Below, piece by piece: positions 1 to 64,000 of a DNA stretch of 64,000 bases. The DNA is from Promethearchaeota archaeon (lineage in GTDB: Archaea > Asgardarchaeota > Lokiarchaeia > Sigyniarchaeales > SOKP01). The notes under the pieces are model-generated. The model was not told the DNA's origin. It did no database searches and saw only the letters and a program-made list of their open reading frames with translations. The stretch is taken from contig JAHPZA010000010.1 of NCBI GenBank assembly GCA_019058445.1, positions 192,001-256,000 on the forward strand. Reading direction: 5' to 3'. Position 1 is the first letter of the stretch. Every line of letters starts with the position of its first letter. Position numbers and translations under genes: made by a program.

Positions 1-937
1 ATCTTGATAAAAAGTTAAAAACCCTTTCTTCATTTATAATTTTTCTTTTAGTTGCTTTATTTCTAGAAATATAAATTCTTTCAAATGACTTGTCATAATT
101 TTTAATTTCTGGTAAGAATTTTTTACGTAAAAATTCACATGCCCAATCAGGCATATTGCCAGAAACATTATTAATCCATGATGGAACAATCAAAATTGAT
201 GCTTCAAGATATAAGTTATCATCACTTGGAATAATTTTTTCTTTATCAATACCTAATATTTTTAGTGTTTGATCCTGATATAATTTGTTGGAATAATTGA
301 TGATGTATTTATCAATCTTTAAATCTATATAATCTATTAGATATAATCTTGGTAATACATCAAAAAACCAATGAAAAAATGTATCACCTCTGTCGGTTGC
401 TAAAACTCCTACAACATTTTTTGTTTTAATTAATTTTGGAAGTTTGAATCTCCTGAAAATACGATTTTCAATTATTCTTGATCCTAATTGCTTAGAGACA
501 TCCGATAATAATTTTCCATCAGGAGTTATAATTATAGCATTTTTTCCCCACACCCTTCCATTAGGCATAGAAAAAACATATGTTGCGCTTAATTTTGTTT
601 GAAGTTCATCACGAAATTTCCAGTGAATTTTCTTTTCTAAGCATTTTGGTTCTTTCCTTTCAATGATTTTAGAAGGAAAAATATCTATTAATTCTAAATT
701 GTAATTTTCCTTATTTATCTCAATCCATTTCTTAGAATGATAAATGTCAATCGGGAACGGTAATATTATTTTTAAAAAGGGAAATAAGGAATAAATTAAT
801 TTTCTAATGAAAAAAGCAAGTCTAGTTACAAATTTGACAAAATTAATATAAAATTTTACTAAAGGATTAAAAATTGGTTTCTCGAGCATAATATTTTCCA
901 TTAACTGCATAAGTCTCATGATCCGTCCCATTCTCAT
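1..937 (-). CDS. Glycosyltransferase family 61 / DUF563 protein (3' end runs off the window)
   Basis: Not in the ORF track. Manual translation from ATG at 937 is open to position 1 and contains MPNGRVWG, DTFFHWFFDVLPRL, LKILGI, LIVPS and RIYISRNKATKRKIINEE, which are typical GT61 motifs. Confidence 0.75.
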   Translation of the reverse strand, partial: MRMGRIMRLMQLMENIMLEKPIFNPLVKFYINFVKFVTRLAFFIRKLIYSLFPFLKIILPFPIDIYHSKKWIEINKENYNLELIDIFPSKIIERKEPKCLEKKIHWKFRDELQTKLSATYVFSMPNGRVWGKNAIIITPDGKLLSDVSKQLGSRIIENRIFRRFKLPKLIKTKNVVGVLATDRGDTFFHWFFDVLPRLYLIDYIDLKIDKYIINYSNKLYQDQTLKILGIDKEKIIPSDDNLYLEASILIVPSWINNVSGNMPDWACEFLRKKFLPEIKNYDKSFERIYISRNKATKRKIINEERVFNFLSR

Positions 938-1077
938 TTAAATTTCTGTTTCTGTTATACTTAATCCTATATAATCATATAATAAAACAATTCTAAATCA
1001 TATGGATTTGCCAAATTAATAAATATTTTTTGCATTTTTGTTATTTCATTTTATAATATATTAGTCTTATTTAAGTA

Positions 1078-2169
1078 TCAGTAATTAATATTCTCAAAGA
1101 CTCTTAGACTTTCTTCAATAACTTGATCCATATTATAATATTTATATTGGGCTAAACGACCAACAATAATAAGATTCTTAATCTTATCTGCTTCCTTTTT
1201 ATACATTTCAAATAGTCTATAATTTATATTTCGTGGTATGGGATAGAAAGGTTTTCCATTAGTGCATGGAAATTCTTTTACAATAGTTGTTTTAGAGTTT
1301 TTTTGACCAGTTGCATGCTTTATTTCAATAATTCTTGTAAATTCATAGTTATTTGGATAGTTAATTTGAACCCAATCCTGGTAATATTCTTTATCATAAT
1401 TTTCATGTTTAAATCTTAGAGATCTATATGGTAGCTTACCATATTTATAATTAAAGAATTCATCAATACGTCCCGTATAAATTAAATATTTATATTTGAT
1501 TTTATTTTTTATTTTCCAATAATTAGTATTTAATTTTATTTTGATATTCGAATTATTTAATAAATTTTGGAATAATTCATGATATCCATTAAGTGGCATA
1601 GCTTGTATTTTATCTGTAAAATATCGATCATCATTATTAATTCTAATAGGAATTCTTCCACAAACAGAAGGATCTAATTGTTTTGGATTTAATCCCCATT
1701 GTTTTATAGTATAATTTTTAAAAAATTTTTTATAAATTTCCCAACCAACTTTTGAAATTACCTCTTCTTCTGAATTTTGAGGATTTTCAATGTCAATCCT
1801 CTTTTTCTTCAAAAATTCTTTAGCTTGCTTTTCAGTTTTTAAATTAATTTTAAAAAATTTATTTAGTGTTTCCCTATTTATTGGAATTGGATATAATTCA
1901 CCATTCACATAAGTTCTTATTTTATATTCATATGGCCTCCATTTCGTAAATTTTGATAAGTAATTATATACTTTCTTTGAATTTGTTCTGAAATAATGAG
2001 GGCCATATTTATGTACTAAAATGCCTATATCATTATAATAGTCATAACAATTACCACCTAAATGATTCCTTTTATCTATTATTAAGACCTTTTTATCTAA
2101 CTGAGAACTAATGCGTTCTGCTAAAACTGATCCTGCGAAACCTGCACCAACAATTAAAAAATCATACAA
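1078..2169 (-). CDS. glf: UDP-galactopyranose mutase
   Basis: GAGFAG FAD motif, GGNCYD, HKYGPHYF, LPYRSL, GRLAQYKYYNMDQ; TTG start. Confidence 0.95.
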   Translation of the reverse strand: MYDFLIVGAGFAGSVLAERISSQLDKKVLIIDKRNHLGGNCYDYYNDIGILVHKYGPHYFRTNSKKVYNYLSKFTKWRPYEYKIRTYVNGELYPIPINRETLNKFFKINLKTEKQAKEFLKKKRIDIENPQNSEEEVISKVGWEIYKKFFKNYTIKQWGLNPKQLDPSVCGRIPIRINNDDRYFTDKIQAMPLNGYHELFQNLLNNSNIKIKLNTNYWKIKNKIKYKYLIYTGRIDEFFNYKYGKLPYRSLRFKHENYDKEYYQDWVQINYPNNYEFTRIIEIKHATGQKNSKTTIVKEFPCTNGKPFYPIPRNINYRLFEMYKKEADKIKNLIIVGRLAQYKYYNMDQVIEESLRVFENINY

Positions 2170-2170
2170 A

Positions 2171-3103
2171 TTACAAAAATTCTCTCTTTACAATTTCAAT
2201 TAAATCATTAGAATTATCAACATGAAATATTTTAGAACCTGATAATTTATGATACCAATTATAGGAATTGTATTTTAATTCAGCTCCTCTCATAGCTAAG
2301 ATTATATTTTTTCCGCCAAAATAACTAGTGAAAACGCAATTACCTCCTTGAACAGAAATAAATCTGTTACAATTTGCATAAATCATCATCTGAATTTGAT
2401 TATAGGATAAATCTTTATTATTTTTATTTAAATTTTGCATTGTAATAACATATGGAAATTGTTCTTTTAATATTGCAAAATCCTGAAAATTATGATCTCT
2501 TTGTTGATCTTCTGCTATATCTATTGAAGTTGGTCTATTATATATAATTTGATATTTTTTCTGAAGAATTTTAAATAATTCTTTTAAAATTTCAAGTGAA
2601 ATATAATTTACAGGTGGACCACTCCATTCAACAGTATATTTATTACCTATAACACAAATAGGATTATCCCATACAAAACGATTATTTTTATATATTTTTT
2701 TATATGGTGGAGGTTCCCACATTTTTTTATTAATTTTTTTTTTATGTATATGTCCAATTGGAAAACTTTTAACGTTTAAACATAATCTTTTTTTATCAAG
2801 TTCTGAATGATTTTTAGAGAAATAATATAAACATTTTGTATCTTTAACACCTCTAGTAAAAATTAATTTATTTCTTTTAAATAACCAATAAGCATATGGA
2901 ATAACTGCTATAAGTTCATATCCAAACTCTCCATAAAATTGTACATTTCTTCTTTTAAATATCTTCCAATAACTAAATATTAATGGTTTTATTATTATTC
3001 TAGGTAAATTTCTCCATAAAAATAAGATCTTCCATAAAAAAGTCCCAGGATTATTTTTATTAAAAATTAGTGTTTGTATCCTTTCAATTTTCCCTAATAT
3101 CAT
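2171..3103 (-). CDS. Hypothetical glycan-locus protein, possibly a GT-B-fold transferase
   Basis: 310-aa ORF adjacent to glf. GEFGYEL and FISVQGG motifs loosely resemble GT-B donor-binding segments; no firm family assignment. Confidence 0.5.
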   Translation of the reverse strand: MILGKIERIQTLIFNKNNPGTFLWKILFLWRNLPRIIIKPLIFSYWKIFKRRNVQFYGEFGYELIAVIPYAYWLFKRNKLIFTRGVKDTKCLYYFSKNHSELDKKRLCLNVKSFPIGHIHKKKINKKMWEPPPYKKIYKNNRFVWDNPICVIGNKYTVEWSGPPVNYISLEILKELFKILQKKYQIIYNRPTSIDIAEDQQRDHNFQDFAILKEQFPYVITMQNLNKNNKDLSYNQIQMMIYANCNRFISVQGGNCVFTSYFGGKNIILAMRGAELKYNSYNWYHKLSGSKIFHVDNSNDLIEIVKREFL

Positions 3104-3543
3104 TTTAATTATATAATTTTTGTTTCTAAAAGAGTTTTAATTTAGATTAATTAAAGTTTAAATTGTTTTTAAACTATTGTACATGAATTTTTTACACTAT
3201 CCAATTGAGCTATTTTAATAGAGAATTCTCCAAATTCAGGTTCTAAAAATTTCTCTTAACTTAAACGTAAAAAATAAAGGATATCTTGCATTATATAATT
3301 AATATGTTATTGATTTAATTTTAAATTAAGCAGGCTAATAACTTTCAAACAGATAATATTTACTTATTAACTGTCTAAAAGAACGAAGCATTTCATTTCA
3401 GATCAATATGATTTGATATTACCTTTTTTTCTTCATTTTTTTGACTATTAAATTAATAGAAATAAAATAGGATTTGTTTTTTTCAGTAACGAAATACTCA
3501 AGAAATGCATACTTTAAATATTTTTATCAAAAAAAGGGAAATT

Positions 3544-5037
3544 TTAACTTATTTCTTCTTGAATTGTCCTATTTCTAAATAATTGAACTAAACTGATAAT
3601 TTCTTGCCATTTTAATTCCTGAAGTAAAAATAGTATAAGAGTAAAAAGCCCTAGACTAAATACTGATAAAACAAGAAAAAGAATTATTTGATTATCAAAT
3701 AGAAGAATAAAAATTTGATTTTTTATAAGGATAGTTAAAAGAATTATAAATAATGCTAAAGGTAAATGTAAAAAATTTCGCATACGCGGTTTTATTTTGA
3801 AAATTCTATATGAAAAATAATAACATAATAAGCACCATAAAATCCATGGAATAGTATTAGCAATAGCAAATCCAATACCACCCAAACCCAATGTTTTTAC
3901 ATGCCAAATAGATTTAGGAATTAGTATTATCATTAATGTTATTATTAAAATTTTTATTAATGAATTTATAATAGCATAAAGCTTTTGTCTTTTCCCTGAA
4001 AGAAATAGATATACTGTAGGGCGTGATAATCCAATAAAATAGGGAACAAAAATCATGATATTTAATATAGGGATAGAATTAGAATAATTTGGTAAAAAGA
4101 TGGAAAAGATGAATTCAGCATTTATTATTACTATTATTATAATCAATAAATAGAAAATTGAAAAATATTTTTCAATTTTATTTTTTAGAATGGTAATTGA
4201 ATTATAATCATTTTTTTCAAAATATTGAGAAGATAATACTAAATATAAAGGGACTACACTTGCCGATATTGATAGTAGTATCATTATTATATAACTGTCA
4301 ACTAGACTGACGTAGCCAAGAGTTTCATAACCAAACGAATAAGCAATAATAAAATTTCCGATATTGGCACATATGATAGTTATTATACAATATATAATCA
4401 ATGGATTTGTATCTTTTAAGAAAGTTATAATTGTTTTTTTTTCAGGTTTAGTAATCTTTATCTCATCCTTAGACAATATGATTAAACAGAGAAAAATTGT
4501 GAGATTAAGTATGAAATAAGAGAGAGAAAGAAAAAATAGCATAAAAAATGAATTTATATTGAGATTTACTAAAAAAATAATAAGTATGCTATGAATTGTA
4601 TTAGTAATTAGATATGGAAGTTCGGCTTTATAAACTTTAAAGCAAGTTTTTAAATGAGTAATAAATATGATATTAATAGCTACGAAAATCTTCGATAGTA
4701 GGATAAAAATACAAAACAGAAAGAATTCTGTTTTATAAATACTAAATATGAATAATAAGGAAATAGAGATGCTTATATTTAATAACAAAAAGAAAATTTT
4801 TAGTGTAAGATAAGAGCTAAAGGTTTCAGAATAATTTTTTTTTCCAGAATATTGATAATATATATTATCTAAGCCAACATCTATAAATAGAAAACCTATA
4901 TTAATAATACTATTTAAAAAAATCCAGAGTCCCAAAAAAGCAGGTGAAAAATTTAAAATAAGCAAATAAAAAGATATTATAGTTAAAATTCTAACTATTA
5001 GATTTGTAAAAATGGAAAAAATAAATTTATCTAACAT
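3544..5037 (-). CDS. Oligosaccharide flippase (Wzx/MOP family)
   Basis: About 500 aa with about 14 hydrophobic segments, GL.I...IINIGFLFIDVGL N-terminal pattern, LGGIGFAIA motif, glycan-locus context. Confidence 0.8.
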   Translation of the reverse strand: MLDKFIFSIFTNLIVRILTIISFYLLILNFSPAFLGLWIFLNSIINIGFLFIDVGLDNIYYQYSGKKNYSETFSSYLTLKIFFLLLNISISISLLFIFSIYKTEFFLFCIFILLSKIFVAINIIFITHLKTCFKVYKAELPYLITNTIHSILIIFLVNLNINSFFMLFFLSLSYFILNLTIFLCLIILSKDEIKITKPEKKTIITFLKDTNPLIIYCIITIICANIGNFIIAYSFGYETLGYVSLVDSYIIMILLSISASVVPLYLVLSSQYFEKNDYNSITILKNKIEKYFSIFYLLIIIIVIINAEFIFSIFLPNYSNSIPILNIMIFVPYFIGLSRPTVYLFLSGKRQKLYAIINSLIKILIITLMIILIPKSIWHVKTLGLGGIGFAIANTIPWILWCLLCYYFSYRIFKIKPRMRNFLHLPLALFIILLTILIKNQIFILLFDNQIILFLVLSVFSLGLFTLILFLLQELKWQEIISLVQLFRNRTIQEEIS

Positions 5038-5170
5038 ATTTTTAGTTTAACCAAGCATTTATTATATTATTATATTCATAAATATACTTTGGAGCATTTT
5101 TATTATTAGCAGCTTTCTATAGCCTAAGAAAACTGAGCTATAGTTAAAGAATTGATGCCATTTTTTTTAA

Positions 5171-6346
5171 TTATTTTTCTAAAATTTTTTTATATAATTC
5201 ATAATGTTTCTTAGCATTAATTTCCCACGAGAAGTTACTTTTGACATATTCTCTAGCATAATCACCCATTTTTTTTTTGAGTTCCTCATTACTTAAGATA
5301 AGAATTAATTTCTCTTTCATTTCTATAATATCACCAAATTCAATTAAAAATCCGTTTTTCCCATTATTGATTATTTCTCTTGGACCCCAATGGTTTGATG
5401 CGATAACTGGGGTTTTACAAGCATTAGCTTCTAAAGCAACAAGTCCAAAAGTTTCAGATTTAGCTGGCATAACAACTACATCTGCCATAGAATAAATTTC
5501 AGGGAGATATCTCTTAGGTAAATGTCCTAATATTATAACGTCATGTTTTAAATTCATTTTTTGTATTAGATTCTCTAAGGTTGATTTATAACCAAAATCT
5601 CCGCCAGCTAATAATAATACCGTATCTGAGATTTCTTTTTTTAATAAAGAAAATGCATTAATCAAAATATCTATTCTCTTGTCCTTGAAAAGACGTCCAA
5701 CATATAAAACAATCTTTTTTTTTTCTAAATTGTATAATTTAATGAAATTAGAAGAATTTGAATGTTTAAAATGATTAATATCTATTCCATGTGGAATTAA
5801 ATAAATATTTTCTTTAGCAATTCCAAATCTTATTAAATATTCTGCTTCAAATTTAGTTACTACAATATAATTTATATCTAAAAAGGTATTTTTTATATTA
5901 CCTAAAGAAAGATCAATAATTCTTTGGTATAAATGCTGAAAATAATTTAAACTAAGAGTTATTCCTCCATGAGATGTAATAACTAACTTTTTTTTGTTTT
6001 TAATTAAAGCGACTAAACTTCCCATATCTTCTTGATAAGATCTTGGTGCATGAGAGTGAAAAATATCTATATTTTTACTATCTTTTAATAACTCTTTAAA
6101 TAATCCAAATGAAACTCTGTATTCCCTAAATCTCAAATATGAATTAAATCTTTTTATTATTAATTTTGGAGATACTTCATGAATTTTAGGAGCTTTTTTC
6201 GTTTCCTTAAAATCTAAAGCATTTGTTGTATAAATAATATTTCTAATAGGAAATGGTTTAAGAAATTTAGTCAACTCATTAATATGGACTGCTGGACCTC
6301 CATATTGACGAGAATAAATAGGAATTAATCTAGCTATATTTATCAT
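5171..6346 (-). CDS. Glycosyltransferase family 4
   Basis: GGP N-terminal motif, IPHGID, YVGRL..DK, ETFGLVALEA (EX7E). Confidence 0.92.
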   Translation of the reverse strand: MINIARLIPIYSRQYGGPAVHINELTKFLKPFPIRNIIYTTNALDFKETKKAPKIHEVSPKLIIKRFNSYLRFREYRVSFGLFKELLKDSKNIDIFHSHAPRSYQEDMGSLVALIKNKKKLVITSHGGITLSLNYFQHLYQRIIDLSLGNIKNTFLDINYIVVTKFEAEYLIRFGIAKENIYLIPHGIDINHFKHSNSSNFIKLYNLEKKKIVLYVGRLFKDKRIDILINAFSLLKKEISDTVLLLAGGDFGYKSTLENLIQKMNLKHDVIILGHLPKRYLPEIYSMADVVVMPAKSETFGLVALEANACKTPVIASNHWGPREIINNGKNGFLIEFGDIIEMKEKLILILSNEELKKKMGDYAREYVKSNFSWEINAKKHYELYKKILEK

Positions 6347-6416
6347 TATAGGTTATTAAATTAAAATTAATATATTCTTTAATATTAGCAATTTTATAAT
6401 TAATATAAAATGTTTA

Positions 6417-8126
6417 TTATACCTTAGTAATTAAATAATTTCCTAACGCAATTCCATCCAATTTAGAATTATTAAACACCCATAATGCATTTTCTGGGGA
6501 ACATACTATAGGAAAACCATGCAAATTAAAACTTGTATTTAATACTGCTCCAATTCCAGTAATCTTTTGAAATTCCGAAATTAATTTATAATATGAGGGA
6601 TTCCAACTTTCCTTTAATACTTGAGGTCGACAAGTTTCATCATATGGATGAATTGCTGCAACTATTTCATCTCTTTTAGGTGTAGTATCAAATGCATCAA
6701 TCATATAAGGCGCGAATACTGGATCATTAAGATAATCATTTACCCTTTCAAATAAAATTGATGGAGCAAAGGGCATCCACCATGTTCGGTGTTTGATCAT
6801 CTCATTAATTTTTTTTATTTGTTTAATGTTACTAGGATCTGCAATGATGGACCGATTTCCCAATGCTCGTGGACCCCATTCCATTCTTCCAGAAAATCTG
6901 GCATATATTTTACCTTTTGCAATAGATTCTGCTAAAAATTCCCCAATATTTTGCATTTTTTCATAGTGATATTTATTCTTATATGTCTCTAGGTACTTTT
7001 CTATAAAATTATTATCATACTCAGGGCCAAAATAAAGATCTCTTAATTTTTTTTTTTCATACTTTATTTTCTTAAATCTACAATATTGATAATAAGCTTC
7101 TAAAGCCGCTCCTAAAGAAGTACCTCCATCTCCCGCAGCAGGATATACGAAAATATCTTCAACTTCTTTTAATTCACGTAATTTTTTATTTGCTTTAACA
7201 TTTAAAAATACACCCCCACTAGCAGCAATTTTATGAATATCTGTCTTTTTTATCGCATTTTTAACCCATCTTGTTAATAAATCTTCGAAATGTTTTTGTG
7301 TTGCAGCTGCTAAATTATCGAACCTTTGTTCTTTTAATTTTTTCTGAAGATATCTTGACATTGCGTACATCCAATGTAACGTATTATTCTTAAATTCTAA
7401 TGGATTTCTTTTATCAATTTGAATGATTTTATTAATAAGATGAATTGAATATTTATAGTTGCCATAAGGAGCAAGCCCCATTAATTTATATTCATCATTA
7501 TCCCTCTTCATTCCTAAGTACCCCGTCATTTCAGTATAGAATCTACCTAAACTGTTAAAGAAGTTAGATTCAGCAATAGTTTTTATCTTATTATTATAAC
7601 CAATCGAAACTGTTGCGCTCTTTCCATCTCCCGCAGCATCTGCTGTGAAAATTAAAACTTTTTCATCCTCATCCCATGGGCAGTTTCTATAAGCACTGCT
7701 TGCATGAGCTAGATGATGATCAATGAAAACGATTTTATTATTTGAAAGTCCAAAATTATTTAAAATTTTTAATAAATCTTTTTGTTTTCTCATACGTCTT
7801 AAGATTATATTAAAAGCTTTGTTTACTGGTTTTAATTGAATTATTTTAGCAGATCTTGAATAAGCTTTAATATAAAATGGGACTGGAATTTCACTAGGAT
7901 TATATGTTCTTACTAAACTTACAATTCCAATTAAATTTATATCTTCAGGTTTAATAGAAAAATTCTTGAAAAGGTAATTAAGCGAAATAGAAGGGACTCC
8001 TGAATAATGTTTGATATTTCTCAATCGCTCTTCCTCAACTGAAAAAATAACATTACCATTTTCCAATAAAGTAATAGAAGAATCATGTCCATCATTAATA
8101 GCAAGGATATAATTTTTAGATTTCAT
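6417..8126 (-). CDS. O-carbamoyltransferase (NodU/CmcH family)
   Basis: HDSS..EEERL, HHLAHA, EYKLMGLAPYG, GGVFLN, GRMEWGPRALGNRS, PFAPS, LNTSFNLHG. Confidence 0.93.
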   Translation of the reverse strand: MKSKNYILAINDGHDSSITLLENGNVIFSVEEERLRNIKHYSGVPSISLNYLFKNFSIKPEDINLIGIVSLVRTYNPSEIPVPFYIKAYSRSAKIIQLKPVNKAFNIILRRMRKQKDLLKILNNFGLSNNKIVFIDHHLAHASSAYRNCPWDEDEKVLIFTADAAGDGKSATVSIGYNNKIKTIAESNFFNSLGRFYTEMTGYLGMKRDNDEYKLMGLAPYGNYKYSIHLINKIIQIDKRNPLEFKNNTLHWMYAMSRYLQKKLKEQRFDNLAAATQKHFEDLLTRWVKNAIKKTDIHKIAASGGVFLNVKANKKLRELKEVEDIFVYPAAGDGGTSLGAALEAYYQYCRFKKIKYEKKKLRDLYFGPEYDNNFIEKYLETYKNKYHYEKMQNIGEFLAESIAKGKIYARFSGRMEWGPRALGNRSIIADPSNIKQIKKINEMIKHRTWWMPFAPSILFERVNDYLNDPVFAPYMIDAFDTTPKRDEIVAAIHPYDETCRPQVLKESWNPSYYKLISEFQKITGIGAVLNTSFNLHGFPIVCSPENALWVFNNSKLDGIALGNYLITKV

Positions 8127-8269
8127 AACTTATCCGAAATTTTTCTTTGAATTTAAATAAATATTTTCTATTGTTAAAATATTTCGAAAAACAAAACCTT
8201 CAAGATAAATAACAATGAGACTATAAAAAAATTGCTTGCTCAGATTTTACTACCTAAATCTTTCAATTG

Positions 8270-9322
8270 TTAATTTATAATTAGATTTTTTATACCAATT
8301 ATTAATCCTAACCCCCAAGCGAATCCACGCATATGATGGAGCAATATTGTTTCTAAAAATGTTTTAATTTTATTTTTTTTAGAATAAGCAGCAGTTTGAT
8401 ATGCTGGAATAAGTCCATATATAAATAATAAAATGATTGTTATTAATATAAGCCAAAACCAAATAAATATTAAATTATTAAAAAGTAAATTCGAGAATAG
8501 GGGTAAAAGAAAAATATTATATAACAAAAACATGATAAATAACAAAATTCCTGAAGACATTAAAAATAAATAAAGAAAAGGTAAAATGTATATATCATAA
8601 GGAAAATACCAAGTAGAATTGAATTTATTACGGAGAGAAGTTTTAAAATGATGCTTTGAAACTCTACAATATGCCGTTCCGTCTCGGATACCTTTACGAA
8701 TCAATCTACAAAAACCACCATCTGCTACATGATATGTTATAGCATCATTTACTTTAAGGATTTTATAACCATTTTCAATAGCTATAAATGATATTTCAGC
8801 ATCTTCTCCGTAGACCCATTCAGGATCAAATCCATTAATTTCGTCTAATAGTTTTCTTCGAAACATTGAACAAGGACCACCAGCCCATACAACCTCCTCC
8901 TTTTTAATATTATTGTATCGTCTTGAGAATTCGAGACTTCTATAAATAGAACTAAATCTATCGTCAGTTCTAAATATTGTTGTACCCCCAACTATACCAA
9001 CTTTATCATCTCTAAAACCTTTTAATAGATTTTTAGTCCATAATGGATCTAATTCACAATCTCCATCCGTAAATGCTATAAATTTACCTGATGAGTTTTT
9101 ATAACCGAGATTTCTTGCATTGGAAATTCCTAATTTTTCTTTTATTAGTTTAATGGGATATTTTCTAATTATTTCAACGGTTCGGTCTTGAGAACCTCCA
9201 TCTATTACAATTATTTCTTTATTAGGATAGTCTTGATTTATAATTGACTCAATTGTCATTCCAATAGTATTCTCCATGTTTTTAACGCCAATTACATAAC
9301 TAACTAATGGTTCTTCGCTTAT
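8270..9322 (-). CDS. Glycosyltransferase family 2 with C-terminal TM helices; probable ATA start at 9322
   Basis: DGGS.D, FTDGDC, GED motifs. The frame extends 15 codons upstream of the ORF-track ATG, giving (I)SEEPLVSYVIGVKN, the conserved GT2 beta-1 strand, behind an AGGTG SD. Confidence 0.85.
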   Translation of the reverse strand: MSEEPLVSYVIGVKNMENTIGMTIESIINQDYPNKEIIVIDGGSQDRTVEIIRKYPIKLIKEKLGISNARNLGYKNSSGKFIAFTDGDCELDPLWTKNLLKGFRDDKVGIVGGTTIFRTDDRFSSIYRSLEFSRRYNNIKKEEVVWAGGPCSMFRRKLLDEINGFDPEWVYGEDAEISFIAIENGYKILKVNDAITYHVADGGFCRLIRKGIRDGTAYCRVSKHHFKTSLRNKFNSTWYFPYDIYILPFLYLFLMSSGILLFIMFLLYNIFLLPLFSNLLFNNLIFIWFWLILITIILLFIYGLIPAYQTAAYSKKNKIKTFLETILLHHMRGFAWGLGLIIGIKNLIIN

Positions 9323-9765
9323 TTAAAACACCTATTAGTATATTTTTAACATACTTTTGTTAATACTAAACAAATTTGATTTCCACGATGTTTCGTAAAA
9401 AAGGTATCCATTAATTTAACCTAACTCGACTGTAAATTGATTGACTATTTTCAATTCTTCCCTCTGAAATATTTTTTCTACATGACGGAATTCACATATA
9501 TCGGATGAAGTATATTTTTTCATCATGATTATGAGATATTTTGTAGATTCATACTTCAAAACCTCTATTTCTTAATTCTTTAACTATAGTTTATGTAATT
9601 TTATCAAGCTCTACAGACACAAGAAATTTCATCGTTTAATTAAAGATGTAAAGAATTATTGTATAATAATTTACTTGTGAGTATTATTAAATATTAATTT
9701 TTTGAATAAATAATTTTAGGGGGTTGATGATTTACACTTTTTAGATAAATTATATGAGAAAACAA

Positions 9766-10569
9766 TTATGGTAAAACTCTTTTTATTTTTAATTTCTTCA
9801 TTTTACAAACAGTAATACAAGAATAAATTGCTTTATTAATTCTAATTATTTAAATATGGTATGAATTCTATTCTTTTTTATTTATCATAGTCGGAAATTC
9901 TAAGATTCTATAGATTTTATATAAAGTTTTAAATAACATTTCCGTGCAAAATCAAATCCTTTATAAATCATACCATCAAATATCTCTAAGCATCCTTTAG
10001 AAAAATTTCGATAATTTCTTTGATTATTTGAAAATTTTTGATGAAAAAGGAACCATAACCATTTCATTATGATAAATTCTCTAAAACGAGTATGAAAAGG
10101 TACCTAATATTCACTATTACCTAAATATTTTAAACTAGCTACTATCTCTGCTTCAATATTGATAATCGGTTTAAATAATTTTAATATTAACTTAGGATTG
10201 TGTTGTTCATCTGGGTTTAATATATTGGTGATATTTCCTATAGTTTATCGAATGTCTGATAATAATCTTGCGCAATAACCTTTATTTTTATAATGCTGGA
10301 TGAATTAGATATTTTGATTTTTAAAATCTTGTATTTTTTTGACACAATCATCAAAACAGCTATCATAAACGACAAAAATTTCATTTTTGTAATGGTTAGG
10401 GATTCTATGAGGCAGATTCTTGATTGAATTTTCCTCATAAAATGCTAGTATTACGAGAAAGAGTAATACATTTTCATTGTTAATTTAATTAGTATTTTGG
10501 GTATTTATTTTGTAGCATCCGATGTCTTTTATCACTATTTCTCTCAAATAATTAATCTTGGACATTCAT
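9766..10569 (-). pseudogene. Decayed paralog of the DPM-synthase-like GT2 at 13505..14374
   Basis: Manual translation is colinear with the intact copy: MNVQ, IPNHYKNEI vs IPNHHKKEI, QHNP, YLGNSEY*VPFHTR vs YLGKSQYRVPLHTR, GF*FCTEMLFK vs GFGFCTEILFK, MKKLKI. It has several in-frame stops and an N-terminal frameshift. Confidence 0.9.
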
Positions 10570-10580
10570 ATTTGCTTTCT

Positions 10581-10595
10581 ATATTAGGATTTTTG
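10581..10595 (-). promoter_or_regulatory. Conserved upstream element shared by both GT2 paralogs (copy 1)
   Basis: ATATTAGGATTTTTG is identical at 14386..14400, with the same 12-nt offset from the start codon. Confidence 0.55.
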
Positions 10596-10698
10596 TATTC
10601 TAAATTATTATAATATAATTTACGGTAAGCATTTATCGGTAATCTAGTTTATTAATTATTTACTGCCTTTTGTATATAATTAAATCTAAGTTTTGCAG

Positions 10699-10718
10699 AT
10701 TTGTCAATCTTGACAAAT
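10699..10718. promoter_or_regulatory. Perfect 9-bp inverted repeat, candidate operator
   Basis: ATTTGTCAA-TC-TTGACAAAT in the divergent intergenic region. Confidence 0.45.
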
Positions 10719-10852
10719 GTGAAATTGAATTAAGTTTTTAGATAAATTTCTAAAATTATTTAAGTATTTCGAAAGTATCAATAATTAATAAAAATGAAGA
10801 AATTGAAAAAAATAGTCTTATTTATATTTTCAATTTTTTGTGGGACATTTAA

Positions 10853-13408
10853 ATGTATAGAAATTTAAGCAGTAGTATTTTTATTTTGATATTTACACCT
10901 TTCTTTTTGATTTGTTGGATTTATATATACTTAATTCCAATGGGATTAAAAGTATCATATGTGTTATTAGTAGGTTTTGCGGTTTTAATTATTGGGTTTT
11001 ATGCTTTCGTTAATTTAAATCAAGAGGATGGGAGCGTTATCCTATTTAAGATAAAGGGATTATCTGAAAACCATTTAAAGATTTTTTTATTTATAACAAT
11101 GATTATTGCAAGCTTTATCCCTCCAACTTTAGGGTCAAAAACAGTAATTTTGTGGAGTCGAGTTAGTTTTTTGAATTATTTTAAAGCTATAGTTTTTATT
11201 ATCGGATGTGCTTTCCTTCCCGGTGCTAATATATACAGTTCTTTTTTTCATAAAAAAAATTTACATGAGCATTTTAAGGTTGAATCTTATTTCTTAAAAT
11301 TAACTCTTTATCCCCTTTTGTCGTTTTCTTTTATCGGAGTAATAGTTTTATTACTCGATCAACTTAATTTTACCCGCGAACTAATTTTGTTTCATTTAAT
11401 CTTTTATATTACCATCTTATTCTTTTTTGATTTAATAAAATCGAGAATTAGAAACCATAGTATTAATTATACAAAAAAACCAATAAAGATCTCAAAAAAT
11501 TCTACTATAATTCATATTTTTACATTGGGTATATCATTAATTTCTATAGGTTTTTTTTTTAAGACTTTATATCTCATTTCGAGTGATAGTTGGACAGGTT
11601 TGCATATAGTTTATTATATTGGAGATCCAAACTTAAATCCTATAGAAGATAAAATTTATTTTGAGAATTATCCTATTTTTTGGAGTTATATTATTTATGG
11701 TTTAAGCATTTTAAGCGGATTACCTTATATTAATGTGAACGCTATGTTAGCCCCTTTTTGTTATTTATTTGTTACTACAATGTATCTATTAATAAAGGGA
11801 ATATTATATGATTTTGAAGAAAAATATGCAGTATTATCTACTATTTTTGTCTCAACTTTTTCAAATCTAAATTTTCTCTTTTCTAATTATACAGGTAATA
11901 TTGATAGAGTGGGATTGATAGTAATATGCGAATTTTATTTCATCTATAAAAGTTTTTCATATTGCTTATTATTTTTTTCATTGGCTTTATTTGTGGTTTT
12001 AATAAATAATGATGATGATAGTAATTTTAGTTTCAAACAACTTTTCAGAAATGAAATTTATAAGTATTTAATTTTAATTTCTTTTCTATTAATTGTCTCT
12101 TATATGACTTATATGTTCCCTCTATTACTGGGAATTCTGTTGATTTTTATTTTTAGCATTTTTTTAAATAAAAGAAAAAATTTTCAAAATTTCTACTATT
12201 ATTCTCTCTTATATTTCCTTTTGGTAATACTTTTCATAGTGTTCGATGTTCTAATGAATTATTATCTTAGTATCTCTTTAATTTTTAGATTTTTAATCTT
12301 TTATAAAATAGAAGAAATAATTAAACTAGAAGAAACTATGTCTTGGCAATATTTAGTATATTCCTTTTTATTAGTGACTTATATGATTAGTTCAAGCTTT
12401 CTTTATTTCTACTCTAAGATTTATAATATATTATGGAAAAAAGAAAGAAAGGATTTTTCCAATAATTTTAATTCTAAGAATAAAATAAAGACATATTTCA
12501 GAGTAGGAATATTTATTTTTTCAATTCTTTTAATAATTGAAATAATTAGTAAAATATATGAATTTATTTTTGGTTTTGATAAATTTAGAAGGAATTACTT
12601 CTTTTTCTTCTATTTAGATACATTAATTCTAAGCTTTGGCGTTATTGGTATCAGCGCAGTATATTTATCGTATTTTTTTTTTAAAAAAAATAAAAAAATA
12701 TTTATACTGTTAACATTTTGGATTTTTTTAACATTTTCGATTGCATTTTTACTTCTTATAAGAGCTAACATAGAATATTCCAATAAACTTCCCAAAACTA
12801 TCCCATTTAGAGATTATCATCTAGCTATTACTTGGTTTGAACGAATTTGGTTTTACTCTATTCCACCGTTATGTATTATCTCATCAATAGGAGTATTTGA
12901 TGTAGTAAAGAAGCTAAAAGCTTACAAAATTTTTAAGAACTATAAGTATTCGAAACCATGTTTTAAACATATCACATTCTGCTTTTTAATTTTTTTAGTA
13001 CTCTCTGGTTTGATTACATCTGGAATGTGGTATGGGAGTGATAAATATAGAGTAAGAAATAATAAAATTAGAATAATTGGATATGTGTCTGAAAATATAC
13101 CTCATAAGTCGAAAATTCTAACAGAGGATGACCCTCATATAATGCAGGGCTTATATTCAATGACATCATGTAGACCATTTAAAATAAGCGAACATATTAA
13201 AGAAGAATATAATGAAATACAACTAAATGATAGAATTCAGAGTTTTAAAAATCATGAAATTAAGTATCTAATCGTCTCCGAAGATTTATTGTCTCAAACC
13301 ACTAATGTATCTAGATTTATTAAAAATCGTTTAATTCCAGAGTTTTATAATGAAACTGAATATGAAACTAGTGACTGGACGATATACTATGCTCCCTATT
13401 TTGAATAA
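10853..13408 (+). CDS. Large polytopic membrane protein, GT-C-like
   Basis: 851 aa with many TM segments, an acidic loop (SSDSWTGLH) followed by YPIFW, and a small soluble C-terminal domain (YVSENIPHKSKILTE...IKYLIV). No WWDYG motif. Confidence 0.6.
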   Translation: MYRNLSSSIFILIFTPFFLICWIYIYLIPMGLKVSYVLLVGFAVLIIGFYAFVNLNQEDGSVILFKIKGLSENHLKIFLFITMIIASFIPPTLGSKTVILWSRVSFLNYFKAIVFIIGCAFLPGANIYSSFFHKKNLHEHFKVESYFLKLTLYPLLSFSFIGVIVLLLDQLNFTRELILFHLIFYITILFFFDLIKSRIRNHSINYTKKPIKISKNSTIIHIFTLGISLISIGFFFKTLYLISSDSWTGLHIVYYIGDPNLNPIEDKIYFENYPIFWSYIIYGLSILSGLPYINVNAMLAPFCYLFVTTMYLLIKGILYDFEEKYAVLSTIFVSTFSNLNFLFSNYTGNIDRVGLIVICEFYFIYKSFSYCLLFFSLALFVVLINNDDDSNFSFKQLFRNEIYKYLILISFLLIVSYMTYMFPLLLGILLIFIFSIFLNKRKNFQNFYYYSLLYFLLVILFIVFDVLMNYYLSISLIFRFLIFYKIEEIIKLEETMSWQYLVYSFLLVTYMISSSFLYFYSKIYNILWKKERKDFSNNFNSKNKIKTYFRVGIFIFSILLIIEIISKIYEFIFGFDKFRRNYFFFFYLDTLILSFGVIGISAVYLSYFFFKKNKKIFILLTFWIFLTFSIAFLLLIRANIEYSNKLPKTIPFRDYHLAITWFERIWFYSIPPLCIISSIGVFDVVKKLKAYKIFKNYKYSKPCFKHITFCFLIFLVLSGLITSGMWYGSDKYRVRNNKIRIIGYVSENIPHKSKILTEDDPHIMQGLYSMTSCRPFKISEHIKEEYNEIQLNDRIQSFKNHEIKYLIVSEDLLSQTTNVSRFIKNRLIPEFYNETEYETSDWTIYYAPYFE

Positions 13409-13504
13409 CTTGTAATTTAAATCTCATATAATTTCACTTACTACTAATTTTTTAAAGTAGAATAAAAACCTTAGATGTATAAAGTAGAGATTAAATGAAG
13501 TTAT

Positions 13505-14374
13505 TTAAAATATTTTTTTAAGATAATCCAATATAATAGGATATAACCTAAGGGTAATTTTTTTAGGGAATATTCTATTTATTTTTAACTTCTTCATTGT
13601 ATAAAATACTATACAAGAAGCAATTGCTTTTATAATTCGGAGTATTTGAACATAAGAAGTGCCATGTTGTCGTTTATATATCGTAATAGGAACCTCAGTA
13701 ATTCTAAAGTTTTTGTATGAAGCTTTAAACAATATTTCAGTACAAAACCCAAATCCAGTGTGAATCATGTCTTCAAATATTAGCTGACAGTCTCTTGTAA
13801 ATGCTCTATACCCACTTTGATTATTACCTACTTTTTGATTAAACACTAACCATAGGCAATTTCTAACAACAAATTCTCCAACTCGTGTATGTAAGGGTAC
13901 TCTATACTGACTTTTACCTAAATATCGTGAACCAACAACAATATCTGCTTTATTCTTAATTATAGGTTTAATCAGTTTAGGAATTTCCTCAGGATTATGT
14001 TGTCCATCTGAGTCCAATGTTATTATAATATCTCCTTTAGCTTGTTTGATTCCAGTTAATAATGCTGCTCCATACCCTCTGTTTTTGAAGTGTTTGATTA
14101 ATTTGATATTGCGATCCTCAATTTCATTTATTCTCTCAACACTATTATCAGATGATCCGTCATCGACTACAATTATTTCCTTTTTATGATGATTAGGAAT
14201 TTTAGAAATAACTTCCTTAATGGTGGTCTCTTCATTAAAAACGGGAATTATAACAGATACTAATAAATTATCGTCTATAAAAGAATCCGAATATTTATCT
14301 TCTATTATTTCTAATTTGAAATCTTGTTCGATATTTAGAGCCTTATTCTCTAACAATGATTCTTGGACATTCAT
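13505..14374 (-). CDS. GT2, dolichol/polyprenol-phosphate sugar synthase (DPM1-like)
   Basis: VSVIIPVFNEE, VVDDGSSD, NRGYGAAL, LDSDGQHNP, IVVGSRY, QSGYRAF, EVPI. Confidence 0.9.
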   Translation of the reverse strand: MNVQESLLENKALNIEQDFKLEIIEDKYSDSFIDDNLLVSVIIPVFNEETTIKEVISKIPNHHKKEIIVVDDGSSDNSVERINEIEDRNIKLIKHFKNRGYGAALLTGIKQAKGDIIITLDSDGQHNPEEIPKLIKPIIKNKADIVVGSRYLGKSQYRVPLHTRVGEFVVRNCLWLVFNQKVGNNQSGYRAFTRDCQLIFEDMIHTGFGFCTEILFKASYKNFRITEVPITIYKRQHGTSYVQILRIIKAIASCIVFYTMKKLKINRIFPKKITLRLYPIILDYLKKIF

Positions 14375-14647
14375 ATGAGCATTTAATATTAGGATTTTTG
14401 CACTTTAAAATGTTATGCAATTGTTTAAAATATTATGGATCGAAACTCTCGTTTTATAATATTCTATTATATATGCCTAATATTTAATACTTATGATTTT
14501 ACATGTCTGTATATTATAAAAACAAGAGGGATTTTTTTGAAATAATCGAAATCTTTATTTCTAATAAGATAAACTTAGGTTATATTTTGCGAATTAATTT
14601 CCAAACAACTAATTTAAGAAGAAGTGTTATAATTAGTTCAATTGGAT

Positions 14648-15925
14648 TCAATTATTTTGTTGAAATGGGAGAATTTGTGGTCCATTTGGCAAGATTAAGA
14701 TTTTTGCTTCATTTCCATGCTTATTTAAACTCACTTCAATTGCCTCTTCAACAGAATTAGCGTATTTTAACCCAATATTGCCAATTTCGTCCTTAGTTAA
14801 TTTGGAAACTATATAGATCTCAGCTTTCATCATTATCCTTGTTAAAACTTGGATTTCCCATTGATCAGGAATAATGATTTCTTTGTTTAGGATTTGGTTA
14901 TAGATTGTTTTAGGAGTCTTACCCGAATAAATTAATTGTTTAAAATTATCGTGTCCAATACCATCAGAAAGTTCATTAACAGAAATGATCGTTCCATTTT
15001 TCTTTACAGCCAATTCTCCTATGGCCATGCTTTTCACTGCCTGGTAAAGATTAAGATCTAAAGGGTATCCTCCATTCCCGCAAATTACAATGTCATACGG
15101 TTCTGCGATTTCTTTAAATACTGTAGTAAATTGGTAATTTACGAGTTGTTCATGAACGGCCTCCAAATCACCGGAAGCAACTTGCGTGATTTCATGATTT
15201 TCATTAATACACACATTCATTACGAAATCAGCTCCAATTAATTTCGATATTTCCATGGAAATTTTATGCATTGGATTTTTCTTATAGATCCCAAAGCGAG
15301 CATAAGGAGAGGCAATGTTTTCAGCAGAATGATTCGCTTGTATAGTTTCTTCACCAGCTATTCCTGGAACAATAGATTTTCTACCCCCAGAAAAGCCTAA
15401 GAAAAAATGAGGCTCAACATAGCCGGTTAGGATCTTTAAATCGCTTTCACAGTAATGTTTGTTTATATAGATTGGAATATTATCTGAGGTATCTCCGAAA
15501 TACTTCTGCGAATCTTTATCAGTTGCATCATGATCTATTACTTTCAACCGGCTCCTTAAATCTTTACCTAGTATTCTAATTATTTCTTCCTCGCGAGATT
15601 GACGGTGGAGTCCTGTCGCAAATAAGATTAATATTTTGTCGTCTTGTATTCCATATTCATTTAATTTTTTAATTAAGCCCTCAAGGATTATATGAGAAGG
15701 CACAGGACGCGTAGCGTCATTGACCACTATACAGACCCTATTTATTTCCTTTTTTTTTTTAATAATATCGTTTAAAGGAAGGCATCCAATTGGATTCTCT
15801 ATTGAATTCATTATTTTTTGAACAGGATTTTTTATAACTACTTGCTCCTTTGGATGGATGATTGTAACATTCCAAGAGGGATCAATTCCAATTTCCAATC
15901 CTTCTTCACCATAATCAAATTTCAT
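14648..15925 (-). CDS. larA: Nickel-pincer-dependent lactate racemase LarA
   Basis: DATRP, ATGLHR, EPHFFLGFSGGRKSIVPG, NH, PLDLNLYQAVK, PDQW, LPNGP: catalytic and cofactor-binding residues of LarA are present. Confidence 0.9.
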   Translation of the reverse strand: MKFDYGEEGLEIGIDPSWNVTIIHPKEQVVIKNPVQKIMNSIENPIGCLPLNDIIKKKKEINRVCIVVNDATRPVPSHIILEGLIKKLNEYGIQDDKILILFATGLHRQSREEEIIRILGKDLRSRLKVIDHDATDKDSQKYFGDTSDNIPIYINKHYCESDLKILTGYVEPHFFLGFSGGRKSIVPGIAGEETIQANHSAENIASPYARFGIYKKNPMHKISMEISKLIGADFVMNVCINENHEITQVASGDLEAVHEQLVNYQFTTVFKEIAEPYDIVICGNGGYPLDLNLYQAVKSMAIGELAVKKNGTIISVNELSDGIGHDNFKQLIYSGKTPKTIYNQILNKEIIIPDQWEIQVLTRIMMKAEIYIVSKLTKDEIGNIGLKYANSVEEAIEVSLNKHGNEAKILILPNGPQILPFQQNN

Positions 15926-15937
15926 TGGTGTTTTACC

Positions 15938-17677
15938 TCAATTTGAATTATGAATAATCTCTCGAGCTTTTTCGAAAATTTGGTAGGTTTCAACGCCCGC
16001 AGGACATTTTTCCATGCAAAGACCGCATAGAGTACATGAATGAAAAATATCATTAATTAAACTAGTTAGCTTGAGATCGTCATAGACTAATCCATATAAA
16101 ATACCCAATCTCCCTCGTGGGCTATATGCCTCCGATTTATAATTAATTCTCGAGGGACAGGTTGCTATACAAAATCCACATCCCATACAATTTAGTTCTA
16201 AGATTTTATCTTTTTGATTTTTTAATCTCCTTAGTATTTTGGTTGTTTTAATGGGAATTCCATCAGCTTTACCTTGTCCGGGATTCAAAATCATATTTGG
16301 ATCAAATAGTCGTTTCAAGTTGTACATAATATCTAAAACTTTTGGATCGTGCTCTAACTGGAGATAATGTGTTTTAATTTTTCCAATTCCATGTTCACCG
16401 GTTATAGTTCCACCAACAGGAGTAATAACCATTGTATATAAGTAACTTAAAGCAACATGATAATTTTCTACGTCATTTTCATTATTTTCATTGAATAAGA
16501 AAGTAGGGTGTAGATTTCCCTCCATATGTCCGAAAGTTGCAATTTTAATATTTGGTAGGTTTAATTTTTCAGGGATTATTTCTATCTCTTTGACAACTTT
16601 CGCAAAATCAGTTATTTGAATGGTACAATCCTCTAAACAGGCTGTGGGACTAATCCTCGCCAAAGCTGGTAAAGCATTTTTTCGAGCTGTTATTAATTCC
16701 TCTCGTTCCTCATAATCAGAAGCAATCTTATGCAGGATGGGTTCCCTTTCAAGCAGAATATCATTTAATTTTGAGAAATTTTCACTGATTTCTTTTTCAT
16801 TGTTCCCATCAATTTCAGCTAAGAGAACATAACCTTTTGGATAATTCTCAAATTCCCCACCTAAATATTCAAACACTGCCTGTGTAGTAAGCCGATCTAA
16901 AAATTCTAGTAAATTAGGTATAATACCTTCTTTTCTTAGTTTAATAACGGACTGACTAATATCTTCAATATTTTTAAAAATATAGAAGCCAAGTTTCCTT
17001 CTCTTTGGCAATGGTTTTATTCTTAATCCTATTTTAGTAATAATTCCCAAAGTTCCCTCTGAACCTACAATTAAATCTTTTAAATTATAAGAAGAAACCG
17101 ATTTAAGAACTTTTGAACCTAAATTTATGATCTCCCCATTTGCGAGAATCATTTCTAAATATAAGACATAATCTTTTGTCACTCCGTATTTAAAGGCTTG
17201 AACTCCTCCTGAATTGGTAGCGACCATTCCTCCGACGGTACAAACTGTACTAGACGCGGGATCTGGAGGGAAAAAATATCCAAAATCTTTTAATTTTTCA
17301 TTTAGATCATCGCAAATTACTCCCGGTTCTACTTCTACTAAATTATTCTCAATATCAATAGAAATGATTTTATTCATTGCGCTTAAATCGAGGATGATTC
17401 CTCCATAAGCGCTTTTGGACCCGGCGGATAAGCTAGTACCGCTTCCTCTAGGGGTAATAGGAATTAGATATTCATTGGCTAATTTGACAATCTCTGAAAT
17501 TTGTTTAGCAGTTTGGGGCATGAGGATTAGTTCAGGAATCCACTCTTTTTCAAAAATAGTACTTCCAAAAGCATAACTCCATCTTATTTCATAATCTGAA
17601 AAGCAATTAGTTTCTCCAATGATTTCCTTAAACTTCTGTAGGAGTTCATCGGTAATTTTCTGATAACATGAAGTCAT
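15938..17677 (-). CDS. FAD-linked 2-hydroxyacid oxidoreductase (GlcD/D-lactate dehydrogenase-like) fused to a 2x[4Fe-4S] domain
   Basis: PRGSGTSL, FPPDPAS, GSEGTLGIITK, GNLHP, GEHGIG, LNPG; C-terminal CMGCGFCIATCP and CTLCGLCMEKCP. Confidence 0.88.
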   Translation of the reverse strand: MTSCYQKITDELLQKFKEIIGETNCFSDYEIRWSYAFGSTIFEKEWIPELILMPQTAKQISEIVKLANEYLIPITPRGSGTSLSAGSKSAYGGIILDLSAMNKIISIDIENNLVEVEPGVICDDLNEKLKDFGYFFPPDPASSTVCTVGGMVATNSGGVQAFKYGVTKDYVLYLEMILANGEIINLGSKVLKSVSSYNLKDLIVGSEGTLGIITKIGLRIKPLPKRRKLGFYIFKNIEDISQSVIKLRKEGIIPNLLEFLDRLTTQAVFEYLGGEFENYPKGYVLLAEIDGNNEKEISENFSKLNDILLEREPILHKIASDYEEREELITARKNALPALARISPTACLEDCTIQITDFAKVVKEIEIIPEKLNLPNIKIATFGHMEGNLHPTFLFNENNENDVENYHVALSYLYTMVITPVGGTITGEHGIGKIKTHYLQLEHDPKVLDIMYNLKRLFDPNMILNPGQGKADGIPIKTTKILRRLKNQKDKILELNCMGCGFCIATCPSRINYKSEAYSPRGRLGILYGLVYDDLKLTSLINDIFHSCTLCGLCMEKCPAGVETYQIFEKAREIIHNSN

Positions 17678-17812
17678 AGCTAAGATCTATTTTGTACAAT
17701 ATTTATTATTTTAAACAATTCTGGCTTAAAATTATTACTTATTATGAATATTAGATACTTCTATTTTAAATGAATTAAAATTATTTAAAATTCACTCGAA
17801 TCAAAAACAATT

Positions 17813-18745
17813 TTATATAGAGTGAGTTTTCATATACTGCAATCCATCATCTAAACTATAAACTTTTAATTCTGAGCCGAGGAGTGTTTTAAGTTTGCTG
17901 ATATCTAATCCCGCATTTTTGGGACGTACTGCTTGCTGCTTTAGAGATGCTAAGGGGGAGATTAATGATTTATTAAGATTAAAAACATCCGCACAATGAA
18001 TAGCCATCTCATATCTATTTATAGCCCCATCTCCTGCTGTATGGTATATTCCTGTTGCCTCTTTTTCAATGAGTTTTAAAATTATTTCCGCTAAATTTTT
18101 CACAAATGTTGGAGAGTTTATTTGAGTAGTTACAATGGAAATTGGTTCATCTAGTTCCAATTTCTTTAAAATCCAAGTTATAAAATTTAATTTGGATTTA
18201 TTCCAGCCATATAAGACAGCAGTTCTGCAGATAAGATAATCGAGATTTGAATTAATAATTGCTAATTCGGCATCATATTTTGTTTTGGCATAAAATGAAA
18301 GCGGATTTGGAGTATCAGTTTCATTATATAATCCCTCTTTTTTAGTCCCATCAAATACAAAATCAGTAGACATAAAAATTAGTTTTGAATCAGCTGTTTG
18401 ACATGCTTTAATTACATTTTGAGGGCCCTCAGTATTTATTTTTTTAGCTAACTCTTTATTCACTTCGCATTCATCAACATCGGTCATCGCAGCTGTAAGT
18501 AGGGTAATGTCCGGAGATATATTTATTATTTTCTTTACAGCATCATCTGCATTGGTAATATCAATATGATAAAAAGGCATTTTAGGATTAATATTTGAAT
18601 TGGATATGTCAGCGGTAACAAAATGAAATTGATTTTCGGATGTTTCGTATTCCTCTTTGAATCGGAGTAAATTTGTGCCTAAGAATCCATTAGCACCAAT
18701 AATCAATATTTTCAAGGTATCATCTGTTAAGGTATTGTTTTTCAT
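17813..18745 (-). CDS. rfbD: dTDP-4-dehydrorhamnose reductase (true start may be the TTG at 18715)
   Basis: GANGFLG, AAMTDVDECE, STDFVFDG, YAKTK, SPT, RP motifs. Confidence 0.92.
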   Translation of the reverse strand: MKNNTLTDDTLKILIIGANGFLGTNLLRFKEEYETSENQFHFVTADISNSNINPKMPFYHIDITNADDAVKKIINISPDITLLTAAMTDVDECEVNKELAKKINTEGPQNVIKACQTADSKLIFMSTDFVFDGTKKEGLYNETDTPNPLSFYAKTKYDAELAIINSNLDYLICRTAVLYGWNKSKLNFITWILKKLELDEPISIVTTQINSPTFVKNLAEIILKLIEKEATGIYHTAGDGAINRYEMAIHCADVFNLNKSLISPLASLKQQAVRPKNAGLDISKLKTLLGSELKVYSLDDGLQYMKTHSI

Positions 18746-19742
18746 AAAAAGTTAAATATTCTTTGGTGATTATATTATTAAGCCAGTTTTTATTGTCCAA
18801 ATACCATTGGACAGTTAATTTTAACCCTTCCCTGAAATTAACTTCTGGTTTCCAATGCAATTCTTTCCGAATTTTATTATAATTGATAGCATATCTTAGA
18901 TCGTGGCCAGGTCGATCTTTCACGAATGATATTAGCGATTCTGGTTTATTAATTATTTTTAATAGCTTTTTAATCAAATTAATATTGGAGTATTCACAAT
19001 CAGCTCCGATATTATAAATCTCTCCTTCCCTTCCTTCTATTAAGACTTTTAAAATTGCAGAGCAATGATCAGTAACATATATCCAATCCCTTACATTTAT
19101 CCCTTGCCCATATACAGGCAGTTCCTTATCTTGGAGTGCATTATTTAACATTAATGGAATTAATTTTTCAGGGAATTGGTATGGGCCATAATTGTTTGAA
19201 CAACGAGTTATGTTCACTGGGAGTTGAAATGTTTTAAAATAGGCTCTTACTAAGAGATCCCCAGATGCCTTGCTGGCAGAATAAGGACTATTAGGTTTTA
19301 ATCGATTATTCTCCTCAAATGGAGGATCATCGAGGCTTAGTGATCCATACACCTCATCTGTGGAGATTTGGATATATTTCTTTATCTTGTTTTTTCTAAC
19401 TGCATTTAATAAAGTCTGCGTTCCAATTACATTGGTTTGGACTACTACATTCGGGTTGTCAATTGACCTATCCACATGAGACTCCGCTGCGAAATTGATA
19501 ATAAATTCAATCTTTTCCTTGTTAATTATTTTGTCAACTGTCTCAAAATCATTTATATCCGCTTTGTAAAAATTGTATCTTTCAGGATAAATTTGTTCAA
19601 TATCTTTTAAGTTTTCAGGATTTCCGGCATATGTCAATTTATCTAGATTGACAACTTTAAAATCGTGATTTAGATTGAGAATGTATCTAATGAAATTGCT
19701 TCCTATAAAGCCCATTCCCCCAGTTACTAAAATTGTCTGCAT
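18720..19742 (-). CDS. rfbB: dTDP-glucose 4,6-dehydratase
   Basis: TGGMGFIGSNF, FAAESHVDRSI, STDEVYG, PYSASK, NNYGPYQFPEKLIP, DRPGHDLRY. Confidence 0.97.
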   Translation of the reverse strand: MQTILVTGGMGFIGSNFIRYILNLNHDFKVVNLDKLTYAGNPENLKDIEQIYPERYNFYKADINDFETVDKIINKEKIEFIINFAAESHVDRSIDNPNVVVQTNVIGTQTLLNAVRKNKIKKYIQISTDEVYGSLSLDDPPFEENNRLKPNSPYSASKASGDLLVRAYFKTFQLPVNITRCSNNYGPYQFPEKLIPLMLNNALQDKELPVYGQGINVRDWIYVTDHCSAILKVLIEGREGEIYNIGADCEYSNINLIKKLLKIINKPESLISFVKDRPGHDLRYAINYNKIRKELHWKPEVNFREGLKLTVQWYLDNKNWLNNIITKEYLTFYEKQYLNR

Positions 19743-19775
19743 AAATAACCAAATTTTAAAGTTTAATTGCTTAAT

Positions 19776-20237
19776 TTAACCCATTTTTATTTCCCAATCA
19801 TATTCTATTTCATCTGTATCGTAAGGCAATCGGTATTCATCGGGATTTTCATAATTATATAGTTCTGTAGGAATATTTAATACAACTATTTTTTCTCCTC
19901 CAATTGCTTTAAAACCATGCCAGATATTATTTGGAACAGTGACTAAAAGAGGATTTTTTTCACCAAAAAAGATTTCATTAATTAGTTTATATGTTGAGGA
20001 GCTCTCTCTTCCATCATATAATACAAGTTTTGCATTACCTACTAAACATATCATATTATCTGTTTGGATCTTATGTTTATGCCAAGCTTTCACAACATTC
20101 GGAAACGCGATAGTTATATAAGCTTGACCAAATTTTTGGAAGATTGGCCAATCAGAACGCAAGCATTCTTGTAAATACCCTCGTTCATCAAGAATTGGTT
20201 TTAAATTTCTAATTTTAACACCTTCAATCAAGTCCAT
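19776..20237 (-). CDS. rfbC: dTDP-4-dehydrorhamnose 3,5-epimerase family (cupin)
   Basis: DERG, KAWHKH, YDGR..S.TY, WHGF; lies within the rfb cluster. Confidence 0.88.
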   Translation of the reverse strand: MDLIEGVKIRNLKPILDERGYLQECLRSDWPIFQKFGQAYITIAFPNVVKAWHKHKIQTDNMICLVGNAKLVLYDGRESSSTYKLINEIFFGEKNPLLVTVPNNIWHGFKAIGGEKIVVLNIPTELYNYENPDEYRLPYDTDEIEYDWEIKMG

Positions 20238-20274
20238 ATTATTAACCTAAAACACTTTTGATTTATAATCAATT

Positions 20275-21021
20275 TCATTTGACTTTATTAATTTTTTGCG
20301 ATTTTATAAAATTGCTTGATTTTAATAATGTATCAAATTTACCTGCATCGGACCAAAACCCCTTAATAATTACTGATTTTGTTTTTCCATTTTTAATATA
20401 ATAATTATTAACATCTGTAATTTCTAATTCATCCCGTTTAGAATAACCAATCTCCTTATTTACCTTTTTTATCACATTAAAGATATTCTCATCATAAAAA
20501 TACAATCCTGTAACAGCGTAATTCGTTTTAGGCGATTTTGGTTTTTCCTCAATTGATTTTATTGTTCCGTCCTCATTTAATTCTGCAACACCAAATCGTT
20601 CTGGATCTTCTACTTCTTTTAGAAATAAATAACATTCGAAATCAGTTGAATTTTTAAATTCATAAAGTTCAGAATCAAATGAATCTTCGAAGATATTATC
20701 TCCTAATATTACTGCTACTTTATTTCCTTCTATTATCTTTCTGGTAAGGAACAATGCTTCGGCAATTCCGCCTGCTCTTTGCTGATACACGTAATTAAAA
20801 TGTGCCTGAAATTCGCTACCATCTCCGAGTAATCTGATAAAATCTCCTACACTTTCACCTCCTAAAACAATGGTGATATCGGAAATTCCTGAATTCGTCA
20901 GAGTTCTTATCACTTTATATATCATTGGCTCATCATAAACCGGTAATAAATGCTTATTCGTGACATTTGTTAATGGTGATAGTCTTGATCCAGTTCCACC
21001 TGCCAAAATAACGCCTTTGAT
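20275..21021 (-). CDS. rfbA: Glucose-1-phosphate thymidylyltransferase; probable ATC start at 21021
   Basis: (I)KGVILAGGTGSRLSPLT..NKHLLPVYD.PMI, LGDNIF, EEKP, ELEITD, WSDAG; GGTGG SD 6 nt before the ATC. Confidence 0.92.
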   Translation of the reverse strand: MKGVILAGGTGSRLSPLTNVTNKHLLPVYDEPMIYKVIRTLTNSGISDITIVLGGESVGDFIRLLGDGSEFQAHFNYVYQQRAGGIAEALFLTRKIIEGNKVAVILGDNIFEDSFDSELYEFKNSTDFECYLFLKEVEDPERFGVAELNEDGTIKSIEEKPKSPKTNYAVTGLYFYDENIFNVIKKVNKEIGYSKRDELEITDVNNYYIKNGKTKSVIIKGFWSDAGKFDTLLKSSNFIKSQKINKVK

Positions 21022-21159
21022 ATAAATCCACCGGAAAAATTATAAAAATTGTATAAGTTAACGTACTATAATTGTACTATAATATTTTATTAGTTTTTAA
21101 TTATTATTTTTAAGAAACTTCGCTTAATACTCAATATTCTAATGATATATAATATTATG

Positions 21160-22728
21160 TTAAGAGGGAAGCTCGTATAATGCTAATGTAATATCTAACC
21201 TATAATTATACTCTTTAATTTCCTCTAAATCATATTCATCAACAATCATATCGTCTGTTTTATCTTTAGGATCTCGATAGCTTTCCCAAAAAGTAATAAT
21301 CCAAATTCGAGTAATATTATCTTTAGTGATATCTTCAAAGAATTCCTCTATTTCATCTTCATCATATATTACTTCTTCAAAATTGTCGTCTAAGTCAAAA
21401 TTATTCAAGTCACTATAATATTCCATAACATCGGAGTAGGGTCCTCCAGGATAACATAAAATAATGATATCATGGTTTTTAAATTTCTTTTTGAGTTGTT
21501 TGATACAGCCATCCCAATCTGGCTTCTGTAGATAATAAGCTCTAAATAGGGGGTAAATTGAAATATTTGTTATTAAGAAGACTGCTATAATTGAATAGAG
21601 TAATCTTTTCGATAAATGTGCTCTAATTATTGTAAGAATCTTATTATTGCTTACTATTAAATTCTTATTTGAAAATAGATGATAAAGTCCAATAGCTTCA
21701 AGGATATGTATAGGAGTCAAGACGCCAATTAAATTTTTCGCAGTAAAAGAGTTTATCACAATAAATCCAATTATGATTGTAATTCCAAATAATAATACTG
21801 GTATTACGATTATAAAGAATAATAATTCTTTAGAATTGAAAGAATCTATATCTTTATAAGTAAAAATTAGTCCAATTACAGAAATAATCGATAGAATCAT
21901 CAATGGTATATTAAGTAATAACGTTAAAACAATTATTTTGTAGACATATGGATCATTAATATTTGAGGGAACGGGTCCTAAAAATAAATTGAAAGCCCAG
22001 TAGAAGAGATATATTAAATTTAATTCCCCTCCAGCATATCCATGAGCGCCTCCCAAGAAATCTTGAACAGCATAAGGTAACCAAGGAATATAACTTGCGA
22101 CAGTAATCAGTATGGTTAAAATAACTTTTCTATATATTACTTTTTCTTTTCTATTAAAAATTAGCAATCCAATTAATAGAATACCAAAATAAATAAATCC
22201 TATATAATGGGTATATATTAGAGTTGCTCCTGTTATACTAAGATAAAGATAATTCCTAAGCTTAATTGGATCTTTTATACAAAGTATCGCAAAATAGAGA
22301 CAAATTGTAAATAATAAATGAATTAAGGAATAAGCTCGAACTTCATTTGCGTAGAAAATGGAAAAAGGAGATAAAGAATAGAGAAAGATGACAATTAATC
22401 CCAGTTTTTCATCTTTAATTTCTTTACCAATTAAATATAAAACAGGAAAAGTTAGAATACTAAATAGAACAGATAACAATCTTGTGGAGAATACTGATTT
22501 TCCAAACAGTATAATCCATCCTCTTAAGATAAGGTAATACAATGGGGGGTGAATATCTCTTATAATGACATTCCAAAAGCTATTGTTTGGAGCACTCGCA
22601 ATAGCAATACTTATAGCCTCATCTTCCCATAACTGTTCAGAAATTATATTAATTACTCTTAGGTACGTGGTAATGAATAAGAGAATTAAAAAAAGATTTT
22701 TTGAATTAAATAAATCTTTATAGTTCAT
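21160..22728 (-). CDS. GT-C membrane glycosyltransferase (GT39/PMT_2-like)
   Basis: LWEDE, DIHPPLYY, RLLSVLFS, EVRAYS, THY, KPDW. ATG at 22728 is preferred over the upstream TTG. Confidence 0.85.
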   Translation of the reverse strand: MNYKDLFNSKNLFLILLFITTYLRVINIISEQLWEDEAISIAIASAPNNSFWNVIIRDIHPPLYYLILRGWIILFGKSVFSTRLLSVLFSILTFPVLYLIGKEIKDEKLGLIVIFLYSLSPFSIFYANEVRAYSLIHLLFTICLYFAILCIKDPIKLRNYLYLSITGATLIYTHYIGFIYFGILLIGLLIFNRKEKVIYRKVILTILITVASYIPWLPYAVQDFLGGAHGYAGGELNLIYLFYWAFNLFLGPVPSNINDPYVYKIIVLTLLLNIPLMILSIISVIGLIFTYKDIDSFNSKELLFFIIVIPVLLFGITIIIGFIVINSFTAKNLIGVLTPIHILEAIGLYHLFSNKNLIVSNNKILTIIRAHLSKRLLYSIIAVFLITNISIYPLFRAYYLQKPDWDGCIKQLKKKFKNHDIIILCYPGGPYSDVMEYYSDLNNFDLDDNFEEVIYDEDEIEEFFEDITKDNITRIWIITFWESYRDPKDKTDDMIVDEYDLEEIKEYNYRLDITLALYELPS

Positions 22729-22896
22729 TATATAACATTCGTACAATTTTGACTTATTATTATTACAACATTTCAATACTTATTAAAATTAAGTTTGTCT
22801 AGAACTAATAATTAATTTTTAAGATTTATCCTTTTATTAGATCTTAATTTTAGTAAATCCAATTCACTATTGACTTAATCTGCCCATTTTAGTTTT

Positions 22897-23183
22897 GAGC
22901 TTAATAACAAGTATTCACAAGTTTATACTGATGGTTATATATGGGTAATGGCATTTGCTAACGGATTACAACAGATAGTATACAGGATCCTTTTAAAATT
23001 TATCATCAAAAACATCATAAAAGGGGACGTGCCACGCACCCCGGAATAGAGTATAACCAATACCAAAGAGATGTAAAGCGAATATTAGATACCAGAGAAC
23101 TATTAACTTTTAATAGTGAGGATTGGGGTCTCAAAAATGAAATTTTATCAGAGGATCTCATCAATTTTGATGAGATAAATTAA
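22897..23183 (+). pseudogene. 5'-truncated, frameshifted gene remnant (probable GT-A-like C-terminus)
   Basis: Reads ELNNKYSQVYTDGYIWVMAFANGLQQIV /frameshift/ QDPFKIYHQKH...TFNSEDWGLKNEILSE...*. Coding-like composition in an otherwise AT-rich spacer. Confidence 0.55.
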
Positions 23184-23343
23184 GTTTCCATGGTAAGTGG
23201 AGCTTTTTAATTTATCAAAATTTCAAATTACAATTAAGAAAATAACGTATTTTCATTCTTTAAATAATTACATATATTATCTCAACTTATACAAATTATT
23301 CATTATAGTTTAAGATTAATTACAATACATCTTGAGAAGTTAA

Positions 23344-24357
23344 ATGAGAATATTACATGTAGGTGTTTTTTCTGATCCAGCATCGACAAATATTCAAATG
23401 GCATTAGCTATTAAAAAAAAAAAAAATAATGTTCTATGTTTTGATTATCGATATAAGAAGAAAAAAAAGGAGTTTAATCATTTTCATAAAATATTCTTGG
23501 AGAAAATAAGCAAAATTAAATTACCTTTTTTTGAAAAAATTATTGATTTTCATAGATATTATCTCTTAGGAAATTGGAAAGTAAACAGACAATTGTACTC
23601 TGAAGTAAAGAAAAATAAATATGATGTAGTATTCTTTTCGAAAACTGACATTATAAACTATAACAAAATTTCTCAATTAAAAAAATATACGCGAACTTGG
23701 TATTATTTTATGGATCCATTAAGGAATGCGATTAATATAAAAGCTCAAAAATATGCTTTATCGAGTACTTGGAGTAGCGCTACTTTTTCTAGTGTAAGTG
23801 CTTTATTTAGAAGAGAGGGTGCGAATAGTTATCATATAACAGAAGGTTATAATCCGAACATTTTTAATCCTGGTGAAAGAAATATAAAAAAATCTGTAGA
23901 TATTATTTTTGTTGGATCTAGTAGCTCTAAACGTAAAAATTATATAAATTATTTGACAAAAAACAAAATAAATATTGAATGTTTTGGTCCTGGATGGAGA
24001 AATAAATCAATTTTTATCGATGATTTAGCAGTTGTATATAGGAGAACTAAAATTATATTAAATTTTACTAGGGATAAAGTTGGTTTTTCTGATAGAGTAT
24101 TTCACGCACTTGGATCCAGAACTTTATTAATTAGCGAATACTGCCGTGATTTGGAGAAATTTTTCAAAAAAGGTTTTCATTTAGAGTGGTTTAAGACTCC
24201 AGAAGAACTTTTAAAATTAGTCAAATTTTATCTCAAGAATGAAAATTTACGAGAAAAAATTGCTATTCAAGGGTATAATTATGTACTTAAATATTTTACT
24301 TGGGAAAAAATAATTGAGAAAATTTTCAATATTATTCAAAACAAAAAGGATAATTAA
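23344..24357 (+). CDS. CgeB-like glycosyltransferase (Glyco_trans_1_2)
   Basis: DIIFVGS...R, FGPGW, KIILNF, SDRVFHALGS, LISE, EKIA..GY. Confidence 0.85.
   Translation: MRILHVGVFSDPASTNIQMALAIKKKKNNVLCFDYRYKKKKKEFNHFHKIFLEKISKIKLPFFEKIIDFHRYYLLGNWKVNRQLYSEVKKNKYDVVFFSKTDIINYNKISQLKKYTRTWYYFMDPLRNAINIKAQKYALSSTWSSATFSSVSALFRREGANSYHITEGYNPNIFNPGERNIKKSVDIIFVGSSSSKRKNYINYLTKNKINIECFGPGWRNKSIFIDDLAVVYRRTKIILNFTRDKVGFSDRVFHALGSRTLLISEYCRDLEKFFKKGFHLEWFKTPEELLKLVKFYLKNENLREKIAIQGYNYVLKYFTWEKIIEKIFNIIQNKKDN
23413..23426 (+). repeat. A14 homopolymer in the 5' part of a glycosyltransferase gene
   Basis: 14 consecutive A, the longest mononucleotide run noticed; currently in frame. Confidence 0.8.
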
Positions 24358-24405
24358 TACAATAAGATTTAGAAAATTACTTTTAAAACTAGGACTCTTA
24401 TCAAA

Positions 24406-25674
24406 ATGGATATCGTACTCATCACGGATGATTTTTATCCTAATTTAGGCGGAGTGTCTCATACTTTAATGAATCTATATAAGATGGTTCGCAATAAAGG
24501 ACATTCTCTACATGTCTTTAATCCATATTCTAAAGGTGAAAATATATACAAAACAATTACATTTTTAGAAGATTATACATTTAGAGATTTGATTAATTCC
24601 ATACGCTCTAAACGATTTTTATCCCTTTTACTTCTTAGTTTTTGGAAAATATTCAGAGATAAGAAAATCTCTTTATCTCATAGATTAAAAATAATTATCT
24701 ATTTTATTTCAAATCCAAGAATCTTAATCTGGGTTATAGAAAATAATATTATTTTATCTCCGTACCTCAATAGAATTAATTTTGATATCTTTTTAGGCAG
24801 TAATTTGGATGTATTACCATTACTTTTTGTATTGTCCAGGAATTTTGATAAAAAAATTGTCATATTAGCACATGGCATTGACTTTCTCATACCACATTCA
24901 ATAATCTTTAAATCATTATATTTTAAGACATATTTAATAAGAAATATCGAAAAAATCATTTTAAGCAATAATATAATGAAAAAACTTATTAAAAATATTC
25001 ACCATTTAGATGAAAACAAGTTAGAAGTTATATATAGAGGAATAAATCCGAGAGAATCAGAAGTAAAAGAAACTAGAGAGGAAATAAGAAAAGAGTTTAA
25101 TATCCCAGACAATCAGTTTGTACTTTTAAGTGTTGGACGTCATATTTCACGAAAAAAATTTGATCTAGTAATAAAAGCTGTGCGAGAGATTAAAACACTG
25201 AGACCATCTTTAAATATTAAGTATTTTTTAATAGGAGAAGGGGAGCAAACCCCATTTTTGCGTCAATTAACCAAAAACTTAAATTTAGAGAAAGAAGTAG
25301 AGTTTCTTGGACCAATTAGCATTGAAAAAAGAAATAAATTCTATAAATTATCTGATATTTTTCTCATGCCTGTAAATCCAAACAGGGACGATATTGAGGG
25401 GTTTGGAATTGTATTTTTAGAAGCAAATTATTATAGAGTTCCAGTAATAGGTACAGCGACAGGAGGGATTCTTGAGGCTATCCAAAATAAAAAAACCGGT
25501 TTTTTAATAAAACCTCACGATATAAATGATTTAATTAACAAAATTTTATTTTTACATGATAATGAAAGTATCAAAAAGGAAATGGGTGAAAAAGGTTATA
25601 GTAGGGTCATTAATGAATATACCTGGGATAAAATTGTTATGGATTATATAAAAGTTTTTAAAAATGTCATTTAA
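24406..25674 (+). CDS. Glycosyltransferase family 4 (PimB-like)
   Basis: FYPNLGG, AHG.D, SVGR..RK, DIEGFGIVFLEA, GGILEAI. Confidence 0.92.
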   Translation: MDIVLITDDFYPNLGGVSHTLMNLYKMVRNKGHSLHVFNPYSKGENIYKTITFLEDYTFRDLINSIRSKRFLSLLLLSFWKIFRDKKISLSHRLKIIIYFISNPRILIWVIENNIILSPYLNRINFDIFLGSNLDVLPLLFVLSRNFDKKIVILAHGIDFLIPHSIIFKSLYFKTYLIRNIEKIILSNNIMKKLIKNIHHLDENKLEVIYRGINPRESEVKETREEIRKEFNIPDNQFVLLSVGRHISRKKFDLVIKAVREIKTLRPSLNIKYFLIGEGEQTPFLRQLTKNLNLEKEVEFLGPISIEKRNKFYKLSDIFLMPVNPNRDDIEGFGIVFLEANYYRVPVIGTATGGILEAIQNKKTGFLIKPHDINDLINKILFLHDNESIKKEMGEKGYSRVINEYTWDKIVMDYIKVFKNVI

Positions 25675-25773
25675 ATCCTCATTATCATATCAGATATGAA
25701 ATGAACGCATAAAAATGCCAGCTAATATGTGTAAAATTAAAAAATTATTTTCATTATTATCATATATAAAAGG

Positions 25774-26556
25774 TTGTTCTCTATGAGAGATATATTACTA
25801 AAGTGGAAAAATCTAATTATATTTATTCGAAAAAATAAAAAGCAGATAATTAATTTATCCAGTTTTACTCAAGCTCCTTATAAATTTATTGATTATTTCA
25901 GAGATTGGAAAAAATATTCAAAAATGGAAGGAGCAGAGCGAATTGAATTAAAACATGCACAGCCCTCATTACATGACAAAACTTTAACTAGCGGTTTTGA
26001 TAAACACTATTTTTATCAAGATATTTGGGCTTATAAAAGGATTCTAGAATCAAACTGCGATTATCATGTTGATGTAGGGTCAAATGTATACTTTGTTGGA
26101 TTTTTAACTGCGATTACAAAAGTACAATTTATTGATATCCGCCCTCTAAAAGCAAATTTAGAAAATCTTAAATCAATAAAAGGATCTATTCTTTCAATGC
26201 CATATGAGGATAATTCAATTTCCTCCTTATCTTGCTTACATGTAGCTGAACATATTGGTTTAGGACGATATGGGGATCCGCTCGATCCATTAGGGACTAA
26301 AAAAGCTGCGAAGGAATTATCAAGGGTTTTGGCACCTAATGGAAACTTATATTTTTCATTACCTATTGGAAAACCTAAATTATGCTTTAATTCTCATCGA
26401 ATCCACTCTACAGAACAAATAATGAACTACTTTTCGAGCTTAGATCTTGTAGAAATCTCCGGTATCGATGATAGCGGAAATTTTATAAGAAATATTGACG
26501 GGAGCATATTAGATTCTTGTAATTATGGATGTGGATTGTTTTGGTTTACTAAATAA
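25774..26556 (+). CDS. DUF268-type SAM-dependent methyltransferase-like protein
   Basis: HYFYQDIWA, HVDVGS, SLSCLHVAEHIGLGRYGDPLDP, FNSHRI. ATG at 25783 is the likely start. Confidence 0.8.
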   Translation: MFSMRDILLKWKNLIIFIRKNKKQIINLSSFTQAPYKFIDYFRDWKKYSKMEGAERIELKHAQPSLHDKTLTSGFDKHYFYQDIWAYKRILESNCDYHVDVGSNVYFVGFLTAITKVQFIDIRPLKANLENLKSIKGSILSMPYEDNSISSLSCLHVAEHIGLGRYGDPLDPLGTKKAAKELSRVLAPNGNLYFSLPIGKPKLCFNSHRIHSTEQIMNYFSSLDLVEISGIDDSGNFIRNIDGSILDSCNYGCGLFWFTK

Positions 26557-26572
26557 AAAATATCACATTTTA

Positions 26573-27244
26573 TTAAAGAGAATATTTCTTATGAATTCTA
26601 ATAATGTTTTTCTTTACTATAATGGTAAAGTCAGGACGCTTAGAAAAAACCATTGTTTTTAACTCATTTATAGTTGGATAATCATTTTTTCCGATAAAAA
26701 GATTTGCATCATCTATTAAAATAACATGATTAAGATTCGAAATATTTAAAATATGTTCTAATTCTTTTTTAATAGGGGTTTCTAATTCACCTTTAGCAGT
26801 TATTCCGCCTGAAAAATGGGCATCAAGCCAAAAAACACAGGGTGATATAATATCAGGTAGGATTTTAGGCAAAATCTTACTACTATCTCCTTGAAATAAA
26901 GTAATATGATTATATCTAGAAAATCTCATCTTAGCTTTTTGATAAAGTGTCTTGTCAAGTTCAATTGAGTAAATACGATTAAAGACTCTCTTAGTTGCAT
27001 TTACCATATTTCCTCCAAATGTTCCCGTTTCAATTAAAACATCAATTGAAAATATCTTCGCATATTCTTTAACAATTTTCTGTTTTAAGTATGGAGGAGT
27101 TGGTCCTTTCATACCATTTTTTGCCCACTTCCTTAAATTATTTATGTTCCAAACTCTAGTATAAATTTTTTCAATAATTATATACCTAAGGGTTTCTATT
27201 ACAGATTTTATCATAGATTTTAGAATTTTACTCATATAAATCAA
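26573..27244 (-). CDS. Class I SAM-dependent methyltransferase-like protein
   Basis: VLIETGTFGG, SIELD, QGDS, FWLDAH, ILIDD. Confidence 0.75.
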   Translation of the reverse strand: MIYMSKILKSMIKSVIETLRYIIIEKIYTRVWNINNLRKWAKNGMKGPTPPYLKQKIVKEYAKIFSIDVLIETGTFGGNMVNATKRVFNRIYSIELDKTLYQKAKMRFSRYNHITLFQGDSSKILPKILPDIISPCVFWLDAHFSGGITAKGELETPIKKELEHILNISNLNHVILIDDANLFIGKNDYPTINELKTMVFSKRPDFTIIVKKNIIRIHKKYSL

Positions 27245-27532
27245 AGTCCATATACTTCTTCTAATTAAATCTAATTTATTATAGTTCTCAAATTATATGG
27301 TATTGAATATACTCTAAATAAACTTTCGAAGAGATTTAAATAGCAAGTGAGAATATACTTAAAGTTTGAATGTAGTTGGTTTACTACAAGATCAGACTAA
27401 GGATTGTAAAAAAAATTTACTTAATAGAAAGGATCTGAAATTTTTTAGACTGAAGAGATATTCTATTAGGATTTTTATGATTAAGTATGAATCTATGGGG
27501 ATATATAAAAAAAACTGTTAATATAAGAAATT

Positions 27533-29089
27533 TTAAAAGTTAATGTGGTGGGGTTTTACTAATATTTTTATTGTTTTGTAATACAAATAATTAATAAAAT
27601 ATTTTATTTTGAGTGAATAAACAATTTTGGCAAAATTGTATTTAATATAACAAGTTTTTAGATACCTCATTATTTTCATAATACTATACTTATTCAAATT
27701 TAAATGGGATTTTAGCACCCGTCGATTGGGAATGGTTTTTAACCATTTTCTATTAATAAAATCTCGAATAACCCATTTATTCCCATTAGTTAATATACCA
27801 AAATTAGGAATGCTCAGATCAATATTTTCAGTCAAATATACGATTTTCTCCAACTCATTCCATTCTTTTAAATTTATATTATTTTCAGAAGATATTAATT
27901 TTATAACCATCATTATTTTTCCTTTTATTTCAATAAAATAATAATTCTTTAGATTTGGTTTATAAAAGAAGGGCCTTTTCTTCCAACATAATATTTTGAT
28001 TGATCTTTTGGTTTTTAAATCTTTTTTTGTATTAAATCCCAAATATTTTAATATGAATGCAAAATCTCTTTGATTCAAATTATCGTCAGCAAAATCTTTC
28101 ATTCTATTAATTGTATTTTTACCAACTATTCTATCAATTCCCCTGATATATTTTGTAAAATCGATAGAAACATCTTTTTTTTTTAAAAAAGTGCTAATTT
28201 CTTCAAACCTCTTTGACCATGTATGATCTTCAATTGCTCTCCGATAACCGTTTTTTGCTATTTTATCCCTTTCAATTGGATTTTCTAAATAATATAATAT
28301 TTTTTGAAATAGATCTTTTTTTTTTTTCCAACAAATAATTTCTTTATCTATTTCAAAATATTCTTCTAAACAGGGGGAATACTGCATTAATTGAAAACCT
28401 CCAGACATACTTACTTCAAATGTTCTTAAATTAACAATTCTTCTATTAGAAAATGGTACTGATTCTTTGGTAGCAAATGTAATATTGATTTTTGTCTGAT
28501 TATAAAATCTATTTATATCTTCATAACTCCAAGGCATATCTACTCCATGACCGATTGGAAATTTATAAATTAAATTGTGCTTTTCACAAAATTTTCTTAT
28601 TAAATTAAGCCAATAACCTCGTTCTCCGTAGAATTGTCCAAAAAACCCAATGTCATAAATTTTATTAATATTTTTGGGGTAAAACATATAAGGATTTGCC
28701 GCCATCCCTTTATACATAAGATTCTCTCTTTTATAATATTCCATTAAAGGTTTAGCATATTTCTCAACATACCATACTTTTGTAAAAACCGACATTTTAG
28801 CAATATAGGGTCTATTTATAGCATTTTCAGAAAACTTGATTAATGGAATATTAATCTTACGATCTTCCAACCATTCAATTATATAAGGGAAATTAGCGGG
28901 AAAATCAAAAATAAAATCAATGTCTTTGTTTTCTTTAACGCATTTTTCTAACGCATCTAAATCTATTTTTGCATTTTTATTAGATGCATCTTTATAATTT
29001 TCAGGGAGGATTAGCTCATAATGTCTTATTAACTCATCATAAATCTGCGAATACCACATCGCAATATTATTATTAAAAATGATCTTCAT
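27533..29089 (-). CDS. CgeB-like glycosyltransferase with a C-terminal degenerate HsdR_N-like domain
   Basis: DIGFFGQ..GER, KINITF, NLRTFEV.MSGGF, HTWSKRF; C-terminal ILKYLGF...YFIEIKGKIMMVIK...FGILTNGNKW. Confidence 0.8.
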   Translation of the reverse strand: MKIIFNNNIAMWYSQIYDELIRHYELILPENYKDASNKNAKIDLDALEKCVKENKDIDFIFDFPANFPYIIEWLEDRKINIPLIKFSENAINRPYIAKMSVFTKVWYVEKYAKPLMEYYKRENLMYKGMAANPYMFYPKNINKIYDIGFFGQFYGERGYWLNLIRKFCEKHNLIYKFPIGHGVDMPWSYEDINRFYNQTKINITFATKESVPFSNRRIVNLRTFEVSMSGGFQLMQYSPCLEEYFEIDKEIICWKKKKDLFQKILYYLENPIERDKIAKNGYRRAIEDHTWSKRFEEISTFLKKKDVSIDFTKYIRGIDRIVGKNTINRMKDFADDNLNQRDFAFILKYLGFNTKKDLKTKRSIKILCWKKRPFFYKPNLKNYYFIEIKGKIMMVIKLISSENNINLKEWNELEKIVYLTENIDLSIPNFGILTNGNKWVIRDFINRKWLKTIPNRRVLKSHLNLNKYSIMKIMRYLKTCYIKYNFAKIVYSLKIKYFINYLYYKTIKILVKPHHINF

Positions 29090-29267
29090 TTCTTAAAATA
29101 ACAATTAGTAAAAATATAAAACTTAATAATTGCAATAAAGTGGTAAAAAATTAATATTTTAAGCAAAAAGATCAATAATTATGGTTTACAAAATAATAAT
29201 ATAAAACTAATTAAAAACCTAGAATATGAAATACAAAATTAGTAATATTTACTAATTTATTTTAAAA

Positions 29268-30029
29268 CTATAGTGCTCGTCGTGAGAAAAATGTAAAATA
29301 AATACCATAAGCACGTTCATAAATTCTATTAAGAAATCCAATTTTCGGAATTATCATTTCAAAAAGATACCATATACTCCATAATTGCCTTATACCTTTT
29401 TCTCGTATGTAATATTTTTTATTTTGGGGCAGAGTCCTTGCAGCAAATATATTAAGTTCGTCGAATTGCTTTTTTGAGATAAATTCACTACTTTTTTTTT
29501 TAAAAAATGCTACAAATATCATTCTGCTTTTAGGTATAGGAGGATTAAAAGCATTCTGTATTTTTAACATTATGACTTTATAATCACACAATCTTGCTAA
29601 TCTAGAAAAAAATTCCTTTGGGTAATAATAAAGACAATGATCTGGGAAATTATTAGGGAGCGGGAGAGTATGAATCATAATACCATTAGCTTTACACATA
29701 TCATGTACATTTTTAAAAACCTGAAATTGATTTTCAACATGTTCTGACGTTCCATAATCAGTGATTAATTGAAATCTATCTATTAAAGATTCAGGAACAG
29801 GAAAATTTAAGTCTACAACTAAAGATCCAAACATTCCATTTAAATCTAAAGATACATGTTCTAATACTTTCTTTATTTCAGTATAATATTTTTTTGCTAC
29901 TATATGACTTTTATAAAATATTTGATCGCCAAGTTCACACATTCGCACATCTTTCCACTTAAGATTTATTATTTTAAGAACCTTATCTTGGAAAGCAAGG
30001 ATATTATATGTTAAACCCATTCTCAACAT
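29268..30029 (-). CDS. Class I SAM-dependent methyltransferase-like protein
   Basis: MCELG, SLDLNG, DYGTSEHV..Q, GIMIH. Start placed at the ATG just downstream of vioA. Confidence 0.7.
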   Translation of the reverse strand: MLRMGLTYNILAFQDKVLKIINLKWKDVRMCELGDQIFYKSHIVAKKYYTEIKKVLEHVSLDLNGMFGSLVVDLNFPVPESLIDRFQLITDYGTSEHVENQFQVFKNVHDMCKANGIMIHTLPLPNNFPDHCLYYYPKEFFSRLARLCDYKVIMLKIQNAFNPPIPKSRMIFVAFFKKKSSEFISKKQFDELNIFAARTLPQNKKYYIREKGIRQLWSIWYLFEMIIPKIGFLNRIYERAYGIYFTFFSRRAL

Positions 30030-30034
30030 CCCTT

Positions 30035-31165
30035 TTATTTTATAAGTGAAATAAGAATTTCGCAAATCTTTATAATATCTTGATCTTTCAACCCACTATA
30101 TAAAGGAAGACATAAAATTTGGGTGGTTATCTTTTCGGCAATAGGAAGTTGATAATCTCTATCCTTTTTAAAGAACAAATAATCTGTACATAAGGGATAG
30201 AAATATTTTCGTGTAAAAACATTATATTTTTTAAGCAAATCATAGACTTTATCTCTATTATTTCTTGATTTTTTTTCATCAATTAATAGAGGAAAATATT
30301 GATAATTGTACATGACATTCTGTTTCTCAACATTAAACTTTAATCCATCAACATTTTCAAGATTTTCTCTGTAAACTTGAGTTAAATGTTTTCTCTTTTT
30401 AATCTCATCTTCAACAAGTTGTAAATTTAAAAGTCCTATCGCTGCCTGTAATTCGTTTAATTTACCATTTGTTCCGGGCAGAAGGATTTCATATTCATCT
30501 TTAGTTCCATATCCGAAATTTTTTAAAAGATACAAGAGTTCCTTTAATTCAGAATTATTGTATGTAAGAGCTCCACCTTCTATAGTATGAAAGATTTTAG
30601 TAGCATGGAAACTAAACATACTAATATCTCCATAATTTCCAATCCCTTTATTTTTAAAATTAACACCAAAACAGTGAGCAGCATCATATATAACTTTAAC
30701 TTGGTAATTTTTGGCAATCTTCTCAATTTTTTCAACGTCACATGGATTACCAAATACATGAACCCCAAGTATAGCAGATGTATTAGGAGTTATCAAATCT
30801 TCGATTGCATCACTGTTGATATTAAAATCATCTGGATTAATGTCGCAAAAAATAGGCTTTAAATTCTTTTGAAATAACGAAGTTACGGTCGCGGGAAATG
30901 TGAAAGGAGTCGTGATTACTTCTCCTTTTAATTCAAGTGCTTGTAATGCTATTTCTAAAGCAATTGTACCATTACAAAAAAGAGTGAGATTATCCACATT
31001 TAAATATTTTGTAAGTTCTGTCTCTAACGCTTTATGTTGATTTCCGTGATTTGTGAGCCATTTAGATTCCCAAATCTCATCAATCTTTTTATAAACTTGA
31101 ATTAATGGAGCTAAAACAGGTCGAATTATATAAATTGGTTCTTTAAAAGGTTTAATTTTAGTCAA
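30035..31165 (-). CDS. vioA: DegT/DnrJ PLP sugar aminotransferase, VioA-like (dTDP-4-amino-4,6-dideoxyglucose)
   Basis: WLTNHG, NGTIAL, TTPFTF, YDAAHCFG, SFHATKIFHTIEGG, RKYFYP, ILCLPLY. Confidence 0.85.
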   Translation of the reverse strand: MTKIKPFKEPIYIIRPVLAPLIQVYKKIDEIWESKWLTNHGNQHKALETELTKYLNVDNLTLFCNGTIALEIALQALELKGEVITTPFTFPATVTSLFQKNLKPIFCDINPDDFNINSDAIEDLITPNTSAILGVHVFGNPCDVEKIEKIAKNYQVKVIYDAAHCFGVNFKNKGIGNYGDISMFSFHATKIFHTIEGGALTYNNSELKELLYLLKNFGYGTKDEYEILLPGTNGKLNELQAAIGLLNLQLVEDEIKKRKHLTQVYRENLENVDGLKFNVEKQNVMYNYQYFPLLIDEKKSRNNRDKVYDLLKKYNVFTRKYFYPLCTDYLFFKKDRDYQLPIAEKITTQILCLPLYSGLKDQDIIKICEILISLIK

Positions 31166-31535
31166 GCAGCAAAACCATTTTCGATAAAAAAGTCTTTCGT
31201 CAAAATTATTCTATAGAATTATTTAAAAAATATTAAATTTATTTAATTTATTCATACTTCTAATTTATTCGATTTTCTGATTCAAATAACTATTTATTAC
31301 TTCCATTATTAATGTTAATTAAGCTTTTATTAATATGAAGTTTTAGATGGTATTAAATTAATATTTAAAGTCTGATACTAATAGTATTAATAGAAAAGAT
31401 AAAATTAAAACGAATTTTAGGAGATTACGTTAACCGTATTATTTTAGATAATAAAATGGGTCTCAATCTTATACGAAAAATTAGAGAAATCAGAAGATAT
31501 GGTTTTATTTAACAATTGGTTAAGAGGGGAAAAGA

Positions 31536-32783
31536 ATTAAAGTTGCGATAATTCAACCTTATTATTTTAATATTTGGGAAGCAATTGGTCCTGCGTATAT
31601 AATTTCTTATTGTAAGAAAAATTATGAGGGTGCCCTCGATTTTAAATTCTTTCAAAGCTATTTCGATTCTGATAGTTATATCATAGAAAATTGTAAAGAT
31701 TGTGATATTGTCGGCTTTTCTTGCACTTCTCCAACTTTTAAGCATGGCGTAAAATTAGCGAATAACTTAAAAGAGTTAAATCCAAACATTAAAACTGTAT
31801 TTGGTGGATATCACGTATCTGCATTAAAAGATCTAATTACAGATGAATGTATCGATCAAATTGTTGTCGGAGAGGGAGAATATGCCTTTTTAGACATTCT
31901 TAATGGTAATAATAATCATATTGTATATGGAAAGCGTCTAGATTTCAAGGAACTTCCCTGGCCTGATCGGGATGCAATTAAAAACGAAAGAACTATTAAT
32001 CTTTGTGAAGAAATGGCGAATCAACGGATAACTGGATTTCAAGCAAATAGAGGGTGTCCTTTCAGATGTACATATTGCGCTGAAAGATGTATTACCGGTA
32101 TTATTAACAGGAATAATCCGATTAGATCGAGGAATTTGCCCGACCTTTTAAATGAAATTGAATTTGTTGAGAATAAATATAATTTGGACTATTTTAAATT
32201 TGTTGATGCAACTTTTGATGTATCATCGAAATATGTTACTGATTTTTGCAAGGAAAAAATAAAAAGAGATTTGACTATTGAATGGGAGTGCATGATTCAT
32301 GCTAGTATTGCTAAAGAAGAAATGTTTCCATGGTTAAAAAAGGCAAATTGCAATCAAATCAATGTTGGCTGTGAGAGTGGTAGTCCAAAGATTTTAAAAG
32401 AAATTAGAAAAGGGGTTTCAGTCGATAAGATAATTAAAGTTTTTGATTGGGGTAAAAAATACGGAATAAAACGACGAGCATTTTTTTTAATAGGTACTCC
32501 TTCAGAAACATTAGAGGATATTAAACTAACAGAGAAGCTTATAGAAAGAATAGATCCTGATTTTTTAGGTGTTACAATATTATGTCCATACCCTGGAAGT
32601 GATTATTATAATCATGAGAAAATGAAAGATATTGATTGGTCCTTTACTGATGAGTATTCTAATGATTTTTGGCATACAGAATATTTTTCCAATCAAGATC
32701 TAAAAAATATTCAAAAAGAGTTAACAGACAAATTTAAAGAAAGATTAGTCTGGCACCAAACAAAAATATTAGGAAATGAATGA
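31536..32783 (+). CDS. Cobalamin-binding radical SAM protein; probable ATT start at 31536
   Basis: The frame is open for 159 codons upstream of the ORF-track ATG: (I)KVAIIQP..., IVGFSCTS, FGGYHVS, VGEGE, LPWPDR, then RGCPFRCTYC and GCESGS. GAGGGG SD 6 nt upstream. Confidence 0.88.
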   Translation: MKVAIIQPYYFNIWEAIGPAYIISYCKKNYEGALDFKFFQSYFDSDSYIIENCKDCDIVGFSCTSPTFKHGVKLANNLKELNPNIKTVFGGYHVSALKDLITDECIDQIVVGEGEYAFLDILNGNNNHIVYGKRLDFKELPWPDRDAIKNERTINLCEEMANQRITGFQANRGCPFRCTYCAERCITGIINRNNPIRSRNLPDLLNEIEFVENKYNLDYFKFVDATFDVSSKYVTDFCKEKIKRDLTIEWECMIHASIAKEEMFPWLKKANCNQINVGCESGSPKILKEIRKGVSVDKIIKVFDWGKKYGIKRRAFFLIGTPSETLEDIKLTEKLIERIDPDFLGVTILCPYPGSDYYNHEKMKDIDWSFTDEYSNDFWHTEYFSNQDLKNIQKELTDKFKERLVWHQTKILGNE

Positions 32784-32864
32784 AGAAAAATTAATAAAAA
32801 ATGAGTATTCCCTATTTTAAATTAAAAATTTTATGCTAATTATAATAAATGCACTGAATGAAAG

Positions 32865-33638
32865 ATGAATTCACAAATTTTGAATAATTCAAATAAGAAT
32901 CAGAAGTTATTAGTAATCACTCGATGTGATGAGAAAATTAAGCCTGTAACAGACATAACTCATCCAATTATAAAAAAATTTGCTAAAGATTGGAATGCAG
33001 ATTTTTTGAAACTCGAGGAATATGTGGATTGTCCTGATGATGGCAAATACCATTATAGGATTTTAGAGTTTTATGATTTATTAGAGAAATATGATAGAAT
33101 ATTACATATAGACTCGGATATACTTATAAACAAAAACTGTCCAAATGTCTTTAAAATTGTACCTGAAAATAAAATTGGAACGATTTATGAAGATAAAGGA
33201 AGCAGAACTGAAGCCAGACGCAAGTTAATAATTGAAATTCAAGAAGCTTTTGGAGATGTAGGTTGGAAATCAGGATATATAAATACAGGTTTTTTTTTAG
33301 TTTCCAAGCAACATCAAAAAATATTTGAAAAAATAAATGGTAAGCTATGGATGGATATTGGTTGGGACGATGTTCATTTAGGTTATAATGTCCACAAATA
33401 TAACTTTGAGGTTTATGAATTACCCTATCAATTCAATCATATGACTATGTTTTCAGAACCGTGGAATGGAAATGCAAACCGTTTTGATTCTTATATCATA
33501 CACTATGCTGGTAAGGGAATTTTTGATATAAAAAAATTTAGAAAGTTTACACCAAAAGCAAGAATAAAACAAATTAAACGGGATTTTAAAAAAATTTATG
33601 GAAAGAATAAAAATAAATCACTTAAATTGAAACAATAA
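32865..33638 (+). CDS. GT-A-fold glycosyltransferase (GT8/GT34-like)
   Basis: ILHIDSDILI, YINTGFFL, DDVHL, FNHM, IIHYAG. Confidence 0.7.
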   Translation: MNSQILNNSNKNQKLLVITRCDEKIKPVTDITHPIIKKFAKDWNADFLKLEEYVDCPDDGKYHYRILEFYDLLEKYDRILHIDSDILINKNCPNVFKIVPENKIGTIYEDKGSRTEARRKLIIEIQEAFGDVGWKSGYINTGFFLVSKQHQKIFEKINGKLWMDIGWDDVHLGYNVHKYNFEVYELPYQFNHMTMFSEPWNGNANRFDSYIIHYAGKGIFDIKKFRKFTPKARIKQIKRDFKKIYGKNKNKSLKLKQ

Positions 33639-33700
33639 AAAACTAAAAATATTTGTGTCTATATTAAATTTTTAAATATATCATTGATGAGGGTAAAATT

Positions 33701-34294
33701 TTGGATGATCACAAATTGAATTTGAAAGATATTGCCATAATTGATGCACTTCCTGTTTATAATACTGATAATTTAATATTGGAAGTCGGGTGTGGACAAG
33801 GGGGGATAGATTTTCGTTTAATGGAAATGGGATATAAAGTTTATGCTACTGACTACAAAAGACATGATACTTGGGAGGATATTGAGAATGAAAAAGGATT
33901 TATAAAATTTTTTGAGGCAAATATTTATGATCTTAAATCATTTCATGATATCAAAGCGCCAGTTGTTATTTGTAGTGAAGTTTTAGAGCATCTGACTGAT
34001 TATAAGATAGCATTAAAGAATTTACTTAAATTAGCTCAAGTAAGATTAATTATAACTATTCCTCATGAAGAATCTTTCGGGGGAAGGTTTGCCCCTCCTC
34101 CAGAAGGGCATTGTAATTTTTGGAGTGATACACGAAAATTTTGGAAATATAAAAAAGTTAGTGAATTTCATAAATTATGTCACCCTTTTAGTGTAGCGAT
34201 ATCTAAAATTAGAACAAAAGCTAAGGATGTACAGATGAAGCAATATTGTTATTTAATTGTAGTAGATATGACTCAAAACCTAATATATGATTGA
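33701..34294 (+). CDS. Class I SAM-dependent methyltransferase
   Basis: ILEVGCGQG, CSEVLEHL, ITIP, GH; TTG start behind GAGGG. Confidence 0.85.
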   Translation: MDDHKLNLKDIAIIDALPVYNTDNLILEVGCGQGGIDFRLMEMGYKVYATDYKRHDTWEDIENEKGFIKFFEANIYDLKSFHDIKAPVVICSEVLEHLTDYKIALKNLLKLAQVRLIITIPHEESFGGRFAPPPEGHCNFWSDTRKFWKYKKVSEFHKLCHPFSVAISKIRTKAKDVQMKQYCYLIVVDMTQNLIYD

Positions 34295-34418
34295 AGTTAT
34301 GGATTTTTTTATTATATTGATTAACTTCAATTTAAAATCATAAATTTTCATTTATAAATATCAATTTGAAATGATCCTTTTTGTATCTGGTTATAATAAG
34401 TTAAATTCATCAAGATAC

Positions 34419-35420
34419 TTAATGGAAATAGTCTCTAAAAAAGCGAATAACCCTTTCTCTTATATTGGAAATACTGAAGTAATAATTTATCTGTACTAAT
34501 TTTTTTTTTATATTAAACTTCTTTTTTTTAACGATTAATTCTTTCATTATTATGAGATAGTTCTTATAATTTGGTTTCTTCTTCATATAAACCCTAAAGT
34601 CAGAGATCTTTTTTAAGGGACTATTCTCTATAATTTCTGGATGAACACCTTGAAATGTAAAGAGTCCATGTCCATTTTTTTCAATACATGAATCATCATT
34701 AAGAAAAAATCTATATTTTCCGGTTATCTCCTCATTTTTTTTCATCCAAAAATCTTCATGTAATTTATCAAATTTTTTATAAATTTTAAAGTACCAAGTA
34801 ATTTTATCATAAAATTCACTGGATAGCCAATAAATCATTTTTAATGGCTCCCCAGTTAAGAAACTGTAATGAAACATTGGATTTGTCTCAAGTAATTCAA
34901 CTTCTTTTTTTCCGATGGGATGGAAATGCTGAGTAGGGGTAAAATAACAATTTTTTGTTTTTATTTTGAATAATCTAATATTACTCGCTTCAAAATAATA
35001 ATTAAAATTTATACAAAAATAACGATTTCTTAAATAGATAACATCAAAATCTTCATTAGAATTGAGGAAATTATAGATCTCTTCTAAAGATTCCTTAGAA
35101 TAAAATTCATCTGAATCCAAAATCCAGATTACATTATTCTTCTCAATATTTTGACTAACTTCAAGCATTTTATTTAGAGTAGAACACTTATTCCCATCTA
35201 CATTTTTTTTTGGATCACATATAGCGGGGATAAATTTAACTTTCTCGTTTTTTAAGTATTTTTGAGCTTTCTCAAATGTTCTATCTTCTATACCTTTAAA
35301 ATAAGGACTAAATGCTCCAATACTGATAATTAATTCATCTACTAATTGTAGGGCTTGGTCTATTGAATATTCAATCCAATCTTCACATGCCCAAGCAGTA
35401 AATAAACCTATTGTCTTCAT
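34419..35420 (-). CDS. GT2-like glycosyltransferase
   Basis: EDWIEYSI, D.T, WILDSDEFY, RLFK, FHY. Confidence 0.7.
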   Translation of the reverse strand: MKTIGLFTAWACEDWIEYSIDQALQLVDELIISIGAFSPYFKGIEDRTFEKAQKYLKNEKVKFIPAICDPKKNVDGNKCSTLNKMLEVSQNIEKNNVIWILDSDEFYSKESLEEIYNFLNSNEDFDVIYLRNRYFCINFNYYFEASNIRLFKIKTKNCYFTPTQHFHPIGKKEVELLETNPMFHYSFLTGEPLKMIYWLSSEFYDKITWYFKIYKKFDKLHEDFWMKKNEEITGKYRFFLNDDSCIEKNGHGLFTFQGVHPEIIENSPLKKISDFRVYMKKKPNYKNYLIIMKELIVKKKKFNIKKKLVQINYYFSISNIRERVIRFFRDYFH

Positions 35421-35868
35421 TCTAAAGTATTTTCTTTTCTCAACTATTTATCTTAAATTATTCTAAATTAAACGGTAAAAATAGATGTTTTTATTGATAT
35501 AAAGAGTATAGACTATTATAAAAATTTGCTTTTAAGATAATATTTGCAATATTCAATTGGAGTAATAAGTTTTATTGAAATTTAAAAATTACAGTAAATT
35601 TATAATTAATGAATTAAGGTTTAATGATTTAGAAAGATTCATCTACCTAATTCAGGAGAAATAAATGATGCTGTACTAGTTGAAAGGAATAAAAATAAAT
35701 AAGACTTAAGAGTTTTTCTAAAATCTAACAGTTAAAATATCACTTCTTAGACTTATAATAAAAATTGAAAGCGTTAATTTTAAGGTTATAAAATTATTCT
35801 ACTGAAATCCTATTTTGATAAAGTTTTTTAAAAAGATTTTTTAATTTGAAATCATTTTATGAATAGGA

Positions 35869-37023
35869 ATGATTCGTACAGATTGCCTATATTATATTGG
35901 TCAAAAGCCATGCCATTTTCACAAGGAATACAAAGTAGAATGTAATGATCAATGTACTTACTATAAAAAGATTGGATTACGAATTTTAATTATAAAGAAA
36001 GCTGCTCTCGGAGATGTGTTAAGAACTACACCAATACTACATTCAATTAAAAAAAAATATGGTGAAAATACTCATATCACTTGGTTAACAGATCCATCAT
36101 CTTATGACTTATTAAAATTTAATAATTTGATTGACCGAGTTTATAAATTTGATTTTAAATCTGTTCTTATTTTGGAAATTGAAAAATTTGATATAATGTT
36201 TAATTTAGATAAGGATCATGAGGCTATAGCTTTAGCAAGTAAGATTATAGCAAAAAATAAATATGGTTTTACCATGAATAAATATGGTAATTTGGAAACA
36301 TTTAATAGGACAGGTAAATATGCTCTTGAATTGGGAATTTCTGATACCATAAATATGAAGAATGAAAAAACATATCAAGAAATTATATGCGAATTTTCTG
36401 AATTACCTTATTCAAACAACTTTAAATATATTTTAAATATTCCTGAAAAAACTAAAATATTAGATAAATTAATAAATAGAAATAAAATTCCTAATGATGC
36501 CAAAATAATTGGATTAAATACTGGGGCAGGTCAATGGGCTTTAACGAGAAGATGGGGAAAAGAGAATTTTACAGAATTAGGTATAATGTTAATAAAAGAA
36601 AAAAAATATACTATTCTCTTATTTGGAGCGGAATCAGAAAAGGAAATTAATGAATATATTTATAGCACAATCCAAAATTCCTTACCAGAAAATTTGAAAT
36701 CCTGTATTATCGATACTGGCATTAATAACTCTGTTTTAGAATTTGCTTGTCTTGTTTCTTTAACAGATGTTCTTTTCACAGCAAATACATTAGGGTTACA
36801 TTTTGCGATAGCCTTTGAAATTCCCTCTGTTTCAATTTACGGCCCTTTAAATCCAAATGAAATTGATTTATATGGAACAGGCATTAAGATAATTGCTAAA
36901 TCACCATGTTTAGGATGTTATAGACAATCGTGCAATTACCATACTTTTTGTTTATCTACGATAAGACCTGAATTTGTTTATGAAAAAATTATAGAATTAT
37001 TAGAAAATAAGAAAGTAAATTAA
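35869..37023 (+). CDS. Glycosyltransferase family 9 (heptosyltransferase-like) with Cys-rich termini
   Basis: ILIIKKAALGDVLRTTP, IGLNTGAG..W...RW, NTLGLHFAIA, IYGP; N- and C-terminal Cys clusters. Confidence 0.88.
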   Translation: MIRTDCLYYIGQKPCHFHKEYKVECNDQCTYYKKIGLRILIIKKAALGDVLRTTPILHSIKKKYGENTHITWLTDPSSYDLLKFNNLIDRVYKFDFKSVLILEIEKFDIMFNLDKDHEAIALASKIIAKNKYGFTMNKYGNLETFNRTGKYALELGISDTINMKNEKTYQEIICEFSELPYSNNFKYILNIPEKTKILDKLINRNKIPNDAKIIGLNTGAGQWALTRRWGKENFTELGIMLIKEKKYTILLFGAESEKEINEYIYSTIQNSLPENLKSCIIDTGINNSVLEFACLVSLTDVLFTANTLGLHFAIAFEIPSVSIYGPLNPNEIDLYGTGIKIIAKSPCLGCYRQSCNYHTFCLSTIRPEFVYEKIIELLENKKVN

Positions 37024-37040
37024 TATTGTGTTTTTGGGTA

Positions 37041-37922
37041 ATGAAAGTTTTTAATATTTCTGGAACTATAGGAGACACTTATGCTGCATGTTGCAAACTA
37101 AACGATTTGAAAGAACCCATCAAAATATTTCATATTCAACCATATCCACAATTTAACAATATCATTCGGAAGATTTATGCTTTAATTCCTAACATTATTG
37201 AGGTAAACATTTTAAATACAGATGATTATTCTAAATTTGACCCCAAAATTCCGATGATTGATGCTCATTGTAAACGGCATCCAGTTGACCCTGATTATAT
37301 AAAAATGAATTTTTTTCCTAATTTTGAATTTGAATCAAATGAAAAATTTAATTTTGAATTTCCTTACATAGTTCTTCAACCAAAAGCAGGTCGAACCGAA
37401 CAGTTAAGAGAAATGAGATTAAAAACAGTTAAGAAGATAATAAAGAACTCAAAATATAAGGTGGTATTAGTTGGTACTTCAAAAAAATATGAGAATGTTG
37501 ATAATTGCATCAATTTGATAAATAAAACTACCTTATTTGAAGCATTAAATATTATTAAAAATTCTAGATATTTTATTGGACTTTTTGGAATTATGACGAT
37601 GGTTGCATTGAGTCATAGAATTAACTGTAATTATATCTATAATGATGATCTTGAAATGAAAGCTATGATTTATAACATGCCATGGGAAAAATATAGCCAT
37701 AAAAAAATATCATTAGAAGACTATTTGAAAAGTGGTTATTCCATCAGGAGAAAAATAAAAACCCTGTTTTTTGAGTTTTTAAATATAATACTTAAAATGA
37801 GACATCGTATTTCAATAAAAAATTTATTTCAACCTCTAAAAGTACTTTCAATTTTAAATAATGATAACCAAAATCCTCGGATCCGCTTAATATTGAATTT
37901 TTTTATGGAAGAAAAAAAATAA
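37041..37922 (+). CDS. Divergent GT9-like protein
   Basis: GTIGD, YIVLQP, VVLVG, INLINKTTLFEALNII.NS.YFIG; ATG at 37041. Confidence 0.65.
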   Translation: MKVFNISGTIGDTYAACCKLNDLKEPIKIFHIQPYPQFNNIIRKIYALIPNIIEVNILNTDDYSKFDPKIPMIDAHCKRHPVDPDYIKMNFFPNFEFESNEKFNFEFPYIVLQPKAGRTEQLREMRLKTVKKIIKNSKYKVVLVGTSKKYENVDNCINLINKTTLFEALNIIKNSRYFIGLFGIMTMVALSHRINCNYIYNDDLEMKAMIYNMPWEKYSHKKISLEDYLKSGYSIRRKIKTLFFEFLNIILKMRHRISIKNLFQPLKVLSILNNDNQNPRIRLILNFFMEEKK

Positions 37923-37981
37923 AAAGAAAAAATTAAAAAATTTTTATCTATGGCTTTTATTATTTTAATAAAAATTTGGGT

Positions 37982-38899
37982 TTAAATATATCTCAAAAAT
38001 AAATCTTCAAGGTTTAAATCTATTTCTTTAACTTTTAAAATGTGATACTTACTTAAAGCTAAAAGAAGATCTTTATAATAATCTCTGCTTTTAATTTGGA
38101 TAATTAGCTTCTGTTTATCATCCACAATATCAGAAATAAAATCTAGATGACTCAAATCGCTTTTTAAATCATCTCTATTTTTAAGAACTTCTACTTCAAT
38201 TTTAATTGCTGATTTACTTATCTGTTTAACCTCCTCTTGAGATCCTATCATTATTATATTTCCTTTATTAATGAATGCGACACGGTCGCATAATTTCTCA
38301 ACTACACTCATATTATGGCTTGTTAGAAAGATTAAACCTTTAAAGTCTTTTAATTTTTTAATGATAAATGCTCTTGTTTTTATATCTAAACCTAGTGTTG
38401 GTTCATCTAAAATTAGAATTTTACGATCTAATAGTATACTTCTAAATAATGCAAGTTTCATCTTCATTCCATTAGAATAATTTTCAACATACTGGTTAAG
38501 CCAACCATCTAATCCAAAATCTTTAACAGAGTTAAGAATTTTTTCTTTATAATTTGGAACGCCATATAATTTACAAAAAAATTTTAAGTTATCATAACCA
38601 GTTATTCTAAAATAGAGCATTTGATGATCCATCATAAGAGATATTCTTGATTTAGCAAAATTAGGCTCTTTAATTACATTATAGCCGTCAATAATAGCGT
38701 ATCCGCTTGTAGGTTGTTGTAATGTGGTTAAGATTTGAATTAAAGTTGTTTTTCCTGAACCATTTGGTCCTAATAATCCAAAAATTTCACCTTCTTTAAT
38801 TTTTAGATTAATATCATTTAGTGCTTTAATTGTCCTGTTTTGTCCTTTTAATTTATAGATTTTTGATAAATTAAAGGTTTCAATTATATTTTCTACCAT
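37982..38899 (-). CDS. ABC-2 type transporter ATP-binding protein
   Basis: Walker A GPNGSGKTT, signature YSNGMK, Walker B ILILDEPT, H-loop TSHNM. Confidence 0.95.
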   Translation of the reverse strand: MVENIIETFNLSKIYKLKGQNRTIKALNDINLKIKEGEIFGLLGPNGSGKTTLIQILTTLQQPTSGYAIIDGYNVIKEPNFAKSRISLMMDHQMLYFRITGYDNLKFFCKLYGVPNYKEKILNSVKDFGLDGWLNQYVENYSNGMKMKLALFRSILLDRKILILDEPTLGLDIKTRAFIIKKLKDFKGLIFLTSHNMSVVEKLCDRVAFINKGNIIMIGSQEEVKQISKSAIKIEVEVLKNRDDLKSDLSHLDFISDIVDDKQKLIIQIKSRDYYKDLLLALSKYHILKVKEIDLNLEDLFLRYI

Positions 38900-38904
38900 T
38901 TTTA

Positions 38905-39726
38905 TTAGTATCCTACAATCCCGAATTTTTTATAGACTTTGTTAAATATAATAACACCAATTAAAGGAAACGTAATTGCGCATAGAACTAAAATTAAAAA
39001 ATGAAAAGGATGTGATGAAATAGAAAATATTATATTATCTTCAATCCACGCTAACCGCAAAATATCAAAGATATAGTAAAGGGGATTTAAACTAATTATA
39101 TCTTGAATTCTACTAGGAAATAATTCATATGGATATGAAATGCAGCTAACCACGAAGAAAAGACCAATAGCAAATGTAAATAAGCTAGATAAATTTTCTT
39201 TAGATATAGAAAATATACCAATAAAAAGACCAATTCCACTAAACACAAGTATAATAAGAATATATATTCCTAGTACAAATAGAACCGTAAGAAGCGAAAT
39301 AGGATAATAAATATAGCATATTATAAAAAAAATAGTAAATGGTATAGAGATTGTAATTAAAAAGGAAAGAAGATGCCCCAATAATAAACTAGATCGACGG
39401 AATGGAGCGATAATAAGGGCAGGTAAAGTTTGCCAATATTTTTCACGTAGTAAATGACCAGGAAGGGCTGTAATTATCCTTTGTAATAATAAAATATTTA
39501 AAGCTATAAATTGATAAACAAGAAAATTATTTTTAGTCCAAGGCCCATAATTTTCGTTAAGGGTAAAAAATTTATCCATTAAAATTATTGGCATTATTAG
39601 CCCTAAAATGGGTGCTAAAAAAGTAAGGAAAAGGGCGATTTTAACTCTCATATCTAGCTTTAAATTTTTTTCCGTTATCGCAAAAATTTTAGAAATGCCT
39701 TCCTTAATAGCTCTGGATGATATCAT
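38905..39726 (-). CDS. ABC-2 type transporter permease
   Basis: About 6 TM segments, REK..QTL..L..AP, YP...FP, LNPLYY; co-oriented with the ATPase. Confidence 0.88.
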   Translation of the reverse strand: MISSRAIKEGISKIFAITEKNLKLDMRVKIALFLTFLAPILGLIMPIILMDKFFTLNENYGPWTKNNFLVYQFIALNILLLQRIITALPGHLLREKYWQTLPALIIAPFRRSSLLLGHLLSFLITISIPFTIFFIICYIYYPISLLTVLFVLGIYILIILVFSGIGLFIGIFSISKENLSSLFTFAIGLFFVVSCISYPYELFPSRIQDIISLNPLYYIFDILRLAWIEDNIIFSISSHPFHFLILVLCAITFPLIGVIIFNKVYKKFGIVGY

Positions 39727-40054
39727 TATTTTAGATAAAATCTTTTTCTAACTGTTAAAATAATTTCAGTTCTTAATCAATATTAATAAATAACTGAATT
39801 AATATTTTCCGAAAATAATGGAATCCTAAATTTAAAAACCTTAAATCTTCTTACAATGACTTATAATACTAATATTTTGTAACACTTAGGTTTTAGGAAG
39901 TTTTGAATATATAGGAATCAGTTCAAATGATCCTTCTTATAAAAAGATTATTTTGAAAAAATTTAATTCTTACAAGAAATAATAAAATTAATAAAATTAA
40001 CATTAATAATAAATTTAATTTACTCATATCTAGTAATAACAAGTGTAATTATCG

Positions 40055-40993
40055 ATGATGGAAAAAGATTCTAAAATTTATGTTGCAGGTCATAAAGGAT
40101 TAGTAGGTTCTGCTATTACAAGAATTTTAAAGAAGCAGAACTATTCTAATCTATTAGCAAAAACCCACAAAGAATTAGAATTAACAGATCAACATGCTGT
40201 TAATAGTTTTTTTAAGAGAACAAGTCCGGAATTTGTTTTTTTAGCTGCTGCAAAAGTAGGTGGAATTTTAGCTAATAGTACATATCCAGCGCAATTCATT
40301 TATAGTAATTTAGAAATTCAAAATAATATCATTCATGCTTGTTATGAATATAATGTTAAAAAATTGTTATTTCTTGGAAGCTCATGTATCTATCCAAAAT
40401 TTGCTCCTCAGCCAATTCCTGAAGACGCGCTTCTCGCTGGAAAATTAGAGCCTACAAATGAAGCATATGCGGTTGCAAAAATTGCGGGTATAATAATGTG
40501 TCAATCATATAATAAAGAATATAATACTAATTTCATTAGTGTTATGCCTACTAATCTTTATGGTCCAAATGACCATTATGATTTATATAATTCTCATGTA
40601 TTACCCGCTACAATAAGAAAAGTACATGAAGCCAAAAAAAAGAAGTTAAAGTTTGTTGAAATATGGGGAACAGGTAAAGTAAAACGAGAATTTCTTTATA
40701 TTGATGATTTAGCTGAAGCGTGCATTTTTTTGATGAATAATTATAATGATAGTGAAATAATAAATATAGGGACAGGAAAAGATGTATCCATTAAAGAACT
40801 TTATGAGATAACTAAAGAAGTTATTGGTTATAAAGGAGAGTTCCGATTTGATACATCTAAACCAGATGGAACTCCTAGAAAATTATTAAATGTGGATAAA
40901 ATAAATAAACTCGGATGGAGAGCAAAAATTGATCTTAAAACAGGAATAAAATTAACCTATGATGATTATTTACTTCGATTTGATTCGACTTAA
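40055..40993 (+). CDS. fcl: GDP-L-fucose synthase
   Basis: [52 protein letters not shown]. Confidence 0.96.
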
Positions 40994-41060
40994 TTAGTTA
41001 GGTATTTTGATATAAATATTTTCTTAAATTTTAATGATGTATTATTGAGAATAAGAATTT

Positions 41061-42215
41061 ATGCCCAAAATTCATTTATCTTGTCAATACAAGTACAACG
41101 GAAAGAGTAGAACCGATTTAACACCAAATCAAAAAAAAATTAAAAAGAAAATAATTTCAGATTTTAAGAATGGAGTTATTAAATGGGAAAAAAATAAATG
41201 CAGATGTTCGGCGAATAACGATTTAATCGTCGCAAATAAGGATCGTCTCGGATTTAAGCTGAGAATTGTTTTATGTAAAGAATGTGGTTTGGTACGAGCA
41301 GATCCCCGAATTTCGGAGAAAGACATTGGATTATTTTATGAAAAATATTATAGAAAATTATTTACATATGGTATAAATGAGAAAATTCAGGAAGAAATTC
41401 TCTTAAACAATTTTAATGGTGAATTAAAAAGAGGAAGGGACATTTTATTTAATTTTGTTAAAAAGCACACGCCATTAACCAATGGAGTAGTATTCGATTT
41501 TGGAGCGGGAACGGGAGGAATGTTAAAAGTCTTTAAAGATGCTGGTTTTGAAACGTTTGGAGTGGATCTAAATGAAAATTATTTAGATTATGGGAGAAAA
41601 ATGGGCTTAAATTTAAAAAAGGGTAGTATAGATGAATTGAAAAGTTTTCATAAAAAAGCTGATTTAGTTATTGCATCTCATATTATAGAGCATTTACATA
41701 GAATTGATATTTATTTAAAAAAAATCTGGGAATGTTTAAAGGATAATGGTTATTTATATGTGGAACTCCCCGGAATCTTTAATCAGAGGGATTTTTCAGA
41801 ATTTTTTGTAATAGAACATTTATATTATTTTACATTAAAAAATCTAAAAAAAATCTTAGGAGAAAATAGATTTCATTTTATTGCAGGTAATGAAATAATT
41901 AGAGCATTATTTCAAAAATCGTCGCAAAAATATAACTTAAAAATTACAAAGCAACATATTAATGATATCTTAGTTTTTTTTAGAATAGGTGATATTCCTA
42001 TACCAATAAATGGTTTAAATCTTATTAAGAATAAGAAAAAGTTAAAGAATAAAATTATACTGATTACTGTTTCAATACTCTATAAAACAAGGTTTGTTAA
42101 TATAATAGTCCAATTGAAAAATATATTCCTTAACTTGCAGTTAAATAAATTATATGTATTTAAATTATTTCTTAAACAATTTTTTTCTTATGCTAGCCCC
42201 AGAATAAATGAATAG
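41061..42215 (+). CDS. Class I SAM-dependent methyltransferase with an N-terminal Cys (Zn-ribbon-like) motif
   Basis: CRC...CKECGL..P, FDFGAGTGG, SHIIEH, YVELP, EHLYYF. Confidence 0.85.
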   Translation: MPKIHLSCQYKYNGKSRTDLTPNQKKIKKKIISDFKNGVIKWEKNKCRCSANNDLIVANKDRLGFKLRIVLCKECGLVRADPRISEKDIGLFYEKYYRKLFTYGINEKIQEEILLNNFNGELKRGRDILFNFVKKHTPLTNGVVFDFGAGTGGMLKVFKDAGFETFGVDLNENYLDYGRKMGLNLKKGSIDELKSFHKKADLVIASHIIEHLHRIDIYLKKIWECLKDNGYLYVELPGIFNQRDFSEFFVIEHLYYFTLKNLKKILGENRFHFIAGNEIIRALFQKSSQKYNLKITKQHINDILVFFRIGDIPIPINGLNLIKNKKKLKNKIILITVSILYKTRFVNIIVQLKNIFLNLQLNKLYVFKLFLKQFFSYASPRINE

Positions 42216-42267
42216 ACTGGAAATTTTTACATATTAAAGTATAGAAAAAGTTGAATGGAATACGATT

Positions 42268-43455
42268 CTAAAATATTTGTTTTGAGGATACAAGGGTTTT
42301 AATACTATCTTTAATCTTATATTCTTCTATATGAAGATCTTTTTTCAGAAGAGAGCGAAGAGATCTGCCTCTTCGAGTGTAGATTTTGAGTTTTCTTCCA
42401 ATACAGTCATCTATAGTGTGGATAATATCAAATAAGGTAACTTTTTCATTACAAATGCTCCCTCCAAATTTATTTTCAGGGAATTTTACAAGCAATGGAA
42501 TTTCTTTTTGTATTTCATAGCCTCCACTATGAAAAAAACGGACAAAATCCCATTTAGAAAGGTATATTTCTTTTAATTTAGGAAGAAATCTAAAACCTTT
42601 CTTAGATATTATCTTATTATAATTATTATAAAAACTTCTCTTAATATAGCAATATAAATTATGAAATCTTTTTGTAAAATGTTTTCCAATATCCCCTAAT
42701 CCTTCACCATGATCAGAAGTAATTATAATTAAAGATTCATCATATATGCGATTCTTTTTTAAAATTTCAATAAATTCTCTAATATAATTATCTACTATTT
42801 CGTATATTCTTTGAGTATATACTTTTTTTACAAATTTTTCAGTTAAATCCTTATTCATCACTCTCTTTATTAAATTAATGCCAAGTTCTTTATAACTCTG
42901 ACCTGTGATTTTATTTTCTAAATGAGAGTTTATAAGATAATTATGATGGGTGTTCCAGAAATGTAAGAATACAAAATTTTTAGTTTCATTGATATTACTT
43001 AAACTTTTTTTCCAAATTTCTGGTATTCCATTTTTAACATCATCAGCGCTTCCATTATAATCTTCAAGTGAATTTCCAAAATGGCTTCTATTCCATACAT
43101 ATTTAGGATTAATTCCTAAATCATTGATGATATCCCCACGATAAGGTATTTGATTATTTAAATTAAGTTGAATGGAATCTTTAAGAGGATATGCTAAAAT
43201 AATTGATCCATTACAGAAAGATCTTATATTATATCCATTTTTCTTTAATTGAATGGGAAAATTCTCATTTTTAGATTTTCCAAAATAATCACCATAAAAA
43301 ATTGTATAGTGAGAAAGACATGTTGAAGTGTATAAGGAATAGCAATTATTAAATCCGACAAAGTCCTTTTCCAATTCTCTTAATTTATTTTTTATTGTAT
43401 CGAAAAAGAAATCCCGCCTAACACTATCAAGAACTAATAAAAATATGTTTTTCAT
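42268..43455 (-). CDS. Sulfatase-like (alkaline phosphatase superfamily) hydrolase/transferase
   Basis: LVLDSVR.D, TSTCLSH, FLHFWNTH, ITSDHGE, H, IPLLVK. Confidence 0.78.
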   Translation of the reverse strand: MKNIFLLVLDSVRRDFFFDTIKNKLRELEKDFVGFNNCYSLYTSTCLSHYTIFYGDYFGKSKNENFPIQLKKNGYNIRSFCNGSIILAYPLKDSIQLNLNNQIPYRGDIINDLGINPKYVWNRSHFGNSLEDYNGSADDVKNGIPEIWKKSLSNINETKNFVFLHFWNTHHNYLINSHLENKITGQSYKELGINLIKRVMNKDLTEKFVKKVYTQRIYEIVDNYIREFIEILKKNRIYDESLIIITSDHGEGLGDIGKHFTKRFHNLYCYIKRSFYNNYNKIISKKGFRFLPKLKEIYLSKWDFVRFFHSGGYEIQKEIPLLVKFPENKFGGSICNEKVTLFDIIHTIDDCIGRKLKIYTRRGRSLRSLLKKDLHIEEYKIKDSIKTLVSSKQIF

Positions 43456-43666
43456 TTAAGAATACTACTTTCATTAACGCAATTAGATGTTAATTTATAT
43501 AAGATATAATACAATTAAGAGTTTTCTTATTATGTTTAGGCTAAAATTATTAATTGGAAAAAATCAATTAATCTTTCTGATAACTTAATATCTGGCAAAA
43601 TAATTAATTAAAGATTGAACTTAAAAAAAATAATCAATATGTTTTATCAGATTTCTCATAAGTAAA

Positions 43667-44857
43667 TTAGGAAGATAATTCAATTATCATTTCACATTTT
43701 TTTTTAAAAGTTTGATTTTTTGCTTTATTATATGCGTTTTCTATTAATTTTTTTTGAAGTTCAGTGTTATTCACTAATAAATTAATTTTTTCACATAAAT
43801 CAATAGGATCGTCTGGTTTAACGAAGAGACATTCATTATTATTACATATATCTATATTCCTTCCTATTTTAGTTGCTATGAAAGGGGTTTTAGAAGCCAT
43901 ATATTCAATAATTTTTACAGGAGACATAAAATCTAAGGTGGGACAATTTGAATTAAAAGTAGCCAATAGTACATCCGCTGCTTTTAAGTAATATGGGACG
44001 ATCCTTTTTTGTCTCATTCCTAAAAAATGTACATCAGATTTAATTTTTTTGTGAAGTAAAAATTTTTTCCATTTGTTATTATTTCTATTATTTCCACCAA
44101 TGAAGTAAAAAGAGAATTTTTTTTTATTTAGAATTTCAGAAGCGTATAAAATAGTATCAATACCCCTATCATCCTGTAAAGTTCCTGAATACAGTATGAT
44201 GATTTTATTAAGAGATAAATTTAGTTTTTTTCTTATTTTTATCTTGTCGTAATTAATCGAATCAAATCTAGCGATATCTATAGCATTGTCCATAAATTTG
44301 ATTTTTTTTTCAGGGAATCCGAAATTTATGAGTTTTTGTTTCAAAAAATCATTTAAAGTTAAAATTCCTCTGAAACTATCATTGTCTTTAATTTGTATCA
44401 AATAATCGGCTTCATAAATGTTTCTATATCCATGTATATCGATGATAGTATGGATTTTACTATTAATAAGTTTATAAGCTGCCTTAAAGGTATCCCTACA
44501 AATAACTAAGTCAAATCTATTTTTTATACAATAATCACTTACTTCAATTTCAGGATCTATACGATTATGTAGTTTTGGAAATAAAGTTAAAAAATTAATG
44601 ATCCCGCGAAATAATTTTAATTTTCTAAAATAATACAAAAAAGAACCTTTGAAGTATTTAATCTTAATTTTGTAATTAAGATCAAAAAATCTATGGATAT
44701 CACCTATTTTACTTTTCCATAGATCATTTTTCAATTCTTTTATACCTAAAACTTCAACTTCATGATTGAGATTATAAAGACCTTGAGCCAAACTTAAAGT
44801 ATTAATAATATCGGCACTAGGAGTTGGGATTGCTTTCTTTATAATAGCAATTTTCAT
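43667..44857 (-). CDS. Glycosyltransferase family 4
   Basis: NAID, YSGTL..RG, ADVLL, SPVKIIEYMA. Confidence 0.88.
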   Translation of the reverse strand: MKIAIIKKAIPTPSADIINTLSLAQGLYNLNHEVEVLGIKELKNDLWKSKIGDIHRFFDLNYKIKIKYFKGSFLYYFRKLKLFRGIINFLTLFPKLHNRIDPEIEVSDYCIKNRFDLVICRDTFKAAYKLINSKIHTIIDIHGYRNIYEADYLIQIKDNDSFRGILTLNDFLKQKLINFGFPEKKIKFMDNAIDIARFDSINYDKIKIRKKLNLSLNKIIILYSGTLQDDRGIDTILYASEILNKKKFSFYFIGGNNRNNNKWKKFLLHKKIKSDVHFLGMRQKRIVPYYLKAADVLLATFNSNCPTLDFMSPVKIIEYMASKTPFIATKIGRNIDICNNNECLFVKPDDPIDLCEKINLLVNNTELQKKLIENAYNKAKNQTFKKKCEMIIELSS

Positions 44858-45063
44858 GATTCTCTTAGTTAAATATAGCCAAACTGTTTTAATATATTAA
44901 TACTCAATAATTTATTATTAAAAAATATTGCTGAATACAAATTTTTACATAAATAAGCGTCTAAATTGAAGTTATTATTTAAATGGATTAAATATAATAT
45001 CAATATCGCTAATGGGTTTAATTAATAAAAAATTTTTATTTAAAATTTAAAGAACCAATCTAT

Positions 45064-46206
45064 TTAAGGTAATGTTAAAATTTTTTTATATATTTTAAGG
45101 TAATATTGTTTTGTTATCTTCTCCCAGCTATAGTCCTTTATTGATTCTAAAGCATTATGAATAATTTTTTCTCTTACATCTTTGTTTTCTATTATTTTTG
45201 TTGAGTATTCAAAAAGTTGATTAATATCATCGATATTTGTTATAAATCCATTAATGCTATTATTAATAACTTCTGGAGCCATCCCAACTTTGGTTGTTAT
45301 TACTGGTACTCCTGTTGCCATAGACTCTAATAATGCTAAAGGACCTCCTTCTACTCTGGAAGTTATTAAATAAAGATCCAATACATTATAACAATAAACC
45401 ATGTCCTTATAGTTATTTAAAAAAATATGTGTATAGGGAATATGGTATTCATCTAATCTTTTTTTAACAAAAATCCTACCGGGTCCTGTGAGTAGCACAT
45501 GAATATCAAATTGTTCACTTAAACGTTTCAAAACTTCACATAAAATATCTGGTCCTTTTCTTTCTACAGGGGTTCCATTTTTCCAGCAATCTTGTTGGAA
45601 GGACCCAATTATAATCTTGTTATGAGGTAAATTAAAATTTTTTTTTATTTTTATTCTTAAATCATTATTAAATCTTTTAAATTTTGAAAGATCAACGCCT
45701 AATGGAATAAGTATAATTTTACTTTCCTCAAAACCATATTCAATTAATTTCTGTTTTGCTATGTTATTTGAAGTATGTATTAAATCTAACTTCTGATTAA
45801 GATAATATAAAATTGATTTAATATTATCATATGAAGGAATATGGTATAAAGTTAGTATATTCTTATTTGATTTTCTCATTCCCAAAATTGAGTTATCTCT
45901 TATTAAACATGTGATCTCTCCATAGTGAATAATTTTATTTCTAGCGAAATATTGTGATGCAATTTCGGCGTTTATCGAATATAATTTCCGCAAATAATAT
46001 GTGATGTAATTTCCAACCCATTCGATTGCCCAATTAGCCTCTTCGACCAAATAAATTAATTTAGCTTTGAAAGAGAGTATAATCCGCTTTAAAATCCTTA
46101 ATGATACTATTTTCTTTTTTAAAAGAATAAAATCAATTATTTTAATTATAATGTCTAAAGAATGATTAATAATACCCGTTTTTAAGTGGACAATCTTTAA
46201 GTACAT
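45064..46206 (-). CDS. Glycosyltransferase family 4
   Basis: IPLGVD, IGSFQ, KGPD, SRVEGGPLALLESMA. Confidence 0.9.
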   Translation of the reverse strand: MYLKIVHLKTGIINHSLDIIIKIIDFILLKKKIVSLRILKRIILSFKAKLIYLVEEANWAIEWVGNYITYYLRKLYSINAEIASQYFARNKIIHYGEITCLIRDNSILGMRKSNKNILTLYHIPSYDNIKSILYYLNQKLDLIHTSNNIAKQKLIEYGFEESKIILIPLGVDLSKFKRFNNDLRIKIKKNFNLPHNKIIIGSFQQDCWKNGTPVERKGPDILCEVLKRLSEQFDIHVLLTGPGRIFVKKRLDEYHIPYTHIFLNNYKDMVYCYNVLDLYLITSRVEGGPLALLESMATGVPVITTKVGMAPEVINNSINGFITNIDDINQLFEYSTKIIENKDVREKIIHNALESIKDYSWEKITKQYYLKIYKKILTLP

Positions 46207-46502
46207 CTATTATTTTACCATATATTTAACTAAGATAAGAGGATTATAAGTTTAATTTGATCCCTAATAATTATGACTAAAATTTCTATTCTAATTATTC
46301 TGATTAACTTACTAATAAAAAATCTACTTTAGTTCTTAAAGTTTCATAAATTAAAAACAGTATATGAATATTTAGTGGTTAGATATGCTTGATGAAATGG
46401 ATTTAGTACGAAATTTTCAATTAAATTTAATATGGAGAGAATTTTACATAACATAATTTTGATATATCTTTTCATTTCTCTTAAAAAAGTCTGATTTTCA
46501 AA

Positions 46503-47711
46503 TTGAACAAAAAAGTACTTTACTTTATTTACAAAGATCGCCATCCTGCCTTTAGATTACTCTATGAAAAACCCCCAATTAATATTAAGAACATTTTTAA
46601 AGAAAATATTAATGATATATCTTTTGAATCAAAAACTTCTGAAAACCAGTTTAGCAAGAGGTCTAGTCTCAAAAATTTAAAAATTACGATTAAAAACCTA
46701 TTCTCTGGATTATTCAATTTATTAAAACTACCCATTATCATTCCGGTCTTACCATCGAGAAGAATTTCTTATGATTATATATTTAGCGATAAACTAGTGG
46801 TGAGTAAAAAACCATTTATATGTTATGTTGATTATATTGGGAATTTAGTCAATTGGAATGATTTATTATTAAAATCAACTCTATGTTTAAGTATAATTAA
46901 GAAATTTTTTTTAAGTAAACGCTGTAAATATGTCTTTAATTGGAGTAAGTCGGCAAAAAATCAACTAATTCAGGTTTTGAACATACCTAAAAGCAAACAA
47001 CATAAATTTAAAACAATTTATCCCTCGATTGAAGGAAAAGTTAAAAGTGTGAGAAATGATAATTTAGTCCGGTTATTATTTATTTCTTCTGTCGCTAAAT
47101 TTGACAAAAATTTCAATTTTTATATGAAAGGTGGAAAATTAGTTTTGCAATCCTATGAAAAATTAAAATCAAAATACAATAATCTTCAATTAACGTATAT
47201 AGGTTATATTCCAGAAGAATATAAGCATTTTGAGCAACTTCCCGATGTGGATTTTTATCCAAGAGTATCTTATGCACATTTAATGGAATTATATAGTAAT
47301 ACCGATATTTTTTTATTTCCAACTTATGCAGATGTTTTCGGTTTCACTTTTATAGAGGCTATGGCTTATGGATTGCCAATCATTTGCATAAATAATAATT
47401 CAACAGCTCCAGAATTAGTAATAGATAATAAAACCGGATTTGTTGTTGAAACATCCCAGAAATTTCTATACTTTCCCTTATCAAAGTATTGTCCCGACTG
47501 GATATCTAAGATGAGGTATTACGATAACCTTAGGAATTATGACGATTCAAGAGGTTTGAATAATTTTATTGAAAAATTGGAGCTTTTAATAGTAAACAAA
47601 GAGTTAAGAGAGGAATTAGGAAGAAATGGTCGAGAAAGAGTTGTTAATGGAATATTTTCATTAGAATATAGAAATAAAAAATTATTTAATTTATTCAACA
47701 ATTCAAATTAG
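46503..47711 (+). CDS. Glycosyltransferase family 4
   Basis: LLFI..KGG, FLFPTYADVFGFTFIEAMAYGLP. Confidence 0.88.
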   Translation: MNKKVLYFIYKDRHPAFRLLYEKPPINIKNIFKENINDISFESKTSENQFSKRSSLKNLKITIKNLFSGLFNLLKLPIIIPVLPSRRISYDYIFSDKLVVSKKPFICYVDYIGNLVNWNDLLLKSTLCLSIIKKFFLSKRCKYVFNWSKSAKNQLIQVLNIPKSKQHKFKTIYPSIEGKVKSVRNDNLVRLLFISSVAKFDKNFNFYMKGGKLVLQSYEKLKSKYNNLQLTYIGYIPEEYKHFEQLPDVDFYPRVSYAHLMELYSNTDIFLFPTYADVFGFTFIEAMAYGLPIICINNNSTAPELVIDNKTGFVVETSQKFLYFPLSKYCPDWISKMRYYDNLRNYDDSRGLNNFIEKLELLIVNKELREELGRNGRERVVNGIFSLEYRNKKLFNLFNNSN

Positions 47712-47733
47712 GTTTCTTCATCTGAATTATCAT

Positions 47734-48540
47734 TTAATAGCATTCACATAGAATCATGATAAAGTCATGATACAAAAATGAAGCTAATTTAGGAGAAAAA
47801 CGAAATAAATTTAAGGAGATGGTATTTAATAATATATCTTTGAAATTCATATTTTTTCTATAATAGGGTGTATTCGATAAAAATTCGAAAACATTCGTGA
47901 AATTATACTCCAAGATAGTACCAGCATAGGATTCAATTTGGTGTTTTAAATTGTAAAAGTTATAAAAATTAATATGTCCTGAGTTTTGAGTAAAGAATTG
48001 TTTTCTTTCTTCTTTTTTCAGAAAATTCCAAATTCTGTAGTAGAAATTATCTTCTATAGGTACTTTAAATATAATAAATTCTGAGATCCGCTTAAGTTCT
48101 TTAAGGGCAAGGTGAGGTTTAGGAATATGTTCTAAAACGTCAATCATCAGGCAAAGATTTATTTCTTTATTCTCTAAGGATGTATTGCGAATATCCTCAT
48201 TTAAAGCTTTTTTCAAATCAGGATTTCTCTTCTTTTGAACCTCGAGAATTTCAGGACTTAAATCTAAGGCATATTTTTTTACAGAGATTTGATAATATCT
48301 TTCAATATAAACTGATACTCCTTTCAGGATTAATCCTGCCCCGCCTCCAACATCTAAAAGGGTAATATTATCCTTTTTATAATTATTCATAAATTTATCT
48401 ATAAACGGAATGATCTTTTTTAGCTTCCATGGTGAGTCAAATTCATGAAGTTTCGGAATCTTTTTAAGATACCCGTCTTCAATATAAAGCTTTTTTATTA
48501 AATCCTCTAACTCATTTTCATTCCTATCTGAAAAATTCAT
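47734..48540 (-). CDS. Class I SAM-dependent methyltransferase
   Basis: PWK, LLDVGGGAG, DVLEHI, KVPIE, GHINFY. Confidence 0.85.
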   Translation of the reverse strand: MNFSDRNENELEDLIKKLYIEDGYLKKIPKLHEFDSPWKLKKIIPFIDKFMNNYKKDNITLLDVGGGAGLILKGVSVYIERYYQISVKKYALDLSPEILEVQKKRNPDLKKALNEDIRNTSLENKEINLCLMIDVLEHIPKPHLALKELKRISEFIIFKVPIEDNFYYRIWNFLKKEERKQFFTQNSGHINFYNFYNLKHQIESYAGTILEYNFTNVFEFLSNTPYYRKNMNFKDILLNTISLNLFRFSPKLASFLYHDFIMILCECY

Positions 48541-48722
48541 ATATTTACAATTAGTTAATTATCTAATAAATGAATTATTCATTTCTACTTTTACCTCTTC
48601 ATCATAAAACCTAAAAAAATCAAAAAATAATATGCTATTAAAATTTTCTAAAATACCTAAATAGAAAAGATTATTTGAAACTCTGTATTTATATATAGAA
48701 ATTATAGATTAAATGATTCTTC

Positions 48723-49667
48723 TTGATTAAAAAGTTAACAGAATTTGGATACGAGAAATATAAGAAAATTCGATATAAAATGAATAAGGTAATTGTGAAA
48801 AGAAAGTCAAGACATATCGAATTGGATGATATTATTACTGATTTAAAAAATATGGGTTTAAAACAAGGAGATATTTTATTGGTACATAGCTCATTGAAAA
48901 AAATAGGTTTTGTGAAAGGTGGTCCTAAAACAGTTATAGATGCGATGATAAAACTTCTTGGTCCAGAAGGTACCCTTGTTATTCCAACATTTCCATTACA
49001 TAAAACCATGTACGAGTTATGCACAATGGACAAGTATATATTTGATTACAAAACTACTCCGACAGGCTTAGGTGCAATTCCCGCAGAATTTCTGAAGTAT
49101 GAAGGTATTTATAGAAGTATTCATCCAACACATTCTATTTCTGCTATCGGAAGATATGCGAAACAAATTACTGAAACACATCATTTAGGTAATAAAACAT
49201 ATGGTGAAAATTCACCATGGGCAAAAGTTATTGAATTAGGCGGAAAAATTCTAGGAATTGGAATTGATTTAGCATGGACTACCCAGTATCACCATGTTGA
49301 AGATATAATGGGAGATGAATTTCCAGTTAAAGTAAAAATTGATGAAATCTTTAAGGTTAAATGTAAAATGGATAATGATGAGTTAATCGATGTAGCTGTA
49401 CAACCCTTAGATCCAGAGGTAGCAAAAACTAGGATAGAGAAGAACCCATTTATCAATAAATATTTCTGGGAAATATATGAAAAATTAGCGATTTTAAATA
49501 TAGGACAAATAGGAGAAGCTTCCTCCTGGTGGGTAGATGCAGATAGATTTTGTGAGATGTTAAAAGTATTAGCAAAGTTAGGAATAACAATATATTCAAC
49601 AGAAAAAGAGATAAAAAGCAAAAATCTTTACCCATATGAAATAATTAAAAATAAATTAATTGAATAA
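48723..49667 (+). CDS. AAC(3)/YokD-family N-acetyltransferase
   Basis: GDILLVHSSL, GPEGTLVIPTF, RSIHPTHS, YGENSP, T..HHVE. Confidence 0.9.
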   Translation: MIKKLTEFGYEKYKKIRYKMNKVIVKRKSRHIELDDIITDLKNMGLKQGDILLVHSSLKKIGFVKGGPKTVIDAMIKLLGPEGTLVIPTFPLHKTMYELCTMDKYIFDYKTTPTGLGAIPAEFLKYEGIYRSIHPTHSISAIGRYAKQITETHHLGNKTYGENSPWAKVIELGGKILGIGIDLAWTTQYHHVEDIMGDEFPVKVKIDEIFKVKCKMDNDELIDVAVQPLDPEVAKTRIEKNPFINKYFWEIYEKLAILNIGQIGEASSWWVDADRFCEMLKVLAKLGITIYSTEKEIKSKNLYPYEIIKNKLIE

Positions 49668-49714
49668 TCAGATATTTAATACTTTTTAAAATGAGGATAC
49701 TTAGGTGAACTGCC

Positions 49715-50404
49715 ATGAAAATTATGATAGCAGGAGCGAGTGGAGGAATTGGTCAATACTTGACTAAGGAATTTGATAGAGAAGAAAACGAATTAATACT
49801 AACATATAATACATCAAAAGAAAGGATTTATAAGACTGCTAAAGCACGATCTACTATTTTCAAATGTGATTTTACAAGAAAGGCAGAAGTTATAGATATT
49901 TTTTCTAAAATTGAATCACTAGATGTACTTATTAATGTAATGGGGTATGTAGAAAATAATTTAATATGCAAAATGGAAGAAAAAGAATGGGATCGGGTAA
50001 TCGACTCAAATCTAAAGACAGTCTTTTTTTCTTGTAGATATGGAGTTGAAAAAATAGTTGAATATGGGCATATAATTAATGTTTCAAGTGTTTTAGGATG
50101 TACAGGAATGATTGGTGCCACAAATTATGCAGCATCTAAAGGGGGGGTAGAATCTTTCACGAAATCATTTGCATTAGAATGCCTTCATGATAGAAAAGTT
50201 TTTGTTAATGCCATTGCTTTAGGATATTTTAAAATTGGAATGGGTTTAAATTTAAATGCAAAAATAGAACAAATGACTAAAGAAAGGATTCCTTTAAAGA
50301 TGTTTGGAGAGCCAGAGGAGATTTTTAAATTGATAAAATATATTATCTCATCCAGGTATTTAGCAGGGCAAATAATTCATTTAAATGGTGGTTTAAGAGT
50401 ATAA
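49715..50404 (+). CDS. SDR family oxidoreductase (FabG/3-oxoacyl reductase-like)
   Basis: GASGGIG, SS, YAASK, VNAIALG, IP..FG.PEE, GQIIHLNGG; AGGTGA SD. Confidence 0.88.
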   Translation: MKIMIAGASGGIGQYLTKEFDREENELILTYNTSKERIYKTAKARSTIFKCDFTRKAEVIDIFSKIESLDVLINVMGYVENNLICKMEEKEWDRVIDSNLKTVFFSCRYGVEKIVEYGHIINVSSVLGCTGMIGATNYAASKGGVESFTKSFALECLHDRKVFVNAIALGYFKIGMGLNLNAKIEQMTKERIPLKMFGEPEEIFKLIKYIISSRYLAGQIIHLNGGLRV

Positions 50405-50427
50405 ATTTTAAGGTATTTAAAATTTTT

Positions 50428-51591
50428 TTAGTTTTTATCTGATAATATTTTTAATTCTAACATTAAAGCATCGCAAAAGAATTTAGTAGCCCAATTAGGA
50501 AAACTAAACATGTTATAAAAACCCCATACAGGATCCGAACCTTTTATAGCACCATCAATGTCTTTCCATCTTGGATCTAAAACTTGAGTTGATTTTAGAT
50601 AACGATTTAACTTTATCGCATTAAGTAAGAGGGTTTTATCTTTATAAATTTGATATAATTTTAGCCATATAATAGATAATTGAGCATCTCCAGTTAAACA
50701 ACTGTAAAAATCTGTACTTTGCCAGTTCGAATCAAAAGTAGCTGGCAAAAAACTTGATTTTTCATATGCTTCTAATAATTTTAAAGAAGCATTTAGAGCC
50801 ATTTTCTTATATTCAATATTATCTAAAATGATACCGGATTCTAGAAATCCTCTAATAGCATAAGAGATAGTATGCAAAAGAGGATTTTGACTTTTTTTAA
50901 ATGCATTATTATAAAACCAATGATTTGTATTTGATTGTTTCAGTGCCCAATTCAAATTTTTGATTGCGCATTCTCGATATTTTTCTGAATTAGTCATCAA
51001 AAATAATTCTAACAAAGCCCAAGCTACTCTAACATTATAAGTATGAGGAAGATTATTGAAACAGTGAGTTGTCCAATTACCGTCTTTATCCTGAACTTTG
51101 ATTAAAAAATCCCCAGCTTTAATAGCTGAATCTAGATATCTTTTATCTTTTAATTCCTTATAGGATCTAACTAATCCTAAAATTACTTGTCCAGTATTAA
51201 ATATTGTAGTTTTTTTTGATTTTGTAATAACATCACCTTGAAATCCTCCATCATCTAATTGTAAGGAACATTCCCAATCGGCAATTTCTTTGCAAATCCT
51301 TACATATTTTTTTTCTTTTGTCAAGTGATAATAATCAAAGAGTGTAGGGATAATATATCCAGACGTTTCAGGGTAGGAAGCCCCCCAACCGAATAATAAA
51401 GAATAGCTTGATGACACTCCTCCATCCTCAGTCATATTTTGAGCTTTAACTATCCAATCTATTGCTTTGTTAAGATGGTATTGAGAGGAGTATATTTTCC
51501 TCTTTGATTTTACCACATCAATAAAAAACAATTTGGGTAATAAATAACAACGACTTAATACCCCTTTATAAAAAACTCTTTTAAACTCCAT
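50428..51591 (-). CDS. (alpha/alpha)-toroid protein (prenyltransferase-repeat/glycoside hydrolase-like), function unknown
   Basis: Q..DGG repeats (QNMTEDGG, QLDDGGF, QDKDGNW), SYPETSGY, FNTGQ, CLTGDAQ, PNWATKFF.D. Confidence 0.65.
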   Translation of the reverse strand: MEFKRVFYKGVLSRCYLLPKLFFIDVVKSKRKIYSSQYHLNKAIDWIVKAQNMTEDGGVSSSYSLLFGWGASYPETSGYIIPTLFDYYHLTKEKKYVRICKEIADWECSLQLDDGGFQGDVITKSKKTTIFNTGQVILGLVRSYKELKDKRYLDSAIKAGDFLIKVQDKDGNWTTHCFNNLPHTYNVRVAWALLELFLMTNSEKYRECAIKNLNWALKQSNTNHWFYNNAFKKSQNPLLHTISYAIRGFLESGIILDNIEYKKMALNASLKLLEAYEKSSFLPATFDSNWQSTDFYSCLTGDAQLSIIWLKLYQIYKDKTLLLNAIKLNRYLKSTQVLDPRWKDIDGAIKGSDPVWGFYNMFSFPNWATKFFCDALMLELKILSDKN

Positions 51592-51841
51592 AGAATAGTT
51601 AAATCCTTTATCAGTAATTTTTATAAAAACCTAAGTTTAGAATCCCAAATTAAATTTACCGATTCTTAGAGTTTTGTCGAATAAGCCTCATTCGATTGAT
51701 CTAGTCTTTTAAATGAAAGAAATCTACTTTTTTATAGCAATATATTTTAAGAAATTTTTTTTTTTTAACCAATATTCTAGCAATAATAAAAAAACATCTT
51801 AAAACTTAATATTTCGAAAAACTTTATATCTTAGTAAAAAA

Positions 51842-53683
51842 ATGTGCGGTATATGCGGTTTTAATTTTGAAAATAAGGCGCTAATCAAACAGATGTGTAC
51901 TTTAATTGAGCATAGAGGTCCGGATGATGAGGGATATTATATAGACTCTGCTGTTTCGATTGGTATGAGAAGATTATCCATCATAGATTTAAATACAGGG
52001 AATCAACCTCAGCATAACGAAAATAATGATATGTGGATCGTTTTTAATGGTGAAATTTATAATTTTAGAGAATTAGGAGAACATTTAGAAGAAAAGGGAC
52101 ATAAGTTTTATACAAAATCAGATACAGAAGTTATTTTGCATTCATATGAGGAATGGGGTAAGGATTGTGTTAAAAAACTAAGGGGACAATTTTCTTTTTG
52201 TATATATGATGCAAATAAGGGGTTATTATTTTTGGCTAGAGATCATATGGGATTAAAACCGCTTTATTACTATATTGACGATGAGAAATTCATTTTTAGC
52301 TCTGAAATTAAAAGTATATTAACACACAGTATAGAAAGAAAAATCAATTTTAAGGCATTAGACTTTTATCTCTCGCTTCGATATGTCCCTTTCAATCTTA
52401 CTCTATTTGATGGAGTTTTCAAGCTACCACCGGCTAGCTATATGATTTTTAATTTGAAAACTAAACAGATTAATGTAAAAAAGTATTGGGATATAAACTT
52501 TGATACTTTTAACAACAAATCCATTGATGTATTGGCAAAAGAACTACAGATTTTAATTGAAGATAGCGTTAAAGTAAGACTTATTAGTGACGTTCCTCTA
52601 GGAGCATTTTTATCAGGGGGGTTAGATTCTTCCGCAGTTGTAGCATTTATGTCAAAGTATATGAATTCTCCCGTTAAAACATTTTCTGTACGGTTTGAAG
52701 AGGGCGCTCCAATAGACGAATCAAAATACTCTCAATTCGTTGCGGACTATTACAACACAGATCATACGGAATTGCTCGTAAGATTTCCAAGTTATAATTT
52801 ATTACCAGAATTAATATGGCACCTTGATGATTTAATTGCCGATGCTGCGATAATTCCTGTTTACCTAATGGCGAAATATGCCAAAGAAAAAATGACTGTT
52901 GCTTTAACTGGAGACGGAGCAGATGAGGTATTTGCAGGATATTCATCAGAATACCGAGCTCAGAGATATGAATTATTTAAATATATACCTCAGAATCTTC
53001 TTGATTTTTCTTTAAAATTTTATGATCATATCCCATTTCATAAAATGCAACTCTTTCTCTCTTACCTTTATTCCTCTAAAAGTGAAATGGACCGTTATTT
53101 TAGATTTATTTTAAAAGTTCCAGATGAAGAAAAAAGGAATATGATCCCATTTAAAACTATTAACATGAAACAATTGATTACAGACAAGCTTCCACGAAAT
53201 TTGGACCTAGTTAATAAATTCTCTTTATGGGATTTAAAATATCAATTACCAAGTCAGTATAATATGAAAATAGATAAAATGACAATGGCCGCATCATTAG
53301 AAGCTAGAACTCCTTTACTGGATCAAAAAATTATTAGTTTTTCGACAACTATCCCGTCAGAGCTAAAATTTAACGGTAAGATAGATAAATATATCTTTAG
53401 ACTCGCTATGAGAGATATTTTACCATCCACTATTTTAAAAAGGAAGAAAACTGGTTTTGGTACCCCCGTAAGTTTTTGGCTAAGAAAAGGCTTAAAAGAA
53501 GTTTCAGGTTCTATTTTAGAAAGCCTAGAAAAAAGAAAAATCTTAAAATCTAGATATATCAAAGTGGTTAAAAGAAATCGATCGAATCACTTATATATGG
53601 ATAGAGCCTGGAATCTTATCATGTTTGAATTATGGTATGAGACATTCTTAGAAAATGATGCAGTGAAACCAATTAAGTTTTAA
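51842..53683 (+). CDS. asnB: Asparagine synthase-like glutamine amidotransferase
   Basis: MCGI, HRGPDD, RLSIID, NGEIYN, LSGGLDSS, GDGADE, LEARTP. Confidence 0.93.
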   Translation: MCGICGFNFENKALIKQMCTLIEHRGPDDEGYYIDSAVSIGMRRLSIIDLNTGNQPQHNENNDMWIVFNGEIYNFRELGEHLEEKGHKFYTKSDTEVILHSYEEWGKDCVKKLRGQFSFCIYDANKGLLFLARDHMGLKPLYYYIDDEKFIFSSEIKSILTHSIERKINFKALDFYLSLRYVPFNLTLFDGVFKLPPASYMIFNLKTKQINVKKYWDINFDTFNNKSIDVLAKELQILIEDSVKVRLISDVPLGAFLSGGLDSSAVVAFMSKYMNSPVKTFSVRFEEGAPIDESKYSQFVADYYNTDHTELLVRFPSYNLLPELIWHLDDLIADAAIIPVYLMAKYAKEKMTVALTGDGADEVFAGYSSEYRAQRYELFKYIPQNLLDFSLKFYDHIPFHKMQLFLSYLYSSKSEMDRYFRFILKVPDEEKRNMIPFKTINMKQLITDKLPRNLDLVNKFSLWDLKYQLPSQYNMKIDKMTMAASLEARTPLLDQKIISFSTTIPSELKFNGKIDKYIFRLAMRDILPSTILKRKKTGFGTPVSFWLRKGLKEVSGSILESLEKRKILKSRYIKVVKRNRSNHLYMDRAWNLIMFELWYETFLENDAVKPIKF

Positions 53684-53764
53684 AAATATACACTCTCAAA
53701 AATAATGTTAAAATGAAAGGATCAATTTAATCTATTTAATATTGATTGATTTTATTAAAGTAGT

Positions 53765-55195
53765 ATGAAAATTTTAATATTAAATCTGCCAAGATATAAG
53801 AATTTTTCAGTGACTAGGGAAGGACGTTGTGAATTAACATTAAATCATCGTGTTGATACCCCGGCAACTCTTTTAATCATCGCAGCTTTATTAAAAGAAA
53901 AAAATTATGATTTTGACTTTATTGATGCTAATGGATTAAATTTAAGCTATTATCATATTTTAAATCAAATAAAAAGTCAAAGGTATGATATTATTGTCTT
54001 TACATTTGTATCGAGTATTATTGATCATGAATTAAAATTTTGTGATCTTGTAAAAAAAATAAATCCTTCATGTGTTACTATTGGATATTCATGGTGGGCA
54101 AGAAATTATGGGAAGGAAATCTTAAACGAATACCCTAGCTTAGATATCCTGATAATGGAAGATCCATTCTCGATCATAGAGGATTTAGTCGCTCATTTAA
54201 CTGGATATCGCGACTTGAGTAATGTAAATGGGATTGCATTCAGAGATTTCAACAACAATATAAAAGTTAATTCAGAATTAAAATCAAGAAAAAATTTTGA
54301 TGATTTACCTTTACCTGCGTATGAATTACTAGACACCTTTGAACCTTACTATATCTATTCCCCTTTAATGAAACCTTATGCATTGATTTATTCTGGTAGA
54401 GGGTGTCCCTTTGGGTGTAAATATTGTAATGTAGCGAGAACCAAATATAGTGGGAGATCTGCGAAAAATATTATAAAAGAGTTAAAACTGTTGAAAAAAC
54501 TTGGAAAAATTAAATATGTGTGGTTTTTTGATGAAATTTTTCCGATGAAACGAAAGAGAATTGTAGAAATTTGTCAAAGAATGATCAAAGAAAAAATAAA
54601 AATCAAATGGTTATGCGATTCAAGAGCAGATTTAGTTGATAGAGAACTGCTACAATTAATGAAAAGGGCAGGGTGCATTGGAATTTCCTACGGTATTGAA
54701 TCTGGAAGTCAAACAATATTAGATAATATGAATAAAGGCATTAAAGTAGAACAAGCTAAAAAAGCTTTAAAATGGACAAGAAAAGCTCATATTCCCATTC
54801 AATTAAATCTGATTTTTGGATATATCGGAGAAACTAGAAAGACATTGAAAGAAACTGAGATGTTTGTACGGGAGACACTTCCAGAATTCATACAAGTTAA
54901 CCCAATGTTAGCTTTGACTGACACAGAATTTATAAATTTAGCCATAAAAAGCGGATGGTTAAGTGAAAATATAGATTGGAAAACTAATTTAACAGTACCA
55001 TATAAAAAACTTAATAATTATAAACCTTATGAACTATCTCTGTGGAAGGAGATAGTATATTTAAACAAAATATTGCACAGTGATATAAAATGGTGGATTA
55101 CCATTATCAAAACTTTAATTTGGAATCCAAAGTTGATTTTACCTATTATTGGAATTTTTCTAAAGAAATCTGAATCAATTAACTTATTTCTATGA
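53765..55195 (+). CDS. Cobalamin-binding radical SAM protein
   Basis: N-terminal B12-like domain (REGRC, IDAN), LPLPAY, RGCPFGCKYC, DE.F, GIESGS. Confidence 0.88.
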   Translation: MKILILNLPRYKNFSVTREGRCELTLNHRVDTPATLLIIAALLKEKNYDFDFIDANGLNLSYYHILNQIKSQRYDIIVFTFVSSIIDHELKFCDLVKKINPSCVTIGYSWWARNYGKEILNEYPSLDILIMEDPFSIIEDLVAHLTGYRDLSNVNGIAFRDFNNNIKVNSELKSRKNFDDLPLPAYELLDTFEPYYIYSPLMKPYALIYSGRGCPFGCKYCNVARTKYSGRSAKNIIKELKLLKKLGKIKYVWFFDEIFPMKRKRIVEICQRMIKEKIKIKWLCDSRADLVDRELLQLMKRAGCIGISYGIESGSQTILDNMNKGIKVEQAKKALKWTRKAHIPIQLNLIFGYIGETRKTLKETEMFVRETLPEFIQVNPMLALTDTEFINLAIKSGWLSENIDWKTNLTVPYKKLNNYKPYELSLWKEIVYLNKILHSDIKWWITIIKTLIWNPKLILPIIGIFLKKSESINLFL

Positions 55196-55207
55196 ATTAG
55201 AATTTAA

Positions 55208-56020
55208 TTATTTAGTATCGCTTCTTTTAAATAAATACCAATTATTACCTATATCAAATCTCTGCTTTAAATTAATTAATTTATAATTCGGAAATTTAAT
55301 TTTCATATATTTTAATATTTCATTAACAGATGCAAATTCGTATGGATATCCACCAAGCCAATCAATGATATCAACTCGATAGTTCATCCCTCTTTTTTTT
55401 TTATAATTTTTCATAAATTTAATAGGATTTTTAAATCTAATCAATAATCCTCCGATATCATTTAAGATATAAGCAATCTGAATAATTTTTTTCAATATTT
55501 TAGGGGATTTGTTATAGAATTTCTTTATTTTTAGCCAGAAATTAGAACTTTTAAATCCCTCAACCTTGTTATATATGGTAAAAAATAAATATCCATTTTG
55601 ATCAACTAATTTTCCAGCATTTTCAATTGCCCGCCACATCTGACCAGTATGATGAAGCACTCCCCATGAATATACAATATCAAATTTTCCTAGATTTGAG
55701 TAAAATTCATCATTTAATATGGAGCCGCTAAGTATTTCCCATTTTTTTGGATTTTTTTCAATTTTCCAGAGATATTTACAGCACTCTACAGAAAATTGAT
55801 CAACATCAAAACTTATTATTTTATTAGCGTCGAGAAGAAAAGCGGCATATGAGAAAATTCCACTGCCACAACCTATATCTAAAAAACTTTTACCATCAAG
55901 AGTATTCATCCCTAAAAATTCAAGCATAGAAGTTTTTGCAGTTTCTATTCTTTCTTTATTGAGGAATTTCAAGAAACTCTGCCAGTTTTTACCAAATGAA
56001 AATGTAGGTTTGTCAATCAT
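55208..56020 (-). CDS. Class I SAM-dependent methyltransferase
   Basis: FSFGKNW, FLDIGCGSG, YSWGVLHHTG, DWLGGYPYE. Confidence 0.9.
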   Translation of the reverse strand: MIDKPTFSFGKNWQSFLKFLNKERIETAKTSMLEFLGMNTLDGKSFLDIGCGSGIFSYAAFLLDANKIISFDVDQFSVECCKYLWKIEKNPKKWEILSGSILNDEFYSNLGKFDIVYSWGVLHHTGQMWRAIENAGKLVDQNGYLFFTIYNKVEGFKSSNFWLKIKKFYNKSPKILKKIIQIAYILNDIGGLLIRFKNPIKFMKNYKKKRGMNYRVDIIDWLGGYPYEFASVNEILKYMKIKFPNYKLINLKQRFDIGNNWYLFKRSDTK

Positions 56021-56327
56021 GTTTTTTAGGTTTATTTAAACTCAAAAATCTTATTTTTATTAAGCTAGCATAATATTAAAAACAATTAAAGATATTGTTT
56101 TCTCATATTTTAACAATATAAGTACATTAGTATTATAATGATGTGGAATATTTGATTATATTGCTCCTATTAATTCTTCCAATTGTTAACCATTCTTATC
56201 GCTAATCTTCATATTTAAGAATTAATTAATTATTTAATAGATGAATTATTTCTTCAGAAAATGCTAGTTTATGTTTTTTTAAGTAAAAAAATACAGTTCT
56301 AAATAAATTCTTCAAAATCTTTAAGAA

Positions 56328-57473
56328 ATGAAACGAAAAATACTATTTTTAATCGAAAGTTTAGAGATTGGAGGGGGAGCAGAAAGAATTACCTCAATGT
56401 TAACAAGAAAAATTTCTGAAAGATTTGAGGTATTTATTTTGACTTTAAAGCATTTTAACAAAATTTATCCATATAGTGGTACTTATTATTCTCTAAATAA
56501 TAATCAAAATTCTTCAAGAATCTTTAATTTTTTAAAATTGAGCAATATTACATATTCAATCAAAATATATAAAAATATTATATCAATTTCTCCAGACTTA
56601 ATAATATCGATTACAGATTATACAAATCTAGTGATGATTTTAACTAAAACTTTATTTCGATTAAAAATTCCTCTAATTTCTGCGATACACTGCAATCCTA
56701 GTCTTGTCTATAAAAAAAATATGCCACATTTCAATTTTTTATTAAAAATATTCTATCGGTTTAATTCAGTCAACAAAATTATATCCATATCAAAAGAGGT
56801 CGAAAATATATTAGAAAAGGAATATCATATTAGAAAAGATAAATTAAAAACAATCTATAATGGGATTGATCTCGCATATATTAAGAAAATGACAAAAGAG
56901 AACATATTAGATTTTAAAAATATCTTTTATGATAATTCTATAATAAAGTTCATTACTGTGGGAAGGTTAGATATTGTCAAAGGACATAAATATCTTATAG
57001 AAGCATTCTCAAAAGTTAAAAAGAAAATTCATAATTCAAAATTATTCATTATTGGAACTGGACCGTTAAGGGATAAATTAGACTTAGTGGTTAAAGGAAA
57101 AAAACTAGAAAACGATATAATTTTTTTAGGATTTAAGGATAATCCATTTAAATATATAGCGAAATCAGACATATTTGTCTTATCATCTATTATGGAGGGC
57201 CTCCCAATGGTTTTACTTGAAGCCTTAGCATGTGGGATTCCAATTATTTCCACGGATTGTGAAACAGGTCCAAGAGAGGTTTTAGGTAATGGACGTTATG
57301 GAATGTTAGTGAGAGTTATGGATTCAAATGATTTAGCAGATAAAATGCTATTATTAGCATGGGATAGCAAATTGAAAGAAAAATATTCGAAATTATCTTT
57401 AGAAAGAGCTAATAAGTTTGAAATTAATAAGTTTGTCAATCAATGGATTGATTTGATAAATAGCTTAATATAA
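56328..57473 (+). CDS. Glycosyltransferase family 4 (WabH/PglJ-like)
   Basis: GGGAER, IYNGID, VGRL..KG, NPFKY, EGLPMVLLEA, TDC.TGPRE. Confidence 0.92.
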   Translation: MKRKILFLIESLEIGGGAERITSMLTRKISERFEVFILTLKHFNKIYPYSGTYYSLNNNQNSSRIFNFLKLSNITYSIKIYKNIISISPDLIISITDYTNLVMILTKTLFRLKIPLISAIHCNPSLVYKKNMPHFNFLLKIFYRFNSVNKIISISKEVENILEKEYHIRKDKLKTIYNGIDLAYIKKMTKENILDFKNIFYDNSIIKFITVGRLDIVKGHKYLIEAFSKVKKKIHNSKLFIIGTGPLRDKLDLVVKGKKLENDIIFLGFKDNPFKYIAKSDIFVLSSIMEGLPMVLLEALACGIPIISTDCETGPREVLGNGRYGMLVRVMDSNDLADKMLLLAWDSKLKEKYSKLSLERANKFEINKFVNQWIDLINSLI

Positions 57474-57522
57474 ACTAAAAATAAATTATTTCTTAAAAAA
57501 CATGAGGATAGATTTAATTTTT

Positions 57523-58680
57523 TCATAAATTTGATTTTAAAAACCTATACATCTTATTTGATATAACTTCAATATCATAATTTAATTTAATTTCCTCTAG
57601 CGCATTATCTAAAATCTGATTTACCAGTTCACTGTTGTTTTTATAGTAGTTTAACTGCTTCAATAAATCATTCTCAATATTTAGATCATATAATAATCCT
57701 GTTACTCCATGTTCTATCAAATCTGTATTTCCTTGAACCTTTGAAGCAATTACAAAAGTTCTCGTTGCCATTGCCTCTAGAATCACATTAGATATTCCTT
57801 CTCCATATGAAGAGTTAATTAAAACGTCTAAGTTAGGATATATTTCTTCTTTTTGTTTTTCAAATCCGATTAAAAGTACATTCTCATTTAAATTGTAGTG
57901 GTGGATAAAACGTAGAATAATATCCTTTTCAGGACCCTCGCCATAAATTAGTAGTTTATCTTCAGGGTATTTAGAAAAATATTGTTTAAAGACCTGTAAT
58001 AAAAAATGTAAATTCTTGATTTTAGTCAAGCGACCTACAAAGCCAAAATTTATTCCACTATGCCTTTTTTTTTTCAATCCAATAAATCTCTTACTTTCAA
58101 TTCCATTTGATAATTTCAAGATTCTTTTTCGGGGAAAATTTAAGTTTATTAAATCTTCATACATTTTCTGATTTATAGGCCTCATAAAATTCAATCTCTT
58201 AAGTACAAACCATTTATAAAACTTAAACCAACTATAGTTGATGAGTTTAGCCATGAAATTCTGCTTCTCTGTTAGATGTACAATCCTAATATAGTTCTCG
58301 TAATCTGTTGGCATTTTCATTAAAATAGGTACTTTAAAAATAACACGGAAAATAAAGGGTGAAATTATATGGTTGTCATGCCCACTAAGATAAATTATAT
58401 TTATCCTTTCTTTCTTATGGACTTTTATCAATCGAAAAAACGACTTCAGGATAAAAGAAATAGTATCAAGTCTATAGCTTTTTAATTTGTGAAGCTGAAA
58501 AATTGTTGTTCTTTTTGTGAATGGTTCATATTCGGTATATTTAGTAATTAAAGTAATTTTTAATGGTTCAATTCTTTCAAAAGAAGGTAGCAATAATAAT
58601 AATTGATTTTGAATTCCGCCACTTAACAACTTTAATTCTTTATTTGAGTGTGTATATTCTATATAAAAACAGATATGTAT
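57523..58680 (-). CDS. Glycosyltransferase family 4; probable ATA start at 58680
   Basis: FVGRL..KN, EGISNVILEAMA. The frame extends 17 codons upstream to (I)HICFYIE, behind an AGGTGAT SD. Confidence 0.85.
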   Translation of the reverse strand: MHICFYIEYTHSNKELKLLSGGIQNQLLLLLPSFERIEPLKITLITKYTEYEPFTKRTTIFQLHKLKSYRLDTISFILKSFFRLIKVHKKERINIIYLSGHDNHIISPFIFRVIFKVPILMKMPTDYENYIRIVHLTEKQNFMAKLINYSWFKFYKWFVLKRLNFMRPINQKMYEDLINLNFPRKRILKLSNGIESKRFIGLKKKRHSGINFGFVGRLTKIKNLHFLLQVFKQYFSKYPEDKLLIYGEGPEKDIILRFIHHYNLNENVLLIGFEKQKEEIYPNLDVLINSSYGEGISNVILEAMATRTFVIASKVQGNTDLIEHGVTGLLYDLNIENDLLKQLNYYKNNSELVNQILDNALEEIKLNYDIEVISNKMYRFLKSNL

Positions 58681-58779
58681 TTACATCACCTGGTTAAATT
58701 TATGGGTCTTATTTTTAGTGCTATCATTCTTTTACAGTATTCTCTTTTTTTATTAAAAAATTTAAGAAGTCTTGAGAGA

Positions 58780-60570
58780 TTAAATTCTTAAAATCTTTGT
58801 TAAATCTTCTGGATTTTTATCATTTATATACATTTCATACCACATATCAAAAAATAGGAGAATTAATATTTGAAAAGAGTAAAGTTGAAAGGGTCTTGGT
58901 TTTTTTGTAGATTTATGTTTATGTATTAAATTGCGAATATAATTGTAATCAAAAAACTTTTTTCTATTGTTAAAAAGCATAGCCTCAGCAGCATCTTCAA
59001 GACTATCTTTTACCCAAGCATGCATCGGAACAAAAAATCCTTGTTTTTTTCTTAATACAATTTCGCGGGGAAGATATTTAAGAGCTAATTTTTTTAAAAT
59101 AAACTTTCCATTAAGATTAGGTAATTTTTGTTTAACTCCCATATTTGCACTTAGTTCTACGATTCTATGATCTAAAAATGGAACCCTTGCTTCCATAGAA
59201 TGTGCCATCGTCATTTTATCAGCACGATTTAACTCCCAGTTTGGTAATTCATGCTTAATGTCGAATAAAAGCATTCTATTGAGTAGATTTTTTGGATAAT
59301 TTGATGTTCCATTTTTATAGAAAAGGTAGTCATGCAAAGTATTATCTTCTTTGAAAGAGAAATTTAATAATTCTGTTCTATTTTTTTTTTTAAAAGGAGA
59401 GTAATACCACATATAAAACCGACGCCTAAGATAATCCGGGATTGGTTTAAACATATTAGAACCTACATAGTAATTTACATAACCCGAAAAAAGTTCATCT
59501 GCACCTTCACCTGTATTGACAACAGTAACTTTCTTTCTAGCAAATTCGCTCAAAAAATATAATGGGACAATTGTTATTTCTGAATGGGGCTCGTCCATCT
59601 GCCAAATGAGTTTTGGAAGTTTTCTAGTAATATTTTTATAGTCTAAAATCAACTCATGATGATTTGTTGATAAATATTCAGCAACTTTGTGTGCATATTT
59701 AAATTCATCTGATTCATGCCCAAAACCAACAGTAAAAGTTTCGACTTTATCCTTTCGTAATTTAGAATTGATAGCAACTACCAAACTTGAATCAATTCCA
59801 CCTGAAAGAAAAGCACCTAAGGGAACATCGCTATTGAGCCTTAGTTCGATTGATGAAAATAAAAGTTTTTCTAGCATAGCAATTTGGTAATTTTCTGATT
59901 TATTTGATATTTCCCAGCTGAGATCCCAAAATTTTTTAACATTTAAAACTCCATTTTTAAAAAGAGCATAGTGTCCTGGTAAGAGTTTATTAATGCCAAC
60001 CAATATTGTTTTATTTGAGGGGATAAACCTATATTTCAAAAAGGAATTTAAACATTGTAAATTAATTTCTTTTTTTATATCATGCTGTAAAATTGCTTTA
60101 AGTTCAGAAGAAAAAATTAAATTCTGTCCATCATACATGTAATATAATGGTTTTATCCCGATTCTATCTCTAGCCAAAAATAATTCTTTCGTATTTGTGT
60201 CCCATATCGCTAAAGCAAACATGCCATTAAAGAGACTCAAACATTTGGAACCATATTCTTCATAAGCATAAAGAATAACTTCAGTATCTGAGGTTGATCT
60301 AAATTTATAACCGATTTTTTCAAGTTTTTCTCTAATTTCTTTATAGTTGTAAATTTCACCATTGTAAATAATCCATAGATTTCCCTTATTATTTGACATT
60401 GGTTGATGACCTGCTTGAGATAGATCGATTATAGATAATCGATTATGTCCTAATGAAATTCTACTATCAGTATATATGCCAACATCATCTGGACCACGAT
60501 GAATAAGAAGATCATTCATCTTTTTAATAAGTATTTTATCTTCCCATGTAAATCCAGATATTGAACACAT
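58780..60570 (-). CDS. asnB: Asparagine synthase-like glutamine amidotransferase (second copy)
   Basis: MCSISG (Ntn cysteine, ATG at 60570 behind GGTGA), HRGPDD, NGEIYN, LSGGIDSS, GEGADE, EARVPFLD. Confidence 0.92.
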   Translation of the reverse strand: MCSISGFTWEDKILIKKMNDLLIHRGPDDVGIYTDSRISLGHNRLSIIDLSQAGHQPMSNNKGNLWIIYNGEIYNYKEIREKLEKIGYKFRSTSDTEVILYAYEEYGSKCLSLFNGMFALAIWDTNTKELFLARDRIGIKPLYYMYDGQNLIFSSELKAILQHDIKKEINLQCLNSFLKYRFIPSNKTILVGINKLLPGHYALFKNGVLNVKKFWDLSWEISNKSENYQIAMLEKLLFSSIELRLNSDVPLGAFLSGGIDSSLVVAINSKLRKDKVETFTVGFGHESDEFKYAHKVAEYLSTNHHELILDYKNITRKLPKLIWQMDEPHSEITIVPLYFLSEFARKKVTVVNTGEGADELFSGYVNYYVGSNMFKPIPDYLRRRFYMWYYSPFKKKNRTELLNFSFKEDNTLHDYLFYKNGTSNYPKNLLNRMLLFDIKHELPNWELNRADKMTMAHSMEARVPFLDHRIVELSANMGVKQKLPNLNGKFILKKLALKYLPREIVLRKKQGFFVPMHAWVKDSLEDAAEAMLFNNRKKFFDYNYIRNLIHKHKSTKKPRPFQLYSFQILILLFFDMWYEMYINDKNPEDLTKILRI

Positions 60571-60741
60571 AATAATCACCAATGAATCCTTTAAGTCCTA
60601 CCTTAGATAACTAATACTTAAATGATCCTAAAGTTTAGATTTTAAATGTTTCAAGAAAAATAAGGTTTTTATATCTTTTAATAGTAAATTTTTTGTCAAA
60701 ACAAATTTTATATAATAAATAAAACAATTTTATAGATTATT

Positions 60742-61881
60742 TTGAAACATAAGAATTCTATGAAGAAGATTGTACTATGTACATTTTCGAATCTTGGTTC
60801 AATTGTTTATGGCGATGCTATTAATGATAGCAAATTATATGACGCCATCCCTCCTTCTTATTATAAAACGGCTATATATCCAAGCTATAATAAAAAAAAT
60901 AAAATATCATTAAAGTCAATTATCGAATTTTATAGTAGATATTTGAAAGAGATTATAAGAACAAATACCATATTTATCGTTCGCGGTCCAAAATTAACGA
61001 TTTTACCAATCTTGTTAAATAAAATCTGGAAAAATAGAGTGATCTTAAGATCAGGATGTACTCCACTGATGTTTGTTGAAAGAAAAGCTTTTGCTAGAAA
61101 TCCAGAATATCAGTCAAACGAATCATTTTTTCTAAAGTGTTTTTATTATTTTGAGCCAATTTTAGAAAAATTTGCCTTAAGGAATGTAGATGATTTTATT
61201 GTAGAAAATTCACGTGCAGCAAAAATCATAACATACTATGGGGGGTCATCAAATAAAATTGAAATTATTCCGTATTATATTCAGGAGTATTTTCTAAAAA
61301 GTAGTAATCCAAAGTATGATATATCTAAGGACTGCTTGAAGATAGGTTATGTTGGTAGATTCAAAAAATATGATTTGATTATCCCAATTATTAATGCTAT
61401 TACCTTGTTAAAAAGAGAAAACTACAATATTAAATTAAATCTAATTGGAGATGGCCCCAAAAGAACAAATATTCAAAATTTAGTATTAAAAAAAGAATTA
61501 TATGATAATGTAGTATTTCTAGGGGAAAAGTCCCATAGAGAAGTATCTGATCTGGTTAACGATTTTCATTGTCTATTATTCCCAATGCTTAATAACTTGT
61601 GTCCCTCTACAATCGCGATTAAAATTCTTGAAAGTGTAATGAAAGGTAAAATCATTATTACAACTAATAGTGGCAACAATGTCTCTTTATTTCTTGATAA
61701 CAAGGATTTAATCTTAAAGTCTACTACGGATAAAGCTATTGCTGAGAAAATTAAATTAGTAATCAATAATTATCAAAAGTACAAAATTATTGCAGAAAAT
61801 CTAAGACAACATCACTCTAAATTCCGTTCGAAGTCAATTTATAGAAAATTGTTAACAGAGTTATTAAACAAAACTCATTAA
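60742..61881 (+). CDS. Glycosyltransferase family 4
   Basis: YVGRF, IGDGP, FLG, KILES..G..II.T; ATG at 60760 is an alternative start. Confidence 0.8.
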   Translation: MKHKNSMKKIVLCTFSNLGSIVYGDAINDSKLYDAIPPSYYKTAIYPSYNKKNKISLKSIIEFYSRYLKEIIRTNTIFIVRGPKLTILPILLNKIWKNRVILRSGCTPLMFVERKAFARNPEYQSNESFFLKCFYYFEPILEKFALRNVDDFIVENSRAAKIITYYGGSSNKIEIIPYYIQEYFLKSSNPKYDISKDCLKIGYVGRFKKYDLIIPIINAITLLKRENYNIKLNLIGDGPKRTNIQNLVLKKELYDNVVFLGEKSHREVSDLVNDFHCLLFPMLNNLCPSTIAIKILESVMKGKIIITTNSGNNVSLFLDNKDLILKSTTDKAIAEKIKLVINNYQKYKIIAENLRQHHSKFRSKSIYRKLLTELLNKTH

Positions 61882-61975
61882 AACCGATTATTATGCTTTA
61901 AATTTAATATTAAAATAAATTTAATTAACTTTTGATTATTGTTAAAAATAAGATTTCTGAAATTGGAATAAAACA

Positions 61976-63211
61976 ATGAGCATTAAATCTTTATTAAATA
62001 AAATCAAATCAATGCAGAACACTCAAAAAATTCAATTCTTAATAGTAAATTTAATTTGTTTTTTCGCAATTTTTCTTATATTAATCTATGGAATTCTTTT
62101 CTTAGATCCATTTTTGGAGCCTGTTAATTCAGATGATAAAGCTTATATTAGAATGGCAGAAAATATCTTTGTGCCTGTTGATGCTCCATGGAAATATCGT
62201 ATATTAACACCATTACTAGTATATTTACTTCCTTTTAATGTTATTACTGGTTTTATTATTGTAAACTTGACAAGTCTATATTTGACTTCAGTTTTAATGT
62301 TTTATTATCTTAGAAAATTTGACTTTAATTTTAAAATAAGTATTGTGGGTATGCTTCTTTTTATTTTAAATCCAATTACTCTAGGACTTCTTATAGCAAT
62401 TTGTGTAGTAGATTTATTATCTTTTTTTTTTATATTGCTGAGTTTTTATGCTTTATTTGACAAAAAAGAGAAATTATTTCTCTTCACGGTTAGTGTAGGA
62501 GTTGCTAATAGAGAAGTTATTTTAATTATGTTAATTTTTTATTTTATCTTAAAAAATACAGAATTAGACTTATTATCATCTATAAAATCAACGTTATTAA
62601 TTTCAATTATTCCTGTAGTTGTTTTCTTTTTAATACGATTTATTTATGGCTTTGATGCAAATTATTTTTCTATTGATTTAGTCGGAAATACTATCTTAAC
62701 TCATTATAGAACCTTTCAATCAAATATATTTATTCATCCATATTTAATTTATTTACCTTTCGGGATCTTTTGGTTAGTAAGTTTAATAAATTTGCGTAAA
62801 TTGGATAACATTTTTCTTAAAAAATCAATATTTTTAATTCCATTCATATTTATGCAGGCATTTATTGCCACAAATTATTCACGTCTTCTATTTATTGCAT
62901 TTCCTTTAATCATTCCAATTAGTTTATATATTTTCAAAATTAATTTTTCAAAAAAACTACTAATCTCTCTATTTGGTTTAGCCAGCATTCTTTCTGTTGT
63001 ACATTTTATAGGAGTAATTTATTTTATCCAATCAAATCCTTACTCGATACTCACAAATCCAGAAAATTATTTGTTCTATGCATTTTTTATTACCATATTT
63101 GACATTTTCTCTTGTATAGTCTTCACATTATTACTTTTAAAAAGAGAATTCTTTTTTAAAAACAATTCAATGACCAAATTAGCGATTCAAACAACCGTTG
63201 AAATAAATTAG
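61976..63211 (+). CDS. Polytopic membrane protein, GT-C-like
   Basis: TM1 followed by NSDDKAY...APWKYRIL.P, later D and NRE motifs; about 11 TM segments. Confidence 0.65.
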   Translation: MSIKSLLNKIKSMQNTQKIQFLIVNLICFFAIFLILIYGILFLDPFLEPVNSDDKAYIRMAENIFVPVDAPWKYRILTPLLVYLLPFNVITGFIIVNLTSLYLTSVLMFYYLRKFDFNFKISIVGMLLFILNPITLGLLIAICVVDLLSFFFILLSFYALFDKKEKLFLFTVSVGVANREVILIMLIFYFILKNTELDLLSSIKSTLLISIIPVVVFFLIRFIYGFDANYFSIDLVGNTILTHYRTFQSNIFIHPYLIYLPFGIFWLVSLINLRKLDNIFLKKSIFLIPFIFMQAFIATNYSRLLFIAFPLIIPISLYIFKINFSKKLLISLFGLASILSVVHFIGVIYFIQSNPYSILTNPENYLFYAFFITIFDIFSCIVFTLLLLKREFFFKNNSMTKLAIQTTVEIN

Positions 63212-63219
63212 TCTCATCT

Positions 63220-64000
63220 TTAGGGTTTTTTTCCTCCACCTTTTTGGGAGGGAAGAAAAATCTCAATTTTTTGAACCAATTTTCTAATAAGATAATTTTT
63301 TGAATTAAGAATTGGTATAATTTTTATCATATCATTAAATTCTTTTTTTGTTATTGTTTTGGTAAAGTAAAAAATTATATAAAAAACAAGAGCAAAAACA
63401 CTGAATTTAATAGTCCCATTTATGAAGAAATTAATGTATGCTTTATCAAAATAATCAATATTTATTAAATAGTTTAAAGGATAGACAATTATAAAACTAA
63501 CCAAAAAAATGATAAAAGGCTTAAAGAAAAATACAAAATTAAGCTGTAACTCCGTTTGTTTATTGATCAGATATACACTAATAAACGTCATAAGAAATGA
63601 ACATAGTAAATAAAAGATTATTAAGGTAAAAAAATCAAAGTATAATAGAACTATTATTGTAAACACTATAGTGATAATCATTCTAATAAATTCAATCTCT
63701 GCATTAATTTTAGTGTTATTTGTCGATAATGTTAAAATCATAAGGTTATTAATAATGACCTGCGCAAACGCCATAAATAAAAATAATTGAATTGCCCTCA
63801 AAATAACAAGGTATATTTCTGAATAAATCACCACAATATAAAATTCTATATAAAAGATCATAATTCCCACGATAATACAAACAAAGATCATTAAAAATTT
63901 ATTCAATTTATAAAAAAGATTTTGATATACCTCAGAATTTTTTTCATAATCAATTTCTGAGAAGATTGAGATATATGCTTCTGGATTTGAACTTGAAAAT
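63220..64000 (-). CDS. Flippase/polysaccharide export protein, C-terminal part (5' end outside the window)
   Basis: The frame is open to 64000; multi-TM with a Wzx-like C-terminal pattern. Confidence 0.65.
   Translation of the reverse strand, partial: FSSSNPEAYISIFSEIDYEKNSEVYQNLFYKLNKFLMIFVCIIVGIMIFYIEFYIVVIYSEIYLVILRAIQLFLFMAFAQVIINNLMILTLSTNNTKINAEIEFIRMIITIVFTIIVLLYFDFFTLIIFYLLCSFLMTFISVYLINKQTELQLNFVFFFKPFIIFLVSFIIVYPLNYLINIDYFDKAYINFFINGTIKFSVFALVFYIIFYFTKTITKKEFNDMIKIIPILNSKNYLIRKLVQKIEIFLPSQKGGGKKP

Follow-up and report, generated by a model that had tools for sequence, protein, structure and literature searches.

ATT, ATA and ATC as probable translation start codons behind Shine-Dalgarno sequences in an Asgard archaeon and its family

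Introduction

Where does translation begin in a gene whose conserved N-terminal domain is preceded by neither ATG nor GTG nor TTG? The question is raised by a B12-binding radical SAM gene in a window of 64,000 nucleotides (the whole stretch of DNA analysed here, C10:192001-256000 of the source genome) from an Asgard archaeon. The window as a whole forms a large region for the biosynthesis of surface glycans, in which GT2 and GT4 glycosyltransferase genes, nucleotide-sugar genes and B12-radical-SAM genes are numerous. A preliminary description of the sequence had proposed that this gene and three others start at ATT, ATA or ATC (ATH) behind ordinary Shine-Dalgarno (SD) sequences and that this usage is systematic in the lineage.

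The alternative initiators of NCBI translation table 11 include ATT, ATC, ATA and CTG, so ATH codons are formally allowed as starts, but they are treated as rare exceptions and annotated sporadically in prokaryotes. For E. coli, AUU starts have been confirmed in two genes only, infC and pcnB, and initiation from AUA, AUC or AUU reaches 1-2% of the level at AUG (doi 10.1101/063800). A 2020 review of archaeal initiation comments on the start regions of Ca. Prometheoarchaeum and describes no routine ATH initiation (PMC7531240). In the literature searched, outside of which most subscription journals lie, we found no paper on routine ATH initiation in Asgard archaea and none on lineage-wide ATH start use in archaea. 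What is known, then, are the ATH codons as listed initiators and the cases of infC and pcnB; their routine, family-level use in Asgard archaea would appear to be new, as no paper on it was found.

The start region of the radical SAM gene

The reading frame in question comprises 419 open codons (31524..32783, plus strand). An upstream TAA at 31521-23 is followed by GAG GGG AAA AGA and then by ATT(31536) AAA GTT GCG, and this succession of TAA, GAGGGG, ATT and a 159-codon extension with a B12 domain agrees with the earlier reading. The GAGG stands at a normalised distance of d=6 ahead of the ATT, the mode of ATG starts in this genome being d=7. Pfam profiles place B12-binding at residues 50-121 (PF02310, 51.8 bits) and Radical_SAM at residues 172-335 (PF04055, 75 bits) of the ATT-started protein (Table 1), both scores exceeding the cut-off; an N-terminal B12 domain is thus followed by a core with CxxxCxxC, as is characteristic of B12-binding radical SAM enzymes. 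Since the earliest in-frame ATG, GTG or TTG, the ATG at 32013, comes only 159 codons past the ATT, the entire B12 domain lies in the seemingly startless part, and a start at ATG 32013 would yield a 256-aa product without any of it. The expectation that standard gene callers truncate such proteins is in line with this loss and with the fact that Prodigal does not consider ATT, ATC or ATA starts (PMC2848648), for which reason ATH-started proteins would be truncated in most Asgard proteomes.

Seven of seven metagenome homologues (48-67% identity) carry ATG at exactly the aligned codon, their ATG-AAA-GT. (MKVTLIQPYYFNIWE) being aligned to ATT-AAA-GTT ((I)KVAIIQPYYFNIWE) in the window. No ATH-bearing orthologue was present among the homologues found, and a search of 40 relatives for orthologues returned paralogues only, with at most 32% identity. 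Retention of ATH in independent genomes was accordingly not observed for the radical SAM gene, nor for the GT2 gene described below, whose few homologues have ATG as well. Paralogues of the radical SAM gene number 15 in the source genome and up to 30 in relatives.

Table 1. Coordinates of the four genes with proposed ATH starts and of their Shine-Dalgarno sequences (positions in the window; d, normalised distance)
Feature	Position	Strand	Remarks
SD-like GAGGGG	31524..31529	+	6 nt upstream of ATT
ATT, proposed start of B12-binding radical SAM gene	31536..31538	+	
B12-binding radical SAM gene	31536..32783	+	415 aa + stop; CPFRCTYC cluster motif
ATG, earliest canonical in-frame start	32013..32015	+	159 codons past ATT
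SD AGGTG	9329..9333	-	then TTTTAA, then ATA; d=6
GT2 glycosyltransferase gene	8270..9322	-	proposed ATA start 9322-9320; N-terminus (I)SEEPLVSYVIGVKN
SD GGTG	21029..21032	-	spacer GATTTAT (7 nt), then ATC; d=7
rmlA-like sugar-phosphate nucleotidyltransferase gene	20275..21021	-	proposed ATC start 21021-21019; N-terminus (M)KGVILAGGTGSRL
SD AGGTGAT	58685..58691	-	then GTAA, then ATA; 7-mer, d=6
GT4 glycosyltransferase gene	57523..58680	-	proposed ATA start 58680-58678; N-terminus (M)HICFYIEY...

Three further genes of the window

The minus-strand sites at 9322, 21021 and 58680 are built as had been described. At all four sites a usable ATG, GTG or TTG is missing and the ATH codon follows the SD sequence at 6-7 nt (normalised), at the position of the homologues' Met1. 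The canonical start drawn on for comparison, AGGTGA-6nt-ATG at 49715, is present too. The beta1 strands of the GT2 enzyme and of the nucleotidyltransferase are beyond the reach of any canonical start; in the GT2 gene the earliest ATG (9277) comes after the beta1 motif LVSYVIGVKN. The sole orthologue of the GT2 gene (51% identity), found in genome G161, reads ATG-TCT-GAA-GAA (MSEE) where the window has ATA-AGC-GAA-GAA. It belongs to a 745-aa open frame (G161:C10, L124:1484-3700) with two tandem GT2 N-terminal domains, the second copy running from about L124:2695; this could reflect a gene fusion or else a further gene that likewise starts at a non-canonical codon.

For the rmlA-like gene, numerous independent studies supply 19 orthologues from Asgard archaea (72-82% identity), which have ATT (15), ATA (3) or GTT (1) at the position of the proposed start, behind (A/G)GTGA and 6 nt, and orthologues from outside the Asgard archaea (DPANN, methanogen and bacterial) have ATG or TTG. 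In the GTT-bearing orthologue (L014:601-603, from a MAG labelled Hodarchaeota) GGTGA lies upstream and no ATH is near; this may represent a GTT start, an error, or initiation at a GTG that follows three codons later. The nine homologues of the GT4 gene, two of them paralogues in the same genome, carry ATT (5) or ATG (4) at the aligned codon, followed in all nine by His, and the ATT-started ones have spacers of the type GGTG(A/T/G)T-TAA upstream.

Among the 49 ORFs of at least 150 codons in the window, an SD-led ATH ahead of the earliest canonical codon is confined to the four genes above, which bears out the rate of about four in 50 genes given before. The several TTG starts mentioned alongside are likewise apparent, at 1078-2187 (-), 21160-22779 (-) and 48717-49667 (+). 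One apparent TTG-started gene of the window opens with (L)YDFLIVGAGFA, an N-terminus of the usual FAD type.

Genome-wide distance between ATH codons and Shine-Dalgarno sequences

The source genome (4.61 Mb, 10 contigs, 31% GC, 92.6% complete, 4.3% contamination) has genes whose nearest relatives come from MAGs labelled Promethearchaeota, Hodarchaeota and similar, i.e., from Asgard archaea. The assembly contains no 16S rRNA. All stop-to-stop ORFs were listed, and distances were measured to 5-mers or longer stretches of the anti-16S core AGGAGGTGA. The codons tested were in frame and no more than 15 codons away from the stop preceding them, and any ATG, GTG or TTG followed at a distance of at least 8 codons. 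All counts derive from custom ORF and SD heuristics, with no trained gene finder behind them.

The histogram of ATH-to-SD distances displayed one sharp peak at normalised d=7, with 45 sites against a background of about 5. ATG and TTG peak at d=7, too, and all remaining codons pooled give a flat distribution. Within d=6-8, 65 of 1858 ATH codons compared with 76 of 10766 other codons were SD-led (OR 5.1, p = 3.7e-19, Fisher test), so that the genome-wide test of SD enrichment suggested in the preliminary description turned out clearly positive; four sub-samples of the genome gave OR values of 2.8-8.2. ATA and ATT contribute roughly equal shares to the peak, and ATC is hardly enriched genome-wide (4 vs 2.7 background). 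The length of the SD sequences did not differ clearly (6-mers or longer before 41% of ATH vs 34% of ATG), and in codon tables for codons 1-40 the effect was lost in noise, so that the distance histogram was required to reveal it.

Counted alike, the SD-led starts comprise about 50 ATH, about 185-255 ATG, 54-58 TTG and 11-13 GTG codons. ATH thereby accounts for approximately 13-17% of the strongly SD-led starts, about as much as TTG and more than GTG, TTG outnumbering GTG by a factor of about 4-5 in the SD-led set genome-wide. Related to the approximately 3,500 ORFs of at least 150 codons, SD-led ATH starts make up at least about 1.3%, a count that covers SD-led starts only. On this sequence evidence the first codon is, in all likelihood, ATT, ATA or ATC in some 50 genes, including the four of the window's glycan-biosynthesis cluster.

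Genome-wide, 71 candidates for ATH starts were listed. Among them are many proteins with textbook N-termini, such as an FAD-binding DVVISGAGPSG, a GPN-loop GTAGSGKS and a CheY-like ILIVEDD, as well as Usp, a TFB zinc ribbon and an ATP-grasp protein (RLLEYESKE). For eight of ten further candidates scanned, position 1-2 of the Pfam profile aligns to residues 2-13 past the ATH, and in these the earliest canonical codon comes 14-99 codons further downstream. In eight close orthologues of the ATP-grasp gene one aligned site reads ATC, ATA, ATT, ATT, ATA, ATT, ATG and TTG, and more distant Asgard families have ATG, GTG or TTG. Such free exchange at a single position is as expected of functionally equivalent start codons, and it is the outcome of the proposed alignment of orthologues at Met1, where ATH, ATG and TTG replace one another. 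Altogether ATH is kept across independent genomes in 18 of 19 cases for the rmlA-like gene, 5 of 9 for GT4, 6 of 8 for ATP-grasp and 12 of 12 for aIF1.

Distribution among Asgard families

The same SD test was applied to 800-kb samples of three further genomes (G161, G032 and G075) and has low power at this size. In G161, which belongs to another genus of the same family, 11 of 428 ATH vs 18 of 2233 other codons were SD-led (OR 3.2, p = 0.004), with the peak again at d=7. The claim of a systematic, lineage-level usage is therefore upheld by about 50 SD-led ATH starts in the source genome and their replication in a second genus of the family. No enrichment was detected in the sample of G032, from another family of the same order (ATH 2/250 vs other 13/1540, OR 0.9, p 1; 54 canonical SD-led starts), or in that of G075, from a distant Asgard family (ATH 5/340 vs other 33/3417, OR 1.5, n.s.); in samples of 800 kb this means a rate below a few percent and not absence. 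As the samples are small, they give no more than an indication that the source genome's family, and not the Asgard archaea at large, is characterised by the high ATH rate.

Alternative explanations

A start at a downstream ATG, GTG or TTG, with the upstream extensions being untranslated or remnants of start-loss pseudogenes, is highly unlikely. It is true that the radical SAM homologues have ATG where the window has ATT, which on its own looks like the loss of a start codon. However, the 159 codons stay open in DNA of 27% GC and are conserved like the remainder of the protein (67% identity to the homologues in the N-domain, 66% elsewhere), the products of downstream starts would be deprived of the first Rossmann strand or, in the radical SAM protein, of the B12 domain, and the optimally spaced SD sequence precedes the ATH and not the downstream codon. 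In the rmlA-like gene ATH has moreover been retained in 18 independent MAGs. The equal conservation and the interchange of ATH, ATG and TTG dispose of the start-loss pseudogene that the preliminary description had itself considered. The other objection considered there, that errors of sequencing or assembly turned ATG into ATH, deserves attention in a metagenome-assembled genome of the completeness and contamination given above, but is extremely improbable: a contig from another sample spans 31351-31565 and has the identical ATT at 31536, MAGs from numerous independent studies (18 MAGs for the rmlA-like gene) show these ATH codons again, and errors would not select an SD spacing of d=7.

ATH codons might also be reached by another route, either by termination and reinitiation after a short upstream ORF (uORF) or by a non-initiator tRNA, which would give an N-terminal Ile; as a general explanation we consider this unlikely. 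The radical SAM gene is preceded by a 13-codon uORF (31499-31540, +; ATG GTT TTA TTT AAC AAT TGG TTA AGA GGG GAA AAG AAT TAA) that encloses the SD sequence and whose TAA (31538-40) overlaps the ATT (A-ATT-AAA). In front of the GT4 gene an in-frame ATG-TAA (58686-58681, -) lies within the spacer between SD and start and directly abuts the ATA at 58680, and several GT4 homologues (L127-L129) have a TAA immediately 5' of the ATT. Against this route stand the absence of such a uORF from most of the 71 candidates and from the rmlA orthologues, the canonical initiator tRNA and the sharp peak at d=7, a hallmark of direct positioning by the SD sequence; furthermore, the ATG in AGGTGATG lies too near to the SD sequence for use. 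Coupling or occlusion by the uORF is possible at the radical SAM start, where coupled reinitiation is an option for this one gene because the uORF ends on the ATT. A uORF-coupled route may hence apply to single genes but cannot explain the general pattern.

Proposed mechanism and significance

Taking the sequence evidence together, ATT, ATA and, more rarely, ATC are very probably genuine start codons in this Asgard archaeon and its family. In the mechanism that we propose, a duplex with a GGTGA-type SD sequence at optimal spacing would position the 30S subunit, the ordinary initiator Met-tRNA (CAU) would pair with AUH in spite of the mismatch at the third codon position, and the protein would begin with Met where its homologues have Met1. 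The use of initiator tRNA and Met at these codons is suggested by analogy to infC, and the single sharp spacing optimum, identical to that of AUG, points to AUH being brought into the P site directly, under the guidance of the SD sequence. As AUH codons reach only 1-2% of AUG in E. coli, the starts described here are by analogy probably weaker than AUG and may tune expression, and four of them in one glycan cluster would fit such tuning. As to the cause, for which the preliminary description had named both, relaxed start-codon discrimination may be at work rather than selected weak starts.

The near-cognate AUH start behind an SD sequence resembles bacterial infC and E. coli pcnB, where it is read by the initiator tRNA. 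Unlike in E. coli with its two genes, about 50 genes and approximately 13-17% of the SD-led starts are concerned here. Animal mitochondria also use third-position near-cognates of AUG, namely AUA, AUU and AUC, as routine starts; they depend on a modified C34 in tRNA-Met and a changed code, whereas the archaeon has the standard code and an initiator tRNA gene with a normal CAU anticodon and stem. Eukaryotes differ in that they scan and use context instead of SD sequences, and in that their commonest near-cognate is CUG and not AUH.

If the proposed starts hold, annotation would be affected. The gene callers behind nearly all Asgard proteomes take no account of ATH starts, and dozens of proteins per genome would consequently be truncated or mis-started, distorting domain inventories and structure predictions in the very lineage from which the origin of eukaryotes is being reconstructed. 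The combination of routine near-cognate initiation, eukaryote-type factors and SD positioning would also offer a natural system for studying how the stringency of aIF1 and eIF1 is set and how it evolved, and the concentration of presumably weak starts in a surface-glycan cluster suggests a tuning of expression.

aIF1 and the stringency of start selection

Inspection of aIF1, recommended in the preliminary description, revealed that its own gene appears to start at ATT. The only copy of aIF1 (SUI1) in the genome lies outside the window (C10:8803-9120; L071:1426-1746) and has no canonical codon ahead of the zinc knuckle, its start region reading TGA AAC TAC AAA ATT AAA GAT AGT GAC ATT TGC CCT. 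All 12 orthologues from the same family have 'TGA, three codons, ATT AAA GA.' or a near variant. The start codon is TTG in the sister family, ATG in most other Asgard families and ATA in a few, and the families sampled in which aIF1 has TTG or ATG did not exhibit comparable ATH use in the samples tested. An SD-like GTGA precedes the ATT at a sub-optimal distance (d=10).

Thus a gene for a fidelity factor seems to have a near-cognate start of its own, as infC, encoding IF3, has an AUU. In eukaryotes near-cognate initiation is controlled by eIF1, which is autoregulated via the weak start context of its own mRNA. aIF1 is the homologue of eIF1, and by analogy a weak start on its mRNA would give the same logic of negative feedback. 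Because of these parallels to the AUU of infC and to the weak context of eIF1, we propose that the dosage of aIF1 in this family might be governed by a feedback loop acting on the AUU of the aIF1 gene itself, which might permit SD-assisted AUH initiation elsewhere; the tolerance of the family towards AUH could in this manner be linked to the AUU start of aIF1. The autoregulation remains putative in an archaeon that, unlike the bacterial hosts of infC, has initiation factors of the eukaryotic type (aIF1, aIF2). The far-reaching version, in which stringency has shifted in the whole family, AUU and AUA form a third regular start class as common as UUG, and the AUU of aIF1 is a tolerance-setting loop of the infC/eIF1 kind, is a tentative proposal, conceivable but short of being favoured.

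Initiator tRNA and further tRNA genes

The initiator tRNA, whose inspection had been recommended as well, was located by pattern search (C7, approximately 14171-14343). Its gene looks canonical, with the anticodon CAU, three G:C pairs in the anticodon stem and A1:U72, and hence offers no explanation of the ATH starts at the level of the tRNA sequence. The gene (C7:14171-14343) contains two introns, one after position 37/38 and one in the T-loop, and encodes the CCA. With aragorn five tRNAs were found, and 22 when introns were allowed, the low number being due to the introns that most tRNA genes of this genome carry. In intron mode the program additionally called a tRNA-Pyl (cta) at C9:655982-656074 and a tRNA-SeC (tca) at C1:27020-27126, which may be mis-read intron-bearing tRNAs.
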